NCBI GenBank assembly: GCA_010015805.1
Contig: ML978124.1
Location: 620,001 to 684,000 of the forward strand
Length of the DNA stretch: 64,000 bases
Source: Rhizodiscina lignyota
Taxonomy: Eukaryota
Direction of reading: 5' to 3'
This document shows positions 1 to 64,000 of this stretch, in pieces. The notes below the pieces were generated by a model. The model was not told the DNA's origin. It saw nothing but the letters and a program-made list of their open reading frames with translations, and searched no databases. A program made the position numbers and the translations under genes. How positions within the stretch are numbered: the first letter of the stretch is position 1; each line of letters starts with the position of its first letter.

Positions 1-3000
1 CAAGCTGCGATGTCGCATTTGAGATATAGCAAGACTGTTCAATTGCGTGGTGCAGCATGCTTTCTAGGTAAGCGATACTCCGCGAAACTTCAGCTGGTGT
101 AAGGTCAGCTGAATGTTCTCGCGCCAAATCTCGCACAGAGTCGATGAAATGTAGGCTCTTGTGCAGATAGTAGTCCGCATCCCTCATTTGCCCTCCATGG
201 TGATGACTTGAGGACAAGGGAAGCGATGCGAGAACTGTAGCAAGCGAATTTTGACTGCTGAGTACATCTTCTGATAGATTGCTCTTGAAACCCATCTGAC
301 GAATAGCCTTCAGAGTATCCGCAAAAAGTCTCCGCTTCCTCGTCTTGAGGTGTTTCACAAATTCCTCATTTTCTTCTTTGAGTATGGTAGGTGTTTCTTT
401 CTGGAGTTTGCTCATTGAGGTTGCAAGATCTTTCAGGAAACTGTCCACCTCAGAGGATACATGCAGCCTCTCACGATCAGACTGGGCTAGTTTCTGCATT
501 AGATCCAACGTAGGGCCAATATTTTGGAAGCGGGCCGGTCGATTGTCCCAGTTCGGCGCGTTGGATTTGCAAAAGTTTATAGCGGTGATATCAAGATCCA
601 CAAGATTGACGAAGGGATTGATCGGAATGTCGTTGGCACGCGCAAAATTTTCCTCTTGAGGCCACTGCAGGATGAGAGAACGGACAGGTTGGCAAAGGAG
701 ATCCCGAAATTTGCGCACAAGTTTGAACAGCCTTCGATGAGATGTCTTCGCACTTTGCCTGAGAGCCTCGATTGTTGTGTCTTTCCAACTTGCGAGACGG
801 AGGACATCCTTGACATCTTTCTCCAGAGGCTGCCGGCCCTTCGTAATTGCGTCCTTGACAGGCTGTAGAAAGCGAGAGAAGTGCTGAATGAAACGCTGTA
901 GGCCTGATAGAATACGGTAATGCGCGGAACTGGAGAGTTTTTGAGATCGTAGATGGGACTCAAATTGAATGAGGAGCTGCAGTCTTTCCTCAAACTGGCC
1001 GAAAGTGGAGTTTGCAAAGAATCCTGCGAGAATTTGTAGCAGATCTCTCGCGTGGTTATCAACCGACGACCTTGACTCGACAAGTGATACCGGCACTGCT
1101 ACAAGATTCTCGTATGCAACGAACCACCAGGATTTGGCGTCTTTTCTACTTTTCTCGGCTTCAACATCGAACAATTTGGCCCATGTTCGAAGCTCTAGCT
1201 GCCGCCAGCTCACTATGAGTTTAGTGAGTTCTTCGTAGAGTGGCTGGACCGAGTATTCTCTACTAGCGACTCTCTGCCATTCATGAACCGCTTCGTGAAG
1301 CTTTTCAACTTTCGTCAGATACTTCATCACAGGCTCGGAAATGGAGAAAGACAGAGCCTCCTCGGAAAGTCTTAGCACTTCTCCTGGAGTGGCATGCTCT
1401 GGCCATCGATCGTGGATTTCTCGGAATCGCTGTTCAACTTTCTCGACGAGGGCTACTAAACGTTGCGCTTCTCGAATATTCGGATCTTTGTAGAAGTTCG
1501 GCGTTTCATCATTACCCGCAATGGCGCCGATGGCATTCTTCATCTCTATGAGACCCAATATCAAAGAAGGAAAGGCATCATTGCCGCCAAGGACCGCGCT
1601 TGGGTGAACGTCTTCACCAAGAGCAAGAATAGAGTCGACGGAACGGCGCATAGTGGAATGAAGCATCTGTGCACAATCGTGTTCTGGAAGAACTAAGTCG
1701 CGATGAGCATCGCAGATGGATACAGCTAGGTCGTGGTGGGTTACTGAAATAGGCGATTGCGGGTGTTGGGTTTCATTTTCGTGTGTCGGGAAGAGGACTT
1801 CGAACTCCGCTTCATCTTGCTCGTCTTCTTCAGCTTGACCACCTCGATAGGTGTATAGGCTTGCATTTTCATTTTCCCTCTTTTGCTCGAATTCCAGCCT
1901 GGTCTTCCATAGCTTGTAAATTTGGTCAAGATGATAGCCGGCCTCTTTGAAAGAGGTCTCATCAAAGCGGTTATCATGACGCATAGATCTCCCGAGGGCG
2001 AGCTGATGAATAGCAAGAATATGCAATGAGCCTTGTTTCTGCGCCGAGAAATCGCAAGTTTCAAGCAATCGCCGACGCGAATCCGCTCCTTCAGCCACAA
2101 AGGCCCCATTGTTGCCGATGAACGGTGTGGTCAAGGGGAAGGCGCGAAGAACCGCGTATTCCTTTGCTCGAGAAGCCACGTGTAACTCTTCTGCTTGGTC
2201 GGCGAATGCAATTCCGAGGTGCAATGCTTTCAGGAAGCCCACAAGTGGGAAGGTGATATCCATGTAACCACGGTACTGATCAGTCAGTCGACGCACTAGC
2301 TGGGATATATTGTGTCCGAGTAAGGCACGGTCTCTAGAGACCAAGCCCGTGCCTCTGTCTTTGCGCAGTGGTTGGATGAGCCTAAGTACGGCTCGAAAAT
2401 CTTCGGCCATAGATGACATTTCGGACGTTAAAGGTCGTGCAACAGGTGCTTCTTGTGGTTCGCGCCCCATGTCCGCAAGTTCCTCTTCCACCATGTCGAT
2501 TCTGAGGCTGGTCTGCTGTCCGCTAAACTTGAGTTCGAATGCTCGAAGGGCCTGTAGCATGCTATCCAATTGGAGACGCTTGCGCTGGAAAAGCTTGCGT
2601 AGGACTTGGGGTCGCAATGCAGGATCAAACGCCCGATTGGGGACGTAGAGTATGATGCAAGCAACAGCAAACGACACCCATGCTTGAGAGGCCGCTGATA
2701 GCTTCTCCTCTTGGGTGTGGAATGTCGACTGGAGGTAGTTCGCAACCGGGCACAGTCCGTCGACCAATGAGGTAGCCAAGTCTTCATCAATTTTCGCGTC
2801 CGTTGGACCAAGAGAGACATTTCTGGCATCCTTGAATGAAGCGAGAGTTTCGTCATCGGCGACAAAAGCCGAGTGAATAGCTACTACTGTTGAGAGAAGT
2901 CTTTCAAGCGTGTTGTCGAAACTTTGAAGTGTATCTCCACACAGTAACGACGGCATCGACGCGATGGAACGCCCAAGCACGATATTTTCTTCTTGTAGCA

Positions 3001-6000
3001 GTCTCAGACGCGCCAGCGGAACACGAGAGAATTGCGCTCTGAAAATATGTCAGTTTACATACGTACAGCTTTCGATAGCGACTATAACCTACAGGCTTAG
3101 TAAAATACGTCGATGGAGATCACCTCGAACAAGCCAAGCGCCGTCATGTTCTGAGGGGTAAGGTATGCGCTGCAGCACCTTTGATTCGGATATATCGACA
3201 GTATTGGTTGACAGTCGCGTTGGTCTCGTCGCAAGAATCTCGAGCAACGGAAATATCGTTCCTTCCTGCGATCTAGCAACTTCCACGTGTTGAGCAAGTA
3301 GTTCGAAGATTACGTGGAAGTACGGAACGACTACTTGGCAACTATTATGGCGATTCAGTTCTAAAGACTGCAGGGACTCCTCTAAAGTTGTTGCAAGATT
3401 CTGGTCTGGCGTCCTCGACTCTTTGAAAATCGCAAGAGTGCTGGCAAAGGAGTTTCGTAGTTCAGCAAGGTGTTCGAGAGGCACAGACGCCTGGAATATC
3501 AGCTTGTCAAATCTCTCAGTGAGCTTCTCCAACGTCCACAGATGCTCCAGTTGGCTGAATGTCGACGGAACCTTCGGCCTCAAGACTGTCCACAATCGCT
3601 CCATGGATCGGCCAGTCCCATATTTGTGGTCTGATCGAACAATTCCGAGACGTTTCAACCAACCTTCTTGTAGAGTGAGAGTAAGTCCAACAGGTCCTTG
3701 ATTGTGATGACCCATGGAATGCCCTATGGTAAGAAAGGCTTCAAACACCGCTTCATCGACTACGCGATTGTCGACAAGCTCAATCATGCACCACCAAAAA
3801 TTTTCAATGTCTCTAATAAGTCGCAATGAATCCTAAAAGAAATCAGTTCACTTTGCTTCACAAGGAGGCAACACACTTACGCGGTCGAACTCCGGAGAGT
3901 TTATAGTCTGGAGGCCCCATTCTCGAGCAAGCTTTAGAGTTTCGGCAAGGAAACGTGCAACATGTGCCGTGGGCTCCCTTGCACTGCCAATGACCTCCAT
4001 AGACTGCATGGATCGATCGAGCAGTGTCATCTGGAGGCTTATGTTGCCTCGCGCGCGGATGGTTTGAAGATGGTAGTTCATTTTGGAGAGCCTCATCATG
4101 CATTCGAAGATGGATGCAAGCCATTGGGCACGATAAAGGGATGACGCTGTACGCGAGACGAGAGCTTGGTTGTTCAATGGATGTATTGACTATATACAAG
4201 CAACCCAATCAGCGACCCCATTCTCTTTTGAACGCATGGACGGACTGACCTGCGCACTATGAAGGACTTTTGGAAAATCCATGGAGGCTTCAAGCACCTC
4301 GTAATTACGACTGATATTTTGAATAATAAGTTGATCAAGATGGAAGAGACGGTCAAAGGAAGTGAACGTAGGCGAGATGATGCCTTGTTGCGAACCAAGA
4401 AGACCAATCGAGACTTGGTCACGAAAGGAAGCAACGAGAAGGGAATCTTCGAAGGATAAGTGGTCGGCATAGATGTCGATGGCAGACTCTGTCGATGGCA
4501 GGCCCGCATGGTTAGTATCGACAGCCATGAAGTTGCGGAACCGATACAATAATGATTCGGAGGTAAATGTTTTCTCCTCGTTCTCCGGCTCTCGCTGCAT
4601 AGGGACGAGGAATAGCTCGACAGCTCGGTTCCGCATAGCTCGAGAGAGCTCACCGTACCGTGGGTTCATAGTGAGAAATATTCTGAAGCTCGGATGAGGT
4701 CTCAGTATTCGTGCTTCTCCGTTCACATCGGAGTGCTCGTTGATCGTGAGATATCCGTTCGGCTCTAGTAGGGAATTCAAACGGTCCAGAACTGATGAGC
4801 TGCAGAGATTGGCATTGTCCAAGACGAGCCAGTCACCTTGCTCAAGCGCTTGGATAAGGATACCGTCAATCCACTCGAATTGAGGTCCACTTCCTGCTTC
4901 CATGGCTAGAAGGAGGTCATTGCACTCTTCAATCAGGGACTTAACGTCGTTTCTCGTTGCAGGTATTTGGTGTAGCGCTTGCTCGACTGCAACAAGTTCA
5001 CCACGATCGATCACTAGCTCCTCATGTTGCGTTAGCTTCTCAATTAGTATGTCCAGTGTCTTGTTAGACGTGTGAGGTCCTTGGCCGTTCTGATCAGTCA
5101 AATCTTGAATAGCGGAGCCTCGCGTAACTCGGAGGCATCGCTTCAAAAATTGCTGCGCTGCCCGAGTCACATCTGCCTGCTCGTACCCGCCTACAAGATC
5201 AGTTGCGTCGATGTCAGAGTGCATATCGAAGAATGTTAAGCGTGCTCCCACGAGATTCGACAATTGTTCTATGAGGGTCGTCTTTCCGGAACCGCTAGGA
5301 CCAACGAGGATTACTGGCCAATTTTGCTGCACGCAGATCATCAGTGCCTCCAAAGTAGGCAGGCACTGAACTGCTACAGGCTTTGTGATCAAAGGGCCAT
5401 CATTGGCTATTGTATTCCTCTGGAGGAGTCCGAGGCCAGTCTGAATCGTGGCAGTGCTGAGATTGTGATAGAAATTGCGATCTCTCATTCGAGCGTCAAA
5501 GCTTTGCTGGAATATATTCCAAAGACGAGATCTGTCATTGGCATTTCGAAATCTCTGGGCGAAAAGAATGTCGACAAAGTCCTGTGCGTCTCCACGAGGA
5601 AGTAGACCACGCTCCGCGGTATATAGCTGAAACCATCGCAACGTATCTCGCAGATTGAACTCCCAAGGAGCACCCTGTGAGCCAAAAGATTTTTGCTGAA
5701 ATATCTCCGAGTCAAGATTCGAAACGAATGAGGTGATGTTGTTGATCTGCGATTCGTCAGCTTGCGGATATATCTGCTTGCAAATGAGAATTAAATCGTC
5801 AGCCCTAAAAACATCTGCATACACCACTGTGAAGCGGTTAACAAAAGAAGCGGGTAAACCCTTGCGGCCGCCACCCTGGTGGTGGGGATTTTGAGCTGCA
5901 AATAGGCGGAAGTCCGGATGTCGCTGGAAAGTCTGGTCCAGCTCAGCAATATACACTTCGCCTCTATGATCAAGGCAGGCATTCAACCCTTCGAGTACGG

Positions 6001-9000
6001 ATTGCGAGGCCAAGTTCATTTCATCAAGCAGTACCCAATCGCCCCGTTTCATTGCAGTGAGGAACGGGGCATCTTTCCAGGCGAATGAACCAAGTCTTTC
6101 TCCTTCCATCGGAACATCTGAGCCAAAGAGATCCATCAGATCAGTCTGCTCTGAAAGATTTATACGTTCAAGTCGCTTGCCAACAGTCTTCGCGATCGCC
6201 GTGATCAATGTTGTTTTGCCAACACCAGGATTGCCCTCCAGAAGGATGGATTTCTTGAGTTGCAGGGCACGAACGACTCGCATTGTATTCTGCTGCGTTG
6301 TTGGAGCCATGAATGCAAAGGACTTGTCCGCATCAGATCCGGAGGCCTTTCCTATCATAAACTGGCCGGCCTGGAACCATTGTTGAGAAACTGCGATCTC
6401 AATTTTGCCATGGTATACAGAGGCCGCATCCACGCCCAAAGCGTTGCCAAGCTCCTTAAGACATTCTCGCCGTTCAGCGTCAATGGTTGCTACAGAGACA
6501 GCCAGGATAGCTGCTGGGTTCGCACCCAATGTATCGATGAAAACCATGGCAGCACCATGAACCAAGGCAAACACATGGTCGTATTGCTGATAGAGGTTGG
6601 TGAACTCGACCCAGGCTAGTGTGTCACGGATAGAGATTGATGCCGATGCTGAGGAGTTATATCGATCATTGAACCATTTCGCGAATGCTACAATTCCAGT
6701 CCCATATGGTGCCACTGTGGGGTGAAGTTTCGCCAAGACGATCTCCAAAATGTCTTCCCTGTCTGAGAGAGCGGGGACCCAGATTTCCGTGAAGCGATTC
6801 CGAAGGGCTGGTGACAGTTCTCTCTTGCCAAAATCTCCGCCTGGATTCATAGTGGCCAAAAATTGAAACCCGTCAGTAGCAGAAACCAGAGACTCCACTG
6901 GACCCTTTTCAGCAAGAAGCAATGTCCGTTGAGGCTCAAGAACACTGTTGAGCCGTTCGAGGACGGAGTCGTCCGCAAGCGAGATCTCGTCTAGGAGGAA
7001 ATGTGTTCCTTCACGCATGGCTTCCACCAAGCTGCCGTCAGACCACTCAAAGAGCGCAGCGTACTTTGTCCGCAATTGTCGAATCAGAATCTGTGAGTTT
7101 TTGGGAATCTTGTTCAGGTCTTTGCCGAGGCCATCGTAAAAGTTCAACAGCTCTGATGTTTCCCTGTTGTCTAGTGGCGCAGCTGAGATGGGTGCTAAAT
7201 TGACCATGAGTAGTTTACGTAGTTCCTGGTCAATTGCAGCTCTGTTTCTGATCGGCCTCTGCGAACCTATCAAATCCCCAGTCTCCGTATTCTGATGTGC
7301 ATTAACAATGTGCAGCGATTTTCCGAAAGCCTTTGCCAGCACTTGACAAGCACTCGTCTTGCCGCATCCTGTTTCGCCCACAAGCAGGACCGGTTCGTTG
7401 TTCCGAAGAGCACATACAAGGAGAACAAACAGACGCCGCATCGCTCGGGTCCACACAATCCCCGAGAGGCCTTGCAGTTGATAGTCTTTCAATTCTGGCG
7501 ATCCTTCTTTTGCGTACAGCTTATCTTCATCAATTCGGACCCTTGGTCCGCGACTGCTCATGACTCTCTCAATGACAGTTTTAACAGCCAAGCGTTCATC
7601 AGGCTTGCGAACCCGTTCAGCGAGAAGCATGAACCCATTCGTTGCAAGTTCTTCGATAGACTCAGCCTTTCGCAATGCCCATCTGAAGAGGTCCCGTAGT
7701 GTAGCAAAGCTCTTTTGCTCAAACAGCCGTGTTTCTTGACGCAACAAAGAGAGTTCCCGATATGTCTCCACTATGCGCCTTGCCCAGGATTCAGGTATCA
7801 GGGTCCGTCGTTGAAGGATCTCCTGAAGCTCTTCGACTGGTATGTCGTCGAAATGAAGCTCAAGGAAGCGATTTCGGAACGCCCGTGATAATGGTTTTCG
7901 GCCTCCGTACAAGCCGGCTGGATTTTGTGTTGCGAAGAGCATAAAGTTCTCGTGTGGCCGTACTGTCTCCTGAGTCTCGGGAATAAGAAGCTCTCTGTTA
8001 TCGTCTAAAAGGCGATTCAGGGCTTCTAAAACATCGGTGGGCGCAAGATTAAGTTCGTCCAGAACGATCCAATGCCCTTCTCTGAGTGCCTTTACCAATA
8101 CGCCCTCCTGAAACTGCAGTTGGCCGTCTGAACCGGAAACGTATGTCCCGAGATATTCTTGAAGATCAGTATGCTCGTGATTATTGATACGCACGAATCG
8201 ATTTCCGGATCTTTTGGCAAGATACTCAACCATACTCGTTTTGCCGGAAGATGTTGGGCCCTGGATCAAGACTGGGAATCGACGTGTAGATGCGGCACGA
8301 ATGAGATTACCCATGTTGCGCTGCACAAAGGGTGTAATGATGTATTGAGGCTGTTCTTCGATAGTAGAACTGCCTCTACGAAGCCAATGTTGATCAATCT
8401 GAACATATTGTTTGTCGTCTTCAGGTTGCTTCAATGGACGCCGAAGTTCTGCCGTAGCGTTGAGGCGCTTGCTGAAGAGATGTTTCCAGATGATGGGGGT
8501 AATGATGCTATCTGATTGTCTGTCCAGGAAAGTAGAGAAACTCATATGAAATCCTTCAAGCAGAGCACGGCGCAGGCTGCAAAGAGGTGCTGCATCTTGA
8601 GCGAAAGTGAGTGCGCGTGTCAAGGTCCGAAGGCTGAAATGAGGCTTTTGGCCAGCTCCATCGACAAGTGCATTTGACTCTGCGAGCTGTTGGATTTCCA
8701 TATACAGGTTTGTCACGTCAGAAACGACGGTTTTGTCGATCGAATTGCCGATGTATGCTTCAATGATACTTTGCAAGCTTTTCGGATCCTGATCGGGGCT
8801 AGAAATGTAGAGCTCCGTGAACTTTGATCGTATCCCCAGCGGGAGGTCCTTCTTCCCAACATCCGTGGCTGGGTTCATTGCTGCGAAAATGCGGAAATTT
8901 GGGTGTGCCTTGACGCGTTCCACGCTGCCGGTTTCCGTTAAAAGGATAGATCCAGAGGTGTCAATTCCACTGACGAACAAATCGGCAAGCGCCTCTAAAG

Positions 9001-11443
9001 TGTCGGGCGTCGCGAGGTTGATCTCATCGAGTAGAACCCAGTCGCCATTCCTTACAGCTTTGACGATGTTCCCCTCTACGAAAGAGAATGCAAACGAATC
9101 TGATCGGCTGGACAGCTGGGCTTCCAATTCTTTAACATCTGAGGCGAATTTCGCCCATCGAGCTTCAGGGAAAGTATCATATCGAGTTTTCGACGCAGTA
9201 GCGATCTTTTGCCTCTTAGTTGGATGATCATCGGAACGTGTCGCGGACTGCTGTTTAAGTCCTGCAGCCATATCTAAAGCAGCATTCCAAAGCATGCAGA
9301 CTCGCTTCCATTGTGATTTCGCAAACGATTTCCCCAACTGCTCGATGAATGATTGGTTTTTTCGATGTCCGAACGTTTGTGTGAATAATTCGTCGAACTC
9401 CTCCTTCAAGGGTAGAATCAACGTGCGGATATTTACCGGTTTGAAGCCGCCGAGTAGATCACCACTCTCACTTTGCTGGGATAGGTTGAAGGGGACAAGT
9501 TTACGGCCGACCTGGTCCGCAAGGTGTTGCACGACAGTGGTTTTGCCGGTGCCAGTTTCGCCAACGAGAAGAATTGGTTCATTGCATCGAACAGCAGCCG
9601 CTGCATGCTCCAGGATCCGCAGTGAATGGTTGTTGTTCGAAAACGGATGACGGTTGATTTGTTTCGATCGACGATCAAAGTCCGACGCTCGTCTTATCGT
9701 AGATCTGCCTATCTTGATGCTTGATCCTTTTTTCACGGTCTCTTGGATGATTGAGCGTTCAGTAGTCAAATAGTCTCGTCTTCGAGGATCAATCTGAAGC
9801 TCCTCAGCGATTGCGCAGATGACTGTGCTCTTCAACGGGCCAGGGCCTAAACTGCCAGCAAAACAATCTACGGCATCTAGGAACATGGAATCGAGTGCCT
9901 TGCTAGAGAAATCACCCTGATCTCCCAGTGAAATTGTGATACGCGCTGTCCACTTCAGTAGATCTCTTGGCGTCAATGGCCGAAGGTTGCTACTTCGTGC
10001 TTGCGAAGACAACGACCTATCATTTTGCAGCCTTTTCAGACGATTGTAGACGCTCACCAACGAATCGGCGTGATCAGCAATTAAGGGATTCGTTTTGGTG
10101 AGTACTTCGTGGAGTTCGTCTTGTTTGAGTGCCTGAATCGAAACGTACTGCCAGAACCGACGCCCAAGCAAGTTACTGGTAGAATCGATCTCTCTCCCAT
10201 GCGAATGCATGGAAGTGCTCGTAGTAGCGAAGATCTTGAAGCCATGAGCGGCTTGAACAGTTTCACCGCGGCTGTGAATGAGGAGTTCTCGCCGCTCAAT
10301 CAGCGGTAGAAGTGTACTGATTACCTCGTTCGGAGCTCGGTCTATGTCTTCGATGAAGACCCATCGACCCTCGCGGACAGCGGTCGTCAGAACACCGGGT
10401 TGCCAGCTGAAATTGCCAGGTGTTTGTCCGGTCGTGTACATACCGACCAAGAGTTTCGCATCGGTTTGTTCATTTAGATGCAGCGTCACCATCGTATCCA
10501 ATTTACCCAGCTCGTCCGCCACATATTTCACAAGAAGTGTCTTTCCAGATCCAGGTAATCCTGCCAAGATGATGGATTGAGAGGTCAATATCGCCCGAGC
10601 CAGATTTTGGAGATTCAGGACTGTAGATGGCACGGGCACCAGTCTCATACTGTATGAAGTGGGCATGACCCGTACAGTTCGTGGCAGCAGCACTCCGTGG
10701 ATGCTTAGTGTTGAAGAGGACAATTCGTCTCCCCGTAGAACTCTATTCCATGAATTTCGGTCTGGAGGATGCTCAGATGCGATCCGACCTTGCTCTAAGG
10801 CTCGCCTTAAATCTCTGTAACGCTTCTCTTCCCACAGACTTAGAAATCGAAAGTCGATGTTCTTTCCTTCCCAAATGCCGAGAATGGTGACCTTTCCCAA
10901 ATGCGTCTCGATCATTCTCTCCATAGCAGCATCTGCTGCATGAAGGACAAGGCAAAGACATCGAATCGTCAAATAACGAACTGGTCGGGATGTGTGAGAA
11001 AGAAGGCTTTTAAGATCACCAATGTTAATGTGTCGTCGAAAACAGCGCTCATCGAATACCAAGAGTCGAAAGAGCCCCAGAAGAAGCTCCTGCAATGTTT
11101 GTTCATCCGGAGCTTCTGAGATCTCCGGAATACATCCTGAAGGCAGGGACCTCGATAGGTGCTTCACCGCAGTCTCAGCCAAGTACGGCGAGAAATGAAG
11201 AACCCGGCCGAGAAACCCGATGGCAGAGACAAGATTTTCTTGCTCTAATCTTCGAGAAGTAACTTCGACCAATAGAGCTTCCAGGGTAGTGAGGAATTGA
11301 TCGGTATGCGCAGGCTGAAAGGCAATTTCTGAAATCGCGCTCAGAAACGCGTTGTTGGTGCCGTTTTGAATGATGTGAAGGACTTCCTCTGGGAGATTCG
11401 CCACGGTCGAAACAAACTGTGACGTGCCGAAGGAGACATCCAT
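1..11443 (-). CDS. MDN1: Midasin / Rea1 dynein-related AAA+ ATPase (60S biogenesis); C-terminal part incl. MIDAS domain runs off the window start
   Basis: 2417-aa ORF with six Walker A motifs (GLPGSGKT, GETGTGKT, GPTSSGKT, GETGCGKT, GNPGVGKT, GPSGSGKT) and repeated 'W.DG.L..A...G.W.LLDE.NLA' AAA modules. Coding continues through GT-AG introns at about 4190-4249, 3833-3880 and 3039-3092. Confidence 0.97.
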
Positions 11444-11665
11444 TGCCTCGCATTCAAAGGAAACGCGAAGACGCGTTGACCTTTTGTCATTTAATGTGTT
11501 GAAAATCTCAAAATCTTTGATACAAAATTTTACTATATGATGTCGGAGCTAAAACGCCGTTTCTCCGGGCCGATGCAAAGGCGCGTCTTAGGATTTATCC
11601 TAGCTTCATGAGCTTTTTGGATACGACGGACTTTGTGCACAATACCCTCAAATCCCAGCTTCAAC

Positions 11666-12271
11666 ATGTCGGTCCCTTACCAAAGCACCGTGAGGTGCTG
11701 TGCGCGAGCTCTCAGAAGTTCTCGCCGACCTAACCTTCGACCCACCGCCTGTGCTACCTCGAATCGCATCCAAAGGAGACGATTACAATCAACGGATGCT
11801 ACCGCCGCAACAGACCCGAAAATCTCAAGTATAGTCGATCAAATAAGTCAATTGACGCTGTTGGAGACCGCAGACTTAGTATCGACACTCAAGGTAAGCA
11901 CGTATCACTATCACCGGATGTCTCATGTACTGAAGCTAGTCTTGCAGAGCCGTCTCAACATCCCAGATATGCCCATGGGTGGCTTCGCTGCCGCCGCTCC
12001 AGCCGCCGCTCCAGCAGCACCTGAGGAAGAAGATGCCCCTGCTCCAGTACAAGAAAAGACATTGTTCAATCTCAAGTTACAATCGTTTGACGCCACCGCA
12101 AAGCCCAAGGTCATTAAGGAAATAAAGAGTATGCTAGGGCTGAGCTTAGTGGACAGCAAGAAATTTGTGGAAAGCGCGCCGAAGATGATGAAGGAAGGGG
12201 TACCAAAAGAGGAGGGCGAGAAGATTGTAGAGACATTGAAGGGCTTGGGTGCAGTTGTGGTGATGGAGTAG
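11666..12271 (+). CDS. MNP1: Mitochondrial ribosomal protein bL12 (L7/L12)
   Basis: Arg/Ser-rich presequence; 'IVDQISQLTLLETADLV' N-domain; Ala/Pro hinge; C-domain 'KVIKEIK..LGLSLVDSKKFVESAP'. In-frame intron at about 11894-11948. Confidence 0.93.
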   Translation: MSVPYQSTVRCCARALRSSRRPNLRPTACATSNRIQRRRLQSTDATAATDPKISSIVDQISQLTLLETADLVSTLKVSTYHYHRMSHVLKLVLQSRLNIPDMPMGGFAAAAPAAAPAAPEEEDAPAPVQEKTLFNLKLQSFDATAKPKVIKEIKSMLGLSLVDSKKFVESAPKMMKEGVPKEEGEKIVETLKGLGAVVVME

Positions 12272-12526
12272 ATCCATTCACTGGTGGTTACTCTTTGTAT
12301 AAACTTTGTATACTACAAAACCTCATAGCGACCACGGAGGCGTTGAATCATCAGGTTGATATAAATGTAGGACGGGATGACTAGTCATGCCGTCAAAGTC
12401 CCACAAACCCGTCCAGCGCCGCGCTAAATGCAATGATGCGGTTGTCCCATTAATGCCCTCAAGAACTCCTACTCATGCCCAAAAAGTGTTTGCTCGGATG
12501 TAACCATTGGTATCGCAGGCATCCTC

Positions 12527-13325
12527 TCAACCAAACTCCACAGCCTGCCCTCGCTGCTCTCCATCCTCTGTTGCCTCGAACTCGTCATCCTCTTCAACAT
12601 CACTCCCGTCCTCCCACTGCTTTTCGAACTCCTCATGTTCCCCCTTTACCGCCCATATGCTCTCGCGCTGCTTCTTGTGCCGTTCGCGATCCTCTTCGAT
12701 ACGCTGCTCGATTTGTCTCTTATCCGGCCGGACGGCGCCGTTCGCTCGACCACCATGAGGCGTAGACATCCGACCGGCGTCCCCATTGATGCTAGTATCG
12801 CGGTCTTTTAAGCACTCTTCGAGCTCCTGAACTGTCTCCGGGATGAGGACTTCTTTTTGCTGGAGGCCATGTAATACCTATAATAGGTCAGTCACAGCAT
12901 TTGCTCAGAGATCCTACACCCAGCGGTGGAACGTACTCTCCGCACGACCTTTACGTTCGCTGCTCCGGAGCCGTCGCTTGGCGCTACAGCATCTATGACT
13001 CTGAGAATATCTCTCTGCATCATCCGAATGTAGTCTACGTGGTTCTCTTTTTGCGCGAGGTCACAGAGGTGCTCGATGAAGTACATGATATTGGCTCGAT
13101 TGTTCATGTTATTCTAGCTACGGTTAGATATATCTTGATATGGGGGACTTAAAACTGACATACCCTTTCCAGTTGCTCCAAAATGCACGAATGTAGGTCC
13201 TCGTCCATGTCTTTATACCGCAGGGCATAGTTGGCTGCCTTTTGCGCCGAGGTTACTGACGCATTAAGATGTTGTAGCTGGCTAGTGAAGCGCATTCGCA
13301 CTTCGAAGGGGTCGGGGGCTGCCAT
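12527..13325 (-). CDS. CTK3: CTD kinase I gamma subunit (Ctk3)
   Basis: Spliced translation MAAPDPFEVRMRFTSQLQHLNAS...DMDEDLHSCILEQLE / NNMNNRANIMYFIEHL / 'IEQRIEEDRERHKKQRESIW'. Two introns (~13118-13163, ~12880-12935). Confidence 0.92.
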
Positions 13326-13557
13326 GATGGGGAATGTGTGAGGTAAAGATTGAGGTTAAAGCTGGAAAGGTCGAAGCCTCGGAGGTGAAGAAGTGGCGCA
13401 GGTGAGCTCCGCAACGTCAAATGCCAAGGATATCCATACACAGTCACACAAATTGGAAGGAAACTACTACTTCCTCAATTCGCGTTAACAATCAAATCGC
13501 AAAGGCTCTACATTTCTGTTTTCTGCAAAAGTACTCCTGAAACCTTAGTTAGCCAAC

Positions 13558-14606
13558 ATGGCACAACTAAATGGAAGCTCTGGCCTCACTTTGACCGTGT
13601 TGGGTTGCGGTAAGTTTGACATATTCAATGCTTAAGATCAACGTCTAATGCGAGAGTAGGCACAATGGGAATTGCAATACTATCCGGGATGATGGCTACT
13701 TTGGAAGACATGGAACAAGGTGCACCGACCTCAAGACAGCCGCATTCAGGAACTGCCACACCAGCGGAAGAAATCCCTTTGCGCCTGCCGTCTCGTTTCA
13801 TTGCTTGCGTCCGTCGCCCAGAATCTGCGAAGCGGATCAAGACATCTCTTGCGCACTACCGATCGGCAAACTTAACGACATTGCTCAATGAGAACGTCAA
13901 GGGAGTTCAAGAAGCAGATGTTGTACTCCTCGGATGTAAGCCGCAAATGTTCCGAGAAATCCTATCCGCGCCTGGAATGAAAGAAGCACTTTCTGGCAAA
14001 CTCCTCATCAGTATCCTCGCTGGTGTCACTATCGACCAGATGGAAGGATTACTCTACGGGGAAGAATTGCCATCAGATGCCTGCCGTGTCGTGCGTGCCA
14101 TGCCGAACACGGCTTCATTTGTGCGCGAGTCCATGACTGTAATCGCGAACAGCACTCCTCCATTGCCCCCTCACCTCTCTGCTCTTATCACATGGATATT
14201 TACACGCATTGGCCGCGTCGTTCACCTTCCTCCTACCGCCATGGATGTCAGTACCGCATTGTGCGGTTCTGGGCCTGCATTCATGGCCCTCATCCTTGAA
14301 GCCATCGCTGATGGAGCTGTCGCGATGGGCCTACCTCGTGCCGAAGCACAGCTTATGGCCGCACAAACGATGCGAGGCACGACTGGCCTTGTGCTGAACG
14401 GTGAACATCCAGCGATTCTCAGAGATAAGGTGAGCACACCAGGTGGATGTACGATCGGTGGCCTACTTGTCTTGGAAGAAGGAAGAGTCCGCGGAAGCTG
14501 TGCCAGGGCAATAAGAGAGGCAACTGTCGTGGCAAGTCAACTTGGCAAGGGCATCCAGGGTGTGAACGGCACAAGGTTCATGATGCATGGCGCAGGCGAC
14601 TCTTGA
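13558..14606 (+). CDS. PRO3: Pyrroline-5-carboxylate reductase
   Basis: Spliced N-terminal LGCG-TMG dinucleotide-binding motif across an intron at ~13610-13659; 'VRAMPNT', 'TALCGSGPAF', 'LRDKVSTPGGCTI'. Confidence 0.95.
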
Positions 14607-15118
14607 TCAGGAATTTCACCTCTAGACGTTCGAAGATTCGGAAAAGCATCGACTCAAGACCTTCCAGCATATCGACTGACTGTTCAAAATGATGCATATC
14701 CATGGTGCTGCATTTGGCTACAATTGCGTCGCATCTCTACGGAGGAGTTTGCATTTCTAATGCGGGCAGTGGCATTATACTCTACACTGGTTCCTGCCCC
14801 GCTTTACTTTACAGAGTCATGTAGTAGCTTCCTCAGCAGTTGAGAATGAAACAATAATTGCTTACCTTCATCCGTTTCCTTGTTAGTCTTTCAACATTAC
14901 TCCAAGTACAGTCTCTTGTTCCAGAACGGTGCCTCCCAGAACTGTGCCTCAAGGCCATCATTCATACCCCGACGCAGCTTTCATCATATAAGTCTCCTAC
15001 TACTATTCAGAGGCGCCTGGTTAGCAATGTATGTCTCAAGATTTCTTCTCTAGAGTGAGCTACGCTAACAAACCCGAAGTTCGACCTTCTTTCAGCGAGA
15101 CCTCGCCTCGCCACGACG

Positions 15119-16017
15119 ATGCTTGTGTTGAAGGCCTTGTCAACCGCAGTGTTCTGTGGTCTTGCTGCGAATGCTCAGATGGTCAATGATATGCCGAGAG
15201 GTTACACCGCAGGCTGCAACATCCATAGACCCCCAAGCGAAGTCGTGAGCACCTATTCAGACATCCTCGAAAAGCTCAAACAGTCTCTATCCGACTGCTC
15301 CGTCGATCCAAGGGCGTTGTATTGGAATGGGCTGGAACATCCAACATGCCATACATCCGAGTTGGACGCGCAATGGGAATGCTTATGCGATCATGATTTG
15401 GTTAAGCACCTTCATGCGTCAGTCTGAATCCAGAGCTGCAAAATTTCGGGCAGGAATGCTGATGTGATCCCCACAGCTATGAATATTGTTACTCTCGCAT
15501 TTACAGGCGGCTGGTGCGGCGGAAATATCTTTTTCTACTGCCTCCAATGCTCGTTGGGATCCTAGCTGCCCGCCGTTCATTTAATTCCTACCGTTCGGCT
15601 CTTGATTCTTTCCAGGGCCGGTGTTATCCTCCGCCGATACACGGACTAGACTTTACCACATTTCTGAAGACAATCGTGTCTCCAGAAGACGGCAATTCTA
15701 CGGATTTACCAATATTCAACGGGGTGATATTCGCAGTGGGGTGGGTCATTAATGAGACCATCAGCTCGGCATACAACGACAAACTCCCAATCATGAATGG
15801 GGCATCGGAGATTTGGGCGGACATTTCACTTCTTTTTGACTTCTGGTCAAGGCTTGAAGTCTGGATCCTGAACCAGCGCAGTGACAACTCGGATACGCTA
15901 TACTTCCCCTTGCCAAATCAAAGCATTTCAATCCTACATGAGTTGAACCAAATCGGGCTTGATATCAGAAAAGAAACAGTCTTCAAAATCCCACCGTCCA
16001 AGGCCCGGCAAGTCTGA
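15119..16017 (+). CDS. Orphan putative secreted cysteine-containing protein (~280 aa)
   Basis: Signal-peptide-like MLVLKALSTAVFCGLAANA. An intron at 15418-15476 (GTCAGT...GCTGAT...CACAG) joins two ORFs in frame. Confidence 0.6.
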
Positions 16018-16265
16018 TATCACGGAGCGGAGGCCGTCGTTCAGTTCGAGTTGGAGCTCGAGCTCGATCTCAAATTGCCGGGTTTCAACGAAGGGCAGGC
16101 AGTCTACTCGGTAGTGCACAAGGAAGAAAGGCAATCAACTCAGCATTCGTTGTGCACAAGGAGGATTGAGATTACACGAAACTCTGACTTACATTGATAC
16201 TTTCGCACTGCGTTCACTAAATACACCACCAGTCGTTTGTCATTCAAAATGAGATTGTCTTTCTA

Positions 16266-17081
16266 TCACACTGTAACTCCATTGGCCGCAAGAACTTCGT
16301 TCTTCTTTCTTCCTATTAGTCTCAACATCTCTGGCGTCAGCGGAAGCTCGATGTTATAACTCCGGATGGCCTCATTCATCCAGGTATCGGTGTCGCCCTC
16401 TACACCCACCCCCACCATCCACAATTCACTCATACCAACTGCAGACGTCATATTGTCCTCCGCCGTCACTACCACATCCATTTCATGCTTACTTTCCCCT
16501 CTCAAAACGCCCATTCTCCCCCTCACTCGTGCCACGGCTCTCCCGTCCGCATTCCTGCATTCAAACTCTGCAATGCCCAAGTCCAGCTCCAGCGGACTCG
16601 GATTCCAGACCTTTGCAAACACTGCATCGCCCCCATCGTCTGTAGCAAAGAATTCCGTCCGTGGCCCAGCCATGCCAAGGATCTCGCACTTCTTGCTGAA
16701 TTTGAGAGGGAACGATATCCCCATCATCTTCACCGTCCCTTGTCCATTCTCCAGGTTCAGAGTTGCCTTGCTCGCCTTTGTCAGATGCTCCGTAGTCGCA
16801 TGGAACGCGGACATGTCTAATATCTCGATCTTCTGGTCCGAGATACGGATCCGCGTTTCCCTCGGCGTGATGCTGATTTGTGGGAGTTCGAGCTTCGCAT
16901 ATCGCCCTTTTGGACCGACGAGATCAAGAGACATGGCCGAGATTGTAGCGTAGAATGGGCCTGTCCTGTAGACTTGCGCGTCAAGCGTGAATAGGAAGGA
17001 GTCAGCTGTCGAACCCGCTATGCGAACGTGCTTAATGTCGACTTTGGAGAGATTGACAACCGCTTGTATAACGGACTCCAT
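16266..17081 (-). CDS. DUF3712-family protein
   Basis: Likely start MESVIQAVVN...; 'TGPFYATISAMSLDL', 'FSKKCEILGMAGP', 'NPSPLELDLG' resemble fungal DUF3712 proteins as I recall them. Confidence 0.7.
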   Translation of the reverse strand: MESVIQAVVNLSKVDIKHVRIAGSTADSFLFTLDAQVYRTGPFYATISAMSLDLVGPKGRYAKLELPQISITPRETRIRISDQKIEILDMSAFHATTEHLTKASKATLNLENGQGTVKMMGISFPLKFSKKCEILGMAGPRTEFFATDDGGDAVFAKVWNPSPLELDLGIAEFECRNADGRAVARVRGRMGVLRGESKHEMDVVVTAEDNMTSAVGMSELWMVGVGVEGDTDTWMNEAIRSYNIELPLTPEMLRLIGRKKNEVLAANGVTV

Positions 17082-17809
17082 GTTGTTGGACTCGTTGTAG
17101 ATGCCGGTTAACCACCGTATATCGTCCGAGTCGAGGGGTATGAGATATACCAGACTGACAAGAATTCTGGTATCCTCTAAGAGGAAGCAATAAGCAGGTG
17201 CTCGTTGCAGCTCTCCATCAATTGTCTCGAGATTCCGTCGCCCTTCCGCAAGTTCAGGGTGCAAAGCTTACAAGATCAAAGCCAACGAATACCTCTGATC
17301 TTGATATAAATAATTGCAAAGGAGATATCGAAACATCAATTCTCATCCAAGTGCCAGTAGAGGCGTTAAACTTTGATGCACACGAGCACGTCATGAGTCC
17401 GCAAGCGGCCTCCACAATCCATAACTAAGATTTTTGTGAATAATGGGTGGTAGTATACCTCAGGTCTGCGGGTGCACAAGGCATTAAGATACGGAAGATT
17501 TAAATATTATCGCATCGCCGGCTATACGGTTAAGTGCAAGTCCAATCTCTACGGCAAGGTAGAATCAACCTTCGACCGTCAGAAGATAAGGGATTCAAGA
17601 TGCTTGGCAAACACTTGTTTTTTTGGCAACAGCTAACATCTTGCCATAGAACTTAGAATTGGAAACCGAGGTAAGCTATCTATCCCACCAGAAAACTGTA
17701 GTATGATACAGACGCTTGCTACGTCAAGCAGGAAACAGATAGCTTTTCCATTGCCGCAATGCACCAACCCCTGGAAAGCCCCAATATAACAAATATGTAG
17801 CTCCTTGTC

Positions 17810-18602
17810 TTATGCGTAGAACTTTCGCGTTATCTTCGCGAACACTGCAGCACTGTCAGTATCTTATCCATGTATATGGACCGGAGCCGATATGCTCCTG
17901 GTAGCAAAGTGACGAACGTACCATGCAATGCAACAACCGACATGATAAAGCCAATGCTCAGAGCCAGCACAACCATAGGATCGACTTTCAATCCCGGCGA
18001 CTCGTCCGTGTATAGCTCTGTAAAAGAACTCGTCAGCACATACTGATTCCACAATCAACGCAATCCTTCCAGATTTCTCAGTCTTCCCCTTGAGTTTCCA
18101 CATGCGCATTTCTTCATTGCCCCCCTCTACCGTTATATATTCTGCTCCTGTATGCCACAAAATCCAAAGACACGATCACGATGGTGATCGCAATGGACTG
18201 GGGCTCACTTACTCAGCATGGTGCTGCTGCTTCCACCCGCGCCAGCTGCCCTTGTGCTGCTCGGCCTTTGACTGGCAGCTACATCCTTCCTATCGGCCGC
18301 CGCGCGCCTCTTGATCGCCGTCGCAGGACCACCAGGAGGCTTGGGGCTTGATGGGCGAGCGGTCGTAGACCCTGCCGAAGCTGGAGGAGTGTTGACGGGG
18401 GAGGTTGGGCGTGGTGAAGACTAGCAGCTGTAAGCATTTGTTCCAAATAATCAACAAGTAATGCGCCTGGATCAGATTGTATAGAGATTGCGCTGGCAGT
18501 GGTAGTCAAAACCGAGATACAGCGCATAATTATGAATGCGAAAGGTTGGACGTATAACGAATGATGAGAGCGTAGGGGGACGTATTCGGGCGGCCATACC
18601 AT
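17810..18602 (-). CDS. SBH1: Sec61 translocon beta subunit
   Basis: First coding exon is ATG only. Spliced protein ...RAAGAGGSSSTML(K)[42 protein letters not shown]; three introns. Confidence 0.94.
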
Positions 18603-19367
18603 CTTGATAACGCAAGTTGATTCTGAGAGAAAGGAGAATCTAATGAGCGTCTTGCAGCTGTAAGGGTGGTGGATGAGTCGCGGTTGTGAAATTGTTCAGG
18701 AACATTTACGGAGAGGCCACAGGTGCCAGATTGTCGAAGGGATACAGAGCCCGAAGATCAGCCGTCCCCCGCCAAGCCTCCTCCACATCATGATGGGAAA
18801 CGACTTTGTGGATCAACCTCATTCTCAATTCTTCTCGGAGAGGGCATGACAGCGGGCAAATTCCTGGCAGATGGATTATTAATCTTTTCAACACTAGGCT
18901 TTAAGCTCGTCCATATACCCATCTATCAAGTTCGTTATTGCTACTTCTCTTATCCTGCTTGCCAACTTGAGGTCCGGTCAAGCGGGTGACCCGACGATTT
19001 TCGGATCTCGTTAGGAGAACAGAGCAGCAGATGGTAGATGACTAACGACGTCTTGAAAAAGTCGCCGAGCAAGTTATTGTCGAATATTTGAAGATTCGCA
19101 CGCTTGTGTAACTCCTTGGCTTTGGCTCGGAGATAAAGGCGAATTGCAGTTATCCCAGGCTAGCATGACTTCATTGTCTATATCCGATGCCAAGATAACT
19201 TGGCTTTAGGATGGAGTTGTGGTATATAATACTAACTTTTACGCTTGAGTGTCTACTATTTCAGAAGCCATGCAAAGCTGAATCTGTCAGACGACTATTT
19301 CTTTACCTAATCAGCCTTCATAAACTCACTTCGATTTCGTCTTCATTTTCCATCGGGATCTGACAAA

Positions 19368-20282
19368 ATGACTACTCCTGTGTGGCTCATTACCGCTTCA
19401 TCTAGCGGGTTCGGCAAAGCTATTGCTATTGAAGCCCTCGGAAGAGGCCACAACGTGATCGCAACCGCTCGGTCGGTCTCCAAGATAGATGATTTGAGGA
19501 AAGCTGGCGCGGTGACTATGGCGCTGGACGTCACTGACAGCCCGGAAAATCTCAAGAAACTGATTGCGGACGCGTACTCCAAATATGGGCATATCGACTA
19601 CTTGATTAACGCTGCTGGTTACATGCTAGAGGGTGCTGTTGAGGAGGCTAGGTGCGCATCTGCCATCCGTCACCTCAAATCATTATCGCTGACATGACGT
19701 CTCAGCCCAGAGGAAACGTATCAACAGTTTAACGTCAACGTCTTCGGCAATTTGAACGTCACTCGTGCCGTCCTACCTTACATGCGACAACAGAGGTCTG
19801 GCGTTGTCGCCATGTTTGGATCGGCAGGTTCTTACTATGCCGTTCCAAGCGGGGCTCTATACTGTGCGACCAAGTGGGCATGCTCGGCCATTGGTGAAGG
19901 CCTTCGACTGGAGCTGGAGGACTTCGGGATCACAGCCACGGTGATCGAGCCAGGTTACTTCAGAACCGGTTTCTTGAATCAAGGTGCGATGATCGTAACC
20001 AAGGAACGACTTGAAGACTACGAGGAGACCGCGGTAGGAAAGTCCAGGAACCTTTTGAGCAAGGTCGACAATAAGCAACCAGGCAACGTAGTAGAGGGAG
20101 CCAGAGTCACTGTCGATGTTCTCACATCTTCCGGTGTTGCAGAGGGCCAGAAGATCCCTCTGCGTATCGTGCTGGGCTCGGACTGCGAGCAAACAATCCG
20201 TGACAAATTTGCCCAGACAACGGCATATCTCGATGAGTGGAAGGACGTCATTAGGTCAACAGATTATCCAGAAGGACAATAG
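19368..20282 (+). CDS. Classical short-chain dehydrogenase/reductase
   Basis: 'WLITASSSGFG' cofactor motif, 'LINAAG', catalytic YxxxK (YCATK). Intron at ~19652-19706. Confidence 0.92.
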
Positions 20283-20644
20283 CTCCCTCGAACAATAGCA
20301 AACAAATCATATTCATTTCATATTCGACATTAAATTGGAAGTTGAGACGACTGGTTGAAAAGGGGCTCCATGGCCGCGGCTTACGCAATGCTCAGCTGCT
20401 GCCGGGCGAGGATTGTCCTTGCGCCCACGTGGGCTCCAGGATGATACGTGGCGGTGTCGTTTCGAATTTCTTAAATCTCTCATGTACCTACTTTTATGTA
20501 CCAGCCAAATATCACCAAGCACTTCATATTGCACGCTTTGTAGATTAAGCAGGAGTTAAAGCTGCAGCATTCCTTCCTTCCACCTTACCGAATGTGACTA
20601 GCAGGGGCTGACGCAGGCAAGTCGGCACGCGACATCTCAAAAAT

Positions 20645-22322
20645 ATGTCAGGTCCAAAACGGACAAGTTCGCCCTCAAGGAGAATATTTACAGAATACAC
20701 CGACGAGGGATCTGAGCGAGACTCTAGGCTGAGGACCGCAGCCCGTAATTCTACGAGTTCAAGCCGTTCATCCTCTCCGAACGGTCCTCGTCTCAACTCT
20801 CTTCATCCTCCGTCTCAACAGCAGCGCTCACGGCCATCGCGGTACCATCGATCGAACCCTCCTCCTACGAGCCTTCCACAACCTAATCCCGATCGCCGCA
20901 CACCCTCTTATTCCGACAGACCCCTAGCCCACTTCGATGTCAATCGTCTTAAAAGCGATCGGCATCCCCGGCAACATCTCATGTCCTCACATCTTTACAA
21001 CGATGACGACATACCCTCAATTCAGAGACCGCCATTCCAAACCACAGAAAAATCCGACAATACACCTCTCATAGAGTTCGTCACGAACGATTGGAGGAAC
21101 GACCTACCATTAGACTCGGATTCAGACTCCGACTCCGCCTTTTTTGCTCGCGATTCCGAAGACGACTGGCCCCCGCGACTCCCTCAGTGGGTACATAACG
21201 TTAAGCCACCTGTTATCCCACGCAAAGTACAAAGATACCTCGTGCTCTTAATAGTATTGGTCACACTTTCCTGGGCAGGTTTTGTGCGGTGGATAGAGCC
21301 AATGTGGGAGGAGGAGGCGATACTGGACAAGGCGTTTGAGACGGCGATGAGGGCGGCAGACAACGACGCAGCAGCGTTCAATCCAGGCGCGACGTACGGC
21401 TCAAATGTGGAGATTGAACTGGACGGGCTGATTCAGTTGAAGAGCTTGGCCAAGAATCTACTGCCGCACTCTGGACACCACGAGAACAGACTTATTTTCA
21501 TTGGAGATGTCCACGGTTGTAAGACTGAGTGTATGCATACATTCCGCAATGAAATAATTGCACGGATACGATCAAGATTTGCATAGGCTAACAAAGAGCA
21601 CAGTATTAAAACTCCTCGGCAAAGTCAATTTCAATCGCAAGCACGATCATCTCATCTTCACCGGCGATGTGGTCAATAAAGGACCCGATAGTCCCGGCGT
21701 CGTCGACGTCCTACGTGATCTCGGCGCCTCATGTGTACGCGGCAACCACGAAGATAGAGTGCTTCTTGCGTGGCAGGACATCCACTCTCATTCCTCCTCT
21801 CCAATCACAATCACTCCCGAGGAAGACCAGTTGGAGAAGGAACGGTATAGCAAGAGCGAGTACCGAGCGCGCAAGACGGCGCGGCAATTAAGCAAGGAGC
21901 AAGCCCGCTGGCTACAAGAGTGTCCTGTAATATTGAATGTCGGCCATGTGGAGGGAATGGGAGAAATCAATGTCGTTCACGCCGGCCTGGTGCCGGGCGT
22001 GAGGCTGCAGCGGCAGGACCCATTTCAGGTTATGAATATGCGCAGTATGGACCCGGAAACAAGGGTGCCGAGTGAGAATCGCGGCGCTGGCATGCAATGG
22101 GATAAGGTTTGGGAGCATTGGCAAAACAAACTTCCGGAGAAAGAGAGGAGCACGGTTATATATGGGCATGACAGTAAGAGAGGGCTAAACATTGGGCAAT
22201 GGGTGAAAGGCCTCGATTCGGGATGCGTAAACGGTGATCGTTTGACTGCATTGGTTGTTAACGCACGTGGAGACCAAGACATCGTCAGCGTAAAGTGTGC
22301 CGAGGATAATAGAAGTGACTAA
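20645..22322 (+). CDS. Membrane-anchored calcineurin-like metallophosphoesterase (Ppn2/ApaH-like)
   Basis: Disordered N-terminus, one TM helix (YLVLLIVLVTLSWAGF), then GDVHG, GDVVNKG, RGNHE, VHAG, YGH and LDSGC motifs. Intron 21531-21603. Confidence 0.88.
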
Positions 22323-24590
22323 GGTACATTCTGGGTGTATCGATGAAGGTGCTGTACATTTGATAAGCAAGTTGGCACGGTTGGATACCTGGTCAAAAGG
22401 AGTCTGGGCGAAAGAGCTGAGAATTAATCCTTTGGAAGGAGACCACGCAGACTTATATTAATTGATATGTGTACAGATATCACGAACTGTATGAACCCGG
22501 ATAGAAAGGGATATCGGGATATCGGAAACTTGGGATTCTACATTCATTGGTGGTACTGTCGAAATTTCAGGAGACAGGAGTTCCTTACCGTCTAGGTAGC
22601 CAATTGCATTGCCAGTGTATATAATGGCAGCGAGATTTCTCCATAAATATTATGATGCATTGCAGGTGTATATGGTCCATCCTGATGACGGTTAATCATG
22701 CAGTTCTCACTTTTATGATAAGAAACGAGAGCGAAACCATTATCCGCGAGAAGCGCAACGACCAAGCGGTTGAGATGGAGCCTGTTCCGGAGATTTGGCC
22801 AGCGAGATCGGAGTTAGCGCATTGGGCAACGTTGAATGCGCTATGGACGCCTTCTGGACCTCGAAAGTCCATGCATCCTAGACAAGATCAGCCTCTTCTC
22901 TGCTTCTGGAAGCCGCCTTCGCAACGTCCAATGTTCAGGGCGACCAATGCGTTTTCCAGTGCGACCAAAAGCGTGAATTCGCTGTGGTGCCATCCTGTGA
23001 CGGAAGTTTGAACTCGGCCATTTTAGGTGCGCATTTGGCGGTTCACCCAGAGGTTGCGACAAAGCATGTGACACGGGATCATGCATACAATTCAGCAGAG
23101 AACGTGCGCGTTCAGGGAACTTCGCCGGGGCATGCCTGGTGGCCGGCGTGCAACATAAGCTCCTGCTCCACCTCTGTGCCAAGGCCGTATTTTGGCGAAC
23201 CTCTTGGGCGGATATGATGAAAAAGCAGTGCGATGCAGACGAGGATCGAGATCGTGGACTGGCAATATAAAGATGGGTAGAGATAGTTCATCGTGATATG
23301 GTGGCGAGGAGAAGATGCTCTGAGACGTCATTCGGCTCCTCATGCCTCACTTGAATCGCCGCATCGATGTACTACGGTACATCCGCCAATCTTTTGCCTA
23401 TCGTGAGAGTGACATCTGCGGAGGTGATGATGTTTGGAGTGGTGTGAAGGTTGGTGGTGGGATGGCAGGTTGTTAGTGGGCGGGGTTGCATATGCAGATA
23501 TTTTTTGGGACGAAAGCTATTGCGCGCCTGCATGCTGCTGCTCTTGCTTGCCTGCATTGCGCGGAAACTGACGGCATCCAAGCGGCAACACCGTGAAGGG
23601 AAAGCTCGCCGTTTTCGTTGGAGCGCTGCTGTTGCTGGACGTAGAGGGCTTACAGATGTCTCTCGTACTCGAGCTGCTGTTTCGAGAAGTAGCGCCGTGC
23701 GAGGATGGCCGGTTGACACACAGCGAACACACGGCCGAATGGCCGGGGAGCTTTTGGAATATGGCAGTCTGATCCCCACATGAAAAGAGAGACAGCGACA
23801 GAGGAAGGAGGTAGCCGTTGGAGCGAGACGTGCCGACGGTTCGATTTGCTCCTCGCGTGCTCGCAGATGAACCATGGACCGGGATGCTGATTCGATGCCG
23901 GCAGCATAGCCGGGGCCTTGACGATGGGACCCGCAATGATTGAGTGAGGGATGGCAGCTGTCAAGAGAGACATGCTGCAAGAGAGCCGGCGGAGGTTTGT
24001 CTTCCAACGTCATCTGCACACCCGCGTGAGCATGCTGCAGTTAGCTACATGGCGCCGGCCTTGTGGAAATAAGAAGGAGAGAATTGGTCTGCGCTTCAGG
24101 AGCAGACGCAAGAAGACGCACGAAGCATAGCACTGGAGACGTAGGCTTGACTGAGGCCATGGAAGAAAAGGAGCGGCGGCACCGTTTAGCCTTCTTGAAT
24201 CGCAATTGATAGCCGACGGCAGCAAAGGATATTACTCCAGTGCCTCTTGTAGGCGCCAAATTGACATTGCACGATTTTATTGCGGGAAGACCGCCTCTAA
24301 TTTCCGTGCTAGCGTCTTCTGCGTGAGGGTGAAGGGTGAAGGGATCGTGCGCAACCGCACCAAAGAAAACCTCCTCCAGACCTCGACAAACTTCCCCTTC
24401 TCTCTCTCACTCCCACGACCTGCCCAGGTGCCATTGTGCCGTCACGCTCCCTTTCTTCTCTCCCTTACCCGTGAGAGTTGAGTCTCTCTCCCTCTTCTCT
24501 CTCCCATCCTTTCGCAGTGCCGGATCCGCAGCCCGTAGAACGACTGTGATCCTTCCCGCCGCAAAACCTCAATTCGGGTCCTATTCCTCG

Positions 24591-24772
24591 GTAAGCCACC
24601 ATATCTCAACTTTTCACTCCCCGACAATTCTCTAGCTGGCACTGTACCATTCAAATGCCACGTCTTTCGCCACCATCTCCGCACTTCGCGTTGTTAGAAA
24701 GTGCATTGTCGCACATGCATACGCTCGTGGCCAAATCGCGCGAACTCCGCTGACTGTCTACGCCTCCCACAG
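24591..24772 (+). other. 5'-UTR intron of the gene starting at 24869
   Basis: GTAAGC donor, GCTGAC branch at ~24749, CACAG acceptor; lies downstream of CT-rich tracts (24390-24510) typical of fungal transcription starts. Confidence 0.6.
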
Positions 24773-24868
24773 TTCCGCTTCCTTCCCACCTCCGATACCT
24801 CTCGAGGTTGATTTTCGCCCGAGAATACTCCTCTAGAATATTATCCGTCACCCGAGAAATCGCGGAAA

Positions 24869-26442
24869 ATGGCATACTACGGAGAACCTTCTTGGAACGC
24901 CCCTGCGCGACAGGCGTCGTGGGAACAGCAGCAGCAAGCACCTCCATCACGATCAGGTACGTTAAGGCTCTGTTCCATCCTAGTGTTATAGCTGTGAATG
25001 TAAAGCTAACTCCCCTTTTCGTCTTAGGTGCAAACTCTGCTGGTGCACATGAGGATATCATGGCCTTTCACTCCCAAATCGACGGTACGTTCGGACTCAA
25101 AGTAATCCTACATAACACATTCGCCATCTATTCATCCTAATCCATCCCTCGCACGCGCTGGAGCCAACAAAAGTCCTGCATGGGCCATGGCTACTCAACA
25201 TCCGGGAAGAATGCCGCTGACACACTTACAGAAGTCGACCGTGCCATCGATAATCTCGTGAAGAGCGGCAAGTTCCCTTTTGGCATGCCGGGACGACGAG
25301 ACTCGATGCCGGTGATGGGCGCCGCACCACGCAGCGGGTATGTGGAATATGGTATGTTATCCTGTGGAAATCTCTATCCACGGATGACTAACAAGCGATA
25401 GATGCCCGCATGGGAGGCAGTCCACGGCACCACTCCGTAAGCGACTTTGATGGTATGCGTCCCGTGGGCAACGTTCAAGGCTTCTATCAAAACCAACGCT
25501 TTGGCCCACGCGGTGAGACCGACCAAATGATGCAGGCCAAGCGACGGATGGCTGCTCAGCGAGAGCGTGAGCTCCGCAATTATCACCAGGAGCAGCAGTA
25601 CAATCGAAGTGAGTTGCCGAGTTGCATAGATTTTTTGGGCTGAAATTTTACTAATGTTATTAGCAGGCGTTCTTGCGGACATGTCATCCGGCGGCAGCGG
25701 TGCCAAATCGGACCGCTCCATCAGTCCGAACGCAATGAACGAGGACGAACGCCGTGAGCTTATTGCGCGCCAACATCGCGCTCTCTACGGTGATAGTTCA
25801 AGTCTCTATTCTTCCGACCCTAACTCCCGACCAATCAGCCAAGATGCTCGTGTCTCCACTACTCTCGGCGGCCGTGGCGCATCTCCTTTGGCATTTGACC
25901 CCTTCGGCATGCAATCCGGTGGCCCCGGTGACAACTCTGCTGTCCAGATGCCGTCTCGTGATACTGCTCCTGGCGCTGGCAAGGATGCATCCGGTGCACC
26001 AGGCGCCAACAGGTCGAGGGCCAACAGCACCAGCAGCCCTGCGAGCAACCCAACGACCTCTTTCACCTTGTTCGAGAACGCTCAGCAGAGCAGCCGCACC
26101 TCCAACTCGTCCCCGACGAGCGGCAGCCCACCTCGACAAGGCTCGAAGCCTACTGCGTCTGGTGCTGGCGTTGCCCCGATTGGGACTCGTCCAACGGCGC
26201 AGAATTCTGGCCCTAACCAGTCGCTGAACAAGCGCTCAACGACACCACTACCCAGTCCACTGAGCTATGGCTTCAGTGCGAGTGAGCAGAACAACTCGGC
26301 TGCGAATGATCGCTCCACATCCGCAGCGTCCAACCCTTCCTCCGGTGTTGCCGATAAGGGCGTCGGCCTTGGCTGGGGTGGCAACAGCGGGGTTTGGGGA
26401 AACAACAACAAGCTCGGCGTGCAAGCCAGCGTTTGGGGCTAA
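24869..26442 (+). CDS. Low-complexity protein of unknown function (Pezizomycotina-type conserved hypothetical)
   Basis: Five exons splice into MAYYGEPSW...EVDRAIDNLVKSGKF...MAAQRERELRNYHQEQQYNR...EDERRELIARQHRALYG...VQASVWG. Introns at ~24957-25028, 25085-25231, 25352-25401, 25609-25666. Confidence 0.82.
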
Positions 26443-28715
26443 GCGAAACGAACGACGTAACGACTTTGATACCCGGTTACCTTACGGTGGGCCAACGGGG
26501 AAACGGAGTTTTCGACTGAGAATCAACTTACGAGGAATTACAGACTGTTGTGGCGATGCAACAGATGGGAAGAGTCATTTTGGGAAAAGAAACTGCATTT
26601 TCAGGAGTGCTGAGCGAAAATCGAAACTGAAACCGGGCATAATTTTGCATCAAACGGGGGTTCCATACCACGGGGAAAGTTCTTTGTGCGTTTCTGGGGC
26701 GATGGGCGGCGTCATTGTGTTCTCAACTCAGTGGGTTTTTCTCGCCGAGGGGATGGCCGAGCGATGCATGCGGTGGTGAAGTTCTTTCCTGCTGCGGCTG
26801 GTGGTATCGGTGTGTGCCCATCGATTTTTGGTCGTCTGTATTTGGCTTGAGGGAGTTTTCCTGCATTGCGGTGTCTTGTCGATTTCCTCATGGCGGTTCC
26901 TGCGGTTTTGGGTTCTGGTTCAAAGGATCGTAATAATGGGTGTGAGAATGTCTCGACTTTGTGCTTCTGGGTTTCCTTTGGCTGGTGGGTCGGGTTTTGG
27001 GGCGCTGGTGTACATTCGCACATCCGGAATTATACGTCTCTCGACGAGACGTGTATTTCGGTATACACAGAAAAAAGTGGATTTTTGGCCTTCCAGTAAT
27101 TCAACTTCGCCCTAAGATTGTGAAATGCCCTCGAGTTATACAAACTTCACATGCAAAACGGTGAGATGCCATGTGAATTCTGGTTTGTGAAATGGTGTTG
27201 CGGCGGAATATAATAAAAGATCTGCAAGGGGTGTGCCCCAAAGGGACAACTAGCCGATATGCCGACGACAACTCGTCAGTCGCGAAGGATTTTTCTCTTC
27301 CCACAATAAACTCTTTCTGGGAAATTCTGTGTTCGCGAACTTCTAAAGTCTTGAATATGCGGTTAGAACTCCGCGTGTAGCCAGCATGGCCCTCGATGAC
27401 CCACAATGGAGTATCGGACGGATTGAAGAGCTCCCCGGTGACACGATTCGAAGTCTGCGCATAGGGTCCCTTGGGGCTCCTGGAAAACTCCAGAAGTCCA
27501 ATCGTTATTCGATTCTTGCAGTAATAGGATTTCTAGGTACGAATCAGCGTAACTGAGCTGCGGGTCTGCTGTCAACATAGTGGTGTGAGCCACCGGTTTG
27601 TCGACCTGAGGAGCCTGGCGGACACACCTTTATGTTACTATACGCCGCTTGGAACCTACTTTAACGTTAGCTACTACGTTGCGGGCTCTAGGAAAGTGTT
27701 GGTAATGATATCCTTCTATTCTGAGAACACAGGGTCCGGATGTTCGCCACTATTTGTCTCAACGTCCATCTATTTCTATCGCAGCTTGTCCCAAGTAGCT
27801 TCCAAACGGCTTGGCCATTTTTGTTATAATGGTCAGGAACATACTCTGCGTTGTTAATGTGTTTCTAGTTGTTGCCTTTGCAGTATGCTTGGTTCCCATT
27901 TCGCTGCGGGTGCCTCCACCGCTCGAGGGCTACCATCGCTTCTGATCGACGATGCGAGAACGATGTGTATCGATTTGGTGCCTGGTTTAAGAGAAGGGGC
28001 AGTCGTGTGCGTCTAGCTGGACGATTCCCATTCATTGTACCCTGACGGGCGCACAATGGTGAGAACCTGCGACACTTCGTCAGTACTGATAGCTTGCGCA
28101 ACCAAGTATCAATTGACAACTAACATCTCACACGAAAGCCATAGCGAAACAGTTGGTATTTTGGAAATGCTCATACCTCTTGCAATGCGTATGGGGAGGT
28201 CAAGGTCATCTAGCTGCTGGTTTCTCTGTCATGCTACTCAGGAAGGTAAGGTCCGTGGTGCGGCTGCACCGTAGCAGTTTCCATCTTTCTCTGGCGAATT
28301 CGTATCATTGGTCTTTGTTTCTATGTCAAAGATGAATGTTTTGCACCGCCGAACGATGAGTGCCGATGATTGCATCTCCTGTAATGTTTATGTTGAGTCT
28401 TTGCCGGAAGAGGGGCGCGACTGTCCCAACGCCGCCGACCATTCCACGACTCTTTGCAGCATCCTGTCACATGCAGTCCTCCGACGTCCTACCCCTTTGC
28501 ACCTCATCACCACATCATCTATTTTCGGTTTTTGCTACCATTCAGGTTATCATACTTTTGTCGCCTTCCTGACCATAATCGTCCTGCCTTTCAACAACGC
28601 GGAGCGTTCAAGCGACGAGCAAGCGAGACCACGCGACACGACACCTTACGATACCTCATAACCCGAAACGAAACCTACCTCCGAATTGCCCTCCTATCAT
28701 AACCAATTCGACAAC

Positions 28716-29111
28716 ATGTGCACCAGCCACGAGCTCCTTGTGTATCAAGGATGTCTTTGCATCTACCGCCCACCCTGCAAGTGCAAGATCCTCGAGCACA
28801 AACCTCACCCCAAGCTTCGCAGGGGATATCTTTTCTGCCGGGCGGCTGTGCTCAGACGCTTCCTGGATCGCCTGCCCGGCATTGCGCCCTTTTACTGCAA
28901 GGAGAAGTGCGGTGAGTGCAAGTACCATGATAAGGTGGAGCGTGGCAGCGGCGCTCTGAGGCGCACGCATGGGTACATATCTTCCCTATACTCGTAGTGG
29001 CTAAGAGTGCACGCTAATATATAACCCAGCGCTCTCAAGCGAGGCGATGAGCCTTGCTATGGTGCTGAAGTAGGCATCCCTTGCGGATGTACGAAAGGCC
29101 AGCGCAAGTAG
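28716..29111 (+). CDS. Small cysteine-rich basic protein (112 aa, 12 Cys), no signal peptide
   Basis: ACAACATG start context. Intron 28973-29029 (GTACAT...GCTAAT...CCCAG) extends the ORF to ...PCYGAEVGIPCGCTKGQRK*. Confidence 0.65.
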
Positions 29112-30073
29112 TTCACGGACGGTGGATAGTGAAGGCTAGTGTGAGTTTACCGATATGGACGTCTGGGGCAGGGCGCCTTCAGCACTACATATCATACTAT
29201 ACCCGAGTCTTGGCTCGCCGGTTTATGAGCAAAGGAATAGATAATAGATAGAACTTAATACGTGCGAAAAGCTTCGCAGTCACTTGCAATATGTCTGAAC
29301 ATGCTACCTGCATTCGGATGCTCACTGGTGCGCGGAGGCTGCGCAAATCGTTGAGTGGACGTACCGGACGTGGTACAACTCCATCGGAAGAGGCATATAT
29401 TGCACTTCAATCCAGTTACAACCCTGTTAAGGCACATCTTTCACGGAAAGCTGAGGGATGAGCATTTGAATTTACGCAAGTCGGCGCAAGTGACATGTAC
29501 AGATCCGTCGAGTAATCGAATGCTCGCTCTACCTCCGGTCACCGTCTCTACAATAAACATGGAGAATTTGGTCAAATTTGCCTTGATCCGCAGTTTCCCT
29601 GCACTACAAGAAAGCCGTCTGAATAGCCATTTACATTTTGGCAAGTCGGCGCACACTGCCTGTGAAGATCCGGGATGTAGTTAGATGCGCGCTCAGCATT
29701 CAACGACGCCTTCCACAATGACAGGTCAGAGCTCAGACAAATTTGCCTACCTTCATAGTGTTCCTGCGAAAACAAAGTATGCTCTGGCCAAATATGTAAA
29801 CTTTTGCAATCAGAAGTGCCTCCGATACGGACATCCCGCACATTGTTAAACGTACATTCGGCCAGTCAGGACACTTTGGAAGTGCCCTGATAGAAAGTGC
29901 GGAATTTATTCGTCCTTAGCGTTCCATTTTCTATGATTCTATGTTCAGGGGCTTCGTGGAGTACATGAAAATCCAACTTTTGGATATCGTTCGCGACACA
30001 GCAGATTCTCAAGAGCGTCAAACGTTACATCCATCTCTTAAAGCAACGCGGCTTGCAGTCCGACAGCCGAGAT

Positions 30074-30857
30074 TTAGATGCCTTTCCACCATGAGTCCGC
30101 ATCTGGAGAGATAGCAGTTAGCGCATGATTACTGCTCGATTTTCATTAATTGATATACTTACGATGAGGAATGTCAGCATGCGGAATGTCTTTACGGGCC
30201 TCCGCCTTGTGGTGGTGATGGACACCAAAGGTCTCATTTCGTTTCTTCATCACCTTGTCCAGGTCAATCTGGTCTGGATGTGTTGCCGAGCCCATCAAGA
30301 ATGGCGTTCCGAAAGGGTACTGGTGGCCAGCATCGACCTCCCAGAAGTGCCAGGTCTTCCCATACAGGTTCATAATCTCTTTCATGCCCTCAAGCTCAGC
30401 GGCCTCCCACTCTTCGTGGCTTTTACCATCTAGCTTCGGCAGAATCAGCATGCCCGACTTGACTTCAAAGTCGTGAGAATGCCAAAGCTTCTTCTCCTCG
30501 TCAGGGAAGGTCATGTAAACCTCCTTGGGGACCATGTACTCGACGCCAATGAGACGAGCATCTTTCTCATGCGAATCGTAAATCAAGCATTGACGGAGGT
30601 CTGCATCAAGTTGTTAGCTATATGGAAATGAGAGTTATGCTGATGAACACGAAGAGGTCACCGAACATACCCTTCCGGACGTGTGCGCAATAGTGAACGG
30701 CATCAACATGTCGAGTCTTTCCCTGTCGGGCCTCATCCGTATAAATGTGGACAGCCGTCAGGAACTCGCAGATGTTTGAGAAAGGCTTGAATTGCTAGCT
30801 TCCGCGTCAGTGTAAGTTATTACTGGTGGCAGTAGGCACACCTACTGGGTTGGCCAT
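30074..30857 (-). CDS. DUF1264 / oil-body-associated-protein-like protein
   Basis: Spliced MANPQFKPFSNICEFLTAVHIY...HYCAH...RQCLIYDS...RLIGVEYM...LWHSHDFEVKSGML...YGKTWHFW; three introns. Confidence 0.87.
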
Positions 30858-31903
30858 ATTGAGACTATTTGATGGCCTTTGGATCTATGCTGAAAGGAGG
30901 TGTCACGGGGTATGGCGTGCTCAATGGATCAGCAGGACCTCAGGGTATATATACGACGGCATAGTCGCTCAGAGACATGCTGTGTTGCCGCTCCCTGCGG
31001 CCGCTGATACGGTGCATCAATACTTTGCAGCTGCCTTGTCATGCTTCCGACGTCTTAGAAGCTTGTCATGACGAGGTTTACACTGCGATTTTCATCCAAA
31101 GATCCATATTTCCTTCAGTCAATGCCACTTGAGAAGAGCTTGGGCGGGGCCTCGTTAGGGATCATGGTCGGCGACCTCGGTGACCACAAGGTGGTTCTTC
31201 CCGGAACACCGTCTTCGTAATCAGGGCGTTCGAGGCAAACATGAGGCAAACGTGACGATTTGACCTATGGCCGTTGGGCAGAACGAAACAATCGGCTTCG
31301 AAATCGTGCGAGACTGGTCGGGAACACGGAGATCAGAGCGTTTCCTTGTAATGGAGAACGTGTCCGTAGTGTACTCTAAGCTGCACCAGCATGGCAGCAA
31401 CCTCTTCGGGCTTGCGGAGAACGACCAGAATTGTATTTTGATCAGACTGCAAAATCACGAGCAAATGGCTCCTCTTCGCGGATGCTCATTTCTACATCGA
31501 GTTCGATATTCTCGCGAAAGCCGCTTACGATTTTCGAGATTCCATATCAGCCTTACGATAGTTCTGGTAAGACCAAAAATCCACCAATCACTCACCGGTT
31601 TCCTGTTTTAAACCTTGTCTTGCGTGACCATACAGTTGATCTTGGCTGTTATTTTTGAAATAACCTCTTCATATCTGCAATATCTTGATGTGGAAAATAA
31701 ATTCTGGCGCGGCTTTGGCTCCGGCTTCGGAGGATGAAAGAGACGGAACCTGTCAATAGGCTAGTCGTGGCCAAAAGAGGATAATATGCGAGCGTTGCCG
31801 TATTGAACGGAATATATTAACAGCTATCCTGACTCGGCCTTGCATGCTTTGAGTTCTTCCGAGACTCGTACAGGATTTTCAAGCATCAACGCACGCTCGA
31901 TCA

Positions 31904-33676
31904 TCAAGGCAACGGCCTCAGTCTCAAGTGCAGCCCGTTCCTCGGCTTGATAGTCACGACGCCTGCAGGAATGATGTCTTTCTCCTCATCGATCATAGTC
32001 CACTCAAAGGCCCCCACAAATGCAGCGAGCAGACACCTCAACTCCGCCTTTGCAAAGTTCTGCCCTATGCAACTTCTCGGCCCATGCAGAAACGTCAAGT
32101 TGGAGTAGTTGCTATCTGCGCCACCGCTGTTGTTGGGCTTGCCGTCATCAATCCAGCGCTCTGGCTTGAATTCTCCTGCGTCCGGCCCCCAGAGCTTTGG
32201 GTTGCGGTTCACTGCCCATGGACAAATAATGACGTTGGTCCCAGAAGGGATTGGGCGGTCGAGAATGCGCGTCTCGCGGACAGAGGTGCGGACCGTTATT
32301 GGAACGGTTGGGTAGAGACGGAGCGTTTCGTTGCAGGCACCGTTGAGGTATGGAAGGCTCTCAAGAACGGCGGAAAGATCGACATCAGTGTCCTTTGCAG
32401 GTCTACCTGGCAGGGCTTGTCGAACTTCCTCACGAACGCGGCTCTGGACGTTGGGGTGTAGCGCAAGAAGGAAAGTCAGCCAAGTGAATGTGGATGATGT
32501 GGTTTCGTGACTGAAAATTGTCAGCAGCGTTACAGTCGGAGGACAATACTTACCCTGCGGCCAAGAATGTCAGTAATTGATCGACAAGTGCGTCGTCGGA
32601 GAAGTCATTCGACTTTATCAGAATAGACAGAATATCAAAGTGATCATCAGCATTTGTTTTGATCGCCTCGCGCTTCTCCCGGACGAGTCGTCCACAGATC
32701 GACCTCAGTGTACTTGTCGTTTCGGAGAAGACCCGATTCAATCGCAATGGGAGCATTTTGACGAGTTTAGCGGGACCGTATGCTTGAGCGACGAAGAACA
32801 CCAGCTTCTGCGGACTAGGCTCGAGAAGCTCCTCATAGCATCTCACAAGCTCATCATCGGAGTTTTGCAAAGCATTGATCTCCCGGCCAAGCCCCGCAAT
32901 TCCAATGATATCTAGAGTGACTTTGCTGGCCCAGCTATACATCTCGATCGTCTTGCCTTCTATAGCCTCGAAGTTGAGCCGCTCAGTGAGGGCCAGTGAC
33001 TTGCGCCACATCATTGGATATAGCTCTTTGATATGGCGGAAGCTAAAAGCGGGCATCACATGCCTCCTTTGGAACTTGTGCTCCTCTCCTTCGATGATAA
33101 TGAGGCCATCTCCGAGTACGCTGCGAAGAAAGCTCCGGACTCCTTTGGGCTTTTCAAAGTCGTAAGAATTATGCAGCAACACATCGGCCAATGCGCGTGG
33201 GCTAGTTAAAAGCAGTCGATTCCTATGAAGGGGGCTTCGGAGAAGAAGCACGCCATCGTTGTCCGTATCTTTGGACCACTCCCAGAAGCGTGTGCCGGGC
33301 GGCAATGTGAACATGCCCCGGCTGTAGAAGCAGGAATTAACGTCCTCGAGTTCAAATCTGATAATAGAGTGCAATGCACGTACCTGATACGTGCCAATGG
33401 GCTTGTGCTTGCGCTTGGAGTGGGAAAATGTCGAATCGGACTCACAAAGTAAGGATAAATCAACCCAAGGTAGAAGACGATATAGGAAAGAATGAAAGCA
33501 AAATGAAGCGCGAAAGTCCGCATGAAAGCCCACAGAAATGCATTTTGTGCAGGAAGCCTCTCAGGGAAGACGTTGGTAAGGAACAGAGCTTCGATTGCCG
33601 CCGCCAAAATGTGACTTGGGATATGTAAAATTCGGGAACCATAGCGACCGTCACTTAAACTTAAAGTCGAGGCCAT
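31904..33676 (-). CDS. Cytochrome P450 monooxygenase
   Basis: N-terminal TM region; I-helix AAGHETT split by an intron at ~32512-32552; ETLR, KPERW and heme motif FLHGPRSCIG. Second intron at ~33322-33384. Confidence 0.95.
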
Positions 33677-34354
33677 GATATGAAGCGGAACATATGGAAA
33701 GGTAGCAACATGGTGATCATTGAGTTTTCATGCTTTCGAAACGCGGAGCGAATTTCATGTCGCTGCACTCCTGGAACCGAGGCTAGTGACGAAAGGGCAT
33801 CGCTAGTTACCTTATTGGCGCACTCAAACCAAACTCGAAGAGGAGCTCATCGCGAGGTTTGATCCTTGATGCTGTGGAGTTTTTCACGGAGTTCGGAATA
33901 CATCGTGCGAACCGAAATAGTAATTACGGCGGCTGTTTTCTCCATGGGATGCCAATCAATGTCTTCACTGGAAGCTGTACTTTAGGATACGATAAGTGTA
34001 TTCAGGTGATTGTCCATTATTGCCGTTTATCATCAAGTGGTTTCAATGTTTACATACTGTGCGCTTCTGCATCACAGAGTCCTTTGCTGCTTCCAGCATC
34101 GTGGATATCATGAATACACAATTCTGCCATCTGCAGAGGTCTCGTTGCCGGACAGGTAACAGCCTTGTTCTGCTTTTCTCCTAGCTGTCTGCTCTTCCAT
34201 CCGGAAGCTTCATCTTTCAGATTGTTCATATACATATGCAGCTGTTGAGCTCCCGCTGCGGTGGTTGTGCCCCACCATGCGCTCAGCAAGAGTCATCAGA
34301 CTTCAATGCCTCGTTTGTGCGTTCTAAGTTTTGGTTACCGGTATTGCTGGCTCT

Positions 34355-35352
34355 TCACTTCATGCCGGCCAATCTTGTCCGACTTCCCCATAGTGGATTC
34401 GGCTGGAACTCGTGGTCCATCTCGTAGAGTGGTCTCTGCTCATCATCCAGCGGTACAGGCACTCTCATCTCCCCTCGGAATATCTCGACCACCGACACCA
34501 GAGGCAGGAGGAGCAGGAGCAATGGAAGTAATTGCCCGAAACTCCAGACCTTTTCCCCATCATCCGAGAGCTTGACAGAAGGGTGGCCAAAAGCTTGAGA
34601 CAGTATGATGATTCTCACGGCAGCGCCAATACCGATGGCCGCAAGGAAGAGCAGCGCCACTGCTCTGACAACCATCAACCACTTCTGCGTGCCCGAATGG
34701 AGATACCAGACAGCCATCACAAAGATGGCTGCGTTGCCGACCATGAGAGCAATCGTGCCAACAACGCTCAGCACTACGTCGCTCCTCTTCCCAGTTTCCG
34801 GGTCGTGCCACACACATGCAATCGGCAGCGTCTGGTCTAACTTCTTGACCACATTCTCCAGCACTAAGATTCCCATCACAATGCTCAGCATCAGGTTAAC
34901 AAACATCAGGAACTGGCGCAGCCACCTGAGCACCCAGTCACGTTTGAAGTCGTTGAACAGTGCGAGCAGCGCGGCCGAGTGCGTCGCTGTGGAGATGGAA
35001 CTCAGCATCCAGACGAGGAAAAAGTGGTACGGTACCATGCTCTCCATCTTGGCGAGTGCGATGCTCTGGATGCCGATTCCTGTGATGATCTGCTGGTCGG
35101 AGAAGGAGAGAAGCAGTTTGCGGGTTATGCGGGCGGGAGAGGAGCGCCGGAGTTCGGTGAGGACGATCCAGGTGGAGAGAATGAGGGCGAGGAAGGCTGT
35201 TGCGATGAAGGAGAGGAGGACCTGGATGCTGTCAACGTCTGTATTGGAAGAGAGCCATAGTGAGTGAGAAGTGGACTTACACCGGCACCAGCGACGCCTG
35301 CATCGCTGGGAATTTCGGAGGGAGCGTTCGTGCAGTTGCTGTGGTCGATCAT
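34355..35352 (-). CDS. Fungal multi-pass membrane protein of unknown function
   Basis: 'DAGVAGAG' / 'VLLSF' / 'SFSDQQIITG' / 'YHF' / 'WSFGQLLPLLLL' pattern with several hydrophobic helices. Intron at ~35223-35282. Confidence 0.8.
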
Positions 35353-36194
35353 TGTGGGGAGTTACTTAGATATGTCTTGAATTTTAATGAGAGAGATTTG
35401 ATGATGAGAGTGACGAGATATCTTCAGCGACGCGACATCAACATGATAAACAGAGAAAGGCGAAAAGCGTATTGAGCGTTTGTGAAAAGAGTGTAGTTGA
35501 AGGGGAGAAGCTGATCAGAGAAATCAGCAAACGCTCGTATACTTCACCGCACCCACGCATGACAGCCACGCCGTCATTTTAAATATAGCCACGCTACGCG
35601 CCACAAGCCGAACAGGTTGAAACATGGTTTGTCCCTTGCTATCCAACCAACACATTCTTGGATCGGCTGTCTTGGAGGCTGAAATCAGGGTAAGCGCCGT
35701 ACCGAGACGTCCTTGCACGATGGCTGTGCCTTGACGCGCATTTCCCAAATGAGTATGGTCTGTCGATATGGCAGCTCTCTGCAGGCGTCCTGGGTAACAA
35801 AAGTGAGATCTGCAATAACGAGAAGGTAGCGTAAACGCCATGAGCTTTAGCCGTCTGGATACCGAATTGTACCTGAACACTACTGCAATGCAAGTCTAGA
35901 GCCTCACAACGGATATGCCCGCCGAAGTTTAAGCGTGCCGCCCAGGTCCCGTCGTGCGTTGATGATCGACTCTGATAGGATCACAGGCTAAATCCAAATA
36001 CTTGCTGAAGAACTTCATTCCTTTTCAATTGAAGCTCTCAGTCTATCGTTTAGCCCAGACACGGCCAAAGTGGCACTGACGAGTTCACGAGAGCATCAGA
36101 GACGCCGAGATGGTTGAAGCTTGTTAAGATTGATCATGATATTGGGTATCTTGTAGGCATCATTCTCCGTTCTGCTAATCAGAATCGATGCAGC

Positions 36195-36923
36195 TTAGAC
36201 AGGAGAGAAAGCTATCAAACTTGAGGTCGAGCTGGAGCTGGAGCTGCGGCGATGACCACTGTGCTCGTCGTCCTTCTTCTCGGACAGCTCCTCTTCCTGT
36301 GACAAGCTCATCGCATATCGTCTTGCTTTGAGAGCACACCACCATTCCGCGACAGTCAACCCAATCACCGCGACTACGAACAGTCCTTCCAGCGTTCCAG
36401 AAACGCCTAAGCATTGTCCGTGGTTCAGATTCGTCACTCTGCGTGCCCATCCCTCCAGTCTATCCAGCTGGCGAGGGTGTTGGATGAGGTATGCTGGACT
36501 CGACCGGAAAGCAACCTGGTCCGGAATTATAATGCTGGAGGTGTGCCCACATATCGTATTTGGGAGTGTGATGGTATATACGAGGAACAGAAGACGTGGG
36601 ATCGTGAAAACCACAGCGTCGAGGAGGAGATAGTTTGCGTAGATCGTTAGAAGTGTTGCATGGCGCTGCAAACAGATCAGTCAACTGTCCATGAGGGAGG
36701 TCTTGGGTTGAAATAGCGGCCGATATGGAAATAAACATACCCTTCGAGCTCCGATGAGTCCGACGCCGCTGACGACCGCCGAGAATGCAGCGTAGAAGAA
36801 TATGTGATGAGCGACTTCGGAGGTAGATTTAGGAAGGCAGGCTTGGACGAGTATAAGGGTTGTTAAGGATATTATAAGGGCAGTAGCGCTGCTAATGAAG
36901 GTAAGGCGCCTGTAGGTATACAT
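36195..36923 (-). CDS. Small four-TM membrane protein (tetraspanin-like topology), unknown function
   Basis: Two ORFs joined by an intron at ~36667-36740; four hydrophobic segments with a Cys-containing loop. Confidence 0.65.
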
Positions 36924-37815
36924 GTAAGTAGACTGTTGACCTCAAGAGCTTTGGCTGGAGGTACCGGCTCGCAGCGTCGGTCTGCATTTGCGAGATTCTC
37001 GGAATTCGCAAGTAGGCCTCTCGCAACTTGTGCAGCTTCCTGAGCTCGAGTGACGGTATCGATTGTGAGAAAATCAAGCTTTCCAGAAGCCTTGAGGCTG
37101 TCGTTTGCGTGTGTCGGGGTCAGGCACGCGACAATTAAAAAGCATCGGGCCTGCTGGCGGGAAGTCGGACTGCCCTAAATATGACCAACCTCTTTTCGAA
37201 TCCTGCCACGATGCCATTCCAGCCTCACGGAACACACCACAACTGCCCCACTAACTAGCCAGTCAGAGCGGATGACTACAATGACGTTTGCTGATCATCC
37301 GTGCTCTCTTGCGATGGAAATATGCCGCTCCTTCGGGGCGATTAGTTCACTAAGCAGGAGTATATTTCGGCCTCGCCAAACTCCGATGCTTCTCCTCCCG
37401 CAAATTCCACCATCTGCTCTTCCAAGCGATGCACACGACTTGACCATCGACAAGCTTTGAAAGGCCCGGATACCCCTTCCTGCCCAATTGGCGTCCTGGC
37501 AACTTCTCCGCAGCGAGAACAACAATGAGAAGAGCTTAGCTTTGAAATCCACATGGATGTTGGGTTAGCTGCCGCTGACTTTCCGTGGCGTCCCGGAACA
37601 AGGGTTTGAATGGACCGCTCGTCCTCGTCCTCATCCTGTGCGACTCGAGCCTTGCCCTGCATTCCGATTGGGATTGAGGAAGAGCGGTCGCGTGAGCAGC
37701 AAAGGCGGCATTGATAACTTTCTACATCGATCCATTGATCGAGAGAGAGAGTCTGTACAACGAACTCTATAAACGAAAACTACAATTACAATGTGGCATT
37801 GATCCAACCGTTCCA

Positions 37816-39360
37816 TCAGGAAACTAAAACACGAACGCCTTTGCTGTCCAGCCGTGCGCTGGGATTGAAGAAATCATGAACGACCTTCACGTCGCTGTCA
37901 TCCGTTTCGAACAACTCCATATTAACGCCTCCGGCCTCCGCCGGCGCGAAGAGTGATCCAATTGTCAGAAACAGCTCTGCGTATGCGAGATTCATGCCCA
38001 CACAGGACCTGCTCCCCCGACTGAAGGGGACTAACCACCTCCTTGCTTCGGAAGGATGTGAGTCGAGCGTTGAGAGCCATCGTTCCGGAAGGAATTCCTC
38101 TGGGCAAGGGAAGAGATTTGGATTATTGTGGATGTTCATAGACGTCATGCTAACCGGAGTGCCCCTTGGTATCGTCAAGACTTTACCAGCAGTGGGGTCA
38201 TGGTAGTACAACTCGCTGTCGGGAGATACTCGCTGAAGACGATGAGAGACACCGTATGATAGCCGGAGGCCTTCTGAGATGCACGCCGAAAGGTACGGTA
38301 GATGCTCGAGCTCTGTCCAGTTCGGTGAATCCGATGTCAAAGTTGCCAACTCCGTACGAAGATTATTGAGCTTTGAAGGGTCAGAGAGGATGTGGTAAGT
38401 TATGGTAGTAAGGGTGTGGGCAGTCGTAACTGTTCCCGCGCCGATAATTGTCAATGCTTCGTCTGTCAAGCGCGGTAGGGACAATTCAACCGGTGGCAGA
38501 TCGCTCGTGAGCAGTTGATGAAAGATTGTTGGATGCTCCCGCTCGCTTTTTGTCTCGCCACTAAGGTCGTCTTGCACAGCTCGAATCTGCTTTGCTATGC
38601 TCTGCCGGAGATTGATCAACTGCCGCGTCAATGGATGCAATAATGAGATGATAGCCTCCGGCAAGACGTTGAGCATGCGATATGCCCATCCGAATTGCTT
38701 CATCAGCATCGTCCCGGCACTCAGATCCATCATGAACTTTCTCCATCCTGGTTCGAAGTTTGGGCTATTGATGAAGTTGTAAGACTGCCCGAAGGCATAG
38801 TTCCCAATGACATCTGCTGATAAGCACGTGAACGCATCCGATAAGTTCACGGGCTTGCGGGTACCAGACCATTCACTAAGCTTCGAACGGAGCTTAACAA
38901 CGTTCGCGTGAATTATTGGTTCTAGTCGGACTACCGAGCGCTTGGAGAAGAATGGATTAAGGGCGCTTCTTCGGAGACGGTGGAGCTCGTGGTTTGTCGT
39001 GCCAACAGCTGCCTGAGAAGTACCAAACATCTTAGCAGACCACTGCCATTTGTCTGTTCGCCTTCCGTGGCCGACGTAAACTTCATCGTAGAAATGGTGG
39101 TCATCTACATGGATCTCGAACGGGTTTATCCTGATGATCGGGCCGTATTGGCGATGGAGCTGTTGGATTTTCCATGTGTATCGCCCTTTACAGATTACGT
39201 CGTAGTAAAATTCGTACCAGAATGTGAGAGCAGCAAGTTTAGGTCCGGGGAATTTTGAGACTGGGCTTAGGTATAGGCGATGTACAGCAAGCGCGACGAT
39301 ATAAACGACAGGGGCGGTGAGAAGGATGCTCAGAGATATTGAATGCAGAACAAGGTCCAT
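37816..39360 (-). CDS. Cytochrome P450 (trichodiene-oxygenase-like group), intronless
   Basis: 'FPGPKLAALTFWYEFYYD', 'YGPIIRINP', AGTVTT, SEGLR, PERW and heme motif FSRGSRSCVG. Likely start MDLVLH. Confidence 0.95.
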   Translation of the reverse strand: MDLVLHSISLSILLTAPVVYIVALAVHRLYLSPVSKFPGPKLAALTFWYEFYYDVICKGRYTWKIQQLHRQYGPIIRINPFEIHVDDHHFYDEVYVGHGRRTDKWQWSAKMFGTSQAAVGTTNHELHRLRRSALNPFFSKRSVVRLEPIIHANVVKLRSKLSEWSGTRKPVNLSDAFTCLSADVIGNYAFGQSYNFINSPNFEPGWRKFMMDLSAGTMLMKQFGWAYRMLNVLPEAIISLLHPLTRQLINLRQSIAKQIRAVQDDLSGETKSEREHPTIFHQLLTSDLPPVELSLPRLTDEALTIIGAGTVTTAHTLTTITYHILSDPSKLNNLRTELATLTSDSPNWTELEHLPYLSACISEGLRLSYGVSHRLQRVSPDSELYYHDPTAGKVLTIPRGTPVSMTSMNIHNNPNLFPCPEEFLPERWLSTLDSHPSEARRWLVPFSRGSRSCVGMNLAYAELFLTIGSLFAPAEAGGVNMELFETDDSDVKVVHDFFNPSARLDSKGVRVLVS

Positions 39361-39988
39361 AAGGGAAACGCTACAGAGCGAAGGACTTCGACATACCGGA
39401 AGAAGAGACGAATATTTAAAGATAGGATGTCTAACGAAGACCGCGGTATGAAGTTGCATTAGACTCGTCGCACTGTAGGAAACATTTTGTTGAGGTTAAG
39501 GTTCCGAAACCGAGGGAAGCGCGTCCTGTGGCTTCGCAGCTGAACCCCCTTAGTGACTTACATCATGGCATGTGAAGGGCATCTATACGAGCATGTTCGT
39601 CTTTTCGTGCGTACCGGAAGAACCGGTGACATACAAACGACCTCATCATATATGTAGCTCCTAGCGCGGTCGTTTCATACTTGCCTGACGACTGAGATTA
39701 GTGTAACGCTAAGAGGGTTCAGGTCCGGCCAATGGAAATGAAGAGATATGATTTCGAGAAAGTCGTCGTTTACTGCAAGCAGTTCATCTAATTGTTGTAT
39801 TGCAAGTTTGTCATCATACAAAGGATCGAACGAAATATTCATAGGCCTTGAAAGTGAAAGGCGCCCTGTCTATAAATAAAAGGCCGTGGTCCCTATAAAC
39901 CGCCCAGGGTGAGAATGAAACAAATGGAAATCGTCGGGTTCCCATATGTACGAGCCAGCTCAAGATTTGTACACAGCTGGAGATCCAC

Positions 39989-41390
39989 TCATCTTCCTCC
40001 CCAGTGTACCAGCTGTTTGTGACACGCTCCCCATCCGTTGAAGTACGGACTCCTCTCTGGGTCGCGAATACCCGCCCCTCTGGCCAGATACTCCAGCGCC
40101 ATATTTCCCCACAGCCAGCTGGCGGGCCCCTTGTCTGTATGCGTCTTGTCCCTATACAGCATGCTCATCGCTGTCACGAGGCGTCCCCACTCGAACACCT
40201 CATGTCCGTTCCTCTCTGCTACCGCACGACCAATCCGATCCAGCTCGTAGATGTTCGCATCCGTAGCATTGCTGTCCCTGTGGATGGTGATGGCCCTAAA
40301 CATCGCAGGCACATCGGCGCCAAATTCGCCATTCAGCTTCTCCGCCAGTTTCTGCATGCGCGACGCTACGAAGCGGACCTCATCCCATACGAGCTGTCGC
40401 TCGCGCGTCCCCATGACATTATCGCTGCCGTTAAAGTGTGCCTCGCCAGCCTCCCACAGAGCGCGCTGATCCCACAGCCCATTCTGCCAAAGCACCAAGT
40501 CCGGCCTGCCGTCCTTCCCTCGCACATGCTTATCTAGCATCGGCGCCCACATCGAGTTCCAGCGCTCCTCGAACGCGATCTCCTTCATATCCTTCATCCA
40601 CCACCAATCGGGTTTGTATGTGAAACTGCCGGGGAAGTGCCAATGTATAATTGTGAAATTCAACGACGGAATCTCGCAAAGCGCAGTCGTATGCGGCCCG
40701 GGCTGGCTCATCTGCCTGCCGAACTCTTCGCAGAAGAACTGCATCATGTAACGGTCGACACTGTCACCGATGATGAGGAGCCGGCGGCCCCATAGCCAGC
40801 CCATTGAGCCGTCATCTTTAACACCAAGGAAGTCCTGCGCTTTCTGCTTCTTTGCCTCAACTTCTAACGATTTCGTGCGGCGATCGTGTTCGGCCCGAGC
40901 GAGCTTCATCCATTCTTTAGGAGTGGAAGGGAGTTCGAGGAACTGCCATTCCGGCTCCGTCTGGTTGAAAAATATGTCTGCATTTTTCGGAGGTGGGTAC
41001 TCGGCGTACCATGGTGTTTCGGCGTCGAGGAACTCTGGTGTGTACGGGACCCAGCGTGTATTTTTGTAGTCGGAGGGGTCGATGTGGAGGTAGCCAGGAC
41101 GGCGGTAAGGGTCTTCGCAGTTGTAGATCTGGGGCAGGGAGGAAGAGTGTCTGTGATGTTGAGTACTATTAGCGTTTACGTGCTCTGGATGTACATGCTG
41201 GAGAATCTGCAAAAGATTGTGAGGCTTACTTGAAGTTGGAATCCCAATAATTGTGTGCTTTGTGTGCGTAGTCTAGCGATACGCTGGAAACGGCCTCTGA
41301 AAAGCTGAAGAGAAAGAGCAAAAGAACGGCAGACGTCGCAATGAAGATGACGACGCTGAGGCGCGACCGGCACACCATGGCGGAGAGCAT
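39989..41390 (-). CDS. Type II membrane SGNH/GDSL-like esterase or O-acyltransferase (CAP64-like)
   Basis: N-terminal TM exon, intron 41151-41229; catalytic-type 'IIGDSVDR', 'GLWD' and C-terminal DxxH (DKTH). Confidence 0.75.
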
Positions 41391-41977
41391 GTCGTTAAGC
41401 GAAAGAACGGAGACTTTTGGTGTACTCCCGTCGTCTCACGGAAAGGAAAAGAAGCAGTTGAATTCGTTTCGTTTACATCGTCGAGGCAAAAAGAGCGTCT
41501 GCTAGTTGGAATCCCCTAACACAACACCGCCTTCCAAATCTTGGCCTTTTGGTGGGTCTTGGGACCTTGGACGAGCAAACAGACTCGGTGCCACGCCGCT
41601 TGGCAAAAGGCGGATCAGGCGAGAGTTTGATTAAGAGCTGCAGGACGTCATTGGCCCGGGCAGATTAAACGTGGGTAAATGGACGAAGGATTCCAACCTT
41701 CAGTTGGGAAATGATAAATCAGAGCAGTAACAAGCCGCACCTCCGTCCAATCTAAAATGCGCGGTACCTTGCAGGAGAGTATCATAGCTCTTGTCGCAAA
41801 TGCTGATGGGTGGAGTGACTGCCAAAAGAGTGATGCGCAACATCGTTCAGGATGCCGGGCGGCTGGCACATCATCGTCGATGGGCGCCGGTGTGGCGCGA
41901 GGCGTCTCCTAACTTGTACGTGCTAGTTGCGGGCTGAGGAGGCGTTGCTGAAGTCAGCCGGCGTGGGCAGACCTCAT

Positions 41978-42001
41978 GGACGACCACTCGGACGACCACT
42001 C
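41978..42001. repeat. Perfect 12-bp tandem duplication (GGACGACCACTC x2)
   Basis: Read directly in the intergenic region between the SGNH and SOD genes. Confidence 0.8.
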
Positions 42002-43151
42002 GTCAATTCACATTATCCTTTCCCTCAACTTCAATGTTGACTAGATGTCATCGAATCGAGGAGGTCCTTGCAGGTGCAGAAGAAGCCCTGCGAGGCATTA
42101 GATGAAGGTGCCACGCAAGGCTGCGCGTGTCCCCTGGTCGACATGCGACCTCTGCGTGGAACATAGCGAGGTTTGCGGCTACAGTGCCACGAGCAGCATG
42201 TCCCGAGGAGTTTTGCAAAGATTCACATGGCCGAAGAGTGGGCTCGTGTGCAGAGGCTTCACTATTATACCTATCTGGCGGTTCTCAGCCTTGCAGATTC
42301 CACATTATCGTTCTGTGAAACCCAATTGGCCATTCTATTCGCCAACCCAGCCACGTTGCATTCCTCAGTCTCTAGGCCTCGTCTTCAAATCTTCTGAATA
42401 CGTCATTTCGTTGTATTCATTAAAAATTCAAGCATGTTCGATGGCAGGCAAGATCTGGTTGAGAATTAGCAAGAGCGTGCGTTCAGAGTGAAGCTGGGAA
42501 GAGCAAGGTGTCCTCCAGCATCGAAGGTTTCAAGCATGTAAGGAAACAACCAGAGGCGATTGGATCGATGTTTCACAAAATCACCACCCACCGAACGTGG
42601 CACAATCAGGGCGTTCGCCGCCAATTGACATCACCTTGAAAGTGAATTGGACTACAAACGAGTAGGCCATGGCCAGCAAGCTATAGACCAGGCAGAGCAT
42701 AAGAGCGCGCTAATGGCTGTGCGAGATTAGCTGCGAAATCGGAAGCTTGTCATGAAGAAGAGGCGCGTGCCCGCCTACCTCGTTGCCGTGGAGAGCTTGT
42801 GATCATAATTAACGCTCTGTGTTGTCCTTGCTTTGGGCTCACAAAGTGGCTGGGAGATTGCTCTTGCTTAGCGCTCTTTCCTGAAGTTTGGAGATCAACA
42901 AACGAACGCGTATTTCTTCCGCGCTTCCAAACCCGCCACTCTTTCTCTTCCTCTCCACATTCCAGTTTACATCACCGCCTTATCTGCCCGCACTCAGATA
43001 TTCCCCTCTGAAGAACCTCTCTGACACTCACTTCTCCACTTCCTGCATCTGCTACATCACGCTCTTTGACTCAGCTTCAGAGGACGCGGTATTCAGAACA
43101 CTTCTCTACCACAAATAACACAACAACCACAACAACGTTTACACCGTAAAC

Positions 43152-44400
43152 ATGCTCTTCCTCATTGCTCTTCCCTTCGTGTTCGGCGCTGTCGCCAAAG
43201 GATGGGCAACTGATGCCAAGGTCAACTGCAACAATCCTCCCGATGCGCAGTACATCGTCAACATGACTCCGTCCAAGAACGCTGGCATCGACGCGCAGAT
43301 TGTCGCGCAGACCGGCCCTGATGGTTGCACCAACTTCGTGGTCAATATCAACGGCAATCCCCCTGCTCAGGTTGCCCCGTACCGTAAGTTGTCCTGCCTT
43401 ACTCCAGAAGCTCCTCTTCGTCACGCGCTCGTAAACAGCGCCTGAGGGCATCTGCGTAAGGCCAGTTACTCTGAAAGATCTCGCAGTGTACCACATCCAC
43501 GAGCTCCCCGTTCCGTCGGATGGCAACTGCACTGCAACTCTCGGCCATCTCGATCCTTATGGCCGCGGCGAGACTCCGCCGTGTGACGCGTCTCAGCCTC
43601 AGACTTGTCAAGTTGGCGATCTGAGCGGTAAACACGGCTCCATTGCGTCTCTTCCCGGCTTCTCCGCACAGTGAGTACCTGACATTACAACACAAACATC
43701 TCCACCAAATGGCATACAGCTAACACGCCAATCCAGCTACACCGACAAATACGTTTCGCTCGTCAGCGGCAACCCATCCTTCCTCGGCAACCGCAGCATT
43801 GTGATCCACTACAACAACTTGACGCGTATTGCGTGCGCAAACTTCGAGCTTGTCAGGCAGAGCAGCCCGTCTAAGTCAGCCTCCCCTGCTTCATGTCCTC
43901 CTCCCTCCACTGTCAATTCCACCTCCACTTCCACCCCTCCATACATCATCATCCCCGGTAGTAGTGCTACTAACCCCCCTTCTTCCAGCTCTTCCTCAAG
44001 CTCTCCGTCTCTCACTACCATCACATCTACCTTCTCTTCTGTTCCTTCTGGCTCTCCCTCTCTCACTACTATCACGTCCACTATTTCCTCTGCTTCTTCT
44101 AGCTCTTCGTCCTTGACCACTCTTACCTCCACCATCAGTGGCGGCAATGGCATCGGCATCGGTCTCACCATCGGCCATCCAACTCTGAGTACTGTCACCT
44201 CGACCATCACCAGCGGCTCGAACAGTGGCAGCCTTACAACTTACGCGACGACCTTGGGCGGCACAGTCGTTACTCCGACAGGCTCTGCTGGCGCGTCCAC
44301 ATCGACAAGCACGGTTTCTGGTGGCGCTGGTGTGATCGAGACTCCCGTCCCCATGTTTGCAGGTGCTTTGGCTGTCGCAATGGTTGCTGCTGTGCTTTGA
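43152..44400 (+). CDS. Secreted GPI-anchored Cu-only superoxide dismutase (SOD5-like) with Ser/Thr stalk
   Basis: Signal peptide; 'YHIHELPVP..GNC..TLGHLDP...CQVGDLSGKHG' and 'SIVIH....RIACAN'; S/T-rich repeats; hydrophobic C-terminal GPI signal. Introns at ~43384-43477 and ~43671-43736. Confidence 0.92.
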
Positions 44401-44770
44401 GGAGTAGTTGGTCTTCCGCGCAAGACGTCATGTGACATGAAGTTGACGAATTGACGAGGCATACGCTTGGCACAGCGTTCTGGGTCTGCTTTTTGTTTTT
44501 TGGATGCGGCATTGGGAAATTGCAAGTTGTGGGTACGGAGGGGTGTGAATACCCTCTGGGTTGACTGTCCTCTTTTTCTTCCCTTTTCTCTCATCTCAAT
44601 GGGCAAACTGCCTGAATAGGCAAATAAAATAAGCCTATCAAAACTACTTGGTGCCGTGCATTTTGCAAATTGTGATCCGTGAGAGTGGCTTTGTAACTGA
44701 GTTGAATCTGCGAAAGCATTCTTGAAGGTTACTGTGCATCTCATAAAAGGTCTTCACCTGAAGTCTGGCT

Positions 44771-45195
44771 GCGTAAACAAAGCTGCCCCGAGTTGAGATA
44801 TACTGCCTCCTCATTTCTGGCTCTTAGCCAGGCTCGAGGTGACGAAACAGCTAACCATGAGGCAAGTTGTAATGCTTCGCAATACACCACTCTTACACCT
44901 CCAGGGAATTGAGAATATCTCTGAACGCTTGCTTCGAGATACTTTAGACGGTGTTTATGAAATGCAAACAGCTTCAGTATTGATAACGTATATTAAAGAC
45001 AGCTGATCGACGCCTTTGCAGTTTGATAACGGAGACGTCAACAGAGTTGCCCCAAGTTGAGATATACCGCCTCACAATTTCTCGCTCCTAGCTAGACTCG
45101 AAGTGACAAAGCAGTTAACTGGGAGACAAGCTGTAAAGCTTCGCATTAGGCCATTCCTGCACTTCGAGAAAAGTGAGGGTGGCTCTGAGAGCTTG
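44771..45195. repeat. Diverged direct repeat, two copies of ~160 bp, 264 bp apart; possible pseudogene remnant
   Basis: GCCCCGAGTTGAGATATACTGCCTC...GCTTCGCA (from 44785) aligns without gaps to GCCCCAAGTTGAGATATACCGCCTC...GCTTCGCA (from 45049). Confidence 0.85.
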
Positions 45196-45686
45196 ATATT
45201 CGCGACTGTCCTGCACGAGGCTCCAGCTTGATCGTCAGCACCGCTTTGAAAGTAAGCTCTCTGTGTTACTGGTGGAGAATTGACAAGCTATTGCCCTCTC
45301 AGTTTCCTCACCTGCGCCTTTCGAGCTCAATTTGTGGGGACCTCAGAGCTTGCAGTCGGCATGCACGCCTATTATTAGTCAAGTCCTATTTGTATGAAAT
45401 ATGATGTGTTTTGTTACCGCAAGTAATTGCAGCTTTGCTGGACTCAGGGGCACTTTCATGGAAGTTGCCACGAGTCAAGAACAGTTCAATTTGACGCGAA
45501 AAATGACTCGTATCTAACGCGTCTTAAGTTTTACCTACTCGCTTCCCATCACGCTCAGAAGACATCTACATCTCCCACCTGCTATAATAGTGCTCCGTCC
45601 GCTTTACGAACGCAATTCAGCTGGTCTATTCTCTTAGGTCGGAGCACTCTACGTCAAATATACTATCTTCTTCTCAATCCAATTCA

Positions 45687-46767
45687 ATGGCTGAAAGCGC
45701 GTTGAGAAAACGAAAGCGAACGCAATCGAGCGCTGGAATCAATCAGTATACGCACTGGAGCATATTCGACATCGTAGATCGACTGCATAAGCAAGTTGAT
45801 GTCACAAGAATTAATGCGGAGAAGAACCATCTCGACGTCGAAGCGGAGCTATCTAGATTCGAAACCCAGATCGAAGGGGCGATCAACTGGATGCAGGCGG
45901 ATCTCGCTCGTGCGCGTGAAGAAAGAGCCACAGTCCGAAAGAAAGAGCATGATGATGACTGGTTTATACGCAGCGTGGAGCCGTGTGGACCCGAGTTGGA
46001 GCATGTTGAAGAGGTGGTGAGGACGGAGGTTAGTGCTTTCAAGATCTGTATGAACACCAGACGACTTACTTATCCGGGAGCAGTTTACAGGGCAACGTCT
46101 TCGCAATGGAGCGGGTCCCTGTCGCTGCACGAATGGTTCTTGCAATAACTGTGCCTGTAGCAAATGGGGCAAGCCTTGCGGACTATCATGTGGTTGCCCT
46201 CAATGGTGCAGAAATCCTTTCAACGGGGTTCTCCGAATGCTATTCCGATCAATACCAAATGTCCCTTTGGAATTCAGTCCCTGCTTCACAACGTATGTTT
46301 TGAAGCGAATCGTACGACAAGAGTTCCGAGTCGAAAGATGGGAGTTTATATGTAAGATCTTCGGTCAGGGCATATACTATCAACCTCCCACATGTCCAAA
46401 GGGCGACATTTTTGCGTATCACAAAGATCTTAAGGCATGGAAAAAGAAATGGCGCAAAATGTCGGAGGCATCCGAAGAACAGAAAAATAAAGCATTGGAT
46501 AAGATTATCAGATACGCTGTCACACCAAAAGGAGGCTACTTCTTCTCGTTCTGTCGGTCGAGCTGGGAGTCAACAAATCGTACTAAGCACTGCTGGGCGT
46601 GCAAAAAATGTGTGGACTGGCAGGAATGGCACTGTCAAAACTGTGACAAATGCCGTTATGGCTTGTCCACTCCATGCAAGAGATGCGGTGGTGTCTCTGA
46701 CAGTTATCGATCCAACACTGATATTCCCGGGACAGATGATGATATGTTTTGGGAATCGGAATGGTGA
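45687..46767 (+). CDS. Protein with coiled coil, tesmin/TSO1-like CXC domain and C-terminal Cys/His zinc-binding domain (~341 aa)
   Basis: Phase-0 intron 46029-46083 reveals CRCTNGSCNNCACSKWGKPCGLSCGCPQWCRN. C-terminal HCWACKKC..WHCQNCDKC...PCKRC; N-terminal basic NLS-like RKRKR. Confidence 0.75.
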
Positions 46768-46897
46768 TATTCAACCTGCGGATTCGGATGATAGTGGTGT
46801 GCGCAGTGGCCGTTTAGAAACCATGCCTGAAGTGCTTGGTTAAATCCTTTCGGTGTATGTATACTTGTTCTAGTTTACTCTCCAGATAGCTGGTCCG

Positions 46898-48190
46898 TTA
46901 TACCCATCGAACTCGAACGCTTTCTGGTGGTATGCTCGGAAGAAAATCAATCGCTCGCTTGCGCTCGAGTATGCGCTGCGTCTCTTCCAGTCCTATTATA
47001 AATCCCACCTTTTCAATTTCATCCAGGCCCGCGACTTTAGCCATCCAGCCCTTGAATATCTTCTGCATTTCCTTGCGACTCCACCCATGTTCATCCTCAT
47101 GACCAGTTGGAGGAGCGCTGTCAAAAACCTTGAGTCTCTCCAGACTCTTGTTCAATCCCTTGTTGTGCTCTTCCACGCGGTCAAGGTGAGGAGAGGACGA
47201 ATCCGTCGCTCGCTGGGACCAGTCTGGATGGTCCCTCTCGCGAATCGCCTCAACCAGATTTCTGGCATCCTCCTCGACCGTTTCGAACACGACCTGCTGG
47301 TAAAGAGAAAATGTCACTGGGAAGCGCAAGCCGTCTTCGAACGCGGCTTCGCCTTCCCACCATTCCGCAACAAATCTCTCTCTCTTTTGAATGACCTCAT
47401 CCCGATCCCTCTTGCAAGCCAGAGTCTTGTCCTCGCACGCCTCAAGGTAGCGCATATGGATGTCGCTCGTCCACTCTTTCCCAAATGAAATGATTGCCCG
47501 ACAAAGAAATAGTCTGTACTTGGTGGAGGTACAGTAGGATATGACGTTGAGCTCCTGATCATCATTGCAGAACATGGCGAGGCGGGTGACCCATAGAGGC
47601 TGTCCTGAGGCATGTCTCTGTGGTAAATATTGCCACCGCTCCATATGCGCGTGGATCAAGCATTCCAGTCGGGTATCGGAAACAAACTCGCGCCAACATA
47701 GAAGATACCTGTGTTCCGTAATCTGGACTCCCATAGTTTAAAGAGCAGTCTCATACCTTATAGGGCCAGAGAATTCGCGGTATTCGGGGTATTCGTCGAC
47801 AAAAAGATGGTTATAGCGCCTACAGTGCCTGTCTGCAGTTTCCTCTGATGCAGTATCAACATATTCCAGTGCCAAAAAGGCTGACTCTTTCTCCTCCTCG
47901 CCTTCAAGGCCCTGCGCCCAGATATCTTGCTTCACCAGTAGCCACTTAAGTGGCTTCAACGCGTCCAAAGCGGTGTCAGCCTCCTCCATCGAAGGATTTT
48001 CCACACCGTGTTTGTGTTTCAAGTACAGCCGCATTGCAAGCTTAGCATAGTGTTCGCGCTGCGTCGTGGTAGAGCACCTTTCGCGGGCAGTATTTGATAA
48101 AGCTTCCAATCTGGCAAGCCTCTCCTCCCTCTCACGCGTAACGAAACCTGTTAATTCTCCCGGTAATTCAGCACGTTCTTCAGGATCCAT
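46898..48190 (-). CDS. Hypothetical protein
   Basis: Two long ORFs (from MDPEERAELP) joined by a GTATGA...ACAG intron at ~47709-47757; no motif recognised. Confidence 0.65.
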
Positions 48191-48788
48191 GTTGTATTTT
48201 CGGGTGTTGGAAGAGCTTGTAAGATGAAGAAGTTCGAAGGCTAAGAGATCCATGCTACTGGTTGTTTGGGGCTTCCGCGGTAGGCAACAACACATCTCAT
48301 CTGGCGACAACACGTCAGTGGCTGAAGCATTGTGAAGACCAAGCCCCACAAGTAAGCGCAATTAAGATGAATGGCATCCGCTCACCGCTAAATGCAGCCA
48401 CCGCACACAAGTGCACTCTACTCTTTTGGGTGTTCTATGAGCTTTACGAAATTCACGCGAATATGTAGTTGGAGAGTTGAACCAGAATCACTGAGAGAAG
48501 CTTGAGAATTATTCAAGGCGCCGAAAGACACCGGGCAATTTCTAAATTGCCATAATATCCACAATAAGTATCCCGTCAAAGACGCAATGCCGTACAGAGG
48601 GCGTCTAGTGGAACTGCAGTCGCACTTGTATGAAGACAAAAGTCCGGCCTTCTAATAATCCATGCTTCTGTTGAAAACACCAGCTTGAAAAGACAATATC
48701 CGCCCTAGTCCTGTACATATTAAAGCACAAAAGCCACTCTTACCCTCATCCCAGCATTAATATCTAAGCTCGGCGCGTTGCGAAACGA

Positions 48789-50450
48789 TCAGCCGTACCA
48801 CCCTGTGCGACTGACCTCACTGTTCTCCGACTCTCTATGCGGGATCAACGGTTCTTTGATATCAAACAATTCGATCAGCTGCTGCCAGCGCGGGTAATCG
48901 AGCGATATGATGGCTTGACGTTTCGTCACCTTGTCGGCGCGTTGCTGCTCCACTGTGCGTTGCTCTCGTACGGCGCCTGGGAAATGTTATCATTACTTGC
49001 GGTTTCTTTCTAGTCTTGCTCAGAACGTTGAAGGGGAACTTACGAACTAAAGGGAGCCCATTCTCATCAGCGAAAATCGCGGCATGCCCATCCTTGATCA
49101 AGAACGCCACATAGAACAAGTTTTCTACGCTTTGTCCGAAGCTGTTCGGGTTGATCGCAAACTCAAACAACGGTATTCCGGGCTGCAGTTCCGCGCCTCT
49201 CCCAAGATGAACCTTTTTGCAGAGCTCTATGATCTCCTCCTCGGATTTGTCCTGTTCCAGAGCCTCTTCGACCAGTGCGACTCCGTCATCTTCAATATCC
49301 TGCAGACGCTTGCGGATCTTGCCGCACAGAGCCGTCAGGTTATTATTCTCTTGAGTCGCGAGATCCTCCGTCCTGAGCTGCTGTGGTCGTGCCACAGGCT
49401 GCTCTGGCGCGTTTCGCGCGGTGCGCTGTGTTCGCTGAGTTTGAGCCCTGGCGCGTTTTTGAACGCTGAGAGGGCCGAGGAGGAAGGATGGTACTGGCGG
49501 TCGCTTGTTGGATGGGAAGCATGCGCGGGCACCAAGGATGTGCCAGGGTAGGGCGTCACCATTTTCATCGCCCGCTTCATCGTCGGAATCTGCCTGACGG
49601 CGCTGATGAGAGGTGCGTCGTCGTTGCGTTGGGCGGACTTCCTCGTCCTCTTCATCAGCTTCATTCGATGATTCAGCTGAGCGTCTAGGACGGCCACCGT
49701 TCCGCATGAAGGAGACGCATTTGGAGACGAAATTGTCAAGGTCAATGCCTGCAGAGTTATCACCGGCAGCTCTCGCTTTCCTGAGGGCGAACTCGGAAAC
49801 ATGAACAAGGAAGCGCGAGTCGATTGTCGCGTCGGCTGTCTGGCGGACTTTCTTCATGTTGTCGTTTGACTTCTTGACCATGTCGATGATCTCGTCGTTT
49901 CCACCGGCAAACAGTTCGTCTTTGCGCTCTGGAGATCGGGATGTTAGGTCAGACCAAGCACGACAGCGATTCCAATACTTTATGGGGGATAAGATTACAT
50001 ACCGTGAAAATTGCGAATGTTGTCGCGCATGCGCGTTCGTACTCTGCGGCGCTCATCGTCGTCCTGTTCAGGATCGTAGAACTCCCTGCTCTCATCGCCG
50101 TCATATCTGCTCTCAGAATCCTCCGTTCTGGTATCCTGAGCGCGCTCACTGACGACTGATTGGCTTCTCGAGCCTTGTTCTTCTAATCGGCGCCGTTTGG
50201 TCCCCCTCTGCTCAGACATGGCTGGTCGCGGGGGAGGTGCCATAGGAGCTTTGCCTTTGTTTACGCGCACAGATGCAATATCTGGCGTCTCTTGATTTTC
50301 CTTATCGGACGAGGCTGGAGGCGACGGCGATAAAGTCGCTTGAGTGCTGCGCCGCGGTGTTGGATCAGGCGTGGCAGACACAAAACCATCGTACACAGAT
50401 GATCGAATGCTCGGACTGGGCGATGGATGGATTTTGTTAAGACGCGCCAT
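48789..50450 (-). CDS. NSE4: Smc5/6 complex kleisin subunit Nse4
   Basis: 'YDPEQ..ERRRVR', 'VRQTADATIDSRFLV', 'LFEFAINPNSFGQSVENLFYVAFLIKDG', C-terminal 'IKEPLIPHR'; two introns. Confidence 0.93.
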
Positions 50451-50700
50451 ACTGCGCGAATTGGCGAGTATTGAGGTTGGGATTGAGGATAGAGTTGTCG
50501 TTGCAAGAAAGTTGGCTGTTCTGCGACGCACATGAAGCGCGACAAGGCGTCAGCGCACAGGCCATCGCGATGAGGGACCTATGAGGTGAAGACCCAGGGA
50601 TGCCCTGGTTGCATGTGCCAAGAACCATTCTCCAAGCATGTCGAGGCAGCGTGAGAGGATGGCAGCAGCAGAGGAAGATCAAGATGAAGCAGAAGATCCC

Positions 50701-53530
50701 ATGGACAGCTTTTCATTTGCCAGCTCATCTGATGTCGACCTTCCAGTTTACGTGAAGATGTAAGGAGCGAAAAGCGCACCGCCCATGACGACTTGTAGGC
50801 TTCGAGGCAGCTAATCGACCCGTAGAGATGCGCTTCATGGCTACCAGACGCCGATACCAGCTTCAGTGCTGCTTAAGAGACCCGATCTAAAACATAGAGG
50901 GTCGAATTTGAGGTGCGCATGTTGCCAACATGGGTTGAGGTGGGCTAGCTAACTTACCCAGTCCTCACTCAGAGCTCTATGTGACCGCGCAAATATGGGC
51001 GGACAGCAAGCCTTTGACCGTCCCCGTTCAGACTACGTACAAAGTCTTCAAGACTAGCCGAACCTGGAGTGAATGGCTCACAATACCGATTTCATATGCT
51101 AGTGTACCGCTAAGCTCACAACTGGCCATCACGATCTGGGATCTCTCACCGGCCGGAGGCGAGGATGCACATTTCCATGCGATACCGTTCGGCGGCACCA
51201 CCATACCTCTTTTTGATAAAGACAACACTCTCCAGAAGGGAACTCAGAAGTGTCTGATACATCGGAACAAGGCTGCAGATGGGTTCTCAGATTCGACGAC
51301 ACCGCATATCCTCCCTCTTAGTCGACGACGGGATGAAGACGGGAAGGTACCGGAACAGCCACTAGATGCGCGGGAACAGGAGCTCGAGAGGGTGGAAGCA
51401 TTGATCAAGAAGCGTGAGATGGGAGAGATACCAGAGAACAGGTGGCTGGATCAGTTCGTCTTCCGTCAGTTCGAGAAGCTCGAAAGCGGGCTCAGAAAGG
51501 ATGCGCACCGGAGGCACAGAGCGACCGTACACAATTCAGCGCATGTTAATGGAGCAACTGCAAATGGTAGTGTGCACACATATGAGGAGGACGAGGGCAT
51601 ATTCCACTTATACATCGAGTTTCCTCGCTTCGACCACCCCATTGTCTTCACAGACAAGGAGTATCCAGCACCTCCAATATCTACAATGCAGGCGTCGCAT
51701 TCCGAAGTACGCTTAAGGCCACCTCCTGAAGTTTCTCCTGGGCCTGGCATAGACAGCGGAGATGATCCAGCTGCTGGACGTTTGATCCGGATATATGACC
51801 CTGAGGTCGGGATTCGAGACAACCCAGCAGAGAGCAAGCATAGAAGGCTTGTGCGAAGTCACAGGACCGGCGTCCTTGATCGCGACCTTAAGCCAAATGC
51901 CAAGATTCGAGATGAACTGAATACGATCATGTCCTACGGACCTACACAGGACCTCAACCCCGAAGAGAAGGACTTGGTTTGGAAGTTCAGGCATCATTTG
52001 ACGCGTGACAAGCGGGCATTGACAAAGTTCGTCAAGTCCGTCTCCTGGAGCGACCCAAGTGAAGCGAGGCAAGCAGTGCAGATGCTCCCTAGATGGACCG
52101 AGATTGATGTAGATGATGCACTGGAGCTTCTCGGACCGACATTTGACAATCCCGCTGTACGAGCATACGCTGTTGACAGACTGCGCAAGGCAGATGATGA
52201 AGAGCTACTTCTCTATCTACTGCAGCTCGTACAGGCTCTCAAATTTGAAAAGGTCGCAGTCGCTGAAGACGGTTCTTCAGCAGATGACTCTTCTCTGGCT
52301 CTCTTTCTGGTCACCAGGGCGGCAGATAATTTCCTGCTGGGCAACTTTCTTCATTGGTATTTGATGGTGGAATGTAGTGACAACTCACCCCAGCAAGGGG
52401 ACGTACATCGAAAGCTGTTTGCCAAGGTCGAATACGATTTCATGACCGAGCTCATGAAGCGACCAGAGGGCCCTCAAAATCGCAAGACTCTTCGAAGGCA
52501 AGGTGAACTGATCACTATCCTCTCGAAGATATCAAAAGATGTTCGTCACTCTCGCGACGACCGACCAAGGAAAATTGAGAAGCTCAAGCGCTATCTCGCC
52601 GATCCCAAGAACGAGCTAGTTCAGTTTGACTCGCCACTACCATTACCTCTCGACCCTACAGTTCTGATCACAGGCTGCTTACCAGAACAGTCCAACGTAT
52701 TCAAATCATCCTTATTCCCTCTCCTCATCACCTTCAAGACGTCTACTGGCTCAAACTACCCCGTCATCTTCAAGACCGGTGATGATCTCCGGCAAGATCA
52801 GCTCGTCATTCAAATCATCACCCTCATGGATCGTCTCCTGCGCAAAGAGAATCTCGACCTCAAGCTCACCCCGTACCGCATTCTCGCGACATCACCAATC
52901 GCAGGCGGCGTCCAATTCATCCCGTCATCGTCCGTAACAGCCGCATGTCAGAAGCACAAGACCCTTCTCAACTACCTCCGCCATCACAACCCTGATTCGT
53001 CCGAGCCACTTGGGGTGCGGAAACAGGCCATGGAAACTTACGTCAAGTCCGTTGCAGGCTACTGTGTCATCACCTTCCTTCTCGGCGTAGGCGATCGGCA
53101 CTCCGAAAATCTCCTTCTCACGCCAGACGGTCATTTCTTCCACGCTGACTTTGGCTACATCCTTGGCCGCGACCCAAAGCCCTTCGCACCCCTCTTCAAA
53201 CTCGGTCGCGAGATGGTTGAAGGAATGGGCGGCCTGTCGTCCCCGCACTGGGTGGAGTTCAAGCAGTACTGCTTCACCGCGTACACTGCGCTGAGAAAGA
53301 ATGCAAATTTGATTCTCAATCTGTTTGCTTTGATGGGGCGTGCGAATATTCCGGATATCAGGCTGGAGCCGGATAAGGCCGTTCTGAAGGTGCTGGAGCG
53401 GTTCCATTTGGAGCTGAGCGAGGAAGAGGCGATTCGGTACTTTGAGGGCGTGACGAACGATATGGTCGGCGCAGTTATGCCGGTCGTGATTGATAAGCTG
53501 CATGGCTTCGTGCAAGGTTGGAGGGCATGA
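50701..53530 (+). CDS. VPS34: Class III phosphatidylinositol 3-kinase Vps34
   Basis: Start MDSFSFASS with two 5' introns; C2 and helical domains ('LLYLLQLVQAL'); kinase motifs FKTGDDLRQDQL, GDRHSEN, HADFG. Confidence 0.97.
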
Positions 53531-53932
53531 TTGTAACGAAGGTCGACGTTCCAAATAGACTTGTCTGTAGACAATAAGGCCTTTACGAAGGGCCTTTTCT
53601 TACATCCAAATTACGATGTATTCGTGCACTTAAATATGATAAGAGTCCGCTTAATTTGATTCCTAGCTTTGAATGCCCTTGAGGGTGAAGACAGTCGTAT
53701 ACTTCGCGTCTCGACTTTGATGAATGAGCCTTTATAGAGGTGTAACGGATCGATTAGGTCGGGGTATGGCAAAGTTGAGATGTATTCATACAGACGATAT
53801 TCCAAGCCAGTTCCTGTCAATATACATATGTCGTCTTTTGAGAACCCGTCTACCAAATCCATGCGCCAAAACATGCATTATATGTACACCCTGGAGAGAC
53901 TGACCACTCTACGTGAATCCATCTCTTGCATC

Positions 53933-54304
53933 TCAAAGCGATCCACCTCCTATGAAGCCAGCACTCGACTGCTCCCGCTGCATCCGCGATACGTATTGCT
54001 TGCTGACAGCATTCCACGCTGCCATGTACTTCTCCATGCATGCGCTATAGCAGCCTTCTTCGCTTCGGGAGAGGGAGGTCGATGGTTTCGGGACGCAGCG
54101 TTCGAAGCAATGCTCGTTGACTTTCTGCAAAATGTGTGAACATCATGAATACACCAGCCCTTGATTTTAAGAAGAGCAAGAGAAGCGTGGAAATACCTCT
54201 ATCAGAGCCTTTGCATTGGCGACTGCAGCTTCTTGTCGGACTTGGTTCATGATCGTCGTCTTCGCGTCGCCTCCGGAGAGGGAGCCCGTACTTAATGAGT
54301 CCAT
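53933..54304 (-). CDS. TIM13: Mitochondrial small Tim chaperone Tim13
   Basis: 'QVRQEAAVANAKALIE/KVNEHCFERC...CYSACMEKYMAAWNAVS' twin CX3C motif; intron at ~54125-54196. Confidence 0.92.
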
Positions 54305-54635
54305 TTTGGAAATTTAATGGCGTTCGCAAGGCTCGGAGAATAATAGAGAGAATTGGACTGAAGCTTGAGAGGTTGCGGAGCTAGCTTGATCGTCTATTGC
54401 GGAGGAAAAAGTTCAGGCCAATGATGTCGATGTTCGCGAGAATCTCGGCGCGTGCTCGCGCGCCTTCAAGAGGACAGCTTGAAATTGAACAGCACTTTTG
54501 CATTCGCGTACGCAACCACAACGTCCGAATTCGCCAATTCCGACGCTTGCTCGAGCTCGAGGGGCTGAATTGTGACATCGTCGCGCCCATCTTTGGCCTC
54601 ACTTTTTTGGCGTGGCGCGCGCCTTGAAGTTCAAC

Positions 54636-55850
54636 ATGTTATTGCAGCGACCATGGAACTGGTTATGGCTGCTCGCAGGGAGCTTTATGGCAAGTGCACA
54701 ACAAGAAGGAGATTTTAAGAGTATACCAGTATGTATGCCAATGCAAATTCGTAATATCATGCTAACTTGCGCAGCTTCGGACGCATACGCTCCAGCAGGT
54801 CCGTCTTTCACACCTCGATTCAAATCCCCTCGTATCACATCATATTCCTCTCCAAGCAGCTTCCCCAGACGGATAGGCTAACATTAATACCGTTCCATAG
54901 CCATATCTGGACTCTGATATGCAAAGTCGGTGGTTCGATTTCGGCGGAGACACGCTGGTACGGACAGATTCTTTCATAAGGCTTACTGCGGATAAGCCTT
55001 CAAGAGATGGCTGGCTGTTTTCGCGAGTCCCCCTGACGGCGACGAATTTTGAGGTATGCTCTCTGCCTTCTCTATTTAGCGTTAGAAAGGACAGCTAGTA
55101 ATCCATAGGCCACAGATCGAAGTCGAGTTCAAGATCCATGGCCAGGGCAATCTATACGGCGATGGCATGGCAATGTGGATCACGAAGCAACGCGCACAGC
55201 CAGGCAAAGTTTTTGGATCCATGGACAAGTTTGAAGGGTTGGGTCTCTTCTTCGACACATACAAGAACAACAGGCCTGGGGTTGTTTTCCCATATGTAAT
55301 GGCCATGCTTGGAGACGGGGAGACGGAGTACGATAAGGGCAACGACGGCAAGGCGAACGAACTGGCAGGATGCTCCGTACGTAGCAACCCATGTATAGTA
55401 GAGCGATCATGCTAACTTCATAACTAGGCAAGAGGCATTCGCAACCAGAACTTCCCCACGAAAGCGAAGCTCACCTATTTCCAAGACAAGCAGCTTACAC
55501 TCGAGCTGCAGTACAAGACGGAGGACGAGTGGACGCCCTGCTTTTCTCTTCCTAACATCAAGCTTCCCTCCGTCACCTACCTAGGCTTCTCAGCCGAGAC
55601 CGGCGAGCTCAGCGATAACCACGATATTATTTCCGTTTCGACCAAGAACCTCTACCAACCTGCCGGAAGCAACACCAAGATCTCCAACAAATCACCTGGC
55701 ACCCGCCCGTTCGGCGCAAGCTCTGAGGCAAGAGAAGGCGGAGGCTGGGGTTGGTTTTTCGTCAAGTTTATCATCTTCGGGTTGGTCGTTACGGGCGCCT
55801 ACGTTGGCTTCACTGTCTGGCGATCGCAGAGGAACCGGTCGAGGTTTTGA
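54636..55850 (+). CDS. L-type lectin cargo receptor (VIP36/ERGIC-53/Emp47-like)
   Basis: Signal peptide; 'LYGDGMAMW', 'GLGLFFDTYKN', 'YLGFSAETGELSDNHDI'; C-terminal TM and short ...RSRF tail; four introns. Confidence 0.92.
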
Positions 55851-56009
55851 ATCTTTCAATAGGCCTTTAGGGGATGCGGGATTCGGCATGGTGGGTTCTG
55901 GAGCGTTTCAGCAGATGTCAAAAGTACTCAGTTGTGACAGCATTTCTGGCGCCAGGTGTAGTATTCACTTTGTATATGTACCAAAGTTCAAAATTTTACG
56001 GATAAAATG

Positions 56010-57180
56010 AGTGCCTCATGTAGTAGTTCAAGGTCGGCATGGCTAACAAAAGTGCCGCTTAGGGGAAGCTGGAGACTCCAAGAGGCACAAAATAACTGAG
56101 CAACTTGAAGTCGAACACGTGCAGGTGCTCGTAGCAGTTTGGTGAGGTGTACGGGATACTGTATCCACGGCTCCGTCCATTTCATTCTCCGAAGGAAGTG
56201 AGCCGTGTAACAAGTCGAGGGCAGATGGAAGGCCACCTCAGTGTGCTGTGATTCCCTCATTCTGCGACGGAGATAGTATTTCAATAATGGAGAGCGGAAT
56301 GCAGGGTACTCTCAACATGTTGCCGGATTGACAAACATGCTCGGCCTCGTCCTTTCGAGGCACTTTGCTTCACTGTCACAAGTCATTTTAGCACCAAGTA
56401 GTTTCATATTGGACTGAGCGGCGTGAAATGAATTAAACAATGAATTATCTATCTATGGTGCGGGTCAGATTAGCTCTCTTGTGTTTGCATCAACAACCAC
56501 GGTCGTGAGGCCAGGCTGTTTAGAACTTTGGCTTTTGGTCATTTGTGTCATCACTCCCGCAATGTTGCCTTCCAGCGGCCATCCCCCACACATCGTACTT
56601 CTTGCACCCAGAAAGAGAGCGGAGAAACACGAGGTCCCCAGGTCTTCGCGCTCGGGTTGAAAACTATGATATGACGTTCTCATCAGCAGGCAAAGCCGTC
56701 ACCGTTGTTGTTCATAAAGAACACGCGGGATGCGACTGCGCTTCGAACAGGCACGGTGCTATAGCGTGTCGTCACAGTGCAGAAGACCGGACTCTCCATA
56801 TTCTCTTGCACACTCCCCCTCCAAATGGTCGAAGCAAACGAGGTGTGAAACACCTGACCTGGAAAGCGTGAAAACCACAGTACCCTTCTGATCGCTGCTC
56901 TTCTCATTTGAATTGTCACTCACGCCCCCAATCTCATTGGGTAAAACCCATCCCAGATTCCGACCATAGTGGTCAGACAAAGGGATTGATTGATTGGGAT
57001 ACTCGTGACAAGTGGTGTAGGTAATGGATTGTCTTCCTCAGGGTGACCTAGAAATCGCTGTCAGATAAAGCCAGTAGTCCGCGAGAATGATTTTGACGCA
57101 CCGTGAATTTTCAAGTTTTCTTCTGTAGGGAAGAAACTGTGAAGAAGTTGAGGTTAGAGAAAGGGTTGTGAAGTTTAAGT
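56010..57180 (-). ncRNA. Candidate spliced, highly structured non-coding RNA / snoRNA host transcript
   Basis: No convincing ORF. Pyrimidine-rich 5' end near 57120-57180; canonical intron 57048-57101; multiple long complementary stems whose G-U pairs mostly favour the minus strand. Boundaries approximate. Confidence 0.55.
56459..56561 (-). ncRNA. Box C/D snoRNA (or C/D K-turn module)
   Basis: Minus strand reads TGCGGG-A-GTGATGA (box C, 56554-56548) ... CTGA (box D, 56468-56465)-CCCGCA, giving a perfect 6-bp terminal stem. Internal D'/C'-like CTAA and TTGATGC; length 103 nt. Confidence 0.72.
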
Positions 57181-57374
57181 AGGCTGCAGCCAGTTTCGCG
57201 CTAGTGGCGCCATGCCCGCAGTTCTGCCGACACGCCGACGTCGCCGATTGGACGCTAGTTTGCGGGAGGTTTCGAAACAATCGATACGCACGTGCGGCTT
57301 TCATCTCTTCCATCATTTAACGCATACCATGTATTGATAGATCCGGTTTTGATTTTCATTGAAGCGTTGGTGAG

Positions 57375-58986
57375 ATGTCGTCGTGGGTCTCACGCACGAC
57401 CGGCTCGCACAAAGTGCAGCTCGCAGCAGCAGCCGCAGTTTCATCTGCGCTGACATTTGGTCTCGTGGTGGGATATCAGAAGTTTCGGAGGAAGAAGCGC
57501 GTGGAAGATCTCAAGTCTTCCATTCCCGATATTAGCCAAGAGCATATTGCGACTCAAGTGAGACGAACATCCTCTCAAGTGTATGCTCTATCGCTAACCC
57601 GCAAGCAAAGTTGACCGACTGGGGCGCTGCTTCGGACGTACTCAAACCTAGCAAAGAGGACGAGAGAAGTGCAGCACTGGCATTGCGAGCGCGGCAAGGT
57701 GATTACGATGATGGTAGGTTGACTGCATTGTACTACACAGCCATGCACTAATCATAGCTGCAGAACTTATCCTCGAGCAGCTGGCGCGCAATCGCGTGTT
57801 CCTCACGGATGACGGCCTTTCGAAACTCCGCTCCTCCTTCGTCATCGTTGTTGGCTGTGGTGGTGTAGGCTCGCATGCTGTTGCAGCATTGGCCCGCTCG
57901 GGCGTATCCACTCTTCGCCTGATTGATTTTGACCAGGTCACGTTGTCAAGTCTCAATCGACACGCTGTAGCTACGCTCGCAGATGTCGGTACTCCGAAGG
58001 TGCACTGCTTGCGAAAACGGCTAGAGCAGATCACTCCGTGGACTCACTTTGACTGTCGGAACGAACTCTTCAGCGAACAAGCTGCGGATCGGCTGTTGGG
58101 AGCATATGAAGGGAGAATGCCCGACTACGTTGTCGATGCAATTGACAACATTGACAGCAAAGTTTTCTTACTGCAATATTGCCACGGAAATGGCATTCCT
58201 GTAGTCTCATCAATGGGTGCAGGATGCAAGTCAGATCCGACGCGAATCTTCATCGGAGATATTTCCGCCAGTACGGACGATCCTTTATCAAGGTCAACCC
58301 GGCGGCGCCTGCGGATGTTGGGTGTCAAAGAGGGCATACCTGTCGTGTATTCGAGCGAAAAGCCTGGTCCGGGAAAGGCGCAGTTACTACAGTTGCCTGA
58401 AGAGGAGTTTAAAAAGGGAGGAGTAGGCGAGCTGGGCGTCCTCCCAGATTTCCGGGTGCGAATACTACCTGTATTGGGCACAATGCCGGCAATGTTTGGA
58501 CTAACAGTTGCGAACCATGTCATTCTTGAAGTCACTGGCTATCCGCACGACTACCTACCAAGCAAGGGCCGTGAGAAGATGTATGAGAGCATTCTGAACA
58601 ACGTGCAGGCGCTGGAAGAGCGTCTCGCTCGTACATCTGGGCAGGATCCGGTGGGGGTACGAGTCCCAATCACGCTCGACGATGTGGGATATATTGTGGA
58701 GGAAGTCTTCCGCGGTCGTAGCGCTGTAAGCGGATTGCCGTCGCGGTTGACATTGACGAGATGGACTGCGCCCGAGGAGGATTTTATTGACGATACCATT
58801 GAAGGACAGAAGTGTTCAAAGGTACGAATGCGAGATTTGGTCTGCATGACAAAGGATGAAGCGGCAAGACACGAAACAGAGATCTTGAAGGGGAGCAAAA
58901 ATGTGGAAGATCTGTATTCGCCGCAGATTGTTACGCTCGTGCAGTCGAGGCTTGAAGAAGAAGCGTACTATGAGCAGTTCAGATAG
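57375..58986 (+). CDS. tRNA threonylcarbamoyladenosine dehydratase (ThiF/E1-like, Tcd1/Tcd2 family)
   Basis: N-terminal TM; 'VVGCGGVGS', 'DFDQVTLSSLNRH', 'VVDAIDNIDSK', 'SSMGAGCKSDPT', 'VRILPVLGTMP'. Introns 57558-57610 and 57714-57762. Confidence 0.93.
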
Positions 58987-59147
58987 TAAATACAGCAGAG
59001 GATACCTTTCAGTCTCTAGCATGTCTTGAATCTTGGTGCAACGTGTCAAGATGTGCTAGTGAGGCTGATCTGTAGAATGTGTTTTATGTATGTCTAGCAT
59101 TTAAGTAAACTTGTACTGAAACTTTTAGTGAGGCGTTGAAACAAGCC

Positions 59148-60980
59148 TCAAATGTAATTGCCTTGAGGCTTCACAGACTTTTCAATGTCTACATGAGTCT
59201 CCTCCGGCGCCTCCGAACCGGTAGGACTATCTCCGCTCAAGCTTGCATCGGCTTCTCGGAGATTTGTCGGGAACGGGAAAGCCAAGTACATAAGGTAGTA
59301 AGAAAGGCCTGAAAGTACTAAGCCGTCAAGCCACGACAGTGTGTAGAATGCCTGAATCCCGCGGCTCACAGAAATTTCTGGATTGATATTATGGATCAGA
59401 CCCGGGAGCAGCGGTGCCATGCCGATCAAGAGAGCCGCTAACGCACGAGGATTGACGCCACCTGTGAACCAGTACAATCCACCCGGGCGATACAGTTGGT
59501 AGACGTTAAGGCCACCACTACGGCGGCGCACAAGCCAGTAGTCGGACAACAAGATGCCAATAAGCGGACCAAGGAAGACCGTATATCCGTTAAGGAAAGC
59601 AAAGAAACGTTGTGCTTTTGCTTGTAGAAGCCATGGACAGATTGCCCAGCCGAGCACAGCACAAATGAGCTGACCCCGGCGGATGTTGATATATTTTGGA
59701 AACATACCAGTCAGATCGTTGGCGAACGGAATTGAGTTTCCTGCCACGTTTGTTGCGATATTGGCGAAGGCGAAGCAGAAGCCTGCGAAGAATTTACCTG
59801 CACGGTTGTCCCAGAGGGCGACGACGTCCAGTGGATTCCAAAGAACTTGCCCGTAGATGACTTGAGCGGATGCGGCCATAACTGTACCGAGCAGTTCAGT
59901 AAGAGTAATCATGACAGGTAGCATGGCCTGCATTTGCCATGCCCTTTTTCGGTCGTGCGCATATCGAGTGATGTCTGACATGTTGATGGCAAAGGTGGCA
60001 TTGCCGGATATCGAAGCCGTGATTGTGAGACAAAACGCGTAACCAACAGACCAACCACCCTGAATGTTGTTAGGGATTCTGAAAAGTGGGCCCCAGCCGT
60101 GCGCTGCAGTAAGGGCCCATGTAAAGAGCGCTACGCCGAAGAATGGCATGATTGCACACTTGATGATGAACATCCAACGTAGTGCAGGAATGCTCAAGAA
60201 CAGGAACGGGATGGAGATGAGCCAGAAGAGGAAGAATGACAAGAGCTCAGGCGCCGTAATGAATGCGCTCTCAGGAAGAGAGTTGATATGCCAGCTCTTA
60301 AAGCTAATGTCCGCATGTCAGAATCGGCGAATTTCCACACGAATGAACAGTACTCACCTTGGCCAGATCGCTTCGAGCATACATCTAACTGCATCGCCGC
60401 CCACTGAAGATTGAACCCCATACCAGATTACACATACAACCGCGCGGATCACTAACTATCCGTCAGCTACATCCAAGGCCCTCCAGGAATATCTTTGCAT
60501 ACCCATTGCTACGTATGCACCTTTCATACCAAAGCTCGATCGCGATATGACGGGGAAGTTCAAGCCGTATTTCGAGCCAAGGTAACCAGAGCTCATTGTT
60601 GGAAGCGTAACGAGCAGATTGCCGACGAGACATGCCACTATAGTGAGGCCGGGGTTCAGCCCAAGAGCAACCGCACTGCTGGGCGTTTCAAGCTGTGCTA
60701 CATTAAAGCCCTCTGCAATCCAGAAGCCACCAACATGATACCTATTAGAAGTGTCAGCTAGCGCCCTACCTCATATATGAACCACCTCTTCACAGAAAGA
60801 TCCTTTTCAAAATCAACTCATTGGAAATAGAGATTGGCCATACCATTCCCACTTCTTCCGCTCTGTTGGTACTGGATCCAAATCTTTGTTGCTGTACCTA
60901 GCTGCTTCTGGCTCGCTGGTAAAGGATCCTTTCTCCGGCTCGAGCTTAATCCGCTCGTGAAATGACCGGAGCGCATTCAT
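59148..60980 (-). CDS. NCS1 (Fur4/Dal4-type) nucleobase/allantoin/hydantoin permease
   Basis: 'YSNKDLDPVP..RKKW', 'FPVISRSSFG..G', 'NMSDITRYA', 'PKYINIRRG', 'ICPW', 'LSDYW', 'GVNPRALAA'; three introns. Confidence 0.93.
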
Positions 60981-61527
60981 GTTGACGGAGAGTGTTTGAG
61001 GGGATGAACACAGGAGAAAGAACGAGCCCAAGGGCTCTATAACAAAGTAACGAGACGAGGTAATGAGGAAAGAGAGACTTTCGACCTGCCTTTAAAAAAT
61101 TCCTACAGAAACCCCAGCCCCGCGCAGCTTACCGGCTGATTTGTGTCTAGATAAGAAGTGATAGACATTTCCACCGCGTTAAATCCTGCGAACCTGTCTT
61201 CTGGGCCCTGCTTTGGATGCGGCTGCTGGGATGGTGTTGAAGATGTAGAGGAAAACGATGATGCTGCTAGAGATATCGGATGCTTGTTCCCGAGTAACAA
61301 TGGACTTTGTCATCGCCAGAGCGCCGAATAACGGCGTCTACCCCAGACGTAACGGAGAACAGCGCAGTAAGAACTAATAGATAACGAAAAGGCTTCCACT
61401 TACACATTCCTCGCATTCCAATTACTCTCAGTCGGCTCATAGGCGCGTGCACCGAGGATGCGTTTCTCAGCGTACACGGCAATAACGGCGACACGTCGAA
61501 TTGGAATTCTGCAACAATTTCGCAACT
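60981..61527. promoter_or_regulatory. Bidirectional promoter of the NCS1/hydantoinase pair
   Basis: GATA sites at 61150, 61160, 61272 and 61380; TCGG-N10-CCGA at 61276-61293; CGCCG-AATAA-CGGCG palindrome at 61322-61336; AATAACGGCG repeated at 61327 and 61481. Confidence 0.55.
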
Positions 61528-63185
61528 ATGGTGACTGCAATGGATCTTGATACGATTGTGAAGAATGGCAGAATTGTAAGTCAATTATTGGGCAACGAAG
61601 AGAGCGTGATGCTGGGGTTGAGTGGATGTAATTGACTGAATGGAAGGTGACCGCGTCGGAGATTTTGCCCCCTGGCTTGCAGATCGGCATCAAGGACGGG
61701 AAAATCGTCAACATCGCAACGTCTCTTGCTCCAGCACCGCATACCAAAGTCATTGATGCAGAAGGTGCCTACATAACTCCCGGAGGTGTCGATACCCATG
61801 TCCACCTAGCTCAAGACAATTGTCCCACAGGCGACGATTGGGAGACTGGAACGCGCAGCGCCGTCGCTGGAGGCACCACAACGATTGTTGCTTTCTGCGG
61901 CCAGGAAAAAACTGATACCTCGTTGTTTCCTGTCTTAGAGGAGTATCATGGCAGGTCGAGGGGCCAAAGCTATGTCGACTACGGATTTCATTTTATCCTC
62001 ACGAATCCAACGAAAGAGATTCTCGATAATGAGCTGAAAATCATCGCCGAGAGGGAAGGGATCACGAGCGTCAAGCTTTACATGACGTACGAACGAATGC
62101 AGCTTACTGACCGAGAACTTCTGGATATCATGATGACTACACGAAGCCTCGGGATGACAACTATGGTACATTGCGAAAACAGTGGTCAGTGAATTTCCAA
62201 GCTCATGCTGGGGCTATCATGGCTGGCATAATTGATCATTATACTCACGTGGCATTCAGATATGATTGCTCTCATCACTGAACGCCTTGAGGCGCGTGGG
62301 CTGACAGATCCGTATTATCACGCTATTTCCCGTCCAATGATTGCAGAGAACGAGGCATCGTACCGTGCGATTGCTCTCGCAGAATTGGTCGATACTCCGA
62401 TCCTTATCGTACACATGTCGTCCGAAGTCGCGTTAGCGACTGTCCGAGAAGCGCAGACACGAATGCTCCCCATCCATGCTGAGACATGTCCGCAATATCT
62501 CTACCTCCTGAGTGAACGACTGAAAGGCGACAACTTTGAGGGCGCAAAGTGCGTCTGTTCTCCTCCGCTACGACACGAAAAGGCAGACCTCGACGCTCTA
62601 TGGCAGAGCGTCGCCAATGGAACAATAACAACCTTCTCATCTGATCACGCACCAAGTAAATTTTACGTAGAAGGCGGCAAGCGCCTCGGTCTGATCGACG
62701 GTATTCCTCGCTTCCGGGAAATCCCCAATGGCCTTCCGGGTGTTGAAACGCGTGTTCCTCTGCTATTTAGTTCGGCATATGGGCCAGATGCTCGTATCAG
62801 TCTCCCACGATTCGTCCAGATTACTGCTACGAACCCGGCGAAACTATATGGCCTTGGAGCGCTGAAAGGCTCTATCGCTCCTGGATTCGATGCGGATCTT
62901 GTCATTTGGTATCCTGATGATTACTTCATGGACGGCTTGGAAGTCAAACAGGACATGCTTCATCACAGTATAGACTACACCCCATATGAAGGGATGAAGC
63001 TCAAGAACTGGCCCCGGTACTCGCTTTTACGAGGTGAAGTAGTTTGGGACAGAGACAATGGCGGTGTAGTAGGCAAGATGGGGCAGGGAAACTTTGTCAA
63101 GAGAGCGAAAGGGGAGCTCGTTATGGGCAAGATGGGAAATCATGTTAAGGGCATGCTGTCGGAAGAACGACAGATGTGGGCATAG
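61528..63185 (+). CDS. Dihydropyrimidinase / D-hydantoinase (cyclic amidohydrolase)
   Basis: Binuclear metal ligands DTHVH, carboxylated-Lys 'SVKLYMTY', HCEN, VHMS and SDHAP; 'NGLPGVETR', 'NPAKLYG'. Introns 61576-61647 and ~62185-62259. Confidence 0.93.
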
Positions 63186-64000
63186 TTGGAAGTGTAATAA
63201 GTAGTGCCTCAAACGTGGATATTCCGATATATACAGCTTTAAGTTTGTTCGCACTGCTCCTCCGCCAGCAAGTCGAGCAGGATTGAACTGAAACGCCGCT
63301 CATCACCTTCAATCTGCGTAAAGGCCAGGTAGTAACGAAATAGCTGCGCCCGGTTAACTGAACGGCTGCAGCAAGAACAAGTTTTGTTCTTTAGTATGAG
63401 CGAGAGCTTCCTTAAAAGCTCCACTAGTATCGACCATATACACGGAAGCTGCTTGTCTTCCATAAAATGCGCTCCGGTGTATACTTAATCATCGACGATT
63501 ATTGATTGCTCATGTAAAGCGTGTATGTGATACCTTATAATAGCTACTGCTCGTCAAAGAGCCCCATCCTCATCGCCATTCACATCGGGTCCGACTCATC
63601 ATCCTTTTCCGCTTCGATGGCCGTCAGCTAGTGCTAGCAAATACCTCTGATATAAAGGGGGTTTGTCACTTAAGATACCTCATCGGGTAATGTGCATGTT
63701 GATGGAGAGGTGTTTAACATGCGGGAATATAGCGCCTCGTAGAGCCGACGCTGAAAGCTTGGGGGAGGAGAAAATACATACATAATGTGAAGTTAAAGAT
63801 GAGAAACAATTAAAGCTAGAAACCGAATTGAAAGAAAAAAGAGCCCTTAGATCAGAGCGTATAATGCACTTCATTCAGCGCTTGCTTGCACTAGCTAGTG
63901 GGCTGGGCGGACTTGTTTAGATAAATGGGATCTACCATTTCGACAACATGCAATTACAACTTCTCAGTAATTCTTCCCCTAAAAAAAATCATCTATGGTG

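Follow-up and report, generated by a model that had tools for sequence, protein, structure and literature searches.

The window, by which we mean the whole 64,000-nucleotide stretch of Rhizodiscina lignyota DNA that was analysed, contains an intergenic gap of ~1.5 kb. The gap is flanked by a legume-like lectin gene and by a ThiF/TCD-like gene, which encodes a ThiF-family protein. On its minus strand are three predicted box C/D snoRNAs in tandem, designated Z (57044-56882), A (56788-56641) and B (56561-56459). They are very probably the products of one non-coding RNA polymerase II gene on this strand, a polycistronic and spliced snoRNA host. The following features were recognized.

57102..57180, minus strand: putative non-coding first exon, placed by the 5′ splice site at 57101; its 5′ end at 57180 is a guess made in an earlier, sequence-only reading of this DNA
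57048..57101, minus strand: predicted spliceosomal intron of 54 nt, with GTGCGT at 57101, a TCTGAC branch site at 57065 and a TAG ending at 57048
56882..57044, minus strand: box C/D snoRNA Z (163 nt), with homologues in 20 distinct loci, of which the window is one
57044-41 with 56885-82, minus strand: terminal stem of Z (ACCC with GGGT)
57040-35, 56907-01 and 56890-87, minus strand: C box (TGAGGA), C′ box (ATGAGAA) and D box (CAGA) of Z
56900-56891, minus strand: D guide of Z
56913..57011, minus strand: internal hairpin of Z, between its D′ region and its C′ box
56789..56881, minus strand: Z-A spacer (93 nt), not conserved in distant relatives
56641..56788, minus strand: box C/D snoRNA A (148 nt), from alignments of relatives
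56788-82 with 56647-41, minus strand: terminal stem of A (GGTCTTC with GAAGACC)
56775-69, 56685-80 and 56655-52, minus strand: C box (GTGACGA), C′ box (TGATGA) and D box (CCGA) of A
56666-56, minus strand: D guide of A, TAGTTTTCAAC (11 nt)
56562..56640, minus strand: A-B spacer (79 nt), not conserved in relatives
56459..56561, minus strand: box C/D snoRNA B (103 nt), from a 19-sequence alignment (A2)
56561-56 with 56464-59, minus strand: terminal stem of B
56554-48 and 56468-65, minus strand: C box (GTGATGA) and D box (CTGA) of B, both invariant in 19 sequences
Within B, minus strand: D′ guide AAAAGCCAAAGTT, D guide AAGAGAGCTAAT, internal stem CAGCC/GGTTG and C′ box TGATGC
55930..56458, minus strand: unconserved stretch, possibly a tail of the transcript, that includes 3′ stems proposed in the sequence-only reading; it has no conserved 11-mer, and the 3′ 480 nt are unconserved

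The relatives used for comparison are 80 metagenome loci that were retrieved via the neighbouring gene, and ~20 distinct loci carry the conserved elements. The head-to-head placement with the ThiF/TCD-like gene, already pointed out in the sequence-only reading, is real and is common to 17 of 24 related loci. In the likely source run, with its 15,746 contigs, a single contig lies on the 7.5 kb around the locus, which is not a repeat. An exact 22-nt pattern, corresponding to a stretch that is invariant in an RNA-library contig described below (X2), had no matches among the metagenome contigs.

Conservation of the three snoRNAs

Strict C/D patterns are expected by chance at a rate of ~0.5 per 64 kb, and therefore the case for the snoRNAs rests on the relatives. 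In ~20 distinct loci, the boxes and the short guide elements are kept in the order Z-A-B, and the sequence in between has diverged. Wherever all three were found among the related loci, this order is constant and the strand is fixed. Moreover, the terminal stems of the snoRNAs covary across the relatives. When the contexts of 10 relatives were searched for conserved blocks, the 1.5 kb yielded only 56668-55, 56538-23 and 56484-64, and the same search on the opposite strand, as a control, yielded zero blocks. Searches of the intergenic region against the relatives with blastn and nhmmer found B as the sole match.

In the whole 64 kb, B alone combines the strict C/D pattern with a stem of at least 5 bp. 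In the 19 aligned sequences, compensatory changes occur in all 11 of its pairs, i.e. the 6 pairs of the terminal stem and the 5-bp internal stem. The proportion of paired cells is 91.9%; none of 500 shuffles reaches any of the measures, and slid controls are at most 46% paired. These 19 sequences show little or no variation in the antisense elements AGCCAAA (D′) and GAGAGCT.ATCTGA (D), and the flanks of the elements vary. Three further loci have kept the D′ element and not the D element. B thus exhibits the boxes, the covarying terminal stem and the conserved antisense elements that mark a box C/D snoRNA. It corresponds to a C/D module that the sequence-only reading had placed at 56459-56561, whose boxes, stems and guides prove to be conserved with covariation. 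The fold of this module is ordinary (z = -0.56).

The C box, C′ box, guide, D box and terminal complementarity of A are present in 18-20 distinct loci. Its 11-nt guide is nearly invariant in a 21-row alignment, in which the conserved form is TAGTTTTCAA. Across the relatives, the C box follows (R/Y)TGA(C/G)GA and the second letter of the D box varies (CGGA/CCGA/CTGA). Both boxes are off consensus in the window, where the C box reads GTGACGA instead of RUGAUGA and the D box is CCGA instead of CUGA. The terminal complementarity is 5.39 for cognate sequences versus 4.66 +/- 0.24 for permuted ones, and 7 of 2000 permutations are as high. Of the 49 loci whose sequence extends 2 kb or more upstream of the ThiF/TCD match, 28 contain the A motif and 21 lack it, two of the latter being cut off at the locus edge. 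A thus shows the marks of a box C/D snoRNA, namely C and D boxes, a terminal stem and, beside the D box, an antisense element that is conserved. Its guide may have an 11-bp fit to the 18S site that is served by snR54 in yeast.

The terminal stem of Z has a mean cognate helix of 4.9 bp versus 3.25 +/- 0.26 after permutation of the flanks among loci, and none of 2000 permutations is as high. Among the relatives, conservation extends to the C′ box ATGACTGA and to the D guide GAACAGAAAT, from which the guide of the window departs at 3 of 10 positions. Z has a degenerate D box, CAGA in the window and CTTA, CCTA or CGCA in some relatives, and its D′ region has no continuous conserved guide. It is possible that Z is undergoing decay or that it does not direct methylation.

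The long hairpin at 57011-56913 is a variable internal hairpin of Z; it does not form a domain of some larger RNA. Its fold on the minus strand is very stable (z = -3.72; none of 200 shuffles folds as well), compared to z = -0.58 on the plus strand. The sequence-only reading was correct in seeing a "four-tier hairpin" here, but its separate domain of a large RNA is in fact a part of Z. A "three-way junction" that it drew at ~56830-56900 likewise belongs in part to Z, and the "multibranch domain" at 56610-56822 is snoRNA A; the region 56605-56905, which spans these two domains, folds like its shuffles (z = -0.10).

The contig X2, which comes from an RNA library and is 97% identical to the window, covers most of Z, and its differences from the window preserve the hairpin. 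Changes at 56963 and 56973 affect both sides of one pair, converting U-A to C-G. A third change, at 56913, turns a U-A pair into U-G, so that the pair is retained, and changes at 56943 and 56980 as well as a 3-nt insertion sit in loops. The depth of this contig is 2.5, at which single differences are possibly errors. Part of the Z-A spacer (56828-56881) is identical in X2.

We also considered an H/ACA snoRNA formed by the hairpin and the stem that follows it. This candidate was rejected by eye, as its small internal loop could not accommodate a pseudouridylation pocket. It also lacks an ACA three nucleotides ahead of a plausible 3′ end.

The proposed host transcript and competing explanations

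A branch site with a YAG ending at most 25 nt upstream of Z occurs in 16 of the 20 distinct loci, and 15 of these also have a 5′ splice site. Random-position controls have the branch site and YAG at a frequency of ~5-6% (247/4000 and 5.2%). Strict intron patterns were found in 10 of 21 upstream regions on the snoRNA strand and in none on the other strand. The 3′ splice site is 3 nt ahead of Z in the window, and most lineages have it at a distance of 0-7 nt from the point where the first snoRNA begins. The sequence-only reading had proposed the 54-nt intron at 57048-57101, and its signals are present and conserved in the relatives, although splicing itself is predicted. The sequence of the putative first exon is not conserved in relatives.

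A pyrimidine-rich stretch, proposed as a candidate start of the RNA, is present in the sequence.

The snoRNAs lie on the same strand and in a fixed order, with short, unconserved spacers whose lengths range from 74 to 220 nt in the relatives. An RNA-library contig (X1, 56538-56783) is collinear from inside A through the A-B spacer into B, and thus bridges these two snoRNAs. X1 and X2 are strandless, have a depth of ~2 and could be contaminating DNA. The same two libraries had no contig on the flanking genes (53000-60500), which at a depth of ~2 is uninformative on relative expression. The host is predicted to be spliced and to have no conserved coding capacity, judging by the intron signals in the relatives, the lack of Pfam domains or protein homologues and the unconserved parts outside the snoRNAs. 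None of the three snoRNAs is surrounded by a recognisable intron; they appear to sit in an exon rather than in introns, which is unusual. A polycistronic snoRNA host was the first interpretation offered in the sequence-only reading, and it is the one that is supported.

In such a gene, transcription would start within the ~270 bp that are shared with the divergent ThiF/TCD-like gene. A short first exon would be followed by the 54-nt intron and then by a second exon bearing Z, A and B in tandem, with spacers of 93 and 79 nt. By analogy with known polycistronic snoRNA precursors, core snoRNP proteins would bind each kink-turn of C/D boxes together with the terminal stem, after which nucleases would take off the leader, the spacers and the tail. 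The proteins expected on a box C/D snoRNA are fibrillarin/Nop1, Nop56, Nop58 and Snu13. The conserved element of 10-14 nt by the D or D′ box would then pair with a target RNA, and this pairing would direct 2′-O-methylation five nucleotides from the box. Guides of this class typically pair with their targets over 10-21 bp, the modified base lying opposite the fifth position upstream of D or D′.

The proximity of the 3′ splice site to the first snoRNA (0-7 nt) is widely conserved, and so the precursor may be opened at this tight contact by the spliceosome and not by an RNase III. We regard this idea as speculative and unlikely. If a snoRNP assembled directly at the acceptor, it could interfere with the joining of the exons, and the capped exon would be lost in the first step of splicing. 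Once the intron was debranched, a 5′-3′ exonuclease might trim up to the snoRNP boundary, which would become the mature 5′ end of the exon-borne snoRNA. In fission yeast, the 3′ end of telomerase RNA is formed by “spliceosomal cleavage”. If true, opening by the spliceosome would be the 5′-end counterpart of this reaction. The locus is a simple system for asking how precursors with seemingly exon-borne snoRNAs are opened.

It could instead be that the snoRNAs are real but intron-encoded, with weak or unusual splice signals and with exons that are tiny or lost (“complex introns”), which we consider unlikely. An intronic location would be in line with a study of N. crassa, according to which 45 of 55 box C/D snoRNAs are intronic (PMC2780460). 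Another study reports that introns in fungal snoRNA clusters can adjoin each other directly, with no exon in between (PMC3596301). In 3 of 20 loci, a hexamer resembling a 5′ splice site follows Z at a distance of at most 14 nt, A is followed by one in the same number of loci, and the A-B spacer of the window contains GTACGA. However, a branch site and YAG at most 25 nt before A were found in none of the 20 loci, and before B in one of 18. In addition, the sole strongly conserved 3′ splice site is upstream of Z and not downstream. The shortness of the spacers (79-93 nt) and the collinearity of X1 across the A-B spacer also argue against introns around each snoRNA.

A model of three separate genes, with a promoter for each and no polycistronic transcript, is quite improbable. 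In the N. crassa study, nine C/D snoRNAs are transcribed independently, and cluster V has a putative promoter upstream of each snoRNA, yet the two snoRNAs were shown to be co-transcribed (PMC2780460). In our case, spacers of 93 and 79 nt (74-220 nt in relatives) leave little room for promoters or terminators, and no part of the spacers is conserved. The loci all agree in order and strand, and the RNA-library contig that joins A and B also argues against separate transcripts.

The headline claim of the sequence-only reading was one large, heavily base-paired RNA of ~1.2 kb that belongs to an unassigned family. It is not supported, and the RNA is not a new class. Such an RNA could act as a unit, e.g. 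as a scaffold resembling telomerase RNA in which the C/D motifs are protein-binding modules, and we consider this highly improbable. The exceptional stability of one hairpin and the lack of a known family would fit this explanation. Outside of the hairpin, however, folding does not surpass that of shuffles, and the minimum free energy is similar on both strands (-367.8 versus -361.8 kcal/mol). Sliding 150-nt z-scores are ordinary except in the hairpin and at 56000-56224. The 3′ stems that had been drawn at 56011-56361 are not conserved in relatives, and 23 of 200 shuffles fold as well as 56005-56245 (z = -1.27). Each unit is closed by its own covarying terminal stem, and the sequence between units is unconserved in relatives, as are the 3′ 480 nt. 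The sequence-only reading had already seen no telomerase template, and we likewise found no 7- or 8-mer of the TTAGGG/CCCTAA series on either strand of 55900-57300, though the telomere repeat of this fungus may differ.

In the relatives, only about 90-310 nt separate B from the lectin stop. A candidate Sm-like site, AATTTTGA, is present in the sequence of the window and is not conserved in relatives. In the 3′ tail, relaxed C/D criteria did not reveal a fourth snoRNA.

An unannotated small protein-coding gene can be dismissed with near certainty: there are ATG-initiated ORFs of 72, 74 and 90 residues on the minus strand, but none of 24 stop-to-stop ORFs on both strands matches a Pfam domain, the longest open frame (in the tail) has no homologue among proteins of near length, the conserved blocks of 11-21 nt are not codon-like, and the five substitutions that distinguish X2 from the window, checked by hand, miss the third positions of any open frame. 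The short ORFs had been judged non-coding in the sequence-only reading, and this judgement is borne out.

Relationship to known snoRNA families and hosts

The window has no matches in Rfam 15 at the gathering thresholds, and scores are otherwise at chance level. Z, A and B by themselves and 8 relatives likewise lack matches, in agreement with the sequence-only reading, which assigned no known family to the region. The best scores of snoRNA families are 8.8-14.5 bits, compared to gathering thresholds of 38-41. SNORD41 (14.5 bits) and SNORD89 (12.2 bits), each with a gathering threshold of 41, are similar in their C/D boxes and terminal stem; these scores are far under the threshold, rest on the boxes and do not indicate membership. 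B is probably not a form of U14, whose elements its guides do not appear to match.

In the comparison with Rfam 15, none of Z, A and B could be matched to a named snoRNA family. Any of the three may already be listed under a family name in published sets of fungal snoRNA sequences (PMC5824354, PMC2780460). A literature search with the guide strings returned primer coincidences only.

Tentative matching by hand of the guides of B and Z to rRNA, U2 and U6 gave fits of only 7-9 bp, which were discarded.

The arrangement of the locus is already known from filamentous fungi, and our findings are a useful annotation and not a new kind of RNA. According to the N. crassa study, box C/D clusters in this fungus reside in non-coding, spliced hosts resembling UHG, and one snoRNA (CD6) is exon-encoded (PMC2780460). 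As in our locus, the clusters described there have tandem C/D snoRNAs on one strand, short unconserved ORFs and canonical short introns (PMC2780460). By contrast, the N. crassa hosts described there mostly have one snoRNA per intron, whereas here the only widely conserved intron ends just ahead of the first snoRNA. That study also states that five of six N. crassa clusters are common with yeast, and that S. cerevisiae has five polycistronic snoRNA clusters, such as snR190-U14 (PMC2780460).

The S. cerevisiae units resemble our locus in that tandem C/D snoRNAs lie in an unspliced stretch, from which the yeast snoRNAs are freed by endo- and exonucleases. Processing of polycistronic snoRNAs in yeast involves the RNase III Rnt1 and exonucleases. 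Unlike the present locus, which has a leader intron, the yeast units have no intron. The mammalian hosts UHG and GAS5 are also non-coding and spliced, and their snoRNAs are the only conserved parts, as is the case here. However, the snoRNAs of UHG and GAS5 are strictly intronic with one per intron, unlike those of our locus.

With these results, an unexplained gap of 1.5 kb becomes three annotated RNA genes and an intron. The three box C/D families are widespread in the relatives and absent from Rfam 15, to which they could be added after target prediction with the rRNA and snRNAs of the species. The locus also provides an example of snoRNAs that are seemingly exonic behind a conserved leader intron, an exception in filamentous fungi.

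The three predicted snoRNAs and their conservation

We found three predicted box C/D snoRNAs, called Z, A and B in order of transcription, within the 1.5 kb separating a legume-like lectin gene from a ThiF-family (TCD-like) gene. Sequence comparison with relatives shows that these units are built like box C/D snoRNAs, that their order and strand are fixed, that their closing stems covary and that they keep short antisense elements; it also shows a conserved intron directly upstream of them. The features in the window are as follows.

Ending at 55850, plus strand: legume-like lectin gene
56561-56459, minus strand: snoRNA B
56788-56641, minus strand: snoRNA A
57044-56882, minus strand: snoRNA Z
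57101-57048, minus strand: predicted 54-nt leader intron
Starting near 57375, plus strand: ThiF/TCD-like gene, which resumes after an intron

The relatives consist of metagenome-contig DNA around homologues of the ThiF/TCD-like protein (80 loci, 62-76% protein identity), and at least 2 kb of upstream DNA is present in 49 of the 80 loci. Matches by blastn between the whole intergenic region and the 80 loci are restricted to 56465-56504, and an nhmmer search with the C/D module at this site detected it in 15 loci. Every 11-mer of 55850-57400 was also counted across the contexts of 10 relatives, allowing at most one mismatch. Three conserved blocks alone emerged (56668-55, 56538-23 and 56484-64), and the control strand had none. 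No conservation at the distance of these relatives is seen in the hairpin, in the sequence of the intron, in the pyrimidine tract or in the 480 nt at the 3′ end, between B and the lectin 3′ region.

The latter two blocks hold the D′ guide and the D guide of B. The sequence-only reading had proposed a C/D module here, which gives a folding z-score of -0.56. An alignment of 19 sequences shows little or no variation in the C and D boxes or in AGCCAAA and GAGAGCT.ATCTGA, and the inner part measures anything between about 20 and 100 nt. The terminal stem (6 bp) and an internal stem of 5 bp (CAGCC/GGTTG) show covariation, and all 11 of their pairs have changed on both sides. In these stems, 91.9% of cells are paired, compared with a maximum of 46% in slid controls, and none of 500 shuffles matches any measure. 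Three loci (L030, L033 and L035) retain the C box, D′ guide and terminal stem of B and differ in the sequence before the D box, which looks like a guide switch or guide loss in one lineage. Another locus, L057, holds elsewhere a second, very short arrangement of C box, AAAGCCAAAA and CTGA with the same D′-type guide core as B, possibly a paralogue or fragment of it.

The remaining block reads TAGTTTTCAA(T/C), followed by CGGA, CCGA or CTGA, and belongs to A, which had been described as a multibranch domain. Upstream of this block are a C′-like box (at about 12-20 nt) and a C box, (R/Y)TGA(C/G)GA (at 60-190 nt), and the whole unit is bounded by complementary flanks. The window has flanks GGTCTTC/GAAGACC, C box GTGACGA, C′ box TGATGA and D box CCGA. 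Terminal pairing averages 5.39 bp for cognate flanks versus 4.66 +/- 0.24 bp for permuted ones, with 7/2000 permutations as high, although this test is weakened by a GCGC stem common to most relatives. The A motif is absent from 21 of the 49 loci with enough upstream DNA, two of these 21 being cut at the locus edge. Its guide may pair over 11 bp (one G-U) with the 18S site served by yeast snR54 and human U59, a resemblance that calls for caution because the box position differs. The equivalent N. crassa site is listed as 18S-Am971, guided by a D′ element of CD49 (PMC2780460).

The third unit, Z, which may no longer function in the lineage of the window, came to light from the upstream flanks of relatives. 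There, its C box is followed by a conserved but short D′ region (TCAC...GAGCT) and a long variable hairpin; next in line are the C′ box ATGACTGA, the guide GAACAGA(A/G)AT, a D box of degenerate sequence and a terminal stem. The window has TGAGGA, ATGAGAA and CAGA, and its guide departs from that of the relatives at 3/10 positions, which is why the 11-mer scan missed Z. The terminal stem varies by locus (TCCCA/TGGGA, CTTC/GAAG, GTCTC/GAGAC or AACCCCC/GGGGGTT, and ACCC/GGGT in the window). Flank pairing averages 4.9 bp for cognate flanks versus 3.25 +/- 0.26 bp for flanks exchanged between loci, a value reached by none of 2000 permutations. The internal hairpin of Z (57011-56913), previously noted as a four-tier hairpin, folds exceptionally well (z = -3.72, 0/200 shuffles as good).

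This quality does not extend to the heavily base-paired 1.2 kb RNA that had been proposed. The two strands fold alike (-367.8 vs -361.8 kcal/mol), and sliding 150-nt z-scores are ordinary, except on the minus strand at 56900-57049 and 56000-56224. Neither the suggested three-way junction and multibranch domains (z = -0.10) nor the 3′ stems (z = -1.27), whose region lacks conservation, bear out as structured. Other parts of the sequence-only reading agree with our results. The short ORFs appear non-coding, with a Pfam domain in 0/24 stop-to-stop ORFs on both strands and no homologue of the longest ORF among near-length proteins. Telomerase template words of the TTAGGG type are absent. As for known families, the region yields a chance-level lncRNA match alone in Rfam, and the whole window has no match at gathering thresholds.

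Predicted leader intron and gene architecture

The intron-like element is present as proposed, with GTGCGT at 57101, TCTGAC at 57065 and TAG ending at 57048. Of 20 distinct loci, 16 have a branch site and a YAG ending no more than 25 nt, and mostly 0-7 nt, before the terminal stem of Z; in 15 of these 16, a 5′ splice site precedes them at a further distance of 34-123 nt. The same intron-end signal is found at 6.2% and 5.2% of random positions. With a stricter pattern, an intron is present on the snoRNA strand in 10/21 upstream regions, and in none on the other strand. A branch site and YAG directly precede A in 0/20 loci and B in 1/18, and a 5′ splice site closely follows Z in 3/20 and A in 3/20. 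Given that the 3′ splice site adjoins Z and hardly ever A or B, the three snoRNAs appear to share one exon behind the leader intron in most lineages. Some lineages have gained extra short, snoRNA-free introns in a spacer.

The locus appears to be a further gene of the kind that hosts fungal snoRNA clusters. According to PMC2780460, box C/D snoRNAs form six clusters in N. crassa, and the hosts of five are UHG-like, non-coding genes that have canonical introns, contain short ORFs and undergo alternative splicing; introns house 45/55 of its C/D snoRNAs, and a single one, CD6, lies in an exon. By contrast, the snoRNAs of the present locus have no recognisable enclosing introns, and the acceptor of the leader intron is in close contact with the first snoRNA. 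Intron gain, intron loss and exon loss are reported for fungal snoRNA clusters (PMC3596301), and many snoRNA families are catalogued in Pezizomycotina (PMC5824354).

Possible transcripts and proposed working

Only three public sequencing runs (X1, X2 and X3) contain any part of the stretch, and X3 contains all of it and is its probable source. Of the 15,746 X3 contigs, just one maps to the 7.5 kb around the locus (53000-60500), which makes this region single-copy in the run. The RNA library X1 has one identical 246-nt contig (56538-56783), running from 5 nt inside A through the spacer into B. It points weakly to a collinear precursor of A and B; the X1 and X2 contigs are strandless and could be DNA. 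The RNA library X2 has one contig, over Z, that is 97% identical over 56828-57034. At 56963 and 56973, the two sides of one hairpin pair, U-A is replaced by C-G. One other hairpin U-A becomes U-G, and the other two substitutions and a 3-nt insertion are in loops, although single differences may be errors because the depth is 2.5.

Following established snoRNA biology, RNA polymerase II would transcribe the host, starting in the stretch common to it and the divergent gene, and the leader intron would be spliced out. Snu13, Nop56, Nop58 and fibrillarin would assemble on each kink-turn, and nucleases would strip the leader, spacers and tail. Counting from D or D′, the guides would then direct 2′-O-methylation of the fifth position, according to the +5 rule for box C/D guides set out in PMC2780460.

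Gene neighbourhood

The cluster is head-to-head with the ThiF/TCD-like gene in 17/24 loci and adjoins the 3′ end of the lectin gene in 14/24 (12 convergent, 2 tandem); like the window, 7 of the 24 have both neighbours. Relative to the ThiF/TCD-like gene, the lectin-plus-snoRNA block of five loci (L003, L004, L029, L052 and L069) has the opposite orientation to that in the window, and the cluster is in tandem downstream of the lectin gene in L026 and L041. Several rearrangements of the neighbourhood have thus occurred, with the Z-A-B order kept.

Roughly 270 bp separate the host 5′ splice site from the divergent ThiF/TCD-like start codon. Between them, at 57289-57294, is a CACGTG palindrome (E-box type site), a possible shared promoter element of the two genes. 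In L003, L005, L007, L052 and L069, GAACGCTA(T) recurs as a short element of the snoRNA strand downstream of B, 40-130 nt past the lectin stop codon; the window has a similar word, GAAACGCTC (55901-55909, minus strand). This element may be a 3′ end signal of the lectin gene rather than part of the snoRNA gene. Two further ORFs flank the locus and are putatively assigned from their translations: a long ORF resembling a Vps34-type phosphatidylinositol 3-kinase (50939-53530, plus strand) and a membrane-transporter-like ORF (59148-60317, minus strand).
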